A stretch of DNA of 64,000 nt. Source: the human T2T-CHM13v2.0 reference genome, Homo sapiens. Positions 1 through 64,000 of the stretch are shown here, piece by piece. The notes under the pieces are model-generated. The model saw only the letters and a list, made by a program, of their open reading frames with translations. It was not told where the DNA came from and did no database searches. The translations under genes were made by a program, and so were the position numbers. Where the stretch lies: the NCBI RefSeq assembly GCF_009914755.1, contig NC_060927.1, one strand, 5' to 3'. Position 1 is the stretch's first letter; each line of letters opens with the position of its first letter.

Positions 1-1572
1 GAAACATCCTTACAAAGTGCTAATGCAATAAGGTCCCTATAAGAGAAATGTAACCCTAGCTCCAAGATAGATGACAGATAGGGTATTATTTTTGACATTT
101 CTGAGACAATATATTGCAGCACTCTTCTGAGTCCCAAGATAGGAAAAATAGAACCCACAAGGCTTCTCTGTAGAAGATGCCCTATCTTTTTTTGGCTGGG
201 ATAAATCTGGAGACAGTTCCCAGCAGCACTATGACTAATGTTCTTGGAAGGAATCATCTATATATTGATCCAAATAACGAATATTTATTTCAAGATTGGC
301 ATCTAACTACTCTTTCTGTTCCTTGGGAAACAAAAAATGAAAAAAAAAAATGATGGTCCTTATTGGAAATAGGAACATATGTTTCCCAAAACATTTAGCA
401 GCCTTTTGTATTATCTAAAGCAGGAGTGAATAAAATGTAATAAACAAAATATGTTCTTTTTCCCATATCATATGCAGCATAAGCACTTATATGTAGCATT
501 TTGAAAGTTAAGTCCACATTATTTATCATAGTATGATATATAAGCTTATTCATAGTAGTAAGAATAATGACTTACCTTTAGACACACCATGCCACCCCAC
601 CATGTCTACTTCACACATTCCTTCCCTGGTTATCATGCTGATATTTTCTTGACAAGATGAAAAGAGAACACATTATTCTTGATTCTGTATGATGGAGCAT
701 GAATTTCCTCTACAATGGAGCCTCTGAGGATTTGGTTAAGAGCAATTGAAGAGCTGTGAACTGCACTTAAGGACCTTTAAAATAAAAGTCTTTAATAAAC
801 GGGAGTCATTTTGCTTCTTCAGCTGCTCTTAAGGATAGCAGCCCACAAGGGGAGAAAATACAAGAATGAGTGAATACTTAATAAATATTTGTTGAATTGA
901 ATTGGGTAAGTAATTGATTATTCTTCAACCGCAAAAGAAATTCTAGAGCTTTTCGAAGGAGATATTATGGCAATTTAGCTTGATCTATCTAGCATTAGAG
1001 TGCCAGGCAGGTGAAAGGTCCTGCCATGGTAAGGCAGCAGGCCTCAGCACGGAACTTGATATAGCACAAGTATTTGAATACTGTTCAGGAGACTGTAGTT
1101 GCTGGAAATTTAGATTGTTTTTTAAAAAGTATATTTTTAAACTAGAACGGAGACAACAGTTCCTGACACATAGTAGATCCTTAAGTCCATTATGAACGTT
1201 ATTTTCTTTTCTTGCCTTTCAGGGTGGGAAATGAGACAAATTCCTCTGAAATTATCAAGCCTTGGGCATCCAGGAAAAAGTCTGTAATTGCCTTCCAGCA
1301 CAATAGTGAAATGGTGCTCTTGGTCAAAAACTCAATTTTGAACAAAAACCTAAATGCCACATAATCTAAAACCCAAGCACTAACAAGCCAATAACACAAT
1401 GACACAAGCAGGCTTTTTCTTATTTTTGTAAAGTATTTCATATTTTTTTCCTAGTAAGAAAAACTTGTAGATACATTTTAACCTTTTCAGGCATGTTTCT
1501 TTTGTTATACTCATTATAATTTATACCTTTATGTGGTATAAAGAAATAAACATTATACTGAAATACACAGGG

Positions 1573-1783
1573 CAGTGCTTCTAAAATATAGCACAATTGA
1601 AATTTTGAGCTGGATATTTCCTTCTTTTGAGAGCTGTAGTCTGCATCTTAGGATGTTTAACACCATCCCTGGCCTATACACACTAGATACAATAGTAGTC
1701 TCTCCCAGTCTTGACAATCGGAAACGTCTCCAGAGGTTACCATGAGCCCAGAGGGACAAAATTGCTCCTGATTGAGCAATCTT
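1573..1783 (-). mobile_element. MER20 (hAT-Charlie DNA transposon)
   Basis: Colinear with the reverse complement of MER20: aggatgtttaacaccatccctggcctatacacactagat ... gtctccaga ... gggacaaaattgctcctgattgag; about 210 bp. Confidence 0.85.
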
Positions 1784-2029
1784 ACCAATGCTAACTAATA
1801 AATTACATGTATATACTTCCAGTTAGTTGTAAGTGTATAATACAGATCTAAAAAGAACAGGTAATTTCTGTAAGGGTATATTTAAGAAAGGTGAGATTCC
1901 TTTGCTTTAATATGCTTTGAAAAAGTAGCCAAATGCTGTCGTTAATATTTCCTGAGTGATTAAACCATGAGGTTTTTCTGTATGCCTTTGTAAAATAATG
2001 CAAGTTCTTTTTACAGTGGACAACAATTA

Positions 2030-2176
2030 TACCTCAGGCACTGGACTGGGGTCATTACATATATTATTTAATTCTGAAATAAACCAGTGTGTATAGAATG
2101 TACATTTCACAGTTAAGGAAATTGGTATGCAGAGGATTTACATTGTTCAATATCACACAGATAGAGCCCAAACCCA
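2030..2176 (-). mobile_element. MIR SINE relic
   Basis: Degenerate MIR core, reverse orientation: catttcacagttaaggaaattggtatgcagaggattta...tcacacag. Confidence 0.55.
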
Positions 2177-3758
2177 ATTAATCTTCTAAAAATGGGTAGC
2201 CTCTCTTTGACAGCACAGTGCAATTGCATGGTTTTGGAAGCTGAGAGAAAATATTCTATCATGTCTATATTCTTTTGGCCTCTGACATGTATTAAAATTG
2301 ATATTATTTTAATGATTTCTCAATATTTTGAATCTCTATACATTGAAAGTTTAAAACAATATAATATTAATGATTTTTTCCAAACATGTTTTATATTCTT
2401 GCGAGTCCTCTGAATAATATCAACTCAGATACAAAAAGAAACATCTCCTCATAAGTTTTTTTTAAATGGCTATACTAAACAATAAAACTATATGTAACTC
2501 TATTTGAGAGAAAATATTAGATGATATTATTCACTTGTCATTTTGTTTCTTTATCATTTAGTAAATTCCCAACTTGCTGGTTTATGAACCTCCTCTGGCC
2601 TGAAAGAGCCAAGGTAAATTGCAATTGGCAATTCTATAAAGAGATTATTTTCTTGCATGAGTAATATCAAAATTTAAAGTATAATTATTGTTTATTAAAT
2701 GTCAACGTGGATTTTTACAAGTACATAAATAGAAACTCTTGTCTTTAAAAAAGGCACTTTTTCTTCAATTCTCTGTAGACTTTGAGAGTTTCTTAGGGTA
2801 TTTTGTATAAACATATAAGGTACTTACTATATTTTATTGTAATAACAAATACTTTTTTTTCAAATTTCAACATACCTGAATTTGTGAAGTATCTTGTGAA
2901 GTCCTTGATGTATCAGAATTTAATTAGGAGTGTTTTCATCTTTTCTTATAAGTCAATAAAATTATAATGTAAGTTACAGTTGATGCTATCTTAGATTCTC
3001 ACAATTAACAATGAAAGTTATTATCTAAATTATTTAACATATAAATTAATATTTCTAGAGTCAATATTTTCAGTGTAATGCTAGAAATATTAACTTATAT
3101 GTTAAATAATTTAGGTAATAACCTTAATTGCTAATTGTAATTTTCATTGGATATGATTTAATTTCGGTGATAGAAGCCTATGGAATACATGTGATTTTAA
3201 AATGTTTTCAGCATAACTTTTATATGCTGTCATATTTTGACAGCTTATGCATTCTTATTTTTATTTTAGTGCTATGTTTATACACAAACCATTTGAAAGA
3301 TACAAGATAAGCCTTTTCAGAAGTGTGTATATGTGACCAAAAAATGCTATGTTTCTATCAAATGAGCCTATTATTTCCAATAGTGGGCTCTTGTTCCCAT
3401 GTAGGTACTCAAAAAGTATTTGACACAAAATTCAGAATGATAATTACAATGTCTATAATTATTTCTGTATTTGCTCAGTATATTTTCTGCCTAGTAATTA
3501 TTTTTATAAATATAGCAATTTATTCTATTGATATATAGTTTGCATGATTCAACATTTCATATTTCATAATATATAGAATTCAAGTTGTTTTTTTTCATAT
3601 TTATATGTTCATAAAAATATCCTGTGGGTGTCAATCAGTATAACCTAGTTTGAACAGGAATATTATTGTAGGATTACATTTCATTATCTCTCTTTTTCTA
3701 AGCGTGAAAATCCCTTGATATTATATCATTTAACTAAGTACTTTAAAAATGAAGAGCA

Positions 3759-4173
<415 letters not shown>

Positions 4174-4649
4174 TCAAACTAATCACAATTTAAAGAATTA
4201 GCTGTAAGTGGAGCCATGTAGGATATATTTCATGCTTTTGATTTCTTGTGATTTGAAAGGAAGATGTTTTTCTCTGACAGATTACAGAGGATTTGTTATC
4301 AATTTTCCATTCCAGGAGTTGAAGTTGCAAGTTTTTTTTTTAAGTGACAAAGAGAAGGATCTTGAACCTTGAATAAATAATTTTTCATACCCAATAATCC
4401 AAAGCTAAAGTGAACCAGGGATTTGAGGCAATTATGTAGGTAACTGAATTTTAAATCAGCAGCTCATTTTGATAGAAAATCTTATTTTTGAACCCATAAA
4501 GAGAATATGTTGAATAATGTATATACATTTAGGTTCTGAAACAAATGATGTAAAACAACTTTGTAGGCATTACTTTGCCTGTCCTCCAGAAGCTTAGTAT
4601 TTTAACAGAAAATGTACTGTTACGCCAAGATACAATAAATTTGAGATAA

Positions 4650-5252
4650 ATTGAGTAAATGATGGCTGATTTTAAACAATTAACTTTTCTTATTTGATAA
4701 TTCTGTGAGTCATGAATCAAGGCATTCTTTAGGGGGGACCTCCAGCTAAGAGGCTACCATGAAGTTGTAACCAGGGGATATAGTGGGGTTACTACCATCT
4801 CAGCTTAACTGAAGAAAGATCTACTTACACGCTCACTCAAATGGCTGTTGGAAAGCATCAGGACCTTGATGGCTGTTGTCCGGAGATATTATCAGTATCA
4901 GTTCCTTTCCATGTAAGAGTCTCCATAAGCAGCTTACACAAGGTAGCTGGTCTCCCTCATTTTTTTTTTTTTTTTTTTTTTTTAGTGTCTGCATGGATGA
5001 ACCTAGCACTGTTTTCCCTCAGGAGCAACAGAGTGAGACAGACACCCAGTGAGGGAGAGCAAGACAAAATCCAGCCTTTCATAACCTAATCTCCGAAATG
5101 AAATCTGTTATTTTGACATATTCTGATCTTTAGAAACAATATCCTAGGTCTAGACCACACTCAAAAAATGAGGGGATTACAAAAATCTTGGAATCCTCAG
5201 AGTCTAGAATCACTGGGGATCATTTCAGAGGATACTTGCCCCCATGCCACCA
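4650..5252 (-). mobile_element. MLT1F-like MaLR LTR
   Basis: Matches reverse MLT1F-type motifs: gctcactcaaatggctgttgg, cagttcctttccatgt, cctttcataacctaatctccgaa, gaatcactggggatcatttcagagg; internal poly-T at about 4960-4983. Confidence 0.65.
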
Positions 5253-6384
5253 GTTTTCAATAGGATGTGCTTGTTCACTTCTAAACCTAGAACGTATTTT
5301 TCTTCTCTCCTTTTTGTGGCTATGTCATTCCCCCCTTAATAATCATATTTTGGTCTTCTCTTCATCACATCTTTTTTTCATATTCTGAAAGTTTTATAAC
5401 CACACTTTCTCATTCATCTTAAATGAGAGTTAGTAGGTACATTCCTTTGTTTGCTGAAATTGGTACTCTTGGCCATATGAGAAGTATAGTGTTATGAAAC
5501 TCTATGGCTGTGTTGTGGTTGGATTTAAAATGAATTAAGGAAATTATTCAGTAAAATTTGCCTATGACATTATATTATTCCCCAAACTCACACAAAATCA
5601 ATATTTGCTGAGATTTAAAAGAAAGGCGATAATTTTGAGCAGGACCCTTTTAGAGGTGACAGATAATAAGGAGCAGTAGAATAATATTAAGCAAATTAAT
5701 GTACATCAATCCGAATCTCTGAATGCAATAAGGGAACATGCCCTCCTATGTGCTGCTGTCCTCAACTTGTAGAATGTAGTGATTATACTTTCTTACCGAG
5801 TTCATAAGTTTTAATTTCCCTTGATGAACTAGGATTTATTGTTCTCATAAAGTTTTCTTAATAAATGCAATGAGATTGGTAACTGAGACAATTAATTAGT
5901 GAAGTACATGTAAAATCCCTAGTGTTCATTTAATTTGATCTTTAGAAAAGAATCAAAATACAGATATGTAAAGAGGTATAATGTATAGCAACTTTTTTAT
6001 TTCAGTATTTTATTTTAAAAAAGGAATGGGTGTAGTTCATTTTGCTTTGTAATTAGCATAGATGAATGATATTCTGTTGGCAAAATATATTAAATAAATA
6101 GAAGTCTTTAGTACAGATGTAGGCCAGGTAGCTAATAATTATCTTTGGAAAATTAATAGCAATATAAAGTTACATCCTCCTAACTATTCCCTCCTTCCTT
6201 ACTATTTTATTTAAATATAACTGAATTCAAAGTTTCATTCTTTATCCATTTTCATTTATTCATATACCATTAGAAAAATCATAACTTATTTTTGAGTCAT
6301 CAACAGTAAGGAACTCACTTTTATAACAAATATATATTGCTTATAATAATCATATGATATAGTAAATTAAATATAACTGTAGGA

Positions 6385-6560
6385 AACGTTTATTAACATT
6401 TACCATATGTCAGAGAAATTTTTAAAGGTTTTACTAATATTAATATTTAGTCTTCAGTACAATGCTTTGACAAACATTTGTTATAATCCCCACTTTTAGA
6501 TGAAAAAAATTGGGACACTAATAAATTACATAATTTACTCAAAGTTGGGATTGTGAACCT
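6385..6560 (-). mobile_element. MIR SINE relic
   Basis: Degenerate core ataatccccacttttagatgaaaaaaattgggacac...taatttactcaaagt. Confidence 0.5.
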
Positions 6561-6952
6561 GTCAGCAAGTTTGGCTCCAAATAGATGACGGTTTGACTGC
6601 AGTCACAGTGTCTAATGTAAACCAGCAGCTCTAATTATAAACACCATCAGAGAAGGGGATCCACTATACATCCAAATAGTTGTCAAATACATAAACAAAG
6701 GAATAAGTGAGTGTATTAATGTTCCATCTGACAGCTGGGGCACAAATCATCCCTGAATTCAGAACCCTGATAGGCAATGATGATCTAATTTGTTCAAATA
6801 CCAGTCATCAGATACAATGTTTTGTTAATTTCTGGAGGTGTTTATTCTAAACTAATTCAAAGCCTGTAGTTTTCAGAAGGCTTCCACATGTAGGGTCAGC
6901 AACCTCATCTTGTAGAACTGCCTCTGAATAGAGAGTAATAAGATGAAACAGT

Positions 6953-6977
6953 TGTGTGTGTGTGTGTGTGTGTGTGT
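6953..6977. repeat. (TG)n microsatellite
   Basis: About 12 TG units seen directly. Confidence 0.95.
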
Positions 6978-8329
6978 ATTTTTTTAACCACACAAAGCTC
7001 AATCCAACTCTGTTGGACAATGTCTCATAAACTCAGTTGTTCAAATGAAATAAAATTTTACCTGTAAAATGATATATTTATTGACAACTTATAATAAATC
7101 ATTCATAGTAAAAAAAAAAGACATCAAATTGTCTAGAAAGAAGCATAGAGATTAGGGGCCTGTCAAATCAACTTTATGGTGTACTAAATGGTGTAATTAG
7201 GACACACAAAATTTAATTTTCAAGATATGAAGCAGCTCTTTACTGGAAGATTCTAATGCTTCTTCCTCAACATTTAAATAAAAGTCTTAGAATTCAATTA
7301 TTTGGTAAACACAGCACTCATCTTTCTCTTTAGCTCAGTAGTGGATTTCTGTATGTCATGTTGACATTAAGATAAAGACATATATTCTAGACCTTATTTT
7401 TAAAAAATTGTTCTCTTAGATGTTCACAAGAGCTCATCTTTCCTTAGCCATTGCAAAGACAGCTTACTGAACACCTGCCATGTGCTAAGTGCCTTGAGCC
7501 ATACCCGGTGAGATACCAAGAAGTGGAGAAGTAGGAAGGAACCCCAAAAAAGTCTTAAAAGTGAATATATATATATGTACATATACACACACATATATAT
7601 GAATTCATATATATATATATATAAAGTTTAAAAATAGTAACCTATAAAAAATCCATAAAAATGAAGATCAATGTGAAATGGGAAAAATTGGAAAGATTTG
7701 TGCGGGAGGTGGGAAGTATGATTTTTATCTTGCTACTTAAAGTACCAGACTGACATGGAGCAAGAGAAAAGGTGTAACTACAAGATTTAACTTACTACAG
7801 GGTTAATGTTAGATAACAGAGAAATAAGATGGGTATATTTACAAGGGCCTTAAAAAGTCCAAATTTGACCAAGGTGATCAAGACAATAGAGAAATATTAC
7901 AGATTCTTTTAAGATTAAAACAGCATTTAAGGAGATTCTTCTGGAAATATAAATGATGCAAGTATAAATGATGGATTATAGGCAGGAGATTTAAGAGATG
8001 CAGAAGCTATCCAGAAAGGGAGATGCTTTGGCTTTTTAAGCCTAAAGTAATGAATGTCTGAAGTTCCAGAAATCACAATGGTATAAATAAAGAAGAAGTG
8101 TGACTACATTTCCAAGTAGGAAGTCTTGATATGACAGAAAAGTATTAAAATATAGGGTATATATGGGATATATGAGACATTTTCTGAAAGATTCATAGGA
8201 CTTTGTAAATTAGTTGTCTGACTTCATTTTTAACTGGATAGCTAGAAAGAATGATATCAAGGATATGATAGATCATTTTCTCTGGTCTTTATGTGTGTCT
8301 TTATGCTGATGATGATAGACTTTAAGGAG

Positions 8330-8403
8330 TCTATCTAAAAAATTTGTATCTAAAAATCTATCTAAAAAATCTTAAAAAATTTAGCAGATCTATCTAAAAA
8401 ATT
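8330..8403. repeat. Degenerate tandem array of TCTATCTAAAAAAT
   Basis: Copies at 8330, 8345, 8357 and 8389, plus a partial copy at 8371. Confidence 0.8.
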
Positions 8404-8585
8404 GTAAAAGCTTTTCATGGATAACTCATAATTTTCAACAATGAGTTTATAATTTATCTAAAATCTGCTCTCTTTATGTGATAGATTTTCCTGATAGTCT
8501 CATTCTAATTCCTGCATATACAACAATTTATCAGTGATTCACATTATGCCCACATTTTATTCAAATACTAGGATCCTCACTCCTC

Positions 8586-8640
8586 ACCCTCTATCCATTG
8601 CTGCTTTCCAGACAAAAAAAGTTAGCAATGGATAGAGGGT
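8586..8640. repeat. Perfect 17-bp inverted repeat with 21-nt spacer
   Basis: accctctatccattgct (8586-8602) is the exact reverse complement of agcaatggatagagggt (8624-8640). Confidence 0.95.
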
Positions 8641-8824
8641 CTCACTTTTCCTACCCTAGGTTTTTACAGTCACTCCTCACTCCAATGTGATCTCTAATTG
8701 CTATGAAGCTTCTTTCTGCATTGCAGATTTGATCATATTGGGCCCTAGCTTACAAAATGTCTCCCTCTATTGTCCACAATGTAATTCCTAACTCCCTAGT
8801 GACATAAAGGATCTTTTAATGTTT

Positions 8825-9500
8825 CATGCATTCAACAAATGTATGAACTGAAAACCTAAAACATGCCAAATGCTACCTAGGAGGGCTCAAGGAGAGCCAA
8901 TGCTGTCGTGCGGACATGGTCTGACCCTGTTTAATTTAAAGTCCATTTGTGGGGAGACTGATGATAATCAAATAATTATGTCAAAATATAAAGTGGCAGT
9001 TGCAAAAGTGTTGCCAAGTGGTTTGTATAACAGGGATTTTACCCAGGCAGGGAAGTCAGAGAAGCCTTCCTAAAGAAGTAGTTTATGAACTAAAATCTGG
9101 AGGATATGTTGGTGAAAGAAGAGAAGAGTGGTTTTCATAAAGCAGGGGTTGTGGGAGAAGGAAGCGCTTTTGCAAAGTTTTGTTGCATATGTAAGTGCGC
9201 TAGGTAAGAGGGTCTTTAAAAAGTTCAATTATTCTGGACCAGAGAGAGTGTGGGGCAGGATGTTGCAAGACAAGGCTCAAGAGAAGGAATAGAAACCGTA
9301 GAGCTTTGTTGAACAGCGTAGACTACTGAGTATGTCTTAAAACATTGGGAAACTAATGAGAAGTTTTATATAGGAGGGTGACATGATCATAATTCATTTA
9401 GCAAAGAAAAAATGGTGGACTGGCAGGAGGTGATTAACTTGGGCAGACCAAACAGACCAAGAAATGCTTGTTAGAACAGTTGTGATGATGGTGGCAATCT
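8825..9500 (-). mobile_element. L2 LINE 3' region
   Basis: Starts with the L2 tail cattcaacaaat..., followed by L2-like gggaagtcagagaagccttcctaaagaag and gagggtgacatgatcataatt; highly diverged, boundaries approximate. Confidence 0.6.
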
Positions 9501-9820
9501 TGAAAATCTAAGAAAAGAGAATTTATTTCTAATGATGGAGATCTAGAAAATGCCTATATTTCACTAGAGTGTGAATGAAGGAAAGACGTGAATAAAGAAT
9601 AGAAATAAGGCTAAAAAATGAGGAGGCAGAGGGAAGATAAATAAGAATCTAGGTCATAGAATCTGTGGCAGAAAGAAATCTATTATTGTTATGGGGACTT
9701 TAGAATCCTCATCCATTAGAACCACCATACTTGCTACCCAGGAATTACAGTTTTCTCAGCAGCATTCTTACATAGATTAAGAAGTGTCGTGATCCCATTA
9801 TTCCAGGATGCATAATATTA

Positions 9821-10072
9821 CAGTTTTTCCAAGTTCAACTTGAGGACTACCTGCATTAGAATCAACAAATATTAAAAAAAAATCTTGAAATAGAAGTAGT
9901 TCCAGATTCTGTATTTTTGTTTAAAAAAAAATGAACTCCTGGGCTAAAGCAATCCTCCTGCCTCAGCCTCCTGAGTGGCTAAGACTACAGGTGCATGCTA
10001 TTGTGCCTGGCTCTGCATTTTTAACCGGTCCAATTAGTGGTCCTGACGAAACCTGAACTTTGAGAAGCAGTT
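9821..10072. mobile_element. MER5-like hAT element interrupted by a 7SL/FLAM fragment
   Basis: cagtttttccaa ... acctgcattagaatca ... tctgcatttttaac ... aactttgagaagcag resembles MER5A/B termini and core. Confidence 0.5.
9933..10011 (-). mobile_element. 3'-truncated 7SL/FLAM_A-type monomer
   Basis: Minus strand reads gccaggcacaatagcatgcacctgtagtcttagccactcaggaggctgaggcaggaggattgctttagcccaggagttc; flanked by tctgtattttt (9908-9918) and tctgcattttt (10012-10022). Confidence 0.8.
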
Positions 10073-10546
10073 TAAAATCTACTGAAATATGGATTTAGTG
10101 GCAAAAGTACTCAAAGTCTTGCATATATACAAGGGTTCATGCCCAAAACATGTCAAGAGGCAACATGATGTATTGAGAAAGCATTACTTTTATAGTAAGA
10201 CTTGGAATTTAAATTGTAGTTGAATTGTTTGACTAAGTGATGTTATATAAGTTATTTAATTTCTGTAGAGTCCAGTTAAAAAACTATGTATTGGCTTTTT
10301 CAAGTCTCCTGCCTCTCATTAGTCAAAATTGCGTTTTCTATCTTTCTGGGTCTTTGTACACCATATCTATGAGCAGTTTTAAGGAATGCCAGAGGCTCTC
10401 TTGAGTCCCATCAGGTAAAACCTGGGTACTATGAAACCTCTGTGTCTCCCATGTAAGCTATGACCTCACCTGTGAGACTCTGAGACAGTTATTTCATAAT
10501 AAAAATATATATTTTGACAATATGTGTAAACCATGAAAACCAGCAA

Positions 10547-10547
<1 letters not shown>

Positions 10548-10580
<33 letters not shown>
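10548..10580. repeat. (CA)n microsatellite
   Basis: About 16 units seen directly. Confidence 0.95.
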
Positions 10581-10581
<1 letters not shown>

Positions 10582-12499
10582 TTTGTAATTGATTCAAAAA
10601 ATGTCAGTAGAGCCACAATATCTAGTTATAAAATTTGAGCTTGAAGTCTGCAACAAAGTAGGCTATAAATTTACATACATGTGTTAAAAAGCTGAGTGAC
10701 AAGTATGTGCCTAAAACTCCAAAGTTTATAGAAAGTTTCTTTTATGCTTGCAATTTTCTATTCAGATTTTTTCCAAAAGGTATGTAAAATAAAAGGGCTA
10801 AGTATCATTTCCTCACCTAAAATAGTGTTTTATTTATTAATTGATAAAATGCAATGGAAAATGAAATATTATCTAGATATAATGAAACAGTTGTCATTTT
10901 AAACAGAGCTATTGCAATATTTGAAATACAGTGAGGAATAAAGTTATTTTATTTTTGTTTACAAAATTAATCAGACAATTTACCCAAGTCATCTTGAATA
11001 CTACTCTTTCCTGGATAAAAATTTAATCTGAGTCTGACAATTATGCACATGGAAAATCTTTATGCTGGGTTAGAGTGTCCCCAGCAGCTGGTTTACTTAG
11101 TATTAGTGATTTTCAATTGTTGAATATTCAGATTGGTAAATGTGCTGGAGAGTTTGAATTGCCAAACTTTTTTCTACCTCCAGCTCGTCTTATGACAATT
11201 TGCCTTCATTTTAAACATGTTATTATTAATCATAATTTAAAATTAGTGTCAAATTTATGAGGTGGCTTCATGAATTGACTGTACAAGGTTTTATTTTGTG
11301 TTAACAAAAATAAAAATAAATTGTAGCTTTCTGGTAGCTTGTGGAATATATTCAGATCTTAAAGAGGCAATGACTACTGTTTTCTAGGATCTCTTCCATC
11401 AGTTTGTTATGAGTTACATCCTGAAGTATAATCAAATGCCTACCTTGTTATAATTTATAAGATGATACTATTTTAAAATTATGACTCATCAGGAGAGTAG
11501 TTAAATTTTAATAATTATTTCCCAAAGCTAGGAGGACATGGAAAAGTTATAAAGAGGTTTATAGGTTTTAAATAATTGATTGATTTATTCTAGAAAAGAT
11601 AAAGCAGAGTCTTGATTTCTGTTTTGAAGTACATGAAGGCTTGTTTTGCATGATGATGGACATGAGAATCCACAGGAAAACTCATTGTGTGAAAACAACA
11701 CTATTCTTAGAAGAAATTGCATCTGGGAAAAGTCATTTAAACATCTCTATATTTTTGTTCACTAATCCATACATTGCAGCTAAAAATAACCATCCTAATT
11801 GTATCACAAGTTTTTAGGAGAATCAAATGACTCCATTTCCTGCTAAGTGGTGACCATAATGGTAGACAAAGACCATCTTGCTTCAATTCCCTGGTAGAAA
11901 TCAGTTACTTCTTTGTTGATGAATAAATTACTCAAATTAGAACATAAATGGAAAAGCAAAGTATATATGGTAAAGCATTATTTTGTGAATTTTATTATAG
12001 AAGGAAATCTTAATTGGCCTAGGGAAAACCTTTGCTACGTTTTAGGACAACCATTATCAGTTACCACTTACAGAAACCTTTAGACACCTAATAACCTGGT
12101 AACAATTATTTGTTTGTTTTGTAATATTGAAGAAGGAAGAATCAAATGTATTGTGCCTATTTTATAAATTGAGGATAAATTTATTGAGTTATTGAACAAA
12201 ATGGACATGAATTTTGCCCTTATGGACTTATTTCTAGTTAGAGGTAGAGAAAAAAAAACACATCCTACATAATTTTATAAACACAGTTGTGATCAATTCT
12301 ATGTGTTAATGGAGGCTTAACAGGGTAACCTCACTACATAGTTTCCAAAGTGAAAGAAAATGTATTAGAAATTTTATACACTTTATTTTTTCAACAAACA
12401 TTGATTTTGTGCATACTTTGTGCCACTCTGTCTAATACTAAGGTAATAAGAGTAAGCAAGAGAAATACACTATCTGAGATATCCCGTGCCTGTGGATTG

Positions 12500-12605
12500 G
12501 CTCCATTTTACAGATGAAGAAGCAGAAGCTTGAAGAAGTTAGGTTGCTTTTCTAAAACCATACAGATAGTTAATTGACACTCCAAACTAGATGTTTAACT
12601 CTACT
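12500..12605 (-). mobile_element. MIR SINE relic
   Basis: ccattttacagatgaagaagcagaagcttgaagaagttaggttgc matches the MIR core. Confidence 0.65.
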
Positions 12606-14336
12606 GTGCTAGTTCCTCTAGTTCATTTAGACACTGAAGTTGGACAAGTGTTGTTTAGGGACTCTTCCATTTGGGGGATTTAATATACCCAATGTAAATC
12701 GCACAAGTCAGCACAGGAGAATTATCTAACTCTGATGTTATGTTGTTCAAATGTCATGATGTTTATTTCTTATCATGATGCTGCTTGTATTTTTACTTGT
12801 TTTACATGTGCCTCTTAGGAGTACGTATATAATTAAAAGCGTAACTTGTCCAGGGAATGGTTTGTAGTGTCTGAAGGGCCTCTTGTTGCTTGAAGCAGGT
12901 CATGGATTCATCATTCATATGAAGTCTTTTGTCTTCAAGTCAGGTTGTTTTGCTGATCACAAAGGTTTTCCCATAAATTCTCATCACTGCTTACTTCGGT
13001 TAATATTTCACTGATATCCTAGCTTGCCCTATTTAGTTACCCAGTGAAGCTAATAATATGGTTTATTTAACTCTGCTTCTTTTTTATATTTATCTTTTAA
13101 AATATTAGTATAGTGTCTTTAACATAGTTATACTAGTACACATGTATTGAAACAAATTGGCCTAATTAACAGAATTATAATTTTATAATTAGCATTCTCT
13201 TCCAGTAGTTAGAGAAGCAATGATATTCTAAAATACCCTAGCATTTCCATGTAAACATCTGTAATCTAGTTATCAGTTCACATTTTCAAAATAATTATTC
13301 ATATATAATTTTTAGCAATATTAGAATGTCCTTTGGTACAGCTGCAGGGGAGATGTGTTCTTTATTTCTTTTGATTATATTCACTTACATGGTCCTATAT
13401 CTTTTTTTTTTTCACTGTTTACAACCCATTTTACCTTTCTTATGTTGGTCTCACCACGATGTTAATAGCATGTTTTTTTTTTAGTTGCAACAATGCTCTT
13501 CAATAAATATTATATGCTAATTCAGGCAGAAACCACAGAAGCAGTTTCTCTTGGCTAACTTTATATGATAAACTACAAGCAGGAATAGTCACTTATCTTC
13601 AAAGGTGATATTGTAGTTTCAGTTTCTTCAAAAATAATTAATTTATGGTATACATTTTAATTTTAACTCATTATTTTATCAAATGTGCATACATATATTT
13701 AGCTAACAATATTAGGCATTAATCATTTCTGTAATTTGTGAATAGCATAATTGGTGTTAAGTTGTCCCTTCTACATTCTTTCAGTTGTAATTGTTATGTC
13801 TCCAGTTTTTTTATAATTAACAATTTATGTTAAAAATGGTGTATTTCCATATTAAAGACTTAGAATACCAAATAATTATAGTAAGTTCTCCCTTAAATGT
13901 ATTCAGTCTCTTATTGTTCTGGACTGCATTGAAACAAGTTCATTTATTTCTCCATATTTGAATTAAATGTTGTCTTCACTCCTCTCTAATTGGTATGTGC
14001 TTATTTTTCCTCCGCTGCAGGAAGGCAGCTATTTATAAATTTAACTTCTATTAGATTTTCCATCATTTGATCTTTACTGATCCCTTACAATACATTGTCC
14101 TTTATGATTCATGTTGTCTTACATTTATTACTACAAACTACATTTGTTTTACCTTATGACATTTTTAATATGCACTGTACTGTGCATAAAATATCATGTG
14201 ATCTACATGAGCAATTGGTGAGAATAGCTATTTGTATTCATTTTAATATGTCTGAATTATTATTTATGAATTTCTCACAATGGATTATCAATGTGGGATG
14301 GAGAAGGAGCAGAGAATGTCTTCTGATGTAACTCTC

Positions 14337-14338
<2 letters not shown>

Positions 14339-14376
<38 letters not shown>

Positions 14377-14394
14377 AGAGAGAGAGAGAGAGAG
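14339..14394. repeat. Compound (TG)n(AG)n microsatellite
   Basis: About 17 TG units followed by about 9 AG units. Confidence 0.95.
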
Positions 14395-16805
14395 AAGCCC
14401 AAATAGGCAGAGAAAAAGGAATAGACAAAAGCTGACAAACAAAAACAGAGAAAATAATTTTCATTAGTAATTTCAAAATTTTTTTTTTTTAGTTAAACTT
14501 ACAAAGTTTACAAACCTTTAAAAGTAAATATAACTTTTCATTCACATGTTCACCTCACAGCCTAGCATTGTACATGTTGATGGCAAATGTTTCTTGAATG
14601 CAGGCAAATTGAATTTATAAATCTCTAGTATATGTAATGGAAGTATTGAGCATTGAACCACTAAGTGTTTTCTGAATTAATATAGTAATGCACAGATTTA
14701 ATTGTTTGGATAAAATAAGGAAGTTCATAAAATTTCTAACTTCAAGTCTATAATAATTAAGTGGGGAAAACAAACCTGTAGTCAAATAATTATAATTAAT
14801 CTTAAAAAGTCCGAGTTAAAAATATAAACACATTGAAATTTTGGAGAAAGATGTAACTGACTCTGAAAGAATCAATGACATTGTACAGAGGTGATTTTTT
14901 AGCTGCTTATTGAAAAGTTTACTGTATCTTATCTGTGAAATTCGTGGGCAGGTTATGCAGTTAAAACTGCATAATGCATATATCAGTGTTTAGCAAACGC
15001 TAACAAAAAAGAATGTAGTCGATGTTACATTTACGAATATTTTTTATTATGTCCTAAATGCCCTTCCATGGGTTAACTGAAAGCAGTGTAAAAGTCAATG
15101 TGGAGTCTTATCTTATGTGAATTCAGTGAAAACGTGGTTTTAAGCAAGTTTCTACTTTCTTAAAAATTCAGGTTTATCATATTTAATATAGACGTTAATA
15201 TGACCTTCCTTGCAGGTTTAAGAAAGGTACATAGATTATGGGTATGAAAGGCACAATACGGTCATTAATTTATATACAAAACTGTGTTTTCCCTTGACTT
15301 TCCTTGGCCATTAAGGTACTGTTTCTGGTAAACCGTTTCCACTCATTCGGTGAGATCTTGAACAGCTAATATTTTTTAGATACTGATAACTTGGTATGTG
15401 AAGCTAACAGTTGGAGTTCTCAGTTTGGTGGCGAGATAAAGTTGATTCAGTGAAAAAAGTTTAGAAATAGGGACACGATGTACCCTTCACTTGGACTGAG
15501 TATATGAATACAGTGATCATGAAGGGCTTTCTAGGAGAGATCAGTCATCAATTAGGAAAAAATGAGATACAGTAGTGACAGTAAACAGAACTGAGGTAAT
15601 AGGACAAATATGCGGATTGCTGGAATGAAGAACTATGAAACCTGGGGAACTAAAGAGGCAAAGTAAGTGGTATTCTAAACAGGCTAAGTGGTATTCTATG
15701 TCCATTATTTAGCAGAGTACAAATAAAAATGTTGGATTTTTACAACCTTATATTTCAATGGCAAATATAAATTTGTTAAAATGTCCAGATAGTGTAAAAC
15801 ATGAAACCTGTGTGGTATTTCCAATTAACTCCAGTTCCTATAGCAACTTTTATTAGATAGAAAAATATCTCACTTCTTTCCATTTATGCCTAATTTGAAT
15901 CTATCTTAAAGTAATTATATGTTATTATTAACCATTTTCACTCTCTTAATACAAATGTGTGTGCTCTAACTTACTTTACATGTGCATAATTAAATAGACC
16001 TTTTCTTATCAATATCCCTGTGATAAGTAATACATGTTTATTCATATTAAATATTGTAAGCATCCTCTTATTCGTCTATATTACTGAAGGTTTTATAAAG
16101 TATTTTCCAATGATTGATTCTGCAAATGATTTAATCAAACTTTATGCATTTTTCTTTCATGGTACTTTAATACTACAAATGTTGAACTACAGGCATACCT
16201 TGGAGATATTACATGTTTGTTCCAGATCACCACAATAAAGAATATATCACAAAAAAGCATGTCACACAAATTTGTTGGTTTCCCACTGCATATAAAAGTT
16301 ATGCTTACACTATACTGTAGTCTATCAAGTATGTGATAGCATTATATTATCTGAAAGAATAATGTACAAACCTTAATTAGAAATACTTTATTACTAAAAA
16401 TGCTTATGGTCATGTGATACTTTATCAAGTTATAATATTTTGGCTGTTGGAAAGTCTTGTTGATGGTTGCTGACTGATTAGGATGGTAGTTGCTGAAGGT
16501 TGGAGTAGCTGTGACAATTTCTTAAAATAATGCAATGATGAAGTTTGCCGCATTGATTGACTCCACCTTTCATTAATGATTTCTTTGCAGTATGTGATGA
16601 TGTTTGATAGCATTTTACCCACAGCAGAACTTCTTTAGAAACTGGAGTCAATCCTCTCTAACCCTACCACTGCTTTGATAGCTAAGTTTACAAAATATTC
16701 TAAAATTTTGTTGTCATTTCAACAAGGTTCACAGCATCTCCATCTGGAAAAGTTTCCATCTCCATAAACCACTTTGTTTGCTCATGTATAAGAAGCAACT
16801 CCTCA

Positions 16806-17233
<428 letters not shown>

Positions 17234-17580
17234 TCATGAATCACAAATTATCTTAATGGCATTTAGAGTGGTGAATCTTTTCCAGAAAGTTTTCAATTTA
17301 CTTTGACCAGATTTATCAAAGGAATAGCTATCTATGGAAGCTAAAGTTTTATGAAACTTATTTCTTAAATATAGGGCTTGAAAGTGGAAATTACTCCTTG
17401 ATCCATCAGCTGCAGAATGGATGTTGTTCTTCCTGCATATCTCCATCAGAGGTCTTAGGTGACTAAGGGTATTGTTGAGAAGAAATATTTTTTTCTCCAA
17501 GCAGTAGGTCTCAACAGTGGGCTTAAAATATTCAGTAAATCACGCTGTAAACAGATGTGCTGTCATATGGGCTTTTTGTT

Positions 17581-17916
17581 TCATTTATAGATCATAGGCA
17601 GAGTAGATTTAGTATAATTCTTAAAGGCACTAGGATTTTTGGAATGATAAATGAGTATTGACTTCCACTTAAAGTCACCAGCTACATTAGTTCCTAAGAA
17701 GCAAGTCAGTCTATTATTTGAAGTTTTGAAGCCAGACATTGACACCTCCTTTCTAGCTATGACAGCCCTAAATGGCACCTTCATCCAAAATAAGCCTGTT
17801 TTGTCTACATGGAAAATCTGTTTTTTCCTGTAGCCACCTTCATCAATAATCTTAGCTAAATCTTCTGTATAACTTCTTGTAGCTTCTACACCAGCATTGG
17901 CTGCTTCACCTAGCAT
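17581..17916 (-). pseudogene. Tigger1 pogo-like DDE transposase fragment (disrupted)
   Basis: ORF-track peptide GEAANAGVEATRSYTEDLAKIIDEGGY..QIFHVDKTGLFW resembles Tigger1/TIGD1 transposase; adjacent fragments at 17234-17500 and 16425-16622 are in other frames. Confidence 0.85.
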
Positions 17917-20023
17917 TTTTATGTTTTGGAGACAGCCTTTTTCTTAAATCTCATGATCCAATCTCTGCTAGCTTCGAACTTTTCTTCTGCAGCTTCCTTA
18001 CCTTTTTTGCCTCTTTAGAATTGAAGGGAGTTACGGCCTTGCTCTGGATTAGGTTTCGGCTAAGGGAATGTGGCTGGTTTGAGCTTCTTGCAGACCACTC
18101 AAGCTGGAGCTCTTTCTTATCATTTGTGCTTAATTATTGCTTAATTTCCTGCAAGAACCATTTCTTTGCACTCTCAACTTCAGTAACTGGTGCAAGAGGC
18201 TCAGCTTTCAGCCTAACTCGGCTTTTGACATGCCTCCTTCACTTAGCTGAATCATTTCCAGCTTTCCATTTAAAGTGAAATATTTACAAATCTCAATTTC
18301 ATTTGAACATTAAGAGGATATTGTGGGGTGGTTACTATTAATAATTTTAATATTATTGTGTGCAGAGATAAGGGAAGCTGAAGGAGGAGAGAGAGAGAGA
18401 AAGAAAGTGTCAAGGGAAGGGTGGTTGGTGGAGCATCAGAACACACACAGCATTTATTGATTAAAGTTTGTCATCTTATGTGGGTGTGGTTGTGGTGCTC
18501 TAAAAAAGTTACAATAATAACATCAAAGATCAGTTATTATCATCAAAGATATAACAATGAAAACATTTGAAATACTGTGAAAAAATACCGAATTGGGACA
18601 AAGATATGAAGTGAGCATATGCTTTTGAAAAAAAGCAGTTTGTAGACTTGCTCGGCTTAGGGTTGCCACAAACCTTCAGTTTGTAAAAAGCCATGCAGTA
18701 TCTGCAAAGCAGAGTAAAGCAAAGTGCAGTAAACATGCCTGAATTGACCATATTTCTTACTAGCTCTAGCTAAGTAAAATAGGCTCTATAACATATTAGC
18801 TTGTATTTCATAATTTCAACTCTTCACTCTTAAAGTAATATCATTCCTCCTATGTAATATGAAATTGCCAATAAAAATCTTTTATTGCCCATTTAAAACA
18901 TATTTCTTCCTATTTTCATTTAATAGCTGACCGTGAATGATGAAAGAATAATCCTTATACAATTAAAAATGCCTATAAGAAGTTTTGATACTTTCACTGA
19001 AATTTAGCAATATGATTTTGAAACAACTTGGTTTTATCGAAATAAAAAGTGATGGTTTCACTAGAGCTCAAATGAACAAAAGCTTTGCCTTGCATGGTTA
19101 GGTCCTTGTATAGTTAACAACAATTTAAATAATCCCTCAGAATTTAGTTTTTTCATTGTTTTTAAAAATTTATAAAATGGTGACCTTTTAATAAATTTTT
19201 TGACATTCACTGTAAATAGGATGCACAGATATTTTAATCAGTTTAAATTAATTTGTTGAATTTTTAGTAACCTATTTTGATTTAATTTTATTGATTTCAA
19301 ACCAATTTTTTGTAGGAATAAAATTCCTATTTGACTATTTGTTACTTAATAATATGTACCTTGCCACTCTACCCTTCAGAGTTTACACTCCAAAAGTAAG
19401 GCCCTACTTTAGATCATTTCTTCCTGTAATTTTGGCAGTGACCTCCTATTTCGACCTTATTTACGTTCCATCTCCTCTAAGAAGATCACTCTTACAAACA
19501 CAGAGAGATTAGTTGCTTGTTCCTCACTATTACTTAGGCACATTTTGTCTCTTCAAAAATTGTATTCATGACACTATAATGTAATATTTTTAAAATCCTT
19601 GCCCCCTCAGACTAAAACATTAAAAAAATTTCCATCTATCACAGTGCTAAAACAAATTCATGGTACCAAATTTAACGTATATCTAGAATTTGATACACTA
19701 GTTAAATACCTGTGTTCTATGTTTTGCTAGGAGCTTTGATTAAATATAAACATAAAATCCTATCCTGATATTTTGACAGAACAATAAAAACTAGGAGAGA
19801 CCATAAAATAATTTGTACTACTATCTTTTTCTTTGCCTAAAGAATGATATAGGGACATTTAACTCAGAAATAGAACAAGTTTAAAGCTAATACAGAAAAG
19901 AACTTATAAAAATAAAATGAAGATTTTCCTAAATTATTATGTAATTAATAATGAATTTAGCACTGAGAAAATGAGTGGTTTTACAGATAATATAAATATA
20001 CTTTTTAAAACTACTTTACTTAA

Positions 20024-20327
20024 TTTTTTTTTTTTTTTTTGAGATAGGATCTTACTCTGTCACCTAGGCTGGAGTGCAGTAGTGTAATCGTGGCTCACTG
20101 CAGCCTCCACCTCATGGGCTCAAGCAATCCTCTTGCCTCAGCCTCCTGAGAAGCAGGGAATACATGCAGGTGCCACCGTGCCTGGTTAATTTTTCTAAAA
20201 AAAAAATTGTAGAGACAGGGTCTCACTATATTTCTCAGGCTGATCTCAAACTCCTGAGCTCAAGCCATTCCACCACTTCAGCCTCCCAAAGTGCTGGGAT
20301 TCCAGGTTTGAGCCAACCTACCAGGCT
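20024..20327 (-). mobile_element. AluJ
   Basis: Poly-T, then ggctcactgcagcctcc..gggctcaagcaatcctc (J-type); TSD aaaacta(c/t)ttta at 20007 and 20330. Confidence 0.92.
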
Positions 20328-21050
20328 TGAAAACTATTTTAAACATACTGTTTGAAAATCTGTTTAAATTACAGATATCTTTATATTTTGAAGCATGATT
20401 TCTATCTAGGACTATAAATAAATACTACTACAAATGTTATAAGTTTATGTAATTCTTTTAGATTTTTCTCCTGAAGTTCTATCTATATAGAAAATCACAG
20501 TGAATTTTTACATCGAGATAGATACAGAAGTATTAAATTATGTAAATAAGAGACACTAAAATCAAAATATGCCATAATTTTAGAAAAATAATTCAAATTA
20601 TGTTTAAAAAGAGTAAAAAGTAGCTTATGCATGTAATAGTAATAAAATAGATCATAGATTATAATAAAAATAACTTGATACCAGTAACATATTATTTAAA
20701 AACTTTTCTAGTTTCCTATTACAATATATTTGTAATGCTCACCAGAAAAAAAAAGATGTGAAGTTGGACATCATAATACATGAGTATTTAATTTGGAGGT
20801 CAAATTAACATCACCTTCTGATGATTGAACCTGGAATATTCTCTTAACGTTTTTAGAAATCTCTTTTGTGTCTCTATGATATTGAATCTCCATAGTATAT
20901 AATTTTCTCTCAGAAATAGCTCAAACTAATTCAAAAATAAAAACCTAAAGCAAAAGCAAACAAATGAACATTAAGCACTACAACAACAACAAAATACTTC
21001 ATGAAGAGCCGGAAAAGAAAAGAAGAAAAAACAAAACACTACAATGACCC

Positions 21051-21611
<561 letters not shown>

Positions 21612-22054
21612 GAATTTAGGTCATTCTATGAGCTGATTTAAGTAACTTTTTTCAGACTGTCTTGATAAAATAGCTAAGATTTTCTAAGAAGTTATGCTTT
21701 TCATTGTCTTTTTTTCTGTTTTAAGTTTTCAATTTTATTTGATCTTAATCTACTTTATATCTACTTGGATAATAAACATAAATACATTTATATCTTTTTA
21801 TGATTTATTAATTTACAAACTTAAAATTTATTAAATATTAAGTTGCTAAGAAAGATGAAGAACTTGTATTAGTAATATTTTTATTAAACTTCATAATTAT
21901 AATATTGGAAATGGTTTGGAATTTGTCATGGTCTTGTCCTCCTCAAATAAATAATATTTAAGGCCATAACCTCCCCCCCTTCAAAAAATAAAATAAAACC
22001 ACAACATTACAGGAGGAGCCTACTAGGCAGAATCAGTTACTTTGGAAGAAATAA

Positions 22055-22055
<1 letters not shown>

Positions 22056-22092
<37 letters not shown>
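22056..22092. repeat. (TG)n microsatellite
   Basis: About 18 units seen directly. Confidence 0.95.
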
Positions 22093-22095
<3 letters not shown>

Positions 22096-24278
22096 CATAC
22101 ACATGACAATAGCATGTTATTTCAAAATTTAGAGTTTGTTCATCATGTGTTTAAAATACTTGCGTGAAACATGTTTTAATGCAAATGCACAATCTGCCTT
22201 CAGAATAAGTGTTGACTCTTATTTTCTTTCTGAGGATACACTTTTTATCTCAAAGATATTGATCTAAGCTGTCTGTTCCAAATCTCTCAGAAAACGGATA
22301 AATGAAAGTTTCATCACTGACTATTCATTTCATCCTCTGAACATTTATTTTTATTTTTAGAGGTATTTCTGCTTTATATCTTGGGTAACAGACATTTTAT
22401 TTTATGAGAACCACACTTCATTTAAGTAAAACGTTATATTTTGCATATATATTTATAATCTCTTCATATTCTTCTCATGTCTTTCTATTTCATATCAGTT
22501 GCCATAGTAAAATCTTCCTTCCAAGGAAATCTCAAATTTTACTACTATCAGCAGCCATCAATTTTACTGAATTTGAAATTATAAAGTATTCTAAAACATT
22601 CTTGACTAAAGTATTTTTATCTAGTGGTTTAATGGTAAGCCTGAAAAGGACTAATATGTATGATTTAAAGTAGGTGAAAACGAAATAAAGACATTTAAGT
22701 TCAGTTAAGGACATGAATTACAGAGAGTCTCTTTAAAATAAGAAAACCAACTGGCATACTTTTAATTTGAATCATTTAATTTGACAAACATTTGGCTTAT
22801 GCTGTTTTTATAAGGTCAGCTTGACAGGTTGATAAACTGTATCTCTTGAAAGGAGTTTTTTTGTTTTTAATCAGGGCATAAGAAAGCCCTCCTGTTTCCT
22901 TTCTCCTTTGTTTTGTGTATATTTCTAGTATAATCATCATGAACCTCTATTGCAGTTAGATACATGTATAAATCCCCCAGTAGAATTTAAATCTCTAGTA
23001 AAAGACTGTTTTAATCTTTGCCTCCCTGACAAATGTCCAACACATAATTCCTTACATATTGTCTACAACACTGTATGATGATGCAAATGTCATATGAAGG
23101 CACTAAATGTTAGCATCTCAGAAAGGAGTGATTTGCCTTGCACTTTTTACATTATTGATATGATTGAGTTTTGAGTTTTCTTCTATATATAACCTACATT
23201 TTCCAGGCTCTAGGTTAATTCGCAGACCTCACAAAACCCAAATTTAATTTGAAGATTTTAAGTATGCTTTGTTATAACACCCTTTTATGTAACGTTACTA
23301 GAAACGTTTTAATAAAAGTACAATTGTAGGACTATAACAAAGGGATAGCAATAAAGGAAGGTGTATGACTTAGTCAGATAAGACTTGCCATAGGGAAAAG
23401 TAGAGCAGCTTTAATATCCATACAGATGGATCGGAAACCAACAGTGAATTGAAAAATGCAAAGTTTTGCTCACAAGGTGACCTGGGAAAAATGCATTTGC
23501 AGGGGGTGAAGATTTTGCTGGTTTAATAATAAATAGGTATACATAAATAATTAATTTGTGACAGTTTTAATGACAACCCAGCCACAGGAGAAGACAAATC
23601 TACATATTGAAAGAAAGCAGTTAAAATGTTGACTTGCAGAATGACAGAGGTAAAGAGGATACATTTAAGTGGAGACAGGCAGCTTGTCTAAATATGGCTA
23701 ATATTAAATACAGGTGATTATAGCATTTGAAATTGAAATTAAAAATAATCTCTGATTCACTTATTTTAAAATTGCCAAGTCCCCTCAGCTGCATATTTCA
23801 CCAGGTGCTGGTGCAGTTGGAACAACAAGCATATCCAATGATTTAAAAATAACATTCACGGGTGTCACCTGATGTCACTCCAGATAAGAAATGATGTTCC
23901 CAATCAGAGAGAACACTCTCTAGTATTCATCTTAACACCTCCTAAACCTGTGCTACATATTTATGTCATGAATTTTAAAATAATCTTTTGGATATTGAAC
24001 ATATTAAATTAAGCTTTTTGAAAGTTGTAAACACAGACAAGAAATGGAAGACTTTCATTCTGGAAACTGTGTGTACAGAACTCCTTTTACATGATTGAGC
24101 TTAAAGATATTAAATATGCTGTGATTTGTTTTTCCTCCAAAATACTACAAACTGAGTTAAATATTAGGGTAGTATTCATGATTTCTTATTCTTCAAAAAG
24201 ATATTTAAGATCTACAATTTTAGGCTTCTCAAGTAGACAGCTTTTTAAATACGTTGGTTCAGATTTGAGGAAGGAAGA

Positions 24279-24471
24279 AACATTTATCAAGGCACTCAGG
24301 CAAGCAATGTGCTAAGTGCTTTGTGTGCATTTACTTTTCCCAGTAAAAGTCTTCTGAGGAGAGTATTTTTTCTTTTTTACAGATAAAGTAACTGAAGTCC
24401 TGAAAGGTTAAGTTGATTTCCCGAGATCAGAAAGAAACTCAAATTCTCTCGAAGCCCAAGCCTTTTCCATT
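24279..24471 (-). mobile_element. MIR SINE relic
   Basis: atgtgctaagtgcttt ... ttttacagataaagtaactgaagtcctgaaaggttaagttgatttcccgagatca. Confidence 0.65.
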
Positions 24472-25543
24472 TATGTACTTAAATATTTCTGTAAAGGTTA
24501 TTTCTCAAATTTCTCTGGAAAGAAGTAATAAAATAATTTTAAAATGCATTGATATTACTTCCCATCATTTCCCCCTCATTTGACCTCAGACTCTGTAAAT
24601 AAAGAGTCTTGAATCACAAATGCATTTATTACTATTTCTAAATGCACAGATTGAGCTTCTCAGGCATCTTAAAAAAAAAACATACAGAAGAAAAAACACA
24701 CAGCCACCTTGAAACATGTTGCTGCACACTGCAGGCGTTTCCAATTAGTCTGAAAGTGAACTAACAACTTGATTTAAAACACTACTAGCTCTCTGTTTTC
24801 CAGAACCTTTGAAAAGTTCACAAATGGGCACCTTGTAATAATGTTATAAAGCAATTCTGGGTGAAAAGATAGTTGACAGGATCGTAGAACATAAAACTCA
24901 AAATAGCAGAGAGAAGACAAATGAACATGAAATATCAGTAACACATAGTTATTTTGATGATTTAAATACATTTATAAACCATGTCTTACCTCCAAAGGTC
25001 ATGGAAATCTGGAAGAAAAATAGAAACTTAAAGGAAACATCAGATAAGAAAAGTCTAGCACGGATAAATTGCTATTTTAGAAATTTTCCAGATAAAGCTG
25101 TACAATACTAGCTATTGGTCTTTTATATGTGGTTTTTATTGTTTCGAGGTATGTTCCTACTAGTCCAGTTTCTTAAGAGTTTTTATCATGAAGGAATGTT
25201 GAGTTTTATCAAACTATTTTTAGCATCAATTGAAATGATATGTTTTTTGAACTTTGTTCTATTGATATGATGTATCACATTGATTGATTTGTGTATGTTG
25301 AACCATCCATGTCTCCCTGGGGTAAATGCCATTTAGTCATGATGAATATCTTTTTACTGGTTTGTTGAACACAATCAGCTAGCATTTTATTGAATATTTT
25401 TGCATTAATGTTCGTCAGGGATACTGGCCTGTAGTTTTCATTTTTTGATGTCTGTTTGGTTTTGGTATCTGTTCCGGTATCTGGTATGTACTGGCCTTGT
25501 TGAATGAATTAGGAAGTATTCTCTTTTCCTCTATTTTTGGGGA

Positions 25544-25844
25544 TTTTTTTCTTTTTTCTTTTTTGAAACAAGGTCTGGCTCTGTTGCCCAGGTTGGAGTG
25601 CAGTGGTGCAATCATGGCTCACTGCATCTTCTGCCTCCCAGGCTCAAGCCATCCTCCCACCTGAGCCTCGGAGTAGCTGGGACTGCAGGTATATGCCACC
25701 AAGCCCGGCTAATTATTGTACTTTTTTGTAGAGATGAGTTTTTGCCATGTTGCCCATGCTGACCTCAAACTGCTGAGCTGAAGTGATCCACCCACCTCAG
25801 CCTCCTAGAGTAGAAGATTACAGGCATGAGGCACCACACCAGCC
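25544..25844 (-). mobile_element. AluJb nested in L1
   Basis: atcatggctcactgca..ggctcaagccatcctcccacc J-type right arm; full dimer. Confidence 0.9.
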
Positions 25845-27807
25845 AGAATAGTTTGAGTAGTATTGATGTTACTTCATTAAATGTTTGGTAAAATTCAGCA
25901 GTGAAGCCATCAGGGTCTGGGCTTTTTTGCTGAGAGACCTTTAATTATGGCCTCAATCTCATTACTTGTCATTTGTCTTTTCAAGTTGTGAATTTCTTCA
26001 TGGTTCAATCTTGGTAGGTTGTACTTGTGTAGGAATTTATTTATTCATTTCTTCTAGGTTTTCCAATTTATTGGCATATAATGATCACTCATAGTAGTCA
26101 AAAATGAGCCTTTTAATTTCTGTGTTATCAGTTGTTATGTCTACATTTTCATTTATAATTCTATTTCTTTGCATCTTTTCTCTCTCTCTCTCTCTTCTTA
26201 GCCTGGCGATAGGTTTGTCTATTACATTTATCTTTTCTAAAAACCAGCCTTTTGATTTGCTGATATTTTGTATAATTTCTTTCATTCCAATTTCATTTAT
26301 TACTGCTCTGATCTATTTTACTTCATTTCTTCTACTAATTTGGGGTTTGGTTTGTTTTTGCTTTTTGGGTTCTTTAAGATGTATCATTAGGTTATTTGAA
26401 GTTTTTCTATTTTTTTATGTAGGCACTTATTGCTATAAACTTTCCCTTAGTACTGGTTTTGTTGTATTTTATAGGTTTAGTATGCTGTGTTTCAATTTTC
26501 ATTTGTTCAAGAAATCTTAAATTTTCTTCTTAATTTCTTCATTAGCCTTCTGGTCACCCAAGAGTTTACTAATTTCCATATGTATGTATAGTTTCCAAAA
26601 TTCCTCTTTGTGTTGATTCCTAGTTTAATTTCATTGTGGTTAGAGAAGATAGTTGAGATAATTTCAATTTTTTAATATTTAAAACTCGTTTTGCAGCTTA
26701 GCATATGGTCTATTTTCAGAATAAGCCATGTGCTGAGGAGAACAATGTGTACTCTGCAGGTATTGTATGAAATATTCTGTAAATATCTGTTAGGTCTATA
26801 TGCTATATAGTACAAGTTAAGTCTGATGTTTCTTTTTTTGATTTTCTGTCTGGATGATTTTTCAAATGCAGAAAGTGGGGTGCTGAAGTCTCAGCTCCTA
26901 TTGTTTTGGGGTCTGTCCCTCTCTTATCTCAAATAATATTTGCTTTATATATCTGGGTGCTCCAGTGTTGGGTGCATATATATCTACAACTGTCATATCC
27001 TCTTGTTGAATTGTCCCCTTTATCACTACATAATGACCTTCTTTGTCTCTTTTTATAATTTTTGTCGTGAAATCTATTTTGTCTGATACAAATATAGCTG
27101 CTCCTCCTCTTTTCTGGTTTCCATCTACATGGAAATTTTTTTCTATCTCTTTTTGTTCAGTGTATGTGTGTCTTTATAGATAAAGTGTATTTCTTGTAGG
27201 ATCATTGGGTTTTGTTTCTTAATATATTCGGCCACCCTAAGTCTATTGATTGAAGAGTTTAGTCCATTCACATTCAGTGTTGTTATTGATAAGTAAGGAC
27301 ATACTCCTGCCATTTTGTTATTTGTTTTCTGGTTGTCCTGTGGTCTTATATCCCTTCTTTCTTTCCTTCCTGTCTTTGTCTTAGTGTAGGTGGTTTTCTC
27401 CAGTGGCATGTTTTATTCTTGCTTTTGATTTTTTATATATCTGTTGAATGTTTTTAGATTTCAGGTTACTATGAGGATTACAAGTAATATCTTTCAATTC
27501 ATTATTTTAAACTAATGTCAGCTTAACAATAATTGAATGAACCAACAAGTAAACAAATAAGCAAAGAGGAAACTAATAAAAATTCTACAATTTAACTTCA
27601 TCTCACACTTCTAAATTTTCTGTTGCATCTATTTATATGTTATTTTACTATGTCTTGAAAAATTGTTATAGGTATTTTTTGATATGTTTATCTTTTAGAA
27701 AGATAAAACCACTCAAGATATGAGTGGTTTATACACCCCAATTACAGTGTTATAATATTCTGCATCTTACTATTACCAGTGAATTTTTTGCCTTCAGATA
27801 TTTTCTT

Positions 27808-27817
27808 CTTTTTCTTC

Positions 27818-27876
<59 letters not shown>

Positions 27877-28170
27877 CTTTCTTTCTTTTAATGGAGTCTC
27901 ACACTGTCACCCAGACTGGAGTGCAATGGCGCAATCTCCGCTCACTGCAACCTTCGCCTCCTGGGTTCAAGGGCTTCTCCTGTCTCAGAGACTCCCTAGT
28001 AGCTGAGACTATAGGTTTACGTCACCACACCTTGCTATTTTTTGAATTTTTAGTAGAGACGGGGTTTCACCATGTTGGCCAGGCTAGTCTCAAAGTACTG
28101 ACCTCAGGTGATCTGCCTACCTTGGCTGCCCAAAGTGCTGGCATTACAGGTGTGAACAACCGTGCCTGGA
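27808..28170 (-). mobile_element. AluS (Sx/Sq-like) with (TTTC)n tail, nested in L1
   Basis: caccatgttggccaggct..gacctcaggtgatc; TSD cttcag(a/g)tattttctt at 27792 and 28171; tail expanded to a TTTC microsatellite at about 27820-27889. Confidence 0.92.
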
Positions 28171-30341
28171 CTTCAGGTATTTTCTTATTGGTCATGAATG
28201 TAGTTTCCTTTCCTTTTAGCATTTCTTGTAGAACAGGTCTGATGTTGATGAAATCACTCTGCTTTTGCTTGTCTGGTAAGCTGTTTATCTCTCTTTCATG
28301 TTTGAAGAATATTTTCACTGGATATACTATTCTAGTATAATTTTTTTTTTCTTTTTCCTTTACAACTTTAAATATTTCATGCTACTCTCTCCTGGCCTAT
28401 AAGATTTCCATTGAGAAGTCTGCTACCAGACATAGTGGAGCTCCTTTGTATGCTATTTCTTTCTTTCGTTGCTTTTAGAATCCTTTCTTCATCCTTGACC
28501 TTTGAGAGTTTGATTATTAAATGCTTTAAGGTAGTTTCCTTTAGTTTATATCTGCTAAGTGGTCTATAACCTTCTTGTACTTCCATATTCAAAGTACAAT
28601 ATTTGACATCTATTCGATATTTATTTCCTTCTCTTGGTTTGGAAAGTTCTCTGTTATTATCCCTTCACCTCCTGTTAAGGCTAGTAACTCTTAGATTTGT
28701 CCTTTTGAGACTATTTTCTACTTTTTCTAGACATGTTTCATTATTTTTTATACTTTTTTCCTTTGTCTCCTCTGTGTATTTTCAAATGGCCTGTCTTCAT
28801 GTTCACTAATTATTTCTTCTGCTTGATCATCTGCTGTTAAGAGACTCTGATACACTCTTCAGTATGTCACTTGCATGTTCAACTCCATAATGTCTGCTTT
28901 ATTCCTTGTAATCATTTCAATATTTGTTAAATTTATCTGATAAGAATCTGAATTCCTTCTCTGTGTTATCTTGTATTTCTTTGAGCTTCTTCAATGTAGA
29001 TATTTTGAATTCTGTCAAATGTCTCTGTTTCTCTGGGATTGGTCACTAGTGTGTTATTTAGTTTGTTCCACATATTCGAAGGGACTCAGGTGTTGTGATC
29101 CAAGTCTTTGGTCACAGTAGCCATACCCACATTATGGGGCACCCCAGGCCCAGTAATGCTGTGGCTCTTGCAGACCTGTATTTGTTCCACCTTGGTGGTC
29201 TTGGTGGTAAGATATGGATGAATTCCATGGATTACCAGAGACTCTTGTTCTCTTTCCTTACTTTCCCACAAATAAAGTGAGTCTCTCTCTCTTTGCTGAG
29301 CTGCCTAGAGCTGGGAGAGAGGTAACACAGGCACCTCTGTGGCCACCACCGTTGGTATTGCACTGAATCAGACTTGAACCAGAACAGCACTGGGTTTTGC
29401 CCAAGACCTGTGGTGGTCACTGCCTGGCTACTGCCTGTATTCCCTTAAGGCCCATGGACTCTGCTATCAGCATGTAGCAAATCCAGCCAGTATTGTCTTT
29501 CCCTTCAGGGTGATGAATCTCCCCCACCCCCCAACCCTGGTCCTGGCCAGGTTCAGAGATGCCACTTGGGAGCCAGGGCCTGGAGTAGGGTACCTTAGGA
29601 ATCTATTAATACCTGGAACTCTATTCTACTGTGGCTGAGTTGGCAACCAAGCTGCAAGACAATGTCCTTCCCACTCTTCCCTCACCTTTCCTCAAGCAGA
29701 GCAGTCTCTCCCCATGGCCACCATTGTCCCCAGCCCATGGCAAGTACTGCCTGGCTACCACTGATGTTCACTCAAGGCCCAGGGGCTCTTCAGTCAGCTT
29801 GCAGTGAATGCTGCCAGTCGTGAGTCCCTCCCTTCAGAAAAGTGGGTTTCCATCTTACCCAGGGCAGGTCTAGAAATGCCATCCAGGAGTCATGGCCTGG
29901 AATTGGAGACTCCAGGAGGCTGTTTGGTGCTCTACCCCACTGTGGCTAAGCTAGTACTCATGCTGCAGGACAACATCTCCTTTAATCTTCCTTCTCCTTT
30001 CCCTAAGCAGAAGGAGTCTCCCTCCATGGCCACCGTAGCTAAGAATGCTTTGGATCACACCTGAAGCCAGGACCACCCTGGGTCTCACCCAAGGCCCATG
30101 GGGAGTAATGCCTGGGCAACACTGATATTTATTCAAGGCTCAGTGGCTCTTTAATAAGTAGCTAATGAATCCTGCCAGGAAGGAATCCTTCCCTTCAAGG
30201 CAGTGGGCTCTCTTATGGCCCACAGCATGTCTAGAAATGCCCTCTGGGAACTAGGGTCTGGAATAGGGCCCTCAGGACTCTACCTAGTGGCATTCTACTC
30301 TGGTTAAGCTGCTGTCTAAGTTGCAACACCAAAGTTCTCTC

Positions 30342-30448
30342 TTTTTTAAAAAAAAAAAAAAAAAAAAAAAAGAAAAAAACTTTTATTTTAAGTTCAGGAG
30401 TATAAGTTCAGGTTTGTTACATAGATAAATTTGTGTCATGGGAGGTTG
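30342..30448 (-). mobile_element. Very short 5'-truncated L1P 3' terminus nested in the older L1 5'UTR
   Basis: ttttattttaagttcaggagta..caggtttgttacatagataaatttgtgtcatgggagg matches the extreme 3' end of older L1PA/PB elements; flanked by aagttctctct and aagtcctttt. Confidence 0.75.
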
Positions 30449-31234
30449 AAGTCCTTTTTACTCTCTCCTCTCCTCTCCTCAAACAGAGGGAAGGTTTTTC
30501 TCCCAAAGCTGTGATCTGTGTTTTCTGGGGTTGGCGGAGAGGTAACACAAGCACTCCCTTAACCACCCAAGCTGGTGTCTCACTCTGTCAGATGCACCCC
30601 TAGTCCCCTGGATTTGAACTCAGTACAGCACCAGGAATTGCATTTCTTGAGGCTTAGATGGGCTTTCAAGTTTATGTAGGACTCCAGAGGACTGCAGCCC
30701 ATGTTTGGGGGTCTTTCCGGGACTCAAGTTCCTACTGCTAGGGTAGATGATTCACCTCTGGCCAGGGCTGGTTTAGATGCTCTTTTCATGTGTGCTGGCT
30801 GAGTTCTGCCCAATGTTGCTTTCTGCTGTAATGGGGCAACACTGAGTTGTGCTGCAAAATCTGACCATCACTGTGTTCTCCCTCCCACAAGCACACAGGT
30901 TCTCTCCCCACACCATGCAGACGCTGCTAGAGAATGAGGGAGGAGGAGGGATGGTACATGTGATTCAAGACTGTGTTTCCTTCCCTCTTCAGTGTCTCTT
31001 TCCTTACTATGACGTTAAAGCCAGGTACTATGTTTGTTCACCTGATTTTTGGCTATTTTGAAGGTGTAGTTTGGGGATAGTTGTTCAATATGGTGTTCCT
31101 TCAGTGGGGGACAATCACTGGAGGTTTCTATTTGGCCATCTTGCTCAACCTCCTTCCCTATAATATTGTTTTCATGAAAAAAAAATTTCCTAAAATTATG
31201 AAGAATATATTTGTAAATTATTTTTGGAGCTATA

Positions 31235-31400
31235 GACTATTAAAATATTTAATAGTTTATCTATTAAATATATTTATATTTAATATATTTATATATATTT
31301 AACATATTAATATATATTTAATGTATAAATATATTATTATATTAATAGTAATATATTTAATATTAATGTACACTTATATTAATTATTTATTACATTAATT
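31235..31400. repeat. AT-rich low-complexity tract
   Basis: Almost exclusively A/T with (TA)n and TAATA motifs. Confidence 0.85.
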
Positions 31401-33517
31401 TTACATTATCCAATGAAATTTAAGGCACTCATGCATAATTTGAGAACTGTCCATAAAGAGATTAATTTGCAATAATTGATCATATTCTTTGCTGCAAATT
31501 AAAAAAATTACAGAAGACATGCCCAGAAAGCCACATCTTTTGATACAATAAAGCTGCTTTTTCAGACTGACAGAAAACTATTAAATATCATCTCATTGTC
31601 ACCATTGTTTGGTAAAATATAGTTGCTCTGGCTGTTGTTTCAGTCAACATCTTGGTTACAAAAGCATATTAAGGAAATTTTACATGTGTACTCTTCCAAA
31701 AAGATTGATTGAGTTTATCTTGCTATAAAGGTCATATTTATGATTATTTGTAGAATTTAAACTATTTGCATCATTATGTAATGCAGAGCCAATTTTTAAT
31801 GGGTGGCCAACTCTAATATATTTTCTTTGTAGAATAGGATGAGAATATAATAAAATGGCACATAAAATATTGATATGGTAATTCAAATTAGAATTTTTTC
31901 TCAAAATTTACATTGCTATATCTGTTTTTGCATTATATTATTCCATTGCTCTCTGAAAGAAATACATACAATTTAATTAAGGGAGAATGCATTCTTTCTT
32001 ATAATAAAATATATTGTATACTATTAAGATTCACTAATGAACTGGGGGTAAAATTAAATTACATTTACCTAAAATATTAAGTGATTGGTCATAAAAAGTA
32101 AGAATTCTTAAGAAAATATTAAACAAAGTAACACACACACAAAGATGTTTATTTACCTATGGAAATATCTTTATTTTAGTCTTATAACACTGGCACAAAA
32201 TTATGAAGATCATATAATTATAAAATTGTTTTTAAAATAAGCATTTACTGATGTTTGTTGAGAAAACTCATAAAATAAGCATAGCAAATTTGATTAATTT
32301 AGGGATAGGATTGAAATTAAGTTAGAAAAATATCATAAAATGTATGTCATTGTAGAATTATATGAAACACAGTAAGAGACAAAAGATATGAGCACTTTAG
32401 CATTTATATGTATTTTAATCCACACACACATTATGTTGCATCTAATTAGACCTACAAACAATTTTATTGTAATTTGTAATTGAAAGCGGAGTTGTTTTTG
32501 AAATTATTAATACCAATTCACCTACATTTATGTATTAAATCTGTGATAATTTTCTTATGAATGGAAACAAATATCTCTCTGCATAAAAATATTATAGCAC
32601 TTAATATGAACATGATTTGTTAGCAGTTATAGAAAACTATTAAAACAGAAAAATTACAGAAATTTGGGGAATCACTTGTGGCCACTTAGTGTTCCATGAA
32701 TGTAATACTTCCAAATTATAGTAGACTGTCTCATTCTCAATTTTCTTAAACCCCATAAGAAACTGGGTTTAATGACAAATATCATGGAAAATTATAAAGC
32801 AATTATTTAAATGTAACAGTAGTAGATTCTTAATCCATTTTTATAAGGCTTTTTAAATCAATGATAAGAAATTACACTTGCTTAGCCTTTTAAATAATTT
32901 TAACATAATGGTCACCTTTTTTATTCTCTTTAAATAACTTTGTTGTATATTTGGATATTTGGCCTTTAGCTGTGTATCCATAAATCAAACATTTAAAAAT
33001 ATTTTAATTAAAACAAAATGCTTTTTGTAATCAATTACTTATGTTATGCAGTTGGTTATTTGATAATCATAATTATTTTATTAGACATATAATAATTAGT
33101 TTATGAAATAAAGCACTAGATTGTGTAAAATACAGAGTCTTTTTTTAAAAAAAATTATAAAAGTGGAAATTGTGTACTAGCTTAATGTAGATGAGAGGTC
33201 ACCTGGAAGTGAGTTATATTCCAGACTTAGCCATATTTACCATTAGAACAATGTAAAAGTAATTTAGAAATAAAAAAATCCAAACTCCCCAATTGTTTAA
33301 GTTGTTATAAAAGATTTTGAGAATGTGTAAGCAAAGACCAAGCTATAGTGATGCAACATTTCTGATGCAGCTGGCTCCCCTATCATCAGCCTGTTATTTA
33401 AATTATATCATCACGTCATAACCCCTCAGTGCTCCAGGCGGCCTTTAGAGATGATTAAGAGAAATGTACTTATATCATAAACGAGGTAGCTGAGAGCATA
33501 GGGAGGTAAAGTGTACA

Positions 33518-33837
<320 letters not shown>

Positions 33838-35074
33838 TCATAGGTATTCAGATGTATTACTAATAACACAGGACTATAATCTAGTTACCCTAGCTGACTG
33901 CCCTATCAGCCTAATCTATCTTACCTTTTGGTTGAAACTCACCAAAAACAGTGCTTTTAGCTCTAAAGCCATGATTGCCTCGCATATCATGAAGATGATT
34001 GTGTAAAATGTAAGATTACTTTATATAAAACTTGAAGACTTATCTCAACATCAATTTGAAAGAGAAAAACATAGAATGCATAGGAGGTATTATAGGTATG
34101 GTTTTGAATTAATGGTGAAAAGAATAATATGATATAAGGAATACAAAAAGAATAGTATGATCCAACACTCCAAATGTAAACAATGCATGTATTTACATGA
34201 AGTACAAACATTGTTTCCTAATCAGAGAGCTTTTAATATCTGACTTTGTTTTTAGTTGATTTGATTTTTTATTTTTAGTAATATTTGATGGATTGAGAGA
34301 CTCAGCCATTAGTGAATGTAATGCTCTAGGAAATTGACTCCAAAAATACACTGATCTTGTCATAACCTAAAACGTTCACTTCAAAACTGTTAAATTCAAA
34401 ACAGAACTGCACTTGCTAAGTCACAGTGCTACCAATAGTAATTTTAGGTAACTGTCACTTTAAAAGTATCCATCAACTCTGCCTAAATATACATTATTTT
34501 TATATAAAAACCCTGGTATCTTCTTTCAACATGTATTTCAAAGAAAGCTAATACAGTGAATATGCCTTAAAAGCAACTACATTTCCCTGTTATGCCACTG
34601 TGAAAGAAAATTGTAGTCATTAGACAAAAAAGTGAATAAAATTGGTTATATGCTACATGGTGACCTTGATATTGATTTTTAAAAAAATATTCTTATACCT
34701 TGCATGATACCAAAACAACTACTGTTTCACAACCTTACCTCTTTAAAGAAACTATTTTCCATTTGAAAAAAACATTGTTCACTTGACAGTCAAAGAGAGA
34801 GCATATTGGCCAGGAACATTTTGGTAGCTGGGATTATAATGGTAGAGACATGATATTTTCATAATACAACTGCATACAATTTGAGGCACATGAAATCTTA
34901 AATTTATTTTAAGCTTCATGGAGTTTTGAATAAGTAAGTATGCATATGAAATCCTATTTTCAACTTAGAATATTAGGAGGTATAATGGAGATAGATAAAA
35001 TTAAAAATTGTGTATTTGTTTAATTAGTCAACATTTTGATTAATGGGTTTTTAATATGTGCTCTTGTTTTCCAT

Positions 35075-35115
35075 ACCTCTGAAATACACTAGAAATCCAC
35101 CTCTGAAATACACTA
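35075..35115. repeat. 17-bp direct repeat (period 24)
   Basis: acctctgaaatacacta at 35075 and 35099. Confidence 0.9.
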
Positions 35116-35589
35116 AAATTTTTTTGGCTAGGTTTTCCAACAAAATACTAGATTTTTGTTGTTGTTGTTGTTGTTGCTGTTAAGATGCTGCCTATGAGCC
35201 TCAGGCAATCTCTAGGTCTTTTTTAGTTCAAGAGATTTCAACTGAGAAAGTGCCAATTAATTCCAATTTTGATGGTGATATTCATGATGTAATCTCTAAT
35301 GTAACAATTTTTGGGGAAAATTTGGTGACATGTTTCCTCAGGATATAGACAAAGACCAATATACTCAGCATTCTATATTACTGTCTAAATGTGACATAGT
35401 CTGTCAATGCCAACACATTTAAACAGAAAGTGAAAAACTCAATTCATTTTTTGTTTGTCTCTGTAATGTCAAGCATACAAGTCAGGTTCTTGAGAGTATC
35501 TTGGTATCTGACTAGTTGAACATCTAGGGCTTATGTTTGTAATCTGGTGATAACAGTCATTGGCCACATTGACCATACTACAGGAGTAA

Positions 35590-36096
35590 TAGTCATATTA
35601 AATTTAAATCTCCTCAGGTAAAATCATATCTGGAATACTGTATTCAGTCATTAGAACTATATTTTAAGGGAGACATTGATAGTGGGGCACACCCTTGTGA
35701 CTATGGCCAGGATGATGGGAGAACTTGAATACCGCCTTAGGAGAAATGATCAGGGTTACTGAGAAGTTCCAATTGAGGAAGAGAATGGTTGCTTAGAAAA
35801 AAAAAAATGGTTGTTTTAAAATATTGCACACATTTTCCTTTGGATAATACTCTAAACTGAGTCTATAAGGCAAAACAAAGAACTAAAATCAATGGGTAAG
35901 TTATTTGGAAATTCAAAAGAGCTAGAATTCCCTGAAAATTATAGCGGTCTGAAATTAGAATGCTTTGTCATTGTTAGATGTCTTTAAGAGTGGATGAATC
36001 AACCTGCCTGTGAAACTGTAGGAGAATTAATGCCCAGAGTAAAGAATCGGATGAGGAAACCTCTATTGTCTCATGTAATTTTGGTGTTCTATGAAT
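35590..36096 (+). mobile_element. L3/CR1 LINE 3' region
   Basis: ctggaatactgtattcagt..attttaaggggagacattga..ccaggatgatg..gaggaagagaa; ends ttctatga as in CR1 tails. Confidence 0.65.
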
Positions 36097-36704
36097 TTAA
36101 AACCTGAAATACTTCCTCGTTATAAACGATACACTTTTTTCCAAATGTTTCAATGTTCCAAATATCCAATACAGGATAATAAGTTGAACTGTATTCAATT
36201 GCCAGCTTTGTAGGTCCTAGGTGGTTGAATCACAGTAATTTAATGTGGTTATCTGTGTCCATAGCTCTGTAAGACTATCCTGAAACAGGATAGAATGAGG
36301 AGGAAAAAAATGCTAGTAATCTCTATCTTTTTAGTATTTGCTCTGCTAGTACACTTGAAACCAAATTCAGGACACTGTAGATGCTTCATTGTTATTAATT
36401 ATTATTAATATTATTGCCAAGATTTCAAACTCTCTTCACACCATCTAATTTCTTGTTTGATCTAATAGAGAAACAAACAATAACCAATCTGAAAAACAAA
36501 CAAAAAATTAGGTGAGCTAATAGTAGGGAAAATTCTTGAAAATTGGAGAGTATTTTGGAAGTTACCCTGTATCTTTATGGTTACTGTTTTTTATGTAACC
36601 ATAAGCAGGGCATGAGAAATGGATTTATAGGCATTATGCCATAAATATATATAAGAAAAAGTAAAGCTATGTAAAAGGAAAAGTGTGAGAAACAAGCTAA
36701 CGGT

Positions 36705-36888
36705 AAGTGGTGATAACCATTGTAAACAGGCGTTAGGACATCTGTCCTCAGTCTCAAGTGTCACTAATTCTTTAAGTGACTCTGAGCAAGGCATGACATC
36801 TTTGATGACCTGAATTGGCTCTTGGGTAACATGGTGAGTTGGACTAATTGAGCTCTAGATACCGTTTGAAATCCAAAATCCTATTGCT
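36705..36888 (+). mobile_element. MIR3-like SINE relic
   Basis: gtcactaattctttaagtgactctgagcaag ... gagttggactaattgagctctagataccgttt..ccaaaatcctat (L3-derived tail). Confidence 0.5.
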
Positions 36889-38808
36889 GTTTGAAATGAT
36901 AAAGAAAGCAAAATATAGCATCCTAGTAAATGCAGTTGAAGAAGAAGAAAATTTAACAGGGAAATCGATATTTTATCACAATGAAGTTAATGGAGAAAAA
37001 ATATTTAGAAGACAAAATTATTATTGAAGAATAATAGTCCATGAGATAAAAAGATATACACCATGCCATGTTTTTTGTCGTCGTTTTTGTATTTTGGTTA
37101 AATGTATTGCATAGACTTGGTTTGAAGGCTGGTTTGGTCACTTGTTGGCTTTGTTACTGTGACCAGCGTGAGAATACGTCTGTCGTATATCTGATTACAG
37201 GAACTATTAATAAATGGCTTGTGGCACTGTGTGCGATAACAACCAATCACTGTGGTTGGTGTTGAGACCTCATTTCTCTTTGGCTTCTCCCAGCCAACGA
37301 CTGAACATGGCAGGAGTATTAAGACACATTCATTGTTCTAAGATGTATGACTTCTCTGATGGTGATTCTGGCTTAAAAAAATACCAGGTGATGCTGGTAT
37401 TCTTGTCAAAGTCTCCTTGGAGCTGCACTGGATTTTAAGATGCTTCCACACAACCTTCCTTCCGTGGCTGTTTCCTTCACTCAGGATCAGAGCTACCTCG
37501 AATCTGATAGTCTCCTTCTATTGGCTTTCACCTCTTTCGCTGTCACATATATTTTCCCTGATAATCTGTAACATGTGTAATCCAATCCAGGTATCTACTT
37601 TTTGGAGGACTTGGAATAATAAAACTCTTAAATTCTTCATATTATATTCAGCTTTGTCATCTGAAAATTGGAGATAACACCTAACTCATTTGGTTATTAT
37701 GAGGTTAAATGATATCATCTATGAACATTTAACATATTGCTTATATAATGCTAGCATTTACTATTATGCTATAGCCAAACTGGATAACTCATTATTCACT
37801 GAATTATTTGGTCTCATCCCTTGAGTTCAAATTATGCACCCAACCTAAACTGCCCTCATCATTTATACATACCTATTTTTCCCATCTTTTATTAGAATCA
37901 TTGTTAAAGCCCTCCATTTCATAGAACTTTCAAAAACATGTATTATTTTCCTCTTTAGAACTACTATCGAACTTAAAATATTTTCTCTTGAGCGGTCATT
38001 ATGCCCTATTCTAGATAGTAACTGTTAGGGGGCCAGTGTCTCCGCCTCAGCCATTTTTGTATTTCTGGAAACCTGGCACTCAATAAATGACAGTAACTGA
38101 AACATGTAAAATTAAAATGTAACAATTTAAAAACTTTATTTACTGGTAAGTCAGAGATCATAAGTAGAAATTGGCCACAAAATCATGCAGTTTTTTATCA
38201 AGTTCAATGAGAATACCTTCAGAGGTATGAAAAAACAGGATGTATGTTTTATATTTGATTCAGCATATACTCTGTGGGGAAGATATTGGGCTAGGATTTA
38301 AGGTCTGTTCTAAAATGAAATGTTGTATTTGTTATATCAAAGATTTACAGTTGTCATATATCTATTGCCTCTGTAACTTAATAATCATTCATCCTATCTC
38401 CCTAGAAGCCCGCACTTGAATATCCTCTGGCATTAATAACTAACCTGTGTTTGCCTAAATAACAGATAAAGACTCTGTACACAAAAAATATATTTATCCC
38501 GGAGTAGGACATTACAATGGGGATAGTAATGTAAACTATGTGTGTATTCAGAGAGGTAAAGGAAGACAAATGTTTTTATGTTTTATTTTTATTTTTTATT
38601 TTTTTATTACTCTTTAAGTTCTGGGGTACATGTGCACAACATGCAGGTTTGTTACATAGGTATACATGTGCCATGTTGGTTTGCTACACCCATCAACTCG
38701 TCACTTACCTTAGATATTTCGCCTAATGCTCTCTCTCCCTGTGCCCCACTCCCCCAACAAGCCCTGCTTTGTGATTTTCTCCTCCCTGTGTCCATGTGTT
38801 CTTACTGT

Positions 38809-41800
38809 TCAGCTCCCAATTATGAGTGAGAACATGCGGTGTTTTGTTTTCTCTTCTTGCGTTACTTTGCTGAGAATGATGGTTTCCAGCTTCATCCATG
38901 TCCCTGCAAAGGACATGAACTCATCATTTTTTTATGGCTGCATAGTATTCCATTGTGTATATGTGCCACATTTACTTTATCCAGTCTATCACTGATGAGC
39001 ATTTGGGTTGGCTCCAAGTCTTTGCTATTGTGAAGAGTGCTGCAATACATATACATGTGCACGTATCTTTATAGTAGAATGATTTATAATCCTTTGGGTA
39101 TATACCCAATAGTGTGATTGCTGGGTCAAATGGTATTTCTGGTTTTAGATCCTTGAGGAATCGCCATGCTGTCTTCCACAATGGTGGAACTAATTTACAT
39201 GCCCGCCAACAATGTAAAAGCATTGCTATTTCTCCACAACCTTTCCAACATCTGTCGTTTCCTGACTTTTAGTGATCACCATTCTCATTGATTGATGGTA
39301 TCTCATTGAGGTTTTGATGTGCATTTCTCTAATGAACAGCGATGATGAGCATTTTTTCATAAGTTTGTTGGCTCCATAAATGTCTTCTTTTGAGAAGTGT
39401 CTGTTCATATCCTTCACCCATTTTTTGATGGCATTGTTTGATTTTTTCCTTGTAAATTTGTTTAAGTTCTTCGTAGAGTCTGGATATTAGCCCTTTGTCA
39501 GATGGATAGATTGCAAACATGTTCTCCCATTCTGTAGGTTGCTTGTTCACTCTGATGATAGTTTCTTTTGCTGTGCAGAAGCTCTTTAGTTTAATTAGAT
39601 CCCATTTGTCAATTTTGGCTTTTGTTGCCATTGCTTTTGGTGTTTTAGTCATGAAGTCTTTGCCCATCCCTATGCCCTGAATAGTATTGCCTAAGTTTTC
39701 TTCTAGGGTTTTTATGATTTTAGGTCTTATGTTTAAGTCTTTAATCCATCCTGAGTTAATTTTTGTATAAGGTGTAAGGAAGGGATCCAGTTTCAGCTTT
39801 CTGCATATGGCTAGCCAGTTTTCCCAACACCATTTATTAAATAGGGATCGTTTCCCCATTGCTTGTTTTTGTCAGGTTTGTCAAAGATCAGGTGGTTGTA
39901 GATGTGTGGTGTTATTCCTGAGGCCTCTGTTCTGTTCCATTGGTCTATATATCTGTTTTGGTACCAGTACCATGCTATTTTGGTTACTGTAAACTTATAG
40001 TATAGTTTGAGGTCAGGTAGTGTGATGCCTCCAGCTTTGTTCTTTTTGCTTAGGATTGTCTTGGCTATGCTCGCTCTTTTTTGGTTCCATATGAACTTTA
40101 AAGTAGTTTTCCCCAATTCTATGAAGGAAGTCAGTGGTAGCTTGATGGGGATAGCGTTGAATCCATCAATTACTTTGGGCAGTATGGCCATTTTCATGAT
40201 ATTGGTTCTTCCTATCCATGATCATAGAATGTTCTTCCGTTTGTATGTCTCCTCTTTTATTTCCTTGAGCAGTGGTTTGTAGTTCTCCTTGAAGAGGTCA
40301 TTCACATCCCTTGTAAGTTGGATTCCTAGGTATTTAATTCTCTTTGTAGCAATTGTGAATGGGAGTTCACTCATTATTTGGCTCTCTGTTAGTGTGTTAC
40401 TGGTGTATAGGAATGCTTCTGATTTTTGCACATTGATTTTGCATCCGGAGATGTTGCTGAAGTTGCTTATTGGCTTAAGGAGATTTTTGGGCTGGGATGA
40501 TGGGGTTTTGTAAATATACAATCATGTCATCTGCAGACAGTGACAATTTGACTTCCTCTTTTCCCAAGAATACCCTTTATTTCTTTCTCTTGTCTGATTG
40601 CCCTGGCAAGAACTTCCAATACTATATTCAATAGGAATGGTGAGAGAGGGCATCCTTGTCTAGTGCTGGTTTTCAAAGGGAATGCTTTCAGTTTTTGCCC
40701 ATTCAGTATGATATTGGCTGTTGGTCTGTCATAAATAGCTCTTATTATTTTGAGATATGTTCCATCAGTACCTAGTTTAGTGAGAGTTTTTAGCATGAAG
40801 GGCTGATAAATTTTGTTGAAGGCCTTTTCTGCATCTATTGAGTTAATCATGTGGTTTTTGTCATTGTTTCTGTTTATGTGATGGATTACGTTTATTGATT
40901 TGTGTATGTTGAACCAGCCTTGCATCCCAGGGATGAAGCCGACTTCATCGTGGTGGATAAGCTTTCTGCGGTGCTGGTGGATTCAGTTTGCCAGTATTTT
41001 ACTGAGGATTTTCACATCAATCTTCATCAGGGATATTGGCCTAAAATTTTGTTGTTGTTGTTGTTTTTGTTGTTGTTGTGTCTCTGCCAAGTTTTAGTAT
41101 CAGGATGATGCTGGCCTCTTAAAATCAGTTAGGGAGAATTCCTTCTTTTTCTGTTAATTGGAATAGTTTCGGAAGAAATGATATCAGCTCCTCTTTGTAC
41201 CTCTAATAGAATTTGGCTATGAATCTGTCTGGTCCTGGATTTTTTTTTTTTTGATTGGTATGCTGTTAATTACTGTCTCAATTTCAGAATCTGTTATTGG
41301 TCTATTCAGAGATACGATTTCTTCCTGGTTTAGTCTTGGGAGGGTGTATGTGTCCAGGAATTTATCCATTTCTTCTAGACTTTGTAGTTTATTTGCATAG
41401 AGGTGTTTATGGTATTCTCTGATGGTAGTTTGTATTTCTGTGGGACTGGGGGTGATATCACCTTTATCATTTTTTATCGCACCTATTTGATTCTTCTCTC
41501 TTCTCTTCTTTATTAGTCTGGCTAGTGGTCTATTTTGTTGATCTTTTCCAAAAACCAGCTCCTGCGTTCATTGATATTTTGAAGAGTTTTTTTTTTGTGT
41601 GTGTGTCTATCTCCTTCAGTTCTGCCTTGATCTTAGTTATTTCTTGCCTTCTGCTAGCTTTTGAATTTGTTTGCTCTTGCTTCTCTAGTTCTTTTAATTT
41701 TGATGTTAGATTGTCAGTTTTAGATCTTTCCTGCTTTATCTTGTGGGCATTTAGTGCTATAAATTTCCCTCTACACACTGCTTAAATGTGTCCCAGAGAT

Positions 41801-42664
41801 TCTGGTACATTGTGTCTTTGCTCTCATTGGTTTCAAAGAACATCTTTATTTCTGCCTTCATTTCATTATTTACGCAGTAGTCATTCAGGAGCAGGTTGTT
41901 CAGTTTCCATGTAGTTGTGTGGTTTTGAGTGAGTTTCTTAATCCTGATTCTAATTTGATTGCACTGTGGTCTAAGAGATGGTTGGTGTGATTTTTGTTCT
42001 TTTATATTTGCTGAGGAGTGTTTTACTTCCAATATGTGGTCAATTTTAAAATAAGTGCAATGTGGTGCTAAGAAGAATGTATATTCTGTTGATTTGGGGT
42101 GTAGAGTTCTGTAGATGACTATTAGGTCCACTTGGTCCAAAGCTGAGTTCAAGTCCTAAATATCCCTGTTACTTTTCTGTCTCGTTGATCTGTCTAATAT
42201 TGACAGTGGAGTGTTAAAATCTCCCACTATTATTGTGTGGGAGTCTAAGTCTTTTTGTAGGTCTCTAAGAACTTGCTTTATGGATCTCAGTGCTCCTGTA
42301 TAGGGTGCATATATATTTGAGACAGTTAGCTTTTCTTGTTGCTTTGATTCCTTTACCATTATGTAATGCCTTTCTTTGTCTCTTTTGACCTTTCTTGGTT
42401 TAAAGTCTGCCTTATCAGAGACTAGGATTGCAACCCCTGCTTTTTTTTTTTTTTTTTTTGATCTTCATTTGCTTGGTAAATCTTCCTCCATCCCTTTATT
42501 TTGAGCCTATGTATGTCTTTGCATGTGAGATGAGTCTCCTGAATACAGCACACTGATGGGTCTTGACTCTTTATCCAGTTTGCCATTCTGTGTCTTTTAA
42601 TTGGGGCATTTAGCCCATTTACATTTAAGGTTAATTTTGTTATGTGTGAATTTGATCCTGTCAT
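38809..42664 (-). pseudogene. L1 ORF2 (endonuclease/reverse transcriptase), frameshifted
   Basis: Fragments [54 protein letters not shown] and [23 protein letters not shown] lie in different frames. Confidence 0.93.
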
Positions 42665-42727
42665 TATGATACTAGCTGGTTATTTTTCCTGTTAGTTGAT
42701 GTAGTTTCTTCATAGTGTCGATGGTCT

Positions 42728-43430
42728 TTACAATTTAGCATGTTATTGCAGTGGCTGGTACCAGTTGTTCCTTTCCATGTTTAGTGCTTCCTTCAGGAGC
42801 TCCTGTAAGGCAGACCTGTTCGTGACAAAATCACTCAGGATTTGCTTGTCTGTAAAGGATTTTATTTCTCCTTCACTTATAAAGCTTAGTTTGGCTGGAT
42901 ATGAAATTCTGGGTTGAAAATTATTTTCTTTAAGAATGTTGAATATTGGCCCCCATTCTCTTCTGGCTTATAGAGTTTCTGCTGTTGTTCTTATGGGCTT
43001 CCCTTTGTGGGTAACCTGACCTTTCTCTCTGGCTGCACTTAACATTTTTTCCTTCATTTCAACCTTGGTGAATCTGATGATTATGTGCCTTGAGGTTGCT
43101 CTTTTTGAGGAATATCTTTGTGGTGTTCTCTGTATTTCCTCAACTTGAATGTTGGCCTGCCTTGCTAGGTTGGGTAAGTTCTCCTGGATAATATTCTGTA
43201 CAGCATTTTCCAAGTTGGTGCCATTCTCCCCGTCACTTTCAGGTACACCAATCAAATGTAGGTTTGGTCTTTTCACACAGTCCTGTATTTCGTGGAAGCT
43301 TTGTTCACTTCTTTTCACTCTTTTATCTCTAATCTTGTCTTCTTACTTTATTTCATTAAGTTAATCTTCAGTCACTGATAACCCTTCTTCTGCTTGATTG
43401 ATTTAACTATTGAAACTGTTTTCTCCCCAT
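42728..43430 (-). pseudogene. L1 ORF1, disrupted and internally deleted
   Basis: KRPNLHLIGVPESDGENGT..RHIIIRFTKVEMKEKML; span about 700 bp versus about 1 kb for an intact ORF1. Confidence 0.88.
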
Positions 43431-44127
43431 CTTTGTGGTTTTATCTACATTTGGTCTTTGATGTTGGTGACCTGTGGATAGGGATTTGGTGTGGACGTCC
43501 TTTTTGTTGATGTTGATGCTATTCCTTTCTGTTTGTTAGTTTTCTTTCTAACAGTCAGGCCCCTCAGCTGCAGGTCTGTTAGAGTTTGCTGGAGGCCCCC
43601 TCCACACTGTGTTTGCCTGGGTATCACCTGCAGAAGCTGCTACAGAACATCAACTATTGCTGCCTGATCCTTCCTCTGGAAGCTTTGTCATAGAGGTGCA
43701 CCCGCCAGTTGCCAGCTAGAGCTCTCCTGTATGAGGTGTCTGTCAGCCCCTACTGGGAGGTGTCTCCTAGCCAGTCTACACAGGGGTCAGGGACCCACTT
43801 GAGGAGGCAGTCTGTCCATTTTCATATCTTGAACACTGTGCTGGGAGAACCACTGCTCTCTTCAGAGCTGTCAGGGAGGGACATTTAAGTCTGCCGAAGC
43901 TTTGCCCACAGGTCCGCCTTTCCCCAGGTACTCTGTCCCAGGGAGATGGGGGTTTTATCTATACCTGACTGGGTCTGCTGCCTTTTGTTCAGAGATACCC
44001 TGCCCACAGAGGTGGAATCTAGAGAGGCAGTTGGCCTTCCTGAGCTGTGGTGGGCTCTGCCCAGTTTGAACTTCCTGGCAGCTTTATTTACACTGTGAGC
44101 ATAAAACTGCCTATTCAGGCCTCAGCA

Positions 44128-44478
44128 ATGGTGGACGACCCTCCCCCAACCAAGCTCGTGAATTCCAGGTCAATCTCAGACTGCTCTGCTAGCAGCAAGG
44201 ACTTCAAGCCAATGGATCTTAGCTTGCTAGGCTCGGTGGCCATGGGACCCGCTGAGCCAGGCACCAGAGGGAATCTCCTGGTATGCTGGTTGCGAAGACC
44301 ATGGGAAAAGTGCAGTATCTGGGCAGGATCCTACTGGTACAGTCTCTCACGGCTTCCCTTGGCTAGGAAAGGGAAATCTCCCGACCCCTTGTGCTTCCTG
44401 GGTGAGGTGACAGCCCGCCCTGCTTCAACTCGCCCTCGGTGGGCTGCACCTACTGTCCAACCAGTCCCAGTGAGATGA
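44128..44478 (+). other. L1 ORF0-like antisense ORF (116 aa) in the L1 5'UTR
   Basis: ATG at 44128 in gcaATGg context; MVDDPPPTKLVNSRSISDCSASS..GPAEPG..LLVCWLRRPWEKCSIWAG resembles primate L1 ORF0 as recalled (MAGAPPPASLPPCSLISDCCASN..GPSEPG); no internal stop. Confidence 0.65.
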
Positions 44479-44869
44479 ACCAGATACCTCAGTTGGAAAT
44501 GCAGAAATCACCTGCCTTCTGCATGGATATTGCTAGGAGCTGCAGACCAGAGCTGATCCTATTTGGCCATCTTGCTGGACCCTGACAAATGTTTTTAAAG
44601 GCAAAAAATCCTTTAAAAGAATTATATACATGTTTTGAGAGTATTGTCTTTGGCTACAAAGATTAATAACAAGGATTGATGCCAAGTCTGAAGATGGGCA
44701 GGTAATTGAGGGGCAGATACCCTAGCAAAAGTATTTTTGGTGTAAGATTGTCATGGCCTCAGGTGTACAAGTGTGAACAACCTTTCTTCCTGTCTTCATA
44801 GCCTTTCTTGGCTCCGTTTGTCAGGTTTTTTGTTTAACATTAATGACTACATTTTGATTCTGGCAACTT

Positions 44870-44969
44870 TGATATCTGTAAGATAACCTGTGTCATTACA
44901 CTGATATCTGTAAGATTACCTGTGCTATTAAACTGATATTTGTAAGATAACTTGTGTTATTAAACTGAT
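44870..44969. repeat. 32-bp minisatellite, about 3.1 copies
   Basis: Unit tgatatctgtaagataacctgtgt(c/t)attaaac starting at 44870, 44902 and 44934. Confidence 0.93.
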
Positions 44970-45853
44970 GAGAAAGACACGTGGGTCTCAGGATAAAATG
45001 TCCTTTCCCACATTGAACTCAGATCACTGACTCTAATGCTGGGAAATCAACTGACTGGCACTGGCAGGAATTAAACAGCAAAGATTCTCCCCTCCCTGGG
45101 CCCTGGTATGCTCTGATAAATGGCATATTTAAAAACCTACAGGATTTATTCACAGCAAGGAGTATATTATGAAGAATCTCAGCACAGGCATATGGTGGTA
45201 GACTTCAGATCTTTGGGTATTTGTCTTAAATACTGTAACTTTATTATTTGGATGGATGTGGATTCCTACATTATCAAACATGAAGGAATGAGAATACAAA
45301 ATGTATTATATAGCTAAGCCTAAATGACACTGTCTCAGATTATCTATGGTTCTTATCCCCTCCATTAGTGCAAGTAATCGAGTATTTGAATTTGAAAGTG
45401 CAACTTTATCTCATTGTTCCATTATAGGTAATAAAAGTGACCTGTGTGAGGATATTAGATTAGTGATTTTACTTAGTATTCACCTTATGCTTAGAAGGTG
45501 TGAAATTGTTAATTCGTTCAAATTAGGTCATTATCCAGTTGTGTAACAAATAGACTTGTGCTTAAAAAGCTTAACTAAGCAGGTGCATAGAGAAGCACCT
45601 CTATCAAATGCTTCAGGAGACCCTTTCTACTGCTGTTCTTTATTTTTACATCTCATTAACAACAGTATTAACTCTCAGATACTGCTTGTATAAGGAAAAT
45701 AGGGAGAAATTAAGTGTTCTGCATAATCTTCTTAAAATATCCTAAGTACAAGAAAGAGTTGTTTTTTTGTGTGTTTGTTTTCTTTTTAATAAGCAATAGC
45801 CTAGTGTCCTTTTGAACCTTCTCATTACTGACAGGTAGATATAGGAGGAAAAC

Positions 45854-46211
45854 TGTATGTTATTTTTCTAGGGCTGCCATAAGAAAATGCCACAAACTGG
45901 TTGGCTTACACGACAGACATTTATTTTCTCACAGTTTTGGGTGCTGGAAGTTGAAAATCGAAGTGTTGCATGTTTGTTTTTTTCTGGAAAAAAAAAAACT
46001 CTCTTGCCTTACAGATGGCTGCTTTCTCACTGTGTCCTGATATGGTCACCCTTGGCCTGCATATTGTCTGTGTCCTAAATCTCTTCTTCTTATGAAGACA
46101 CCAGTAATATTGAACTAGAACTTATATCTATTACCTCATTTTACCTTAATTACCTCTTTAAAGGCTCTATCTACAAATAGTCATATTCTGAGTGTTATTC
46201 AACCCATAACA
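45854..46211 (-). mobile_element. MLT1B-like MaLR LTR
   Basis: tgtat..ctagggctgccataa..catttattttctcacagtt..cttatgaagacaccagt..taattacctctttaaagg..cccataaca. Confidence 0.85.
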
Positions 46212-46691
46212 CTGAGACAATTTTTTTCATTGCTATGATTTATGTTTTTTCTTTGTGTGCAAATTCTCCCAAATTTATAAGAGGATGAAGCTTTGTAGTG
46301 AAAGCAGCTATGACATTGCTATGTGGCCTTTTTACATTTTCATAGCTACTAGTTTTTCTAAGTTTCAAAGAGCTCTGTGTAGTACATTTAAGATTGGAGG
46401 TAATCAAGAAGAGAACAAATAAGAAAAAAAAACAGAAGAGGATGGATATAAGAGAAAAAAGGAAAACTAGGTTCAGAGGTGGGCAAACACATGCCAGGAT
46501 ATCTAAGATATTATAGTCAATATTTCTCCTCTTGAGCCACATAAAGGACACTGAGGAAGAATATTACTTTCTGGAGCTTTATTGCCCAGTTCTAAAAATA
46601 AAAGAGATATAGATGGATAGTTTTTGTTACTTTTTGAGTCTGGGGCTCAAAAAACAAATAAGTGGGGTAGGGGGAGTATTATTAAGTTTCC

Positions 46692-47002
<311 letters not shown>

Positions 47003-47122
47003 TCAAGTTTCTAAAGGTGATAAAACTTAAGAGATTTGTTCTCTAAAGGAGAACATCTAATCAGATTCTCAGTTCTATGCTCCTTGGCCCCTTTTTTTGT
47101 GTTATTTTGTTCGATTTGAAGA

Positions 47123-47152
<30 letters not shown>
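47123..47152. repeat. (ATT)n microsatellite
   Basis: About 10 units seen directly. Confidence 0.9.
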
Positions 47153-47153
<1 letters not shown>

Positions 47154-47446
47154 TAGTGATTTTGTTCAGTTAAAGGGTGAAATGTTCTCTTATTGGTCAA
47201 TGTATTGCAAAGCTATTAATAAATGTTACTCTGAGCTAGTTTTAAAACTGCCAGGGAAAGATCCTTGGGGACAACATGATCTTGAGCATTTCAGAGTTAT
47301 TTCTAGAAAATTCTGAAGTAGGACTTTACATGGAAGATTATATATCTCATACAAATATACATACCTCTTTAAAAAAGTTTTCTCTGAGTTCTTATTTGTT
47401 CCTGGCTAATCAGATCTTCTTTTTGTACTCCTTTGTAAACTTTTAC

Positions 47447-48549
47447 TTAAAAATACAAAGAAAAGACAAGCCACAGACTGAGAAAATATTTTCAGAGCAC
47501 CTATATCACAGTGGACTTGTATGAGAGTATGAAATATAAAAAGAACACTTCAAATGTAACAATAAGAAGACAAACAACCCAATTAAAAATGTGCAAAAGA
47601 TATGAATAGATATCTCACCAAAAAAGCTTTACTGATGGCGAATAAACATGTGAAAAAAAACACCCTATATTATTAGGGAATTGCAAATTGAAACAGCAAT
47701 GAGACACTCCTACACACTTCTCAGAATGGCTAAAGGCTAACAAAGATGTGGAGCAATACTGACTCTCATTCATGGATGTTAAGAGTGCAAAATGGTATAG
47801 TCACTTTGTAAGACAGTTTGATTGTGTCTTACAAATCTAAACATAGGTTTAGTATATAATTGGATGACCACACATGCAGATATTTACTTAGAAGAGTTGA
47901 AAATTTATGTCCATACAAAAACCTACATGCTAATATTTATAGTAACTTTATTCATAATTGCCAAAAATGGGAAGAAACAAATACCTCAATAGTTGAATGT
48001 ATAAGCAAATGAGGTAATTCATATAGTGGAATATTACTTATTTATAAGAGGAAATTAGCTATGAAGCCAAATAAAGACATGGGAAAACCTTAACTGCATA
48101 TAACTGTATGAAAGAAACCAGTCTAAAGAAGCAAATTTCTGTGTGATTGTAACTTTATGGCATTTTGGAAAAGGCAATACTACTGAGACGGTGAAAGATC
48201 AGTAGTTGCCAGAGGTTCAGTGGGAAGGAGGGAGGGATAAATAGGTGGCGTACAGGGTGGTTTTAGGTCAGTGAAATTATTCTGTGTAACACCAAAATGA
48301 TGGTGATATTATGCATTTGTCAGAACCCATAGGCCTTTATAATACAGTCAACCCTAAGGTAACCATGGACCTTAACTAATAATATTGTACCAACATTGAC
48401 TCATCCATCGTAACTCATGTGCCACACTAATGCAAAATGTTAATAAGGGAAACTATGTGAGGGGAGGTGGATTATATGAAACATCTCTACTTTCTGGGTC
48501 AGTTTGCAGAAAACTTAAAGCTATTCTAAAAAAGTAAAATATATTAAAA
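47447..48549 (+). mobile_element. L1MC-type 3' end (ORF2 C-terminus plus 3'UTR)
   Basis: aaaagacaagccacagactgagaaaatatt, caacccaattaaaaatg, ttttggaaaaggcaa..gatcagtagttgccagagg, ccacactaatgcaaaatgttaata. Confidence 0.85.
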
Positions 48550-48948
48550 TAGTTAGCAAAAGTAACTTGATTTAGACTCACTTTTATAACCAATGATGAA
48601 ATATTTTCATGGCTTTATGTATATTAGACAGCGTAGATGAGATTTAATCAATTTTATTGAAATTGATAAGCAGCAGAACGATTTATTTTTCTTTTGTTTA
48701 TAATGGTTTAAATTCTCAATGGTTTAGAAAGATTCTTTGTGAAAAATATTGCAGATTATAATGTTAATCCTGACTTGTTTCACAAAATACATTGTTAGCC
48801 AAATTAGAGTATATGAGTAGTCTTTAGATTAAAAAAATAGTTCAAAGTATTGATTCATAGTAAAAATCTTTATCCACAAAATGCATATTTAATTCTACAA
48901 ATATAGTATGAATTATTTCCATTCTTATCAAACCAATATTAGCTAGCT

Positions 48949-49203
48949 TAGCTAACATTTATTAAGCACTTATTTATGTCAAGCACTCTTCTGAAGTTCT
49001 ACATGGATTATCTCAGTTAATTCTCAAAATATGTCACTTGATTAGGTACTATTATTTTCCCTGTTTTGCAGATAGGTTACCTGAGTTATACAGAAATTAG
49101 TAAATTTCCCAAGGTTCCATAGATGGTAAATTGTGAAGCAAGGACTTGAACTTTGATTATAGATCCTCTTTACTTGATATTTAACCACTATATCATGCTA
49201 CCT
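48949..49203 (-). mobile_element. MIR (near full length)
   Basis: agctaacatttattaagcactta..taggtactattatt..ttttgcagat..ttcccaaggt..ttaaccacta. Confidence 0.8.
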
Positions 49204-49302
49204 TCCACCAGCTACCATTTCAACTTATTTTTGTCCCCAATTAAAACACTTAAACGTTTATAATATTGAGGTAAAATGTATATAAATGGAAATATTAATT
49301 AA

Positions 49303-49531
49303 ACAGCATAATATAGTATAGATTTTATAGAATTTGAAGTTAGTACCTTACTTTGAATTTCTGTATCTGCCTAAACAAACCTCCTAATCTCTCTAAATCT
49401 CAATTTCCTCAGCTGTAAAAAGGGAATAACTATCATCTCCATTTCACTAACGGCTTGTGAGAATTAGGTGAAGTAACATATAGGTTAAACATCTTGTAAA
49501 CCATGAAACTGTAAAATATAAAACTATCATT
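49303..49531 (+). mobile_element. MIR relic, head-to-head with the preceding MIR
   Basis: taatctctctaaatctcaatttcctcagctgtaaaagggaataa..ttgtgagaattag. Confidence 0.7.
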
Positions 49532-49712
49532 TTTATGTATGTATAAATATGTAGTCTTCTGCCTTGAGAATTGCCAACTGCTGTATATCAAGAATCAAAT
49601 CTTCTCCATATGTTGTAAATATCCTTAAGTGCGAAAAATAGACACGTGGTAAATACTGGTCAGTGATGATGATTCATATTATCTACAGTTTTATTATACA
49701 ATGTAGAACTTT

Positions 49713-49769
49713 TCTCCAGAGTAGTAATTTCTCTCTCCAGAGTAGTAGTACTCTCCAGAGTAGTAGTAG
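49713..49769. repeat. Triplicated TCTCCAGAGTAGTA
   Basis: Copies at 49713, 49734 and 49752. Confidence 0.9.
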
Positions 49770-52700
49770 TTTTTTGCAATTGCAAACATATTCACAAACA
49801 TGTTAACACCCTGTTAACTCCATGGATGGAGAGTGAGGTCTTCTGTATAAACAAATGTATAAAACATAAGAGTAGAACATAATACATTAACACAAAAGCT
49901 GCTATGAACTAACAGAGCTCTTTGTATGTGTGCTGAACACTGGGTGTGGTGGTCATGTTGGCATTTTGTGTCTCAAACCTCAGTCCTCTGGTTTGCATTA
50001 TTAGTGACCTCTCTCTCTCTCTTTCTCTCTCTGTCTCTCTCACCCCTGACTTTTGTTCTCTGACTCTTCCTCTGTCATCCTCCTTAATCTACAATCTGTT
50101 AAGGGAGATGACAGCCAAATCTCTAAACGGAAAAAAATTTTTTGGATTTATTTGAGATAAAACCTTATAGAATATTTCATGTAGATGGTTTTTTGTGACA
50201 TTTTCACTGTAATAACACTGAATATCTCTTGATCACAATTATTTGCTATATTGCCTTTGATACTGCCTAACCTTATTGAAGTTTGAGTAACATTTGACTT
50301 CCTGGGACCTCTATGCCTTGGAGTTTTTGAGTGATAAATAAATTTGTACTGCAAACCTAAATACTTATTACTTATGAATTATATCGGAATGGAATATATA
50401 TTAGTATAAACATTCACTTCACATCCTCTTAGAATTGATTATAAATGTTCATGCTGTATTTTGATGCAAGAATTAATTGGTAGAGTTACAAATTATAAAA
50501 CATAAAATTGAAATGCTATTAAATGCACTGTATTTGATTTTATCTTAATTTTATAATTTACAAAGATATGTATAGACATTGTTTTGTTAATCTAGATTTT
50601 ATCATAATCTCATTAACTTTCTCAAACTTTGTCTTAAAACTTTAATTGAAATTTCATTACAAGTATATAGTATTTTGAAGTGTCGTCTCCCATTTATGAT
50701 AAGATCTATCTCTAAGGTTATTTTTATGTCCTCTTATAGATTTGTCTTTTCTTCTTTAATTTTGCTTTTTTACCTCTGTAATGCTTTCTTTATGTTTTCA
50801 GTTAAACTATGTGGTTTGTAATTAATGGTGAAAAATAGTATAATGGATTTTTAAAAGTCAATCCTGTAGGTAACCACACTAAAGCTCTTATTTTACGCTG
50901 TATATTTTGTTGAAGCATCCTGTAGATTATTAGGGTATATGGTCTGTATCTGTTGTTATCAGCTCTGTAACTACATCAGACTGTGTTGCTACCCTTTTAT
51001 TAACCAGTGGAGCCCTGGCTGGCCTAGGAAAGGTTCTGTTATGCCGCCTCACAATTTTTTCCTGGATGGATGATGTTATTCTCAGGACACTGTTGGACAG
51101 GCCAAAAAAGTACTTCTCACGGTTGCCCCAGCAAAACATCCATCCGTGCACTAGCTCCCTTCTAATTCTCTTGCTAGTCCTTTCCACAAAGGATAGAAAA
51201 CTTCCTTCCCTCAGGTGTTCATATATACATATATATATGAACATGTATATATGTAGAATTATATGCATAAAATTGGATTATTAATCTTTATCATTTTTGT
51301 GTAATAGCATCTCTTGGATTGTAATTGGAAGAAGGATTAAGACGTCAATTCTAGCCATAACTAGCAATACAAAATGAGAGTAATAATTGAGATAAACCTT
51401 CTTTGCTAGAGAGTTAATTTGGTGTCAAAGTTATACTTGATATGATTTCAATTGCATATTTTTAATGGTTTATTTTTAAAGAATAGGAAGACTCAAAATT
51501 AATTGCAAAGGATGTAATTAGATATAGTTATTTGCCATTTAAGAATACTTATTAACTTTTGTGATGAAAGATAATGATGTGATTTAAATATTTTTTAAGG
51601 AAATCATTTTTATATAGTTCACATGATTTGGTGACATGTGAATGAAATATTTGTATACATAACAAGCTATGCTACCATTGGGCCTTCTCTACCAACCATC
51701 ATTGGCTCCTTCTTCACATACGTATTAATGGATTTCAAAGTATTAATGGATTCTGTATGAGAAAAGTCATTGATAGGGCTCGTATAAATGGAAGGGTGAC
51801 CTCAACTAGAGAGAAATGCTTAGCAGGAAGGGCTGTAGTAACAGAAAGGACAGACAATTTCTTGTCTTAGGAGGTGAACTTCTGCTATGACTCAGTGATT
51901 AAAACTGTATACCAGACTCTGTGCACCTCCAGATACTAGCTTAGAATCTGAATCTCAACAAGGCTCTCAGCAAAGTTTGTTGAATGAATAACAATAATTG
52001 TGGATATTTATTAAACCATATTTAAATAAGGGCTTTTATGACCACATTGAATATAAGGCAATTGAGGCTTTGATCTATTAAGTAATTTGCTCAAGGCCAC
52101 ACATATACCAAAGGCAAGCGATTAGTTTTCAAAGTTAGGCCAGCCAAACTTCAGAGTTAAAGCATTAACTACTCAATGAGACAGATAATAGGAGGGACAG
52201 AATAAGGGAAATGAAGGATTGTTGGAAGCATGAGATTAACTTTTAGTCATAATTATAAATATCTATTAGGTTCAAAATTACCTAGATGTGTCAGAGGCAT
52301 GTATTCAGATAATATGCTGTTTCAGTATCTTGTGTGTTACAACTCACCTCAAAAAAAAAATACCTAATTTAATCATGGAGAATAATCCTAATTTTACAGG
52401 TAAAGATATGGCGATGTTTGTCTCTGTTGTCTCACAGTGATGACAACTTTTCATTCTATATATAATGAAAAATATTATTTCCAAAAACTTGATAAGTTTT
52501 TTATAATTATATAACTAACATATTACTTAGAATATATAAATACATAAATATAAATTTAAATTGATTTTAATATAATACAAAAGCAAACACTGAATTATGT
52601 TGTATGGATAGTACAAAAATTCATAGAATAATTACATATCATCTTAATTCTTCATATTTTCTTTTTATATGGTTACTCTAAAGATTGTGCTTCTTAAAAT

Positions 52701-53904
52701 ATAAAGTTGTCTTCAAGTATCAAGGCATCAAGTTTTATACTTTAATATGCAGTGATTTTTACATTACTAGTTCAAGATACATGTTGGTAGTTCTTGAAAA
52801 TCCTGATATTTAATTATCAATGTAGTTATTTGGAAAGTAAGTAATGTTATATAATTAATTGCCATTTTTTCTCTTAAAATTGAATTTCAATGTTTTTATT
52901 TGATCATATATTTTTTGGAAAGTATCTTGGTTTCTAATATCAGCCCCATGATTTGCTACTATTGTTGTTTAGTTTTTAATTAAAATATAGAAATAATAAC
53001 AATAACACTTACTTGGTAGTATGAATAACACCTACTTGATATTGAGAATGTACAGCATCAGTGCTTTAAAAATCTTTTCATCTGGCTTGGTACATCATGT
53101 TGAAGAACTATGGCTATTTTTCTTTAAAAGCTGTAAATTTTAATTTGCAATTAAATATTTTACTTTTATATTGTTTTAATTTCTAAAGGAGAGGAAATCC
53201 TGGAATTCTCTTTAAGAACGTATCAGTGTGCCATATTTACATTCTATAAAGGAATGGTATACCATTTTTAATGAGTACATATTAAACTAATAATTTCTGT
53301 AGCTTATTTTTCACTTCTTATGTCAACTTTTCTATTTTTCACTCCAAATCATTGACATCATTCTGTTTACGGGAAGGAAAAGCAATTGTATAGAAAATAA
53401 TCTGGAAAGCAAACAGTGTGGTCTCAGACCACTGAAGGATAGCAACTTCTCCTGGTTCAGCTCCCAGAGGTTAGAAAAGTAAAGATATATCTTCCCTTGG
53501 GATAATCTGTCTTTCCTCTGAGCTCTTTGAGTGTAGGGAAGGGCCCAAAGGGAAAAGTCAACTAGCCAGATCAACAGCTTAGATGACAGTGAACAAATGC
53601 TTGACTAGAACGTTTGTTCTGATGAAGTAATTCAATAGAATATTTAGTGTCATGGGCTTGGAATATTAAGATACTTTGTTCAGGTAGGTCAGTGATTATT
53701 TACTGACAGACTAAGTTACATAGGAAATAATGACCTTCCTAAAATCTTAGTTATGTAAAATCCCCAAATACAATTTACTTTGCAGAATTGTGATACGAAT
53801 ATACATATCAAAGTACAAAGCAATAGGGAAAGACCCTTTTAGGTCAAGATGCTCCTGTGTATAAAATGAAATATTAAACTTTTTTTTTTTATTCAAGGGA
53901 TACA

Positions 53905-53950
53905 AACTAACCATTATCTTTCTTCTCTTTCTCTTTCCTTTTAGGTGAGT
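53905..53950 (+). promoter_or_regulatory. Candidate recursive splice site: branch point, polypyrimidine tract, TAG|GTGAGT
   Basis: aactaac (branch A at 53910, about -35), uninterrupted pyrimidines 53917-53942, AG at 53943-53944 immediately followed by GTGAGT at 53945-53950; no other AG between 53898 and 53942. Confidence 0.8.
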
Positions 53951-54017
53951 AACTGAAGGTTAAAGCCAGAATTCCTGGATTTGAAGTGTTATATGCTTTT
54001 TTATTAGTGTCCTGTGG
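53945..54017 (+). other. Candidate 73-nt RS-exon (poison/cryptic exon)
   Basis: Bounded by the acceptor at 53944 and the donor TGG|GTAAGT (54018-54023); length not a multiple of 3; stops in all three frames in gtgagtaactga. Confidence 0.72.
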
Positions 54018-54336
54018 GTAAGTAAAGAAAAAGACTTGGCTTAAACACCAGACTGGATGCTGAATCATGCATAGATATAAATTAATCAGATGTGGCCCTT
54101 TATCACTCAATGTCATGATCAAATATTTAAAACTACTCAATGTTAGACACAAGCATGGAGGAGGAATTTTTTTTCTAATTCTTAGTTATTATAATTGTGC
54201 CATTTAGAACTAGCACATAAGTAAATTAGGGTGCTTCACACTTATATGCCGATGTCTTTTGACAGAGCTGTTGCCAGTGGATATACTTTAGATGGCAGAC
54301 TGTGTGAAAAACATAAATGAAGATATAATATTGGTT

Positions 54337-54400
54337 ATTTCAAACTAAAGAGTTATAACATTTCAAACTAAAGAGCTGTAACACTAAAGAGCTGTAACAT
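54337..54400. repeat. 23-bp tandem duplication plus partial third copy
   Basis: atttcaaactaaagag(t/c)t(a/g)taac at 54337 and 54360; actaaagagctgtaac at 54383. Confidence 0.9.
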
Positions 54401-55627
54401 TGTAAACAATGAAACTATCTTGAAACCTAGAAGTAAAAACTGCTTTACTGATTAAAGAAAAGCCTTTAGAATTTAGATTTTTAAACATGGATATATGAGG
54501 GACTTCATTTTTAACGAATTTAATACTAAATCTACATCAAATGCAGAAACTTAAATGTAACTTAATGTTTCACATGAGATATTAAGAGAAAATGCATGGA
54601 TCATTCTATTCTTAAGATTATATTAGAAAAACATTTATAAATTTATTAAAATAGGTTTTTTATAATTACAAGAAAATTGTTTCCTTTTGTGAGACATTTT
54701 TTAAAAATAGATGCTGATTTGGCCAAAGATACTGAAAATATTTTAAATAATTGACTTCTTTAAAAATTATTTTATAATTTTATTTTATTCAGTTCTTAGT
54801 CTGAAAATGTCAGGAAGGTATTTATTAAATATTAATTGTATTCATGGAGTTTATCAGTGCACACTGAAATTTATGAGCTGGAAATATACTTAAAAATTTA
54901 AGTATTAATTCCCATAAGATTTGATTATGGCATTAATAAGTTATAATATTTAAAGAATATATTCCAGGGAAAGTATCTTTATAGTAAGAATGAATGAGAT
55001 TTCTGACATAATCAAATGCCATTTTGTAAGAAATTTTTCATTGTCTTTCTTTGGCTCCCTTTGGTTTGGTATCATTCATAAAATGTGCTATTTACTTTGT
55101 TACCAGATTCAAGTGTAATCTAATGATAAATATTTTAGGTAAAATTTTAATAACTTATGTTGTTGCTTTATTTGTTTATATTGTTATAATAAAAGTAGAT
55201 GGATGGGAAATAGGTATTTTTTTCTAGGTTTACATTTGTAGCCTAATGCTTTTATGCCTTGATAAATTGTTTTTAGCATGAAAAGAGCTATTTCTTGAAA
55301 TCATCTATTGGTGATAATGCTATTTATTTTATTTTATGAAAATTATTTTTAAAGGTCATAGATATTACTTTAAGAAAATGAATGTTAGTGCTATCATATA
55401 TCAACTTTAGTCATAATGATTATTGCTCATAAAATATTTAATTAGACCAACATCAACAACATATTCAATCATAATATATTATCAGACTAGGTTAATAGCT
55501 CCTATTTTGGAGGTGATTAACATGACAAAATGAATGGTTTGAGGATAGATTCAAATAGGGAACCCAACTCTAAGTGTGTTGTAGCAATATCAATGGGGCA
55601 AGGTATCACGTTATTTCCTCTAAGACT

Positions 55628-55760
55628 AAGCAATTTCAAAATCCTGTTTATTTTCTCAGTTTGCTAAGACACCTAAAGATAAGCAAGGATTTGAAGCTAT
55701 TTCAAAATCCTGTTTATTTTTCTCAATTTGCTAAGACACCTAAAGATGAGCAAGGATTTG
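55628..55760. repeat. 66/67-bp tandem duplication
   Basis: aagc(a/t)atttcaaaatcctgtttattttctca(g/a)tttgctaagacacctaaagat(a/g)agcaaggatttg occurs twice; 3 substitutions and 1 indel. Confidence 0.95.
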
Positions 55761-55810
55761 CTTGGATGATAGATGCACCTATTATTTTGTAATTTTTTGT
55801 CATCTTAACT

Positions 55811-55960
55811 TTTTCTTTAACTTTTTAAATTTTTAATTGTTATGGAGACGTAATAGTTGTACATATCTTTGGGGTAGATGTAATATTTTGATACAGGCAT
55901 ACAATGCATGATGATCAAATCAGGGTAATTGGCAGATTCATTACCTCAAGCATTTATCAC
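55811..55960 (-). mobile_element. L1MA-type extreme 3' end
   Basis: taatagttgtacatatctttggggta..attttgatacaggcatacaatg..atcaaatcagggtaattgg..cctcaagcatttatc. Confidence 0.82.
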
Positions 55961-58900
55961 TAATGTTATCAGAACATTTATTAAGAAATATTTGGGGGTT
56001 TCAAAATAGATGACATAGCATGACTTTTGAGCATATAGAAAAGAAAACTAAGTGTTGGAATTGACCCTTTTATCATTTGAGATTGAGTTCCTGGGTGTTC
56101 ATGTGTTTAATTATAAATGTAATAGACTTAACCTACTCCCGAGATTGACAGAAAAGCAACAATAAAATTTTATTAAGCACCATAAACCTAAGAGTATGAC
56201 CTCTGTGCAACATGAACAAAAGTCTAGTGCTTGAAAAATAAGAGAATATTGAAAAGCATTTTAGCCTAGATTATGATAGGACATTCATTGTAGAGAAAAT
56301 ATATGATAAGAGATTAATTTCAGAGCATGTTCTGGCTTTATAAGAAGAAATAGTCTGGGAGAAAGGAATTGCATACAAGGTACGTGTTTTTAAACGAAAA
56401 CTTGAAATTGAGTAGTCAGGATAATTTAGATTTCTAAATAACTTTTCATTCAGTACTTCAGAATTATAAATCTAAATGTCCCTGGCTTGTGAGATAGATT
56501 CTTAGGATAATATCAACCATTTAAATGCTGTTTATTGTTTAAGAATGGAAAAAAAAATCATAGTCAGTTTAAATGTTCAGTTGTTCAAAAAAACATAATA
56601 GGTAAAATGATTTAGGTTAATTACATCACTAAACTTAGTAGATACATTTATTCTTTGGTAGAAATAAGTTATCATAAAATCTTTATTTGTATATTTATTC
56701 ATTCATATGTATATGTATATTTCAATTTATATGTATTTCAAATGTGGAATCAATCAAAGAATAGCCTCATCTCTTTCAGGTAGGTCATTTACTTCATGAA
56801 AATTGTGCACTTCTGGAAAATTTTATTCTGTTAAGGAAAAGGTAGAGGACGCATTTTATGCAGAGCTAACATATAATAAATTTTCTGAACAATGTTCACA
56901 ATTCAGTCTTCTTTTCTATGGCTCTCTTTTGAGAGTCGTGTGAAGGGTGATCCAGCTGATATTAATAGAGTAGTTGCATGCCCCACATGATTCCTTTAGT
57001 CAAAACATCTTATTTCTTATAAGATTAAGGAAATCAGAGGTTTGATTCTGTTGTTTTTTTTTTTATATATATAAGATTTGGGAATCAGAAGAGCCTATAT
57101 ATAACTTTTTAAGTGTTCTCATGAAATACTATGAACTTTTCTGGTATAAAACTTTTCTACTTAGACTCTATGAGTATCTAGATAAAAACACATTATGGAA
57201 AATCAATTCAATATCACTTATTTTATATTTTAATAGTAAGTTTAATGCATTTAGTTTTACTGTTACTGTTGTGTATTTTTTTAATGTAGAGGAAAACATG
57301 TTTTTGAAGGGGTGAAAAAAAACAGTATTACCATATAAACTTACTTTGTAAATAAGCTTGACTTTATTCTGACAATTATGGCCTCCATTATTTAAAAAGA
57401 GCATCATGAAATCTACATTTTGCCTTTATAGGAAAATGTTTTTTTACTGCTTCAAGTCTACTGACCATATATTATCACATATCTTTGTATTTTAGAAATT
57501 TAATCAAATATTCTAATTTTCAAATGTTGACCAAATTTTTGAAAAGATTAAAATTCAATAGGGATTCTTGCTTTTGGCTTTTTAATCCTCTGAAGATGTA
57601 ATTAATTTGTTGTTTTACCTCATCAATGTCTGGGTTTTAACACTATCTTGCCATCATTGATACACTGGTATTTTTTAAAGAAATTATGACGTTAGAGCTT
57701 AAATTAGATAATACAAGATCTCAGGTCTGACAATTCAAATACATATTTTTCATTTTAAGAAATTGTGTAAATTGATATTCAATATTATTCCAGATTTCAT
57801 GTAGTTAGTTTATTCTTTCTGTTTTGGTTGTGGAATTTATAATTACAACTCTTGTTCAAAAGGCCTAAAATTACAACACATCAATGATATTTGTTGCTTT
57901 TTTCAAAACAGGACCATAATGTTTACTCAAAAATTATATTTTAAATGGATAAAAATAACTCATGTATTGTTGTATTGACTTCAATAAAATAAGTAAAATT
58001 AAAATTACTTTAGTTCTGAGGTCACATAAAAGAAAGCATCTATTCAGAAAGAAGAATAGATGTGCACCACAAATTCCAAATGAGAATGTAATTAAAGAGA
58101 CATTTGAAAAGAAAGTAAATTGTATTAAATGGAAAGTTTTCATTTTATATTTTCTTTTTTTATAGAACATATTATTTCTACTGTATTTCAATAGCAATAT
58201 TTACATTTGATTTTAATTAGTTGTTAAATATTCCTGAATGTTTTGGTTAATGAGTAATATTTTCTAGCATTCTAAGTATCGTTCAATGAAAAACAGTAGG
58301 TATCGTATATCTTTTTACCCTGATGTATTTTATTCTTATAAAATTTCTAGAACTCTCATCAGGAAAGTAAGAAAATGTGATGTAAGTTATACTGCTTATC
58401 ACTTAGGTATGTGCCCAACTGATTATAGGGTCATTTCCAAAGAACTATCATTCATATATTAATCTTGTCAAGTGGTACTTCTTTATTACTAAAAGCACTA
58501 ATTACTTGTCTGAAAGTAATAATACTTTGCATTTGTGAAGTACTTTATGCTCTTCAACGTAATTTTGCATGCATTATCTCATTTGGTCTTGAAAGAGGCA
58601 GAGTGCTCATTAAGTGGTCCAGATGGAGTGGGGGTACCAGAGTGTTCAGCCATAACTAATGTCCACTCAAACCAAGGTGAATACATAACTGTAAGAGTGC
58701 TGTCTATAATAAAGGAGAAAAAATTAACATTTCTAGCTTTATTCGAATAAAAATTTGGGGAGTAAATCCACTGTCGTCTTTATGGACTTTTCATGATCCT
58801 CTTTTCCCAGGTTAGTTACTGTCAGGACAAAATTCAGATAATTTATTCTACTATGTAAGATCCAATATTCTTCTTTGTTGTTATTATATAAATATTTAAT

Positions 58901-60237
58901 GTGCAAATATTTATATAAAATCATTATTAAATGTATGATTTAAATCTCAACCCCTATTGTGTAGCCCAACCCCCAAAGATTTATAGAAAAACTGCTGTAA
59001 CAACTGAATATTTTCAAAGATTAGAAGTGAAATTTTAGAATATTTTCTACACTTGAGATAGGAATCTCAGCCTTTTATGTTGATAAGAAAAAACTCGCCT
59101 ACCCTAAATTTGGATTTTATTTTACATATGTATAAAAGTCATTTTATCTGTGAAAATACTGGGTACATGGCTAATCATGCTGACCACTTTTTCAGTCTCT
59201 AGTTTATCATAACAAATAGTATGGCAAAAAAACTCAATAACACGCAAGGGCTGTGTACTTGACTGAAGGATAATGTCTCTCTTGGGCCCTTTTGAATAAA
59301 ACCTCAGCCAAAAACCTTGCACAGTAAAAGGTTTTAAAATAAGCATTGATTGAACATCCGCAGACTCAACTTGTTTAAACCAAATATGCAAATCTTTCTA
59401 TTTATATGTATTTGAGAACTTCAGGTTAAATAACATTAGATAATACCGTAAAGTTTTATTTCAGTTTTCCTTTATTGACCTTGCAAAATAGAAAAGTAAT
59501 GTGAAAAACAGTTTCTGCAGAAATACCTTTAGTTATGTTTATAACAATTTAGCTGTTATTTCTCATTAGTCATTATTTCTCATTTTCCAAGCTGTGATTT
59601 AGAGCAATAGCGTAAGTATAAATCTTCAGATACAATTCAATTCCTCTCCACTGAAGGCTGCTATCCGAAAGTAACTCCTTTATAGGACTCCAGGGATGTC
59701 AAGAGGTTTCTGAGGTCATTGATTCCATTATATTTTTCTGTTGAATAAGTCCTTCACTCCTACCCTCACCACCATCCTACTACCAAGGTATTAATTTGCT
59801 ATAATCTGTAGAAGAAATATTACTGGGCTTTGATCATTCTTTACAAATCTACCAAGAGTTAGAATTTTGGAAATAGTGGAAAATAATAAATTGTTTGATT
59901 TTTTTCCACAAAGAAAAGATACTGGCTATTTCCCTATTATTTTATCTATTTTACAAAAGACTAAAATGACACCTGCAATACAGTATTACTCTCAAGTCAC
60001 GTAATAGTCATTTCAACATGATTATTCCCAATCAGGAGTCTAGCCAGGAAAACCAGACAATCCTGTACATAAGCAGGGGAATCCAGGCAACAAAAACAGA
60101 ATTGCCATGTGAACCATCAAAGGAAAAAAGACCCCAGTATGATTTTCATAAGTCTGGATGAGTGCTCTGTGGATTCAAGAACATGCAATAAATCTGTAAC
60201 AGTTGGAGAGACTAAATTGTCAACTAAAGGAGAATTT

Positions 60238-60546
<309 letters not shown>

Positions 60547-60743
60547 TCACCTGAGGTTTTCCTCCCAGTCCACCACCCTTACATACGTGTGCACCTCCAC
60601 AGGTGGTCTCCTGTGGAATTGACCATTTGATCAACACTTAAGGAAATGACTCCTTGCTGTCAGTCACTTCTTACTTACTCTTTCTTATTTCTACCTTCCC
60701 TTCTCAAATTTGATGGTATAGAAAGATTACTCTTTATAAATGC

Positions 60744-60992
60744 ATTAGCTATATTAACCTAAGTTACTTCCACATGCCAAGTAGTGTGCTGCTTGCTTTG
60801 ACTGCATTTATATTTGGCCTCCCAGGAGTCACACAAGACAGGTGTTAATAACTTATGTAGGAATAATAGTGGCTCATAGGCTCATAGTAGTTAATCAAAT
60901 ACCAAAATTCACCTAGCTAGTCAGTGGTAACTAAAGAACTAAAAACTATATTTGTCTGATTCCAAAGTCTGCACTTCACTTCCCCCACTACA
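60744..60992 (-). mobile_element. MIR relic
   Basis: acatgccaagtagtgtgct..cacctagctagtcagtgg..tgtctgattccaaagtctg. Confidence 0.55.
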
Positions 60993-61091
60993 TTTGCAGT
61001 ATACAACTTAGAAGCTCAAAGACTGATAATGTAAATAATTTGGTTAGTTTGTGTGTACTTGTATTTTAAACAGTTACTTTTAAAATTATTC

Positions 61092-61451
61092 TACTATGCA
61101 GCCATAAAAAAGGATGAGTTCATGTCCTTTGTAGGTACATAGATGAAGCTGGAAACCATCATTCTCAGCAAACTATCGCAAGAACAAAAAACCAAACACC
61201 GCATGTTCTCACTCATAGGTGGGAATTGAACAATGAGAACACTTGGACACAGGAAGGGGAACATCACACACCAGGGCCTGTTGTGGGGTGGGGGAAGGGG
61301 GTAGGGAAAGCATTAGGAGATATACCTAATGTAAATGAGGAGTTAATGGGTGCAGCACACCAACATGGCACATGTACACATATGTAACTAACCTGCACGT
61401 CATGCACATGTACCCTAGAACTTAAAGTATAATAAATAAATAAATAAATAA
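61092..61451 (+). mobile_element. 5'-truncated young L1PA (PA4/5-like) 3' end
   Basis: tactatgcagccataaaaaaggatgagttc ... gtaccctagaacttaaagtataat followed by (AAAT)n; TSD taaaat(t/a)attc at 61081 and 61452. Confidence 0.93.
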
Positions 61452-63229
61452 TAAAATAATTCATTTATTGTCATTGGTACTGAGGTATATTGAATAAAAT
61501 TATTAATACCAAATGGCACAAGTTAAAATGAGGGTTATTTAGCATTTCTTATTTGATATGAAAAAAGATTCCAGGATAATTGTAAAATATAAATTTGTCT
61601 CATTCTAGGAATAGTCTCTTTAATAATTCAGAGTCTGTAAGGAGTTAACCAGATTTCTAGTACATAGATTTCAAAAACACAGTTATAGTGAAACAGGCTA
61701 GGCAACTGATCATTTAGAATAAACTGTGAAGAACATACAAGTGTTCAATTCTTTATTATCAGTGGGTAAAAATCTCAGGAAAAATAACTTTCTGCCAAAT
61801 TACTTCCACTTTAAATTGCCTTAGAGTTCTTGAATTTGTTTGCTGTGTATATTTTGTTGGTGTTTGTGTGAGAGATTTCTTATTGTTACAGATTTTCTTT
61901 GGAGTTTTATGGATATAGTACTTTATACCTGTAATGATTTTTACTTATATAATTTAACTTACATTTTAATCTCTATATGATATATTGTTGTTTAATCAGA
62001 TCTGACTTTTTATTACCTAAGACAATGAAATTAAATGGTTAAGATATAAAAAAAATTAGGAGCTTATTGTTACAATTGGCATTTGACATCATACTAAATA
62101 TAATAAAATAAATGTCATGTCTAAAAACACAGCTAACTTAAATCATACTCTGAAAAGGGCATAGTGTAGAACATTAAACTGTATTAAGTTCACTGTAATT
62201 CACATTAACACAAAATACTGAAATACAGTAAGTGTGGTGTTATGTTAACTTTTCCTAGATCTCACTGGAGTAAAACAAAATATTTACTCTAACATTAGTG
62301 ATGAGGAATTTAGTTGCTCAAAGTATGAGAAAAGATACATGAAAGATAATCTTTTTTCTATTTTCCGATAAAGCAGCATAACTGTTGTTTTAAGGAGTTT
62401 TAACTAAGAGAAGCACACTATAATTTACAGAGGACTTTAGGACTCTTAGAGTTTGTTCTTACATTCAACAAATATTTGGAATTATAAGATATTGCAAAAG
62501 GATTTGTCTTTTCATAAAGGCATTTAAATATCCAAAATGATATACTTCAGGTAAAGATATATTTCTATAAATGATTATAAATTAGGTGAGTAATCCTGAT
62601 TGTATAATATAATTCCCTAATTATTTAGGAGCTGCGAATTGACTTGGAATAGTATGAATTATGTTTGTTTTCGTTTTTCACTTTGCTTTTGACAAAGTCA
62701 CGTTTCTAGAATGTTTGCTGATGCTGATTTAGCCACTTTATGCTCTTCCTGTGTCATGATAGGTAACTGAAAATGAATGGAAATGTATTCCTAATTAATT
62801 TAAATTCAACAAATACTTGCCAGGCATGTATTATAAAACTATACTGGGTACAACAGAGATGCTAGTTCAGTGTCTTATGTAAAACAGATATAAGATTGTT
62901 GAATATATATGAATAATTTATCATTGGTTTTATTCATTAGAATTATTAAATTCAACCAAAAATGCATATCCATATAATGTTACAAAAATTCATCATCTTC
63001 TTTCAGCATTTGAAAAATCCTCACTCAGATAGATTGTGCATCATATTTTCACCTATGACTTGTTTATGAACTACATTATTTTTCTCAGCAAAAAAACCTG
63101 AAGTATCATTTAAAATGATATTTAAAATATTTGGTATTAATTATAACTTTATGTTTGAATCAAATAAAAATAATATGGCATTGCATGCAGCACGATTGCT
63201 TTTTGAATTTTCTCTGATATACCTTATGA

Positions 63230-63563
<334 letters not shown>

Positions 63564-64000
63564 TACATACATATTTATTAATTTAACAAATAGGTATTTA
63601 TTACGTGAATGTTCATTAATTGCCTTCTATGAGCATGTCACTGTGATAGGTTGTGGTTTGTATACTCACAAACATATAAGTAAGGGTGATAGATAGGTGA
63701 AAAAATATTTAAATCGAAAGTAGGTTAATGATATAATAGAAGGAATAGCCTGAGTAAGACTACTTACAGTCTATAACCAAATGTTTCATAAAAACTTGCT
63801 TCATTTGACTCAATAAATACATCAGATGCCATTCTGGTGTACTCAGTAAATCAGCTTTCTCATCCATGATGTTCATTATTTCACAGTGAAGGCCAAATCT
63901 GATCTGGATAAATGAACAATGAAATTTAAGCAATCTGATTTTTGAGCAGAAGATACAGTAGAATTAATAAAATATACAAAAAATGTTATCATCTGTAGGA

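What the first reader, a model, noticed from the sequence alone, without database searches (positions are those of the whole stretch)
53905..54023. Recursive splice site (AG|GTGAGT) with a defined 73-nt RS-exon
Seen in sequence: a near-ideal branch point (AACTAAC, A at about -35), an AG-free zone, 26 uninterrupted pyrimidines and TAG followed directly by the consensus donor GTGAGT. A second consensus donor (TGG|GTAAGT) lies 73 nt downstream, all in non-repeat DNA. Established: a 3' splice site fused to a GURAG 5' splice site is the recursive-splicing or ratchet-point signature, first shown in Drosophila Ubx. In vertebrates (Sibley et al. 2015; Duff et al. 2015) such sites occur in very long introns, mostly of neuronal genes, and are recognised by exon definition of a downstream RS-exon whose own donor competes with the regenerated donor. 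Inference: the host intron is removed in steps at 53944/53945, leaving no trace in the mature mRNA. I cannot tell whether this is an already published site or a new one.
Basis: partly seen in the sequence, partly recalled or inferred. Interest (0 to 1): 0.92.

Follow-up and report, generated by a model that had tools for sequence, protein, structure and literature searches.

The report
Known CADM2 recursive splice site RS1

Summary
These are AACTAAC at 53905-53911, 26 unbroken pyrimidines at 53917-53942, TAG|GTGAGT with the junction at 53944/53945, and TGG|GTAAGT 73 nt downstream.

The bare 9-mer YAGGTRAGT is no more frequent than chance: 2 found, 1.84 expected. The composite is rare. It is the only one of 16 AGGTRAG sites in the window with a full pyrimidine tract and a downstream consensus donor. 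It is one of only 10 Y20-AGGTRAGT sites reported in the whole assembly.

The site is CADM2 RS1, hg19 chr3:85288106 and hg38 chr3:85238956/7. Anchoring window 53944 to the hg19 coordinate puts 3 of 4 other published AGGT positions exactly on AGGT in the window. The published recursive exon RE1 is 73 bp, lies 279 kb from exon 1 and carries a stop codon. All three points match what I read.

The literature reports a saw-tooth RNA profile, exon 1-RE1 junctions, phastCons 1 and a 3' splice site score of 14.09. CRISPR deletion of the site abolishes the junction.

Verdict: interpretation supported, already known, low novelty.

The parts
53905..53911 (+). Candidate branch-point sequence AACTAAC (branch A at 53910)
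   Evidence: Read. Use as a branch point is inferred from the consensus only. No lariat data for CADM2 were found in the Hoppe 2023 supplements.
53917..53942 (+). Polypyrimidine tract, 26 unbroken pyrimidines
   Evidence: run = 26, 20/20 Y. Zhang 2018 S2 Table gives this site a 3' splice site strength of 14.09. Positions 53923-53941 score as a weak TTCTCT tandem.
53943..53944 (+). AG of the RS1 acceptor (3' splice site). Published as hg19 chr3:85288106 and hg38 chr3:85238956.
   Evidence: Sequence. Coordinate anchoring: 3 of 4 other published AGGT positions fall exactly on AGGT in the window. Papers.
53945..53950 (+). GTGAGT. After exon 1 (which ends ...CAAG) is joined here, it forms the regenerated donor AAG|GTGAGT.
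   Evidence: for the window. The exon 1 end AAG|gtaatc at G000:C3:85024684 was read.
53945..54017 (+). Recursive exon RE1 (RS-exon), 73 nt
   Evidence: length 73. Boone et al. state 'RE1, 73 bp'.
53950..53952 (+). TAA stop codon, in frame with the CADM2 reading frame coming from exon 1 (premature termination codon)
   Evidence: exon 1 coding part plus RE1 translates to MIWKRSAVLRFYSVCGLLLQGE*; stops in all three frames of RE1. Boone et al. say the REs contain stop codons.
54018..54023 (+). Native donor of RE1, TGG|GTAAGT
   Evidence: Boone et al. report RE1-RE2 and RE1-exon 2 junctions, which shows this donor can be used.

Best explanation
Window 53944/53945 is RS1, the first of the two recursive splice sites (RS1, RS2) that Boone et al. 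describe in the ~767-kb first intron of human CADM2.

Proposed mechanism:
1. The pyrimidine tract and AG at 53917-53944, together with the native donor at 54018, let the spliceosome define the 73-nt recursive exon RE1.
2. Exon 1, which ends ...CAAG about 279 kb upstream, is spliced to 53945. This removes the first 279 kb of the intron.
3. The new junction reads AAG|GTGAGT, a full match to the donor consensus MAG|GTRAGT. It competes with the native RE1 donor TGG|GTAAGT, which matches 7 of 9 consensus positions.
4. If the regenerated donor is used, RE1 leaves together with the next intron segment and is absent from the mRNA.
5. If the native donor is used, RE1 stays and places TAA in frame after two codons. 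That transcript should be a target of nonsense-mediated decay.

What is shown and what is inferred. The sequence anatomy and the in-frame stop are shown here. The exon 1-RE1 junction, the saw-tooth profile, loss of the junction on deletion and use of the RE1 donor are shown in print. The branch point, the relative donor strengths and the role of exon definition at this particular site are inferred.
For: Sequence:
- All motifs are at the stated places.
- The site is unique among 16 AGGTRAG sites in the window and among 14 strong YAG acceptor-like sites.
- It is one of 10 Y20-AGGTRAGT matches reported in the assembly.

Identity with the published site:
- With window 53944 set to hg19 85288106, Zhang 2018's other putative AGGT sites at 85276791, 85279589 and 85279688 fall exactly on AGGT at 42629, 45427 and 45526. 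The fourth, 85257949, is 17 nt off. AGGT density is 0.0039 per nt.
- Exon 1 ends at G000:C3:85024684, 279,260 nt before the site. The same distance is 279,287 nt in hg19. Two anchors near exon 1 show the same +27 and +30 nt shift.
- RE1 is 73 nt, as published.
- RS2, with a 42-nt exon as published, sits at C3:85576902.

Published experiments:
- Zhang 2018 tables list 3' splice site score 14.09 and phastCons 1. The site is among the candidate RS sites and among those with a significant saw-tooth (p = 4e-4).
- The 2026 preprint lists chr3:85238957 as a finalist, non-exonic, with coverage columns 6340 and 6552.
- Boone 2025 reports a saw-tooth with break points at RS1 and RS2. By qPCR the exon 1-RE1 junction fell by 44-47% in heterozygous deletion or inversion lines and by 99% in the homozygous ~500-bp (599 bp) deletion. 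CADM2 expression fell by 23% in homozygotes.
- Mouse Cadm2 RS1 intermediates were detected by RT-PCR. Rat RS1 deletion ablated the junction.
- The general mechanism is as described by Blazquez 2018.

In-frame stop.
Against: - The bare 9-mer is at chance frequency in the window (2 found, 1.84 expected).
- Boone et al. call exon 1-RE1 junction reads 'rare' in total RNA-seq. The Zhang 2018 row shows only 4 and 4 in its last two count columns, whose headings I did not see.
- Homozygous loss of the site lowers expression by only 23%. The intron can therefore still be removed without RS1.
- RE1's own donor is used in some transcripts, so in Boone's words 'RE1 is not always recursive'.
- In Table S3 of the 2026 preprint the site is flagged for Zhang 2018 but not for Sibley 2015, Hoppe 2023 or Wan 2021.
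- The Hoppe 2023 lariat supplements hold no CADM2 entry, so I saw no lariat or branch-point evidence.
- I could not test conservation myself because no other vertebrate genome is on hand.
- Donor strengths were compared only by counting consensus matches, not with MaxEntScan.
Confidence: 0.96

Rival explanations
1. The element is mainly an ordinary 'poison' cassette exon. On this view the 73-nt exon is spliced in through its own donor, the in-frame TAA sends those transcripts to nonsense-mediated decay, and re-splicing at the regenerated donor is a minor route.
For: RE1-containing assembled transcripts and RE1-RE2 and RE1-exon 2 junctions are reported. The native donor GGTAAGT is itself a near-consensus site. 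The stop is in frame.
Against: The 2026 preprint classes the site as non-exonic. Deleting the site lowers CADM2 expression rather than raising it, which is not what loss of a poison exon predicts. The saw-tooth profile breaks at RS1 and flattens when the site is deleted. The regenerated donor matches 9/9 consensus positions, against 7/9 for the native one.
Confidence: 0.03
2. The element is a chance juxtaposition of splice-like motifs in a very large intron, with no role in CADM2 processing.
For: YAGGTRAGT is at chance frequency in the window. A second TAGGTGAGT at 62583 has no pyrimidine tract (10/20) and no downstream donor, which shows that such 9-mers do arise idly.
Against: The composite is unique in the window and has 10 reported matches in the assembly. 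Published junction reads, saw-tooth profile, phastCons 1 and CRISPR ablation all concern this nucleotide.
Confidence: 0.01

Closest known systems
Human CADM2 RS1 / recursive exon RE1 (hg38 chr3:85238956/7; Zhang et al. 2018 PLoS Genet; Boone et al. 2025 bioRxiv; attributed by Boone et al. to Sibley et al. 2015)
   Same: It is the same nucleotide. The evidence is the coordinate anchoring, the distance from exon 1, the 73-bp exon and the stop codon.
   Different: Nothing differs, except that the window is the T2T-CHM13 copy. Its exon 1-to-RS1 distance is 27 nt shorter than in hg19.
Human CADM2 RS2 / RE2 (hg38 chr3:85511857)
   Same: Same intron and same architecture. In CHM13 I read ...ttctgttttag|GTAAGC, then a 42-nt exon, then AAG|GTAAAA at C3:85576902. 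Boone et al. give RE2 as 42 bp.
   Different: [quoted passage not shown] The 2026 preprint classes it 'mutually_exclusive_exonic', while RS1 is 'nonexonic'. Its pyrimidine tract is weaker (17/20).
Drosophila ratchet points (Ubx; Duff et al. 2015)
   Same: A juxtaposed acceptor and donor (AG|GT) that lets a long intron be removed in steps. Ubx is named as the first case in Zhang 2018.
   Different: The fly process is described as zero-nucleotide exon splicing (title seen). The vertebrate sites, this one included, are described as recognised through a downstream RS-exon with its own donor. I read no fly paper in full.

Membership tests
Vertebrate recursive splice site with RS-exon (Sibley 2015 / Blazquez 2018 type) | 3' splice site AG directly followed by GT, so that a 5' splice site is regenerated after the first splicing step | tested here: met
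   TAG|GTGAGT at 53942-53950. Joined to the exon 1 end it gives AAG|GTGAGT, 9/9 of the MAG|GTRAGT consensus. The consensus itself is recalled.
Vertebrate recursive splice site with RS-exon (Sibley 2015 / Blazquez 2018 type) | Strong acceptor: polypyrimidine tract, AG-free zone and a branch-point-like sequence | tested here: met
   26-nt pyrimidine run, 45 nt free of AG, AACTAAC at -40 to -34. Published 3' splice site score 14.09. Branch point use not shown.
Vertebrate recursive splice site with RS-exon (Sibley 2015 / Blazquez 2018 type) | Lies in a very long intron, on the sense strand of a long gene expressed in neurons | tested here: met
   The hub annotation places the window inside CADM2 on the + strand with no exon of the selected transcript. 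Exon 1 ends 279,260 nt upstream. The intron is given as 767 kb and the gene as neuronally expressed by Boone et al..
Vertebrate recursive splice site with RS-exon (Sibley 2015 / Blazquez 2018 type) | Downstream RS-exon ending in its own donor | tested here: met
   73-nt interval ending TGG|GTAAGT. RE1 is 73 bp in print.
Vertebrate recursive splice site with RS-exon (Sibley 2015 / Blazquez 2018 type) | RS-exon carries a premature stop codon if retained | tested here: met
   Exon 1 plus RE1 reads ...LLLQGE*. Stated by Boone et al..
Vertebrate recursive splice site with RS-exon (Sibley 2015 / Blazquez 2018 type) | Regenerated donor stronger than the RS-exon's native donor | tested here: inconclusive
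   By consensus count it is 9/9 against 7/9, which agrees with Boone et al.'s statement. No MaxEntScan or experimental competition was run here, and the native donor has GTAAGTA, a long U1 match.
Vertebrate recursive splice site with RS-exon (Sibley 2015 / Blazquez 2018 type) | Junction reads joining the upstream exon to the site, and a saw-tooth RNA profile | not testable with these tools
   No RNA data are on hand. In print: qPCR and RNA-seq junctions and the saw-tooth profile, a saw-tooth p of 4e-4, coverage columns 6340 and 6552.
Vertebrate recursive splice site with RS-exon (Sibley 2015 / Blazquez 2018 type) | Conservation of the AG|GT across vertebrates | not testable with these tools
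   No other vertebrate genome is held. In print: phastCons 1, mouse Cadm2 RS1 intermediates by RT-PCR, a rat RS1 site whose deletion ablates the junction. I did not verify orthology of the rodent sites myself.

The most novel reading that the evidence does not exclude
Y20-AGGTRAGT has only 10 reported matches in the assembly, against 48 for the reversed pattern, and one of the 10 is a proven recursive site. The remaining nine loci could therefore be enriched for recursive sites that are not yet described. Separately, the choice between recursion and RE1 inclusion may not be set by donor strength alone. Both donors are near consensus, and the branch point has never been mapped.
Probability: 0.15. 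Interest if true: 0.3.

Novelty: already known. Interest (0 to 1): 0.1.

Why it matters
The site matters biologically. Boone et al. link rare deletions that remove it to ADHD and related traits. They also show that ablating it lowers CADM2 expression in human induced neurons and changes behaviour in rats. All of that is in print, so this report adds no discovery. What it adds is a check that a reader working from sequence alone can recognise a true recursive splice site, and a sequence-level confirmation of the site in the T2T-CHM13 assembly.

Tried and rejected
- Sibley et al. 2015 (PMC4471124) is not held. I know its content only through other papers' words.
- A first title search failed on term length. 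I repeated it with shorter terms.
- A full-text search for a 19-nt string across the junction found 0 papers. I therefore found no printed sequence to compare, and proved identity by coordinates instead.
- The Hoppe 2023 lariat supplements hold no CADM2 entry and none of the three coordinates I searched. No branch-point evidence was found.
- The supplements of the Boone preprint (Tables S3 and S6, Figs S5 and S6, with coordinates, primers and the RE1 sequence) are closed and could not be seen. They would show the RE1 sequence directly.
- The second TAGGTGAGT at 62583 was considered as another recursive site and rejected. It has 10/20 pyrimidines, a run of 2, and no downstream GTRAGT within 300 nt.
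- Exon 2 was sought at the position predicted from hg38 but was not identified in the 1.1 kb fetched. It was not needed for the verdict.

Full report
**Observation.**
- AACTAAC lies at 53905-53911.
- No AG occurs from there to the acceptor.
- A run of 26 pyrimidines spans 53917-53942.
- TAG at 53942-53944 abuts GTGAGT at 53945-53950.
- A second donor, TGG|GTAAGT, has its GT at 54018.
- The enclosed interval 53945-54017 is 73 nt.

**Is it more than chance?**
- The 9-mer YAGGTRAGT alone is not. The window has 2 matches on both strands, against 1.84 expected from dinucleotide-preserving shuffles. The other match, at 62583, has no pyrimidine tract.
- The composite is. Among 16 AGGTRAG sites on both strands, only this one has 20/20 upstream pyrimidines, a run of 26, and a GTRAGT donor within 300 nt.
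- Among 14 YAG sites with at least 18/20 upstream pyrimidines, it is the only one followed by GT.
- 5 of 7991 AG dinucleotides are followed by GTRAGT, so about 0.009 such sites are expected per window.
- Over the whole assembly, Y20-AGGTRAGT has 10 reported matches, against 48 for the same pattern read backwards. The tool warns that its counts are lower bounds.
- The 119-nt stretch is single-copy in the assembly and in the window. TRF reports only a weak TTCTCT x3.3 array inside the pyrimidine tract.

**Identity.** The hub annotation places the window in CADM2 on the + strand. A literature search for 'recursive splicing' and 'CADM2' found 12 papers, of which 9 were listed.
- Boone et al. 2025 (bioRxiv 10.1101/2025.08.14.666599; I read the abstract, sections 3, 6, 10, 29 and 35, and found passages) place CADM2 RS1 at hg38 chr3:85238956/85238957 and exon 1's end at 84959669. 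They state 'RE1, 73 bp; RE2, 42 bp'. They describe a 279-kb exon-1-to-RS1 segment and a premature stop in the recursive exon.
- Zhang et al. 2018 (PMC6110456; found passages plus supplementary tables S1-S3) list the site at hg19 chr3:85288106, 279,287 nt from the upstream splice site. They give a 3' splice site score of 14.09 and phastCons 1. The site appears among the candidate sites and among those with a significant saw-tooth (permutation p = 4e-4).

To tie these coordinates to the window I used Zhang's S1 list of putative AGGT sites in the same intron.
- With window 53944 set equal to hg19 85288106, the sites 85276791, 85279589 and 85279688 predict window positions 42629, 45427 and 45526. 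Each is exactly an AGGT.
- The fourth site in range, 85257949, has its nearest AGGT 17 nt away.
- AGGT density on this strand is 0.0039 per nt, so three exact hits are not a coincidence.

The assembly proved to be searchable, so I fetched the exon 1 region.
- Exon 1 ends ...CTGCTACAAG|gtaatc at G000:C3:85024684.
- That is 279,260 nt before the site, 27 nt less than in hg19.
- Two of Zhang's anchors near exon 1 show the same shift, +27 and +30. The difference is therefore small indels between the assemblies.
- At the place predicted for RS2 I found ...ttctgttttag|GTAAGC, a 42-nt interval, then AAG|GTAAAA. This matches the published RE2 length.

**Mechanism.** Blazquez et al. 2018 (PMC6224609, found passages) describe the general scheme. 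An RS-exon is defined and spliced to the preceding exon, which creates a recursive 5' splice site. The RS-exon is skipped if that site is used and included if its own donor is used.

At this site the parts fit that scheme.
- Exon 1 ends in AAG, so the regenerated donor is AAG|GTGAGT. It matches all nine positions of MAG|GTRAGT (consensus recalled).
- The native RE1 donor TGG|GTAAGT matches seven of nine.
- This agrees with Boone et al.'s statement that the native donor is the weaker one. I could not run MaxEntScan, so I rate the point inconclusive.
- Exon 1 contributes 61 coding nucleotides. Adding RE1 gives MIWKRSAVLRFYSVCGLLLQGE followed by a stop. The TAA at 53950-53952 is therefore in frame, as the published model requires.

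**Published experimental support.**
- The saw-tooth profile has break points at RS1 and RS2.
- By qPCR the exon 1-RE1 junction fell by 44-47% in heterozygous deletion or inversion lines and by 99% in the homozygous ~500-bp (599 bp) deletion.
- The first saw-tooth segment flattened when the site was deleted.
- CADM2 expression fell by 23% in homozygotes.
- The 2026 preprint (PMC13622621; found passages and supplementary file parts 123 and 127) lists chr3:85238957 as a finalist, non-exonic, with coverage columns 6340 and 6552.
- In mouse, Cadm2 RS1 intermediates were detected by RT-PCR (PMC8797253, found passages).
- In rat, deleting the apparent RS1 ablated the junction.

**Results that cut the other way.**
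- Junction reads are called rare by Boone et al..
- The Zhang 2018 row shows only 4 and 4 in its last two count columns, whose headings I did not see.
- Loss of the site reduces expression by only 23%, so recursion here is helpful but not required.
- RE1's own donor is used in some transcripts.
- Table S3 of the 2026 preprint flags the site for Zhang 2018 but not for Sibley 2015, Hoppe 2023 or Wan 2021. It does flag 84959669, the exon 1 end, for Sibley.
- Sibley et al. 2015 is not held. I therefore cannot confirm from what I saw that their table lists this nucleotide. The attribution to them rests on Boone et al. and on the mouse paper's phrase 'three known RS sites in Hs6st3 and Cadm2'.
- The Hoppe 2023 supplements contain no CADM2 entry, so the AACTAAC branch point remains an inference.
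- I could not examine conservation directly.

**Rivals.**
- A plain poison exon is contradicted by the direction of the expression change on deletion and by the saw-tooth data.
- A chance motif is contradicted by the composite rarity and by the published experiments.

**Comparison and novelty.** The element is not merely like a known system. It is the known CADM2 RS1/RE1.
- Duff et al. 2015 concerns Drosophila.
- RE1 does leave traces in some transcripts.
- Recursion is not obligatory.

Novelty: already known. Interest as a scan finding is low, although the site itself is medically relevant.

Noticed in passing
window 45427 and 45526 (also 42629 and about 23804): Zhang 2018's S1 Table lists these AGGT positions as 'putative' RS sites. 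Their 3' splice site scores are 10.18, 7.31, 6.32 and 6.52, and their phastCons values are 0.997, 1, 0.59 and 1. 45427 and 45526 lie 99 nt apart in a block about 8.4 kb upstream of RS1 that the table scores as highly conserved (sequence). The two CADM2 rows I saw in the junction-supported S2 list were both for RS1; two further CADM2 occurrences in that file were not shown. The block could be a conserved non-coding element rather than a splice site.
   Followed up: partly
G000 genome-wide: C3:120059651(-), C4:172553049(+), C5:40843546(-), C7:112042166(-), C12:107696818(+), C14:86919379(-), C16:74896152(-), C17:42455283(-), C21:26158834(+): These are the nine other exact matches to Y20-AGGTRAGT in the assembly. 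The total of 10 is about five times fewer than the 48 matches of the reversed control pattern. I did not determine whether any of them lies in a long intron or is a known recursive site, or whether the depletion reflects selection against accidental strong acceptor-donor fusions.
   Followed up: no
window 62583-62591: A second TAGGTGAGT on the + strand. It has only 10/20 upstream pyrimidines and no GTRAGT within 300 nt downstream. It looks like a chance occurrence.
   Followed up: yes
PMC13622621 supplementary Tables S1-S3, CADM2 rows: The 2026 preprint lists two further CADM2 sites, hg38 85041579 and 85377429, with low coverage (195/198 and 18/30). Both lie outside this window. Its Sibley column flags the exon 1 end (84959669) instead of RS1, which looks like a coordinate-convention mismatch in that overlap table.
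   Followed up: no
G000:C3:85024684 to 85303944: The exon 1-to-RS1 distance is 279,260 nt in T2T-CHM13 and 279,287 nt in hg19. The net difference is 27 nt. Most of the shift lies between window 23804 and 42629 and further upstream: offsets are 0 at 42629-53944, +17 at 23804, and +27 to +30 near exon 1.
   Followed up: partly

What the first reader, a model, noticed from the sequence alone, without database searches (positions are those of the whole stretch)
53905..54023. Recursive splice site (AG|GTGAGT) with a defined 73-nt RS-exon
Seen in sequence: a near-ideal branch point (AACTAAC, A at about -35), an AG-free zone, 26 uninterrupted pyrimidines and TAG followed directly by the consensus donor GTGAGT. 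A second consensus donor (TGG|GTAAGT) lies 73 nt downstream, all in non-repeat DNA. Established: a 3' splice site fused to a GURAG 5' splice site is the recursive-splicing or ratchet-point signature, first shown in Drosophila Ubx. In vertebrates (Sibley et al. 2015; Duff et al. 2015) such sites occur in very long introns, mostly of neuronal genes, and are recognised by exon definition of a downstream RS-exon whose own donor competes with the regenerated donor. Inference: the host intron is removed in steps at 53944/53945, leaving no trace in the mature mRNA. I cannot tell whether this is an already published site or a new one.
Basis: partly seen in the sequence, partly recalled or inferred. 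Interest (0 to 1): 0.92.

Follow-up and report, generated by a model that had tools for sequence, protein, structure and literature searches.

The report
Known CADM2 recursive splice site RS1

Summary
A tract-plus-AG|GTRAGT pattern matches once in the window and in 0 of 100 shuffles.

The site is the published CADM2 RS1. Zhang et al. 2018 list it at hg19 chr3:85288106, with 3' splice strength 14.09 and PhastCons 1. Setting that position to window 53944 puts 3 of their 4 other nearby candidates exactly on an AGGT. No other of 33,843 anchors does this. Boone et al. 2025 give the same distance from exon 1 (279,287 nt), a 73-bp recursive exon, and loss of exon 1-RE1 splicing after CRISPR deletion.

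From the genome I located exon 1. It ends AAG in phase 1, 279,260 nt upstream. Joining it rebuilds AAG|GTGAGT (9 of 9 consensus) and puts a TAA in frame at the third codon.

RNA and conservation evidence comes from papers, not from my own tests.

The parts
53905..53911 (+). Branch-point-like motif AACTAAC; presumed branch A at 53910, 34 nt before the acceptor G
   Evidence: sequence. Use as a branch point is inferred; no lariat data were seen.
53898..53942 (+). AG-free zone of 45 nt between the nearest upstream AG (53896-53897) and the acceptor AG
53917..53942 (+). Polypyrimidine tract, 26 uninterrupted C/T
   Evidence: Published 3' splice strength is 14.09, the highest of the CADM2 candidates shown and of the rows shown.
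53943..53950 (+). Recursive splice site AG|GTGAGT, junction 53944|53945; this is CADM2 RS1 (hg19 chr3:85288106)
   Evidence: for the sequence. for the mapping to the published coordinate. for the published site.
53945..54017 (+). Recursive exon RE1, 73 nt, with stop codons in all three frames within its first 12 nt
   Evidence: length, translations. (published RE1 is 73 bp).
53950..53952 (+). TAA that is in frame when exon 1 (phase 1) is joined to RE1; the reading becomes ...LLLQ-G-E-stop
   Evidence: Boone et al. state that the RE holds a premature termination codon.
54015..54023 (+). RE1's own 5' splice site TGG|GTAAGT (7 of 9 consensus positions), which defines the exon and competes with the rebuilt donor
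   Evidence: (Boone: RE1's native 5' splice site can be used).

Best explanation
Window 53944|53945 is CADM2 RS1, the first of two established recursive splice sites in the roughly 767-kb first intron of CADM2 (plus strand, sense). The proposed mechanism has three steps.

1. The spliceosome recognises the 73-nt recursive exon RE1 (53945-54017) by exon definition, using the very strong 3' splice site (branch motif, 26-nt pyrimidine tract, TAG) and RE1's own donor TGG|GTAAGT.
2. Exon 1, which lies about 279 kb upstream and ends AAG, is spliced to 53945. This removes the first intron segment and creates a perfect donor, AAG|GTGAGT, at the new junction.
3. The rebuilt donor is then used with a downstream acceptor (RS2 or exon 2), so RE1 and the rest of the intron are removed and no trace of RE1 remains.

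If RE1's own donor is used instead, RE1 stays in the transcript and an in-frame TAA three codons after the junction should send it to nonsense-mediated decay.

Shown here: the sequence anatomy, identity with the published coordinate, the rebuilt donor and the in-frame stop. Taken from papers: the junction, the saw-tooth, the deletion effects and the conservation. Inferred: branch-point use and the order of events on a single molecule.
For: Anatomy.

Rarity of the composite motif in the window: 1 match against 0 of 100 shuffles; the only 1 of 476 AGGT sites with at least 18 of 20 pyrimidines and a full GTRAGT.

Identity with the published site: with hg19 85288106 set to window 53944, 3 of the 4 other Zhang candidates that fall in the window land exactly on an AGGT, and the fourth is 17 nt off. 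Among 33,843 anchor positions only 53944 gives 3 coincidences; 5 give 2 and 550 give 1.

Distance: the exon 1 end to the site is 279,260 nt in this assembly, against 279,287 in hg19 and hg38.

Length: RE1 is 73 bp in print and 73 nt here.

Donors and frame: the rebuilt donor AAG|GTGAGT matches 9 of 9 consensus positions, RE1's donor 7 of 9 and exon 1's native donor 7 of 9. The joined reading frame stops at the third codon.

Published function:
- Saw-tooth coverage, an exon 1-RE1 qPCR junction, and its loss (99% in homozygotes, 44-47% in heterozygotes) after a 599-bp deletion or inversion, with CADM2 expression down 23% in homozygotes.
- Read-density steps at the site with permutation P of 4e-4 to 5e-4 in the H9 and FB sheets, and PhastCons 1.
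- Mouse Cadm2 RS1 intermediates found by RT-PCR.
- The main-isoform CADM2 cryptic RS-exon described as undergoing 'very efficient RS' in a reporter. That passage gives no coordinates, so equating it with RS1 is my inference.
Against: All evidence of use and conservation is second-hand.

The founding paper (Sibley et al. 2015) is not held. I know it only through citations in other papers.

Boone 2025 is a preprint. Its tables and its figure showing the RE1 sequence were not seen.

The exon 1-to-site distance differs by 27 nt between this assembly and hg19/hg38. I attribute this to small indels (one 17-nt shift is visible), but I made no base-level liftover.

The exon 1 boundary is my own reading of L002 (an ATG-led frame followed by GTAATC), not an annotation.

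My crude U1 duplex energies barely separate the rebuilt donor (-10.4) from RE1's own donor (-10.0 kcal/mol). The claim that the rebuilt donor wins therefore rests on consensus matches and on the papers.

RE1 is not always recursive: transcripts that keep RE1 and RE1-to-RE2 splicing are reported.

The lariat-based catalogue of Hoppe 2023 has 0 mentions of CADM2 in its 3 held supplementary files.
Confidence: 0.96

Rival explanations
1. The element is mainly a poison (nonsense-mediated-decay) cassette exon. RE1 is spliced in through its own donor and the transcript is degraded, which lowers CADM2 output. Recursion at the rebuilt donor is the minor outcome.
For: RE1 has stops in all three frames and an in-frame TAA after exon 1. 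Its own donor pairs with U1 nearly as well as the rebuilt one in my crude estimate. Boone et al. find reconstructed transcripts that contain RE1 and RE1-to-RE2 junctions, and say RE1 is not always recursive.
Against: Deleting the site lowers CADM2 expression by 23% in homozygotes; it does not raise it. That is the opposite of what removing a dominant poison exon predicts. The main-isoform CADM2 RS-exon is reported to be skipped very efficiently by recursion unless an EJC component is tethered. The rebuilt donor matches 9 of 9 consensus positions against 7 of 9 for RE1's donor.
Confidence: 0.03
2. It is a chance juxtaposition of splice-like motifs in a 767-kb intron that has no function and is not the published site.
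For: AGGTRAGT alone occurs at the chance rate in the window (5 against 4.54 expected). The strict genome-wide pattern is not enriched over its backwards-read control (11 against 33).
Against: The composite pattern appears in 0 of 100 shuffles. The coordinate mapping is unique among 33,843 anchors. The published exon length of 73 bp matches exactly. Published values are PhastCons 1 and 3' splice strength 14.09. Published deletion experiments show an effect.
Confidence: 0.01

Closest known systems
CADM2 RS1 and recursive exon RE1 (Sibley et al. 2015, known to me only through citations; Zhang et al. 2018 supplementary tables; Boone et al. 2025 preprint)
   Same: It is the same locus. The mapping comes from the anchor test. 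The distance from exon 1 agrees within 27 nt of 279 kb. The 73-nt exon matches, and so does the premature stop.
   Different: Nothing found. The window is the T2T-CHM13 copy, and the papers use hg19 or hg38.
CADM2 RS2 (second recursive site, about 273 kb further downstream, outside the window)
   Same: Same intron and same kind of element, with a saw-tooth waypoint.
   Different: RS2's exon is 42 bp. It overlaps an alternative exon that is retained when a minor promoter drives the gene. RS1's exon is cryptic and normally removed.
Drosophila zero-nucleotide ratchet points (Ubx; Duff et al. 2015; recalled and cited in papers read here, not read itself)
   Same: A 3' splice site fused to a GTRAGT donor, and stepwise removal of a long intron.
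   Different: The vertebrate model depends on exon definition of a downstream RS-exon whose donor competes with the rebuilt one. The fly sites were first described as having no exon.
Annotated RS-exons repressed by the exon junction complex (Blazquez et al. 2018)
   Same: The same AG|GTRAGT start of an exon, which rebuilds a donor after the first splicing step.
   Different: Those exons are mostly constitutive and are kept in the mRNA because the EJC blocks the rebuilt donor. RE1 is cryptic and is normally lost.

Membership tests
Vertebrate recursive splice site with RS-exon (Sibley type) | A 3' splice site directly fused to a 5' splice site: YAG|GTRAGT preceded by a pyrimidine tract | tested here: met
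   TAG|GTGAGT with 26 pyrimidines upstream. 1 match against 0 of 100 shuffles.
Vertebrate recursive splice site with RS-exon (Sibley type) | Lies in sense orientation deep inside a very long intron | tested here: met
   The hub table puts CADM2 on the plus strand across the whole window. The site is 279,260 nt after the end of exon 1. The intron is 766,852 nt in Zhang's table and 767 kb in Boone.
Vertebrate recursive splice site with RS-exon (Sibley type) | A downstream RS-exon with its own 5' splice site | tested here: met
   A 73-nt exon ending TGG|GTAAGT, equal to the published 73-bp RE1.
Vertebrate recursive splice site with RS-exon (Sibley type) | Joining the upstream exon rebuilds a strong 5' splice site that competes with the RS-exon's donor | tested here: met
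   AAG|GTGAGT matches 9 of 9 consensus positions against 7 of 9 for RE1's donor. U1 duplex energies are -10.4 against -10.0 kcal/mol, so the margin by energy is small. MaxEntScan was not available.
Vertebrate recursive splice site with RS-exon (Sibley type) | The RS-exon carries a premature stop if it is retained | tested here: met
   An in-frame TAA at 53950-53952 after exon 1 in phase 1; stops in all three frames.
Vertebrate recursive splice site with RS-exon (Sibley type) | RNA evidence: upstream exon-to-RS junction reads, saw-tooth coverage, and loss on deletion | not testable with these tools
   Published only: Boone: qPCR junction, saw-tooth, CRISPR deletion; Zhang: read-density change, P of 4e-4 to 5e-4.
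Vertebrate recursive splice site with RS-exon (Sibley type) | Conservation of the AG|GT and the RS-exon donor across vertebrates | not testable with these tools
   No vertebrate genome other than the window's own is held. Published: PhastCons 1; mouse Cadm2 RS1 validated by RT-PCR; an apparent rat RS1 whose deletion ablates RS.
CADM2 RS1 (this specific published site) | Same genomic position as hg19 chr3:85288106 / hg38 chr3:85238956-7 | tested here: met
   Anchor test: 3 of 4 other published candidates coincide exactly, which is unique among 33,843 anchors. The distance from exon 1 is 279,260 nt against 279,287.

The most novel reading that the evidence does not exclude
RE1 may be a tunable switch as well as a transient waypoint. 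Its own donor is nearly as good a U1 partner as the rebuilt one, and stops in all three frames within its first 12 nt make any retained copy non-productive. Cell-type differences in EJC or U1 activity at this one site could therefore set CADM2 dosage. A related possibility is that further conserved AG|GT candidates in the window (45427 and 45526, PhastCons about 1 in Zhang's list) are additional, uncharacterised waypoints among the 'four RSSs' that a 2026 preprint reports for CADM2.
Probability: 0.12. Interest if true: 0.4.

Novelty: already known. Interest (0 to 1): 0.12.

Why it matters
The site matters biologically, but that is already in print. According to Boone et al. 2025, rare deletions that remove CADM2 RS1 are associated with ADHD. 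Engineered deletions of about 600 bp abolish recursive splicing and lower CADM2 expression in human neurons, and deletions of the corresponding site change behaviour in rats. For the scan, the result shows that reading raw sequence alone can pick out a true vertebrate recursive splice site with its RS-exon. It adds no new biology.

Tried and rejected
- Sibley et al. 2015 could not be read. It is not held under its PMC id or its DOI, so its role is known to me only through citing papers.
- Zhang 2018 does not mention CADM2 in its main text (0 occurrences). The site appears only in its supplementary tables.
- The supplements of Hoppe 2023 hold no CADM2 entry (0 occurrences in 3 files).
- Boone 2025 puts its guides, primers, exact coordinates and the RE1 sequence in supplementary tables and figures. 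A primer-level or letter-by-letter comparison with the printed RE1 was therefore not possible, and I used the anchor test instead.
- A DNA search of the window's own genome with 53860-54060 found only the site itself (1 match), so there is no paralogous copy at that sensitivity.
- Rfam found nothing in the window (0 matches at gathering scores).
- MaxEntScan and SpliceAI scoring and phyloP were not available. I used consensus counts and a crude U1 duplex energy in their place.
- I considered and rejected a chance motif and a plain poison exon as the main reading (see the rival explanations).

Full report
**Observation.**
- AACTAAC lies at 53905-53911. Its sixth base, the presumed branch A, is at 53910, 34 nt before the acceptor G.
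- The nearest upstream AG is at 53896-53897, which leaves a 45-nt AG-free zone.
- There are 26 uninterrupted pyrimidines at 53917-53942.
- TAG|GTGAGT has its junction at 53944|53945.
- The first GTAAGT downstream starts at 54018 in the context TGG|GTAAGT, so the putative exon 53945-54017 is exactly 73 nt.
- None of the masked stretches in the hub's table overlaps the site.

**Chance.** The octamer AGGTRAGT alone is unremarkable: 5 matches on both strands against 4.54 expected, with 42 of 100 shuffles reaching 5. With a pyrimidine tract added (Y12-N-Y-AG|GTRAGT) there is 1 match, this one, and none in 100 shuffles. Of the 476 AGGT sites in the window (252 plus strand, 224 minus strand), it is the only one with at least 18 of 20 pyrimidines upstream and a full GTRAGT. 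In the whole assembly the stricter pattern Y20-N-Y-AG|GTRAGT has 11 matches, 5 forward and 6 reverse, which the tool calls a lower bound. The backwards-read control has 33. The composite is therefore rare but not enriched genome-wide, and the motif alone would not prove function.

**What it is.** A literature search for 'recursive splicing' and 'CADM2' found 12 papers, 9 of them listed.

Boone et al. 2025 (bioRxiv 10.1101/2025.08.14.666599) was read as abstract, passages and sections 3, 5, 6, 10, 16, 29 and 35. It describes two recursive sites in the 767-kb first intron of CADM2. The exon 1 end is at chr3:84959669 and the RE1 start at chr3:85238956/7, which is 279,287 nt into the intron. RE1 is 73 bp.

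The supplementary tables of Zhang et al. 2018 (PMC6110456) list the same site at hg19 chr3:85288106, also 279,287 nt from the left splice site. The 3' splice strength is 14.09 and PhastCons is 1. The read-density changes are significant in the H9 and FB sheets, with P of 4e-4 to 5e-4. The value 14.09 is the highest among the rows shown and among the CADM2 candidates shown.

**Mapping to the window.** No liftover tool was available, so I used Zhang's full candidate list as anchors. Four other CADM2 candidates should fall in the window, at offsets -30157, -11315, -8517 and -8418 from 85288106. With 85288106 set to window 53944, three of the four land exactly on an AGGT (42629, 45427, 45526). The fourth has an AGGT 17 nt away (23804), as a small indel between assemblies would give. 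As a control I tried every one of the 33,843 anchor positions that keep all four offsets inside the window. Only 53944 gives 3 coincidences; 5 positions give 2, 550 give 1 and 33,287 give none. Together with the identical 73-nt exon length, this identifies the site as CADM2 RS1.

**Upstream exon.** The window's assembly is held, so I fetched chr3:85023900-85025100 as L002. It holds an ATG-led frame reading MIWKRSAVLRFYSVCGLLLQ, followed by AAG|GTAATC. I read this as the end of exon 1 at CHM13 chr3:85024684, which is window coordinate -225316. The boundary is my reading, not an annotation. The distance to 53944 is 279,260 nt, 27 nt short of the published 279,287, and small indels between assemblies would account for that. 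The coding part of exon 1 is 61 nt, so the exon ends in phase 1.

Joining exon 1 to RE1 gives ...LLLQ-G-E-stop, the stop being the TAA at 53950-53952. This agrees with the published statement that RE1 holds a premature termination codon. RE1 in fact has stops in all three frames within its first 12 nt.

**Donor strengths.**

| Donor | Sequence | Consensus matches | U1 duplex energy (kcal/mol) |
|---|---|---|---|
| Rebuilt (exon 1 + RS site) | AAG\|GTGAGT | 9 of 9 | -10.4 |
| RE1's own | TGG\|GTAAGT | 7 of 9 | -10.0 |
| Exon 1 native | AAG\|GTAATC | 7 of 9 | -6.6 |

By consensus the rebuilt donor is the best of the three. By this crude energy its lead over RE1's donor is small.

**How it works.** The best-supported mechanism is the published vertebrate model.
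1. RE1 is recognised by exon definition.
2. Exon 1 is spliced to 53945 and the first 279 kb are removed.
3. The rebuilt donor is then used with a downstream acceptor, so RE1 is lost with the next intron segment.

Published support for this model:
- Saw-tooth coverage with waypoints at RS1 and RS2.
- An exon 1-RE1 junction measured by qPCR. After a 599-bp deletion or inversion it is eliminated in homozygotes (99% decrease) and reduced by 44-47% in heterozygotes. Overall CADM2 expression falls by 23% in homozygotes.
[quoted passage not shown] That passage gives no coordinates, so equating it with RS1 is my inference.
- Mouse Cadm2 RS1 intermediates found by RT-PCR (PMC8797253, passages).
- An apparent rat RS1 whose deletion ablates RS in a dose-dependent way.

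A review (PMC5126111, passages) and Boone's discussion also report from Sibley et al. that an antisense oligonucleotide against the zebrafish cadm2a RS-exon donor lowered mRNA roughly two-fold.

Branch-point use at 53910 is inferred, and so is the order of events on a single molecule.

**Results that qualify the reading.**
- RE1 is not always recursive. Boone et al. reconstruct transcripts containing RE1, report RE1-to-RE2 splicing, and conclude that RE1's own donor can be used.
- All RNA and conservation evidence is second-hand. No RNA-seq and no other vertebrate genome could be examined here.
- Sibley et al. 2015 is not held.
- Boone's supplementary tables and figures were not seen. They hold the exact coordinates, guides, primers and the printed RE1 sequence.
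- Hoppe 2023's three held supplementary files do not mention CADM2.
- Zhang's main text does not mention CADM2 either.

**Rivals.** Reading the element mainly as a poison exon fits the stops and the good RE1 donor. It is contradicted by the fall in CADM2 expression when the site is deleted, where a rise would be expected, and by the efficient recursion seen in reporters. A chance motif is excluded by the mapping, the exact exon length and the published function.

**Comparison with what is known.** The site is itself the known element, CADM2 RS1, so both the membership test and the 'works like' question have the same answer. It differs from CADM2 RS2, which has a 42-bp exon that overlaps an alternative exon used from a minor promoter. 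It also differs from the fly ratchet points, which were first described as having no exon at all (recalled).

**Verdict.** Interest for the scan is low.

Noticed in passing
window 45427 and 45526 (+): Two further AG|GT candidates from Zhang 2018's list lie 99 nt apart (ATAG|GTAATA, 3' strength 10.18, PhastCons 0.997; TTAG|GTCATT, 7.31, PhastCons 1). This points to a conserved block about 8.5 kb upstream of RS1. They are in the candidate table. No CADM2 site other than RS1 turned up in the searches of the two later tables (only the 85288106 rows were displayed; part 1 of 2 of the saw-tooth table was read). A 2026 preprint says CADM2 holds four RSSs, but its tables were not seen.
   Followed up: partly
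window 58810 (+): CCCAG|GTTAGT with 17 of 20 pyrimidines upstream is the second-best AG|GT site in the window by my crude ranking. It is not in Zhang's candidate list, and its +3 base is T, where the consensus has a purine.
   Followed up: partly
G000 (whole assembly), 10 other places listed: Only 11 places in the assembly match Y20-N-Y-AG|GTRAGT, a lower bound by the tool's own warning, and CADM2 RS1 is one of them. I did not check whether any of the other 10 is a known or new recursive site or an ordinary exon start.
   Followed up: no
window 23804 (+): Zhang's candidate at hg19 85257949 maps 17 nt away from the position predicted from RS1. This indicates a small net length difference between hg19 and T2T-CHM13 somewhere in the 30 kb between the two sites.
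   Followed up: no
window 53945-53956: The first 12 nt of RE1 (GTGAGTAACTGA) hold a stop in each of the three reading frames. The stop in one frame follows from the GTGAGT donor itself; the other two are extra.
   Followed up: partly
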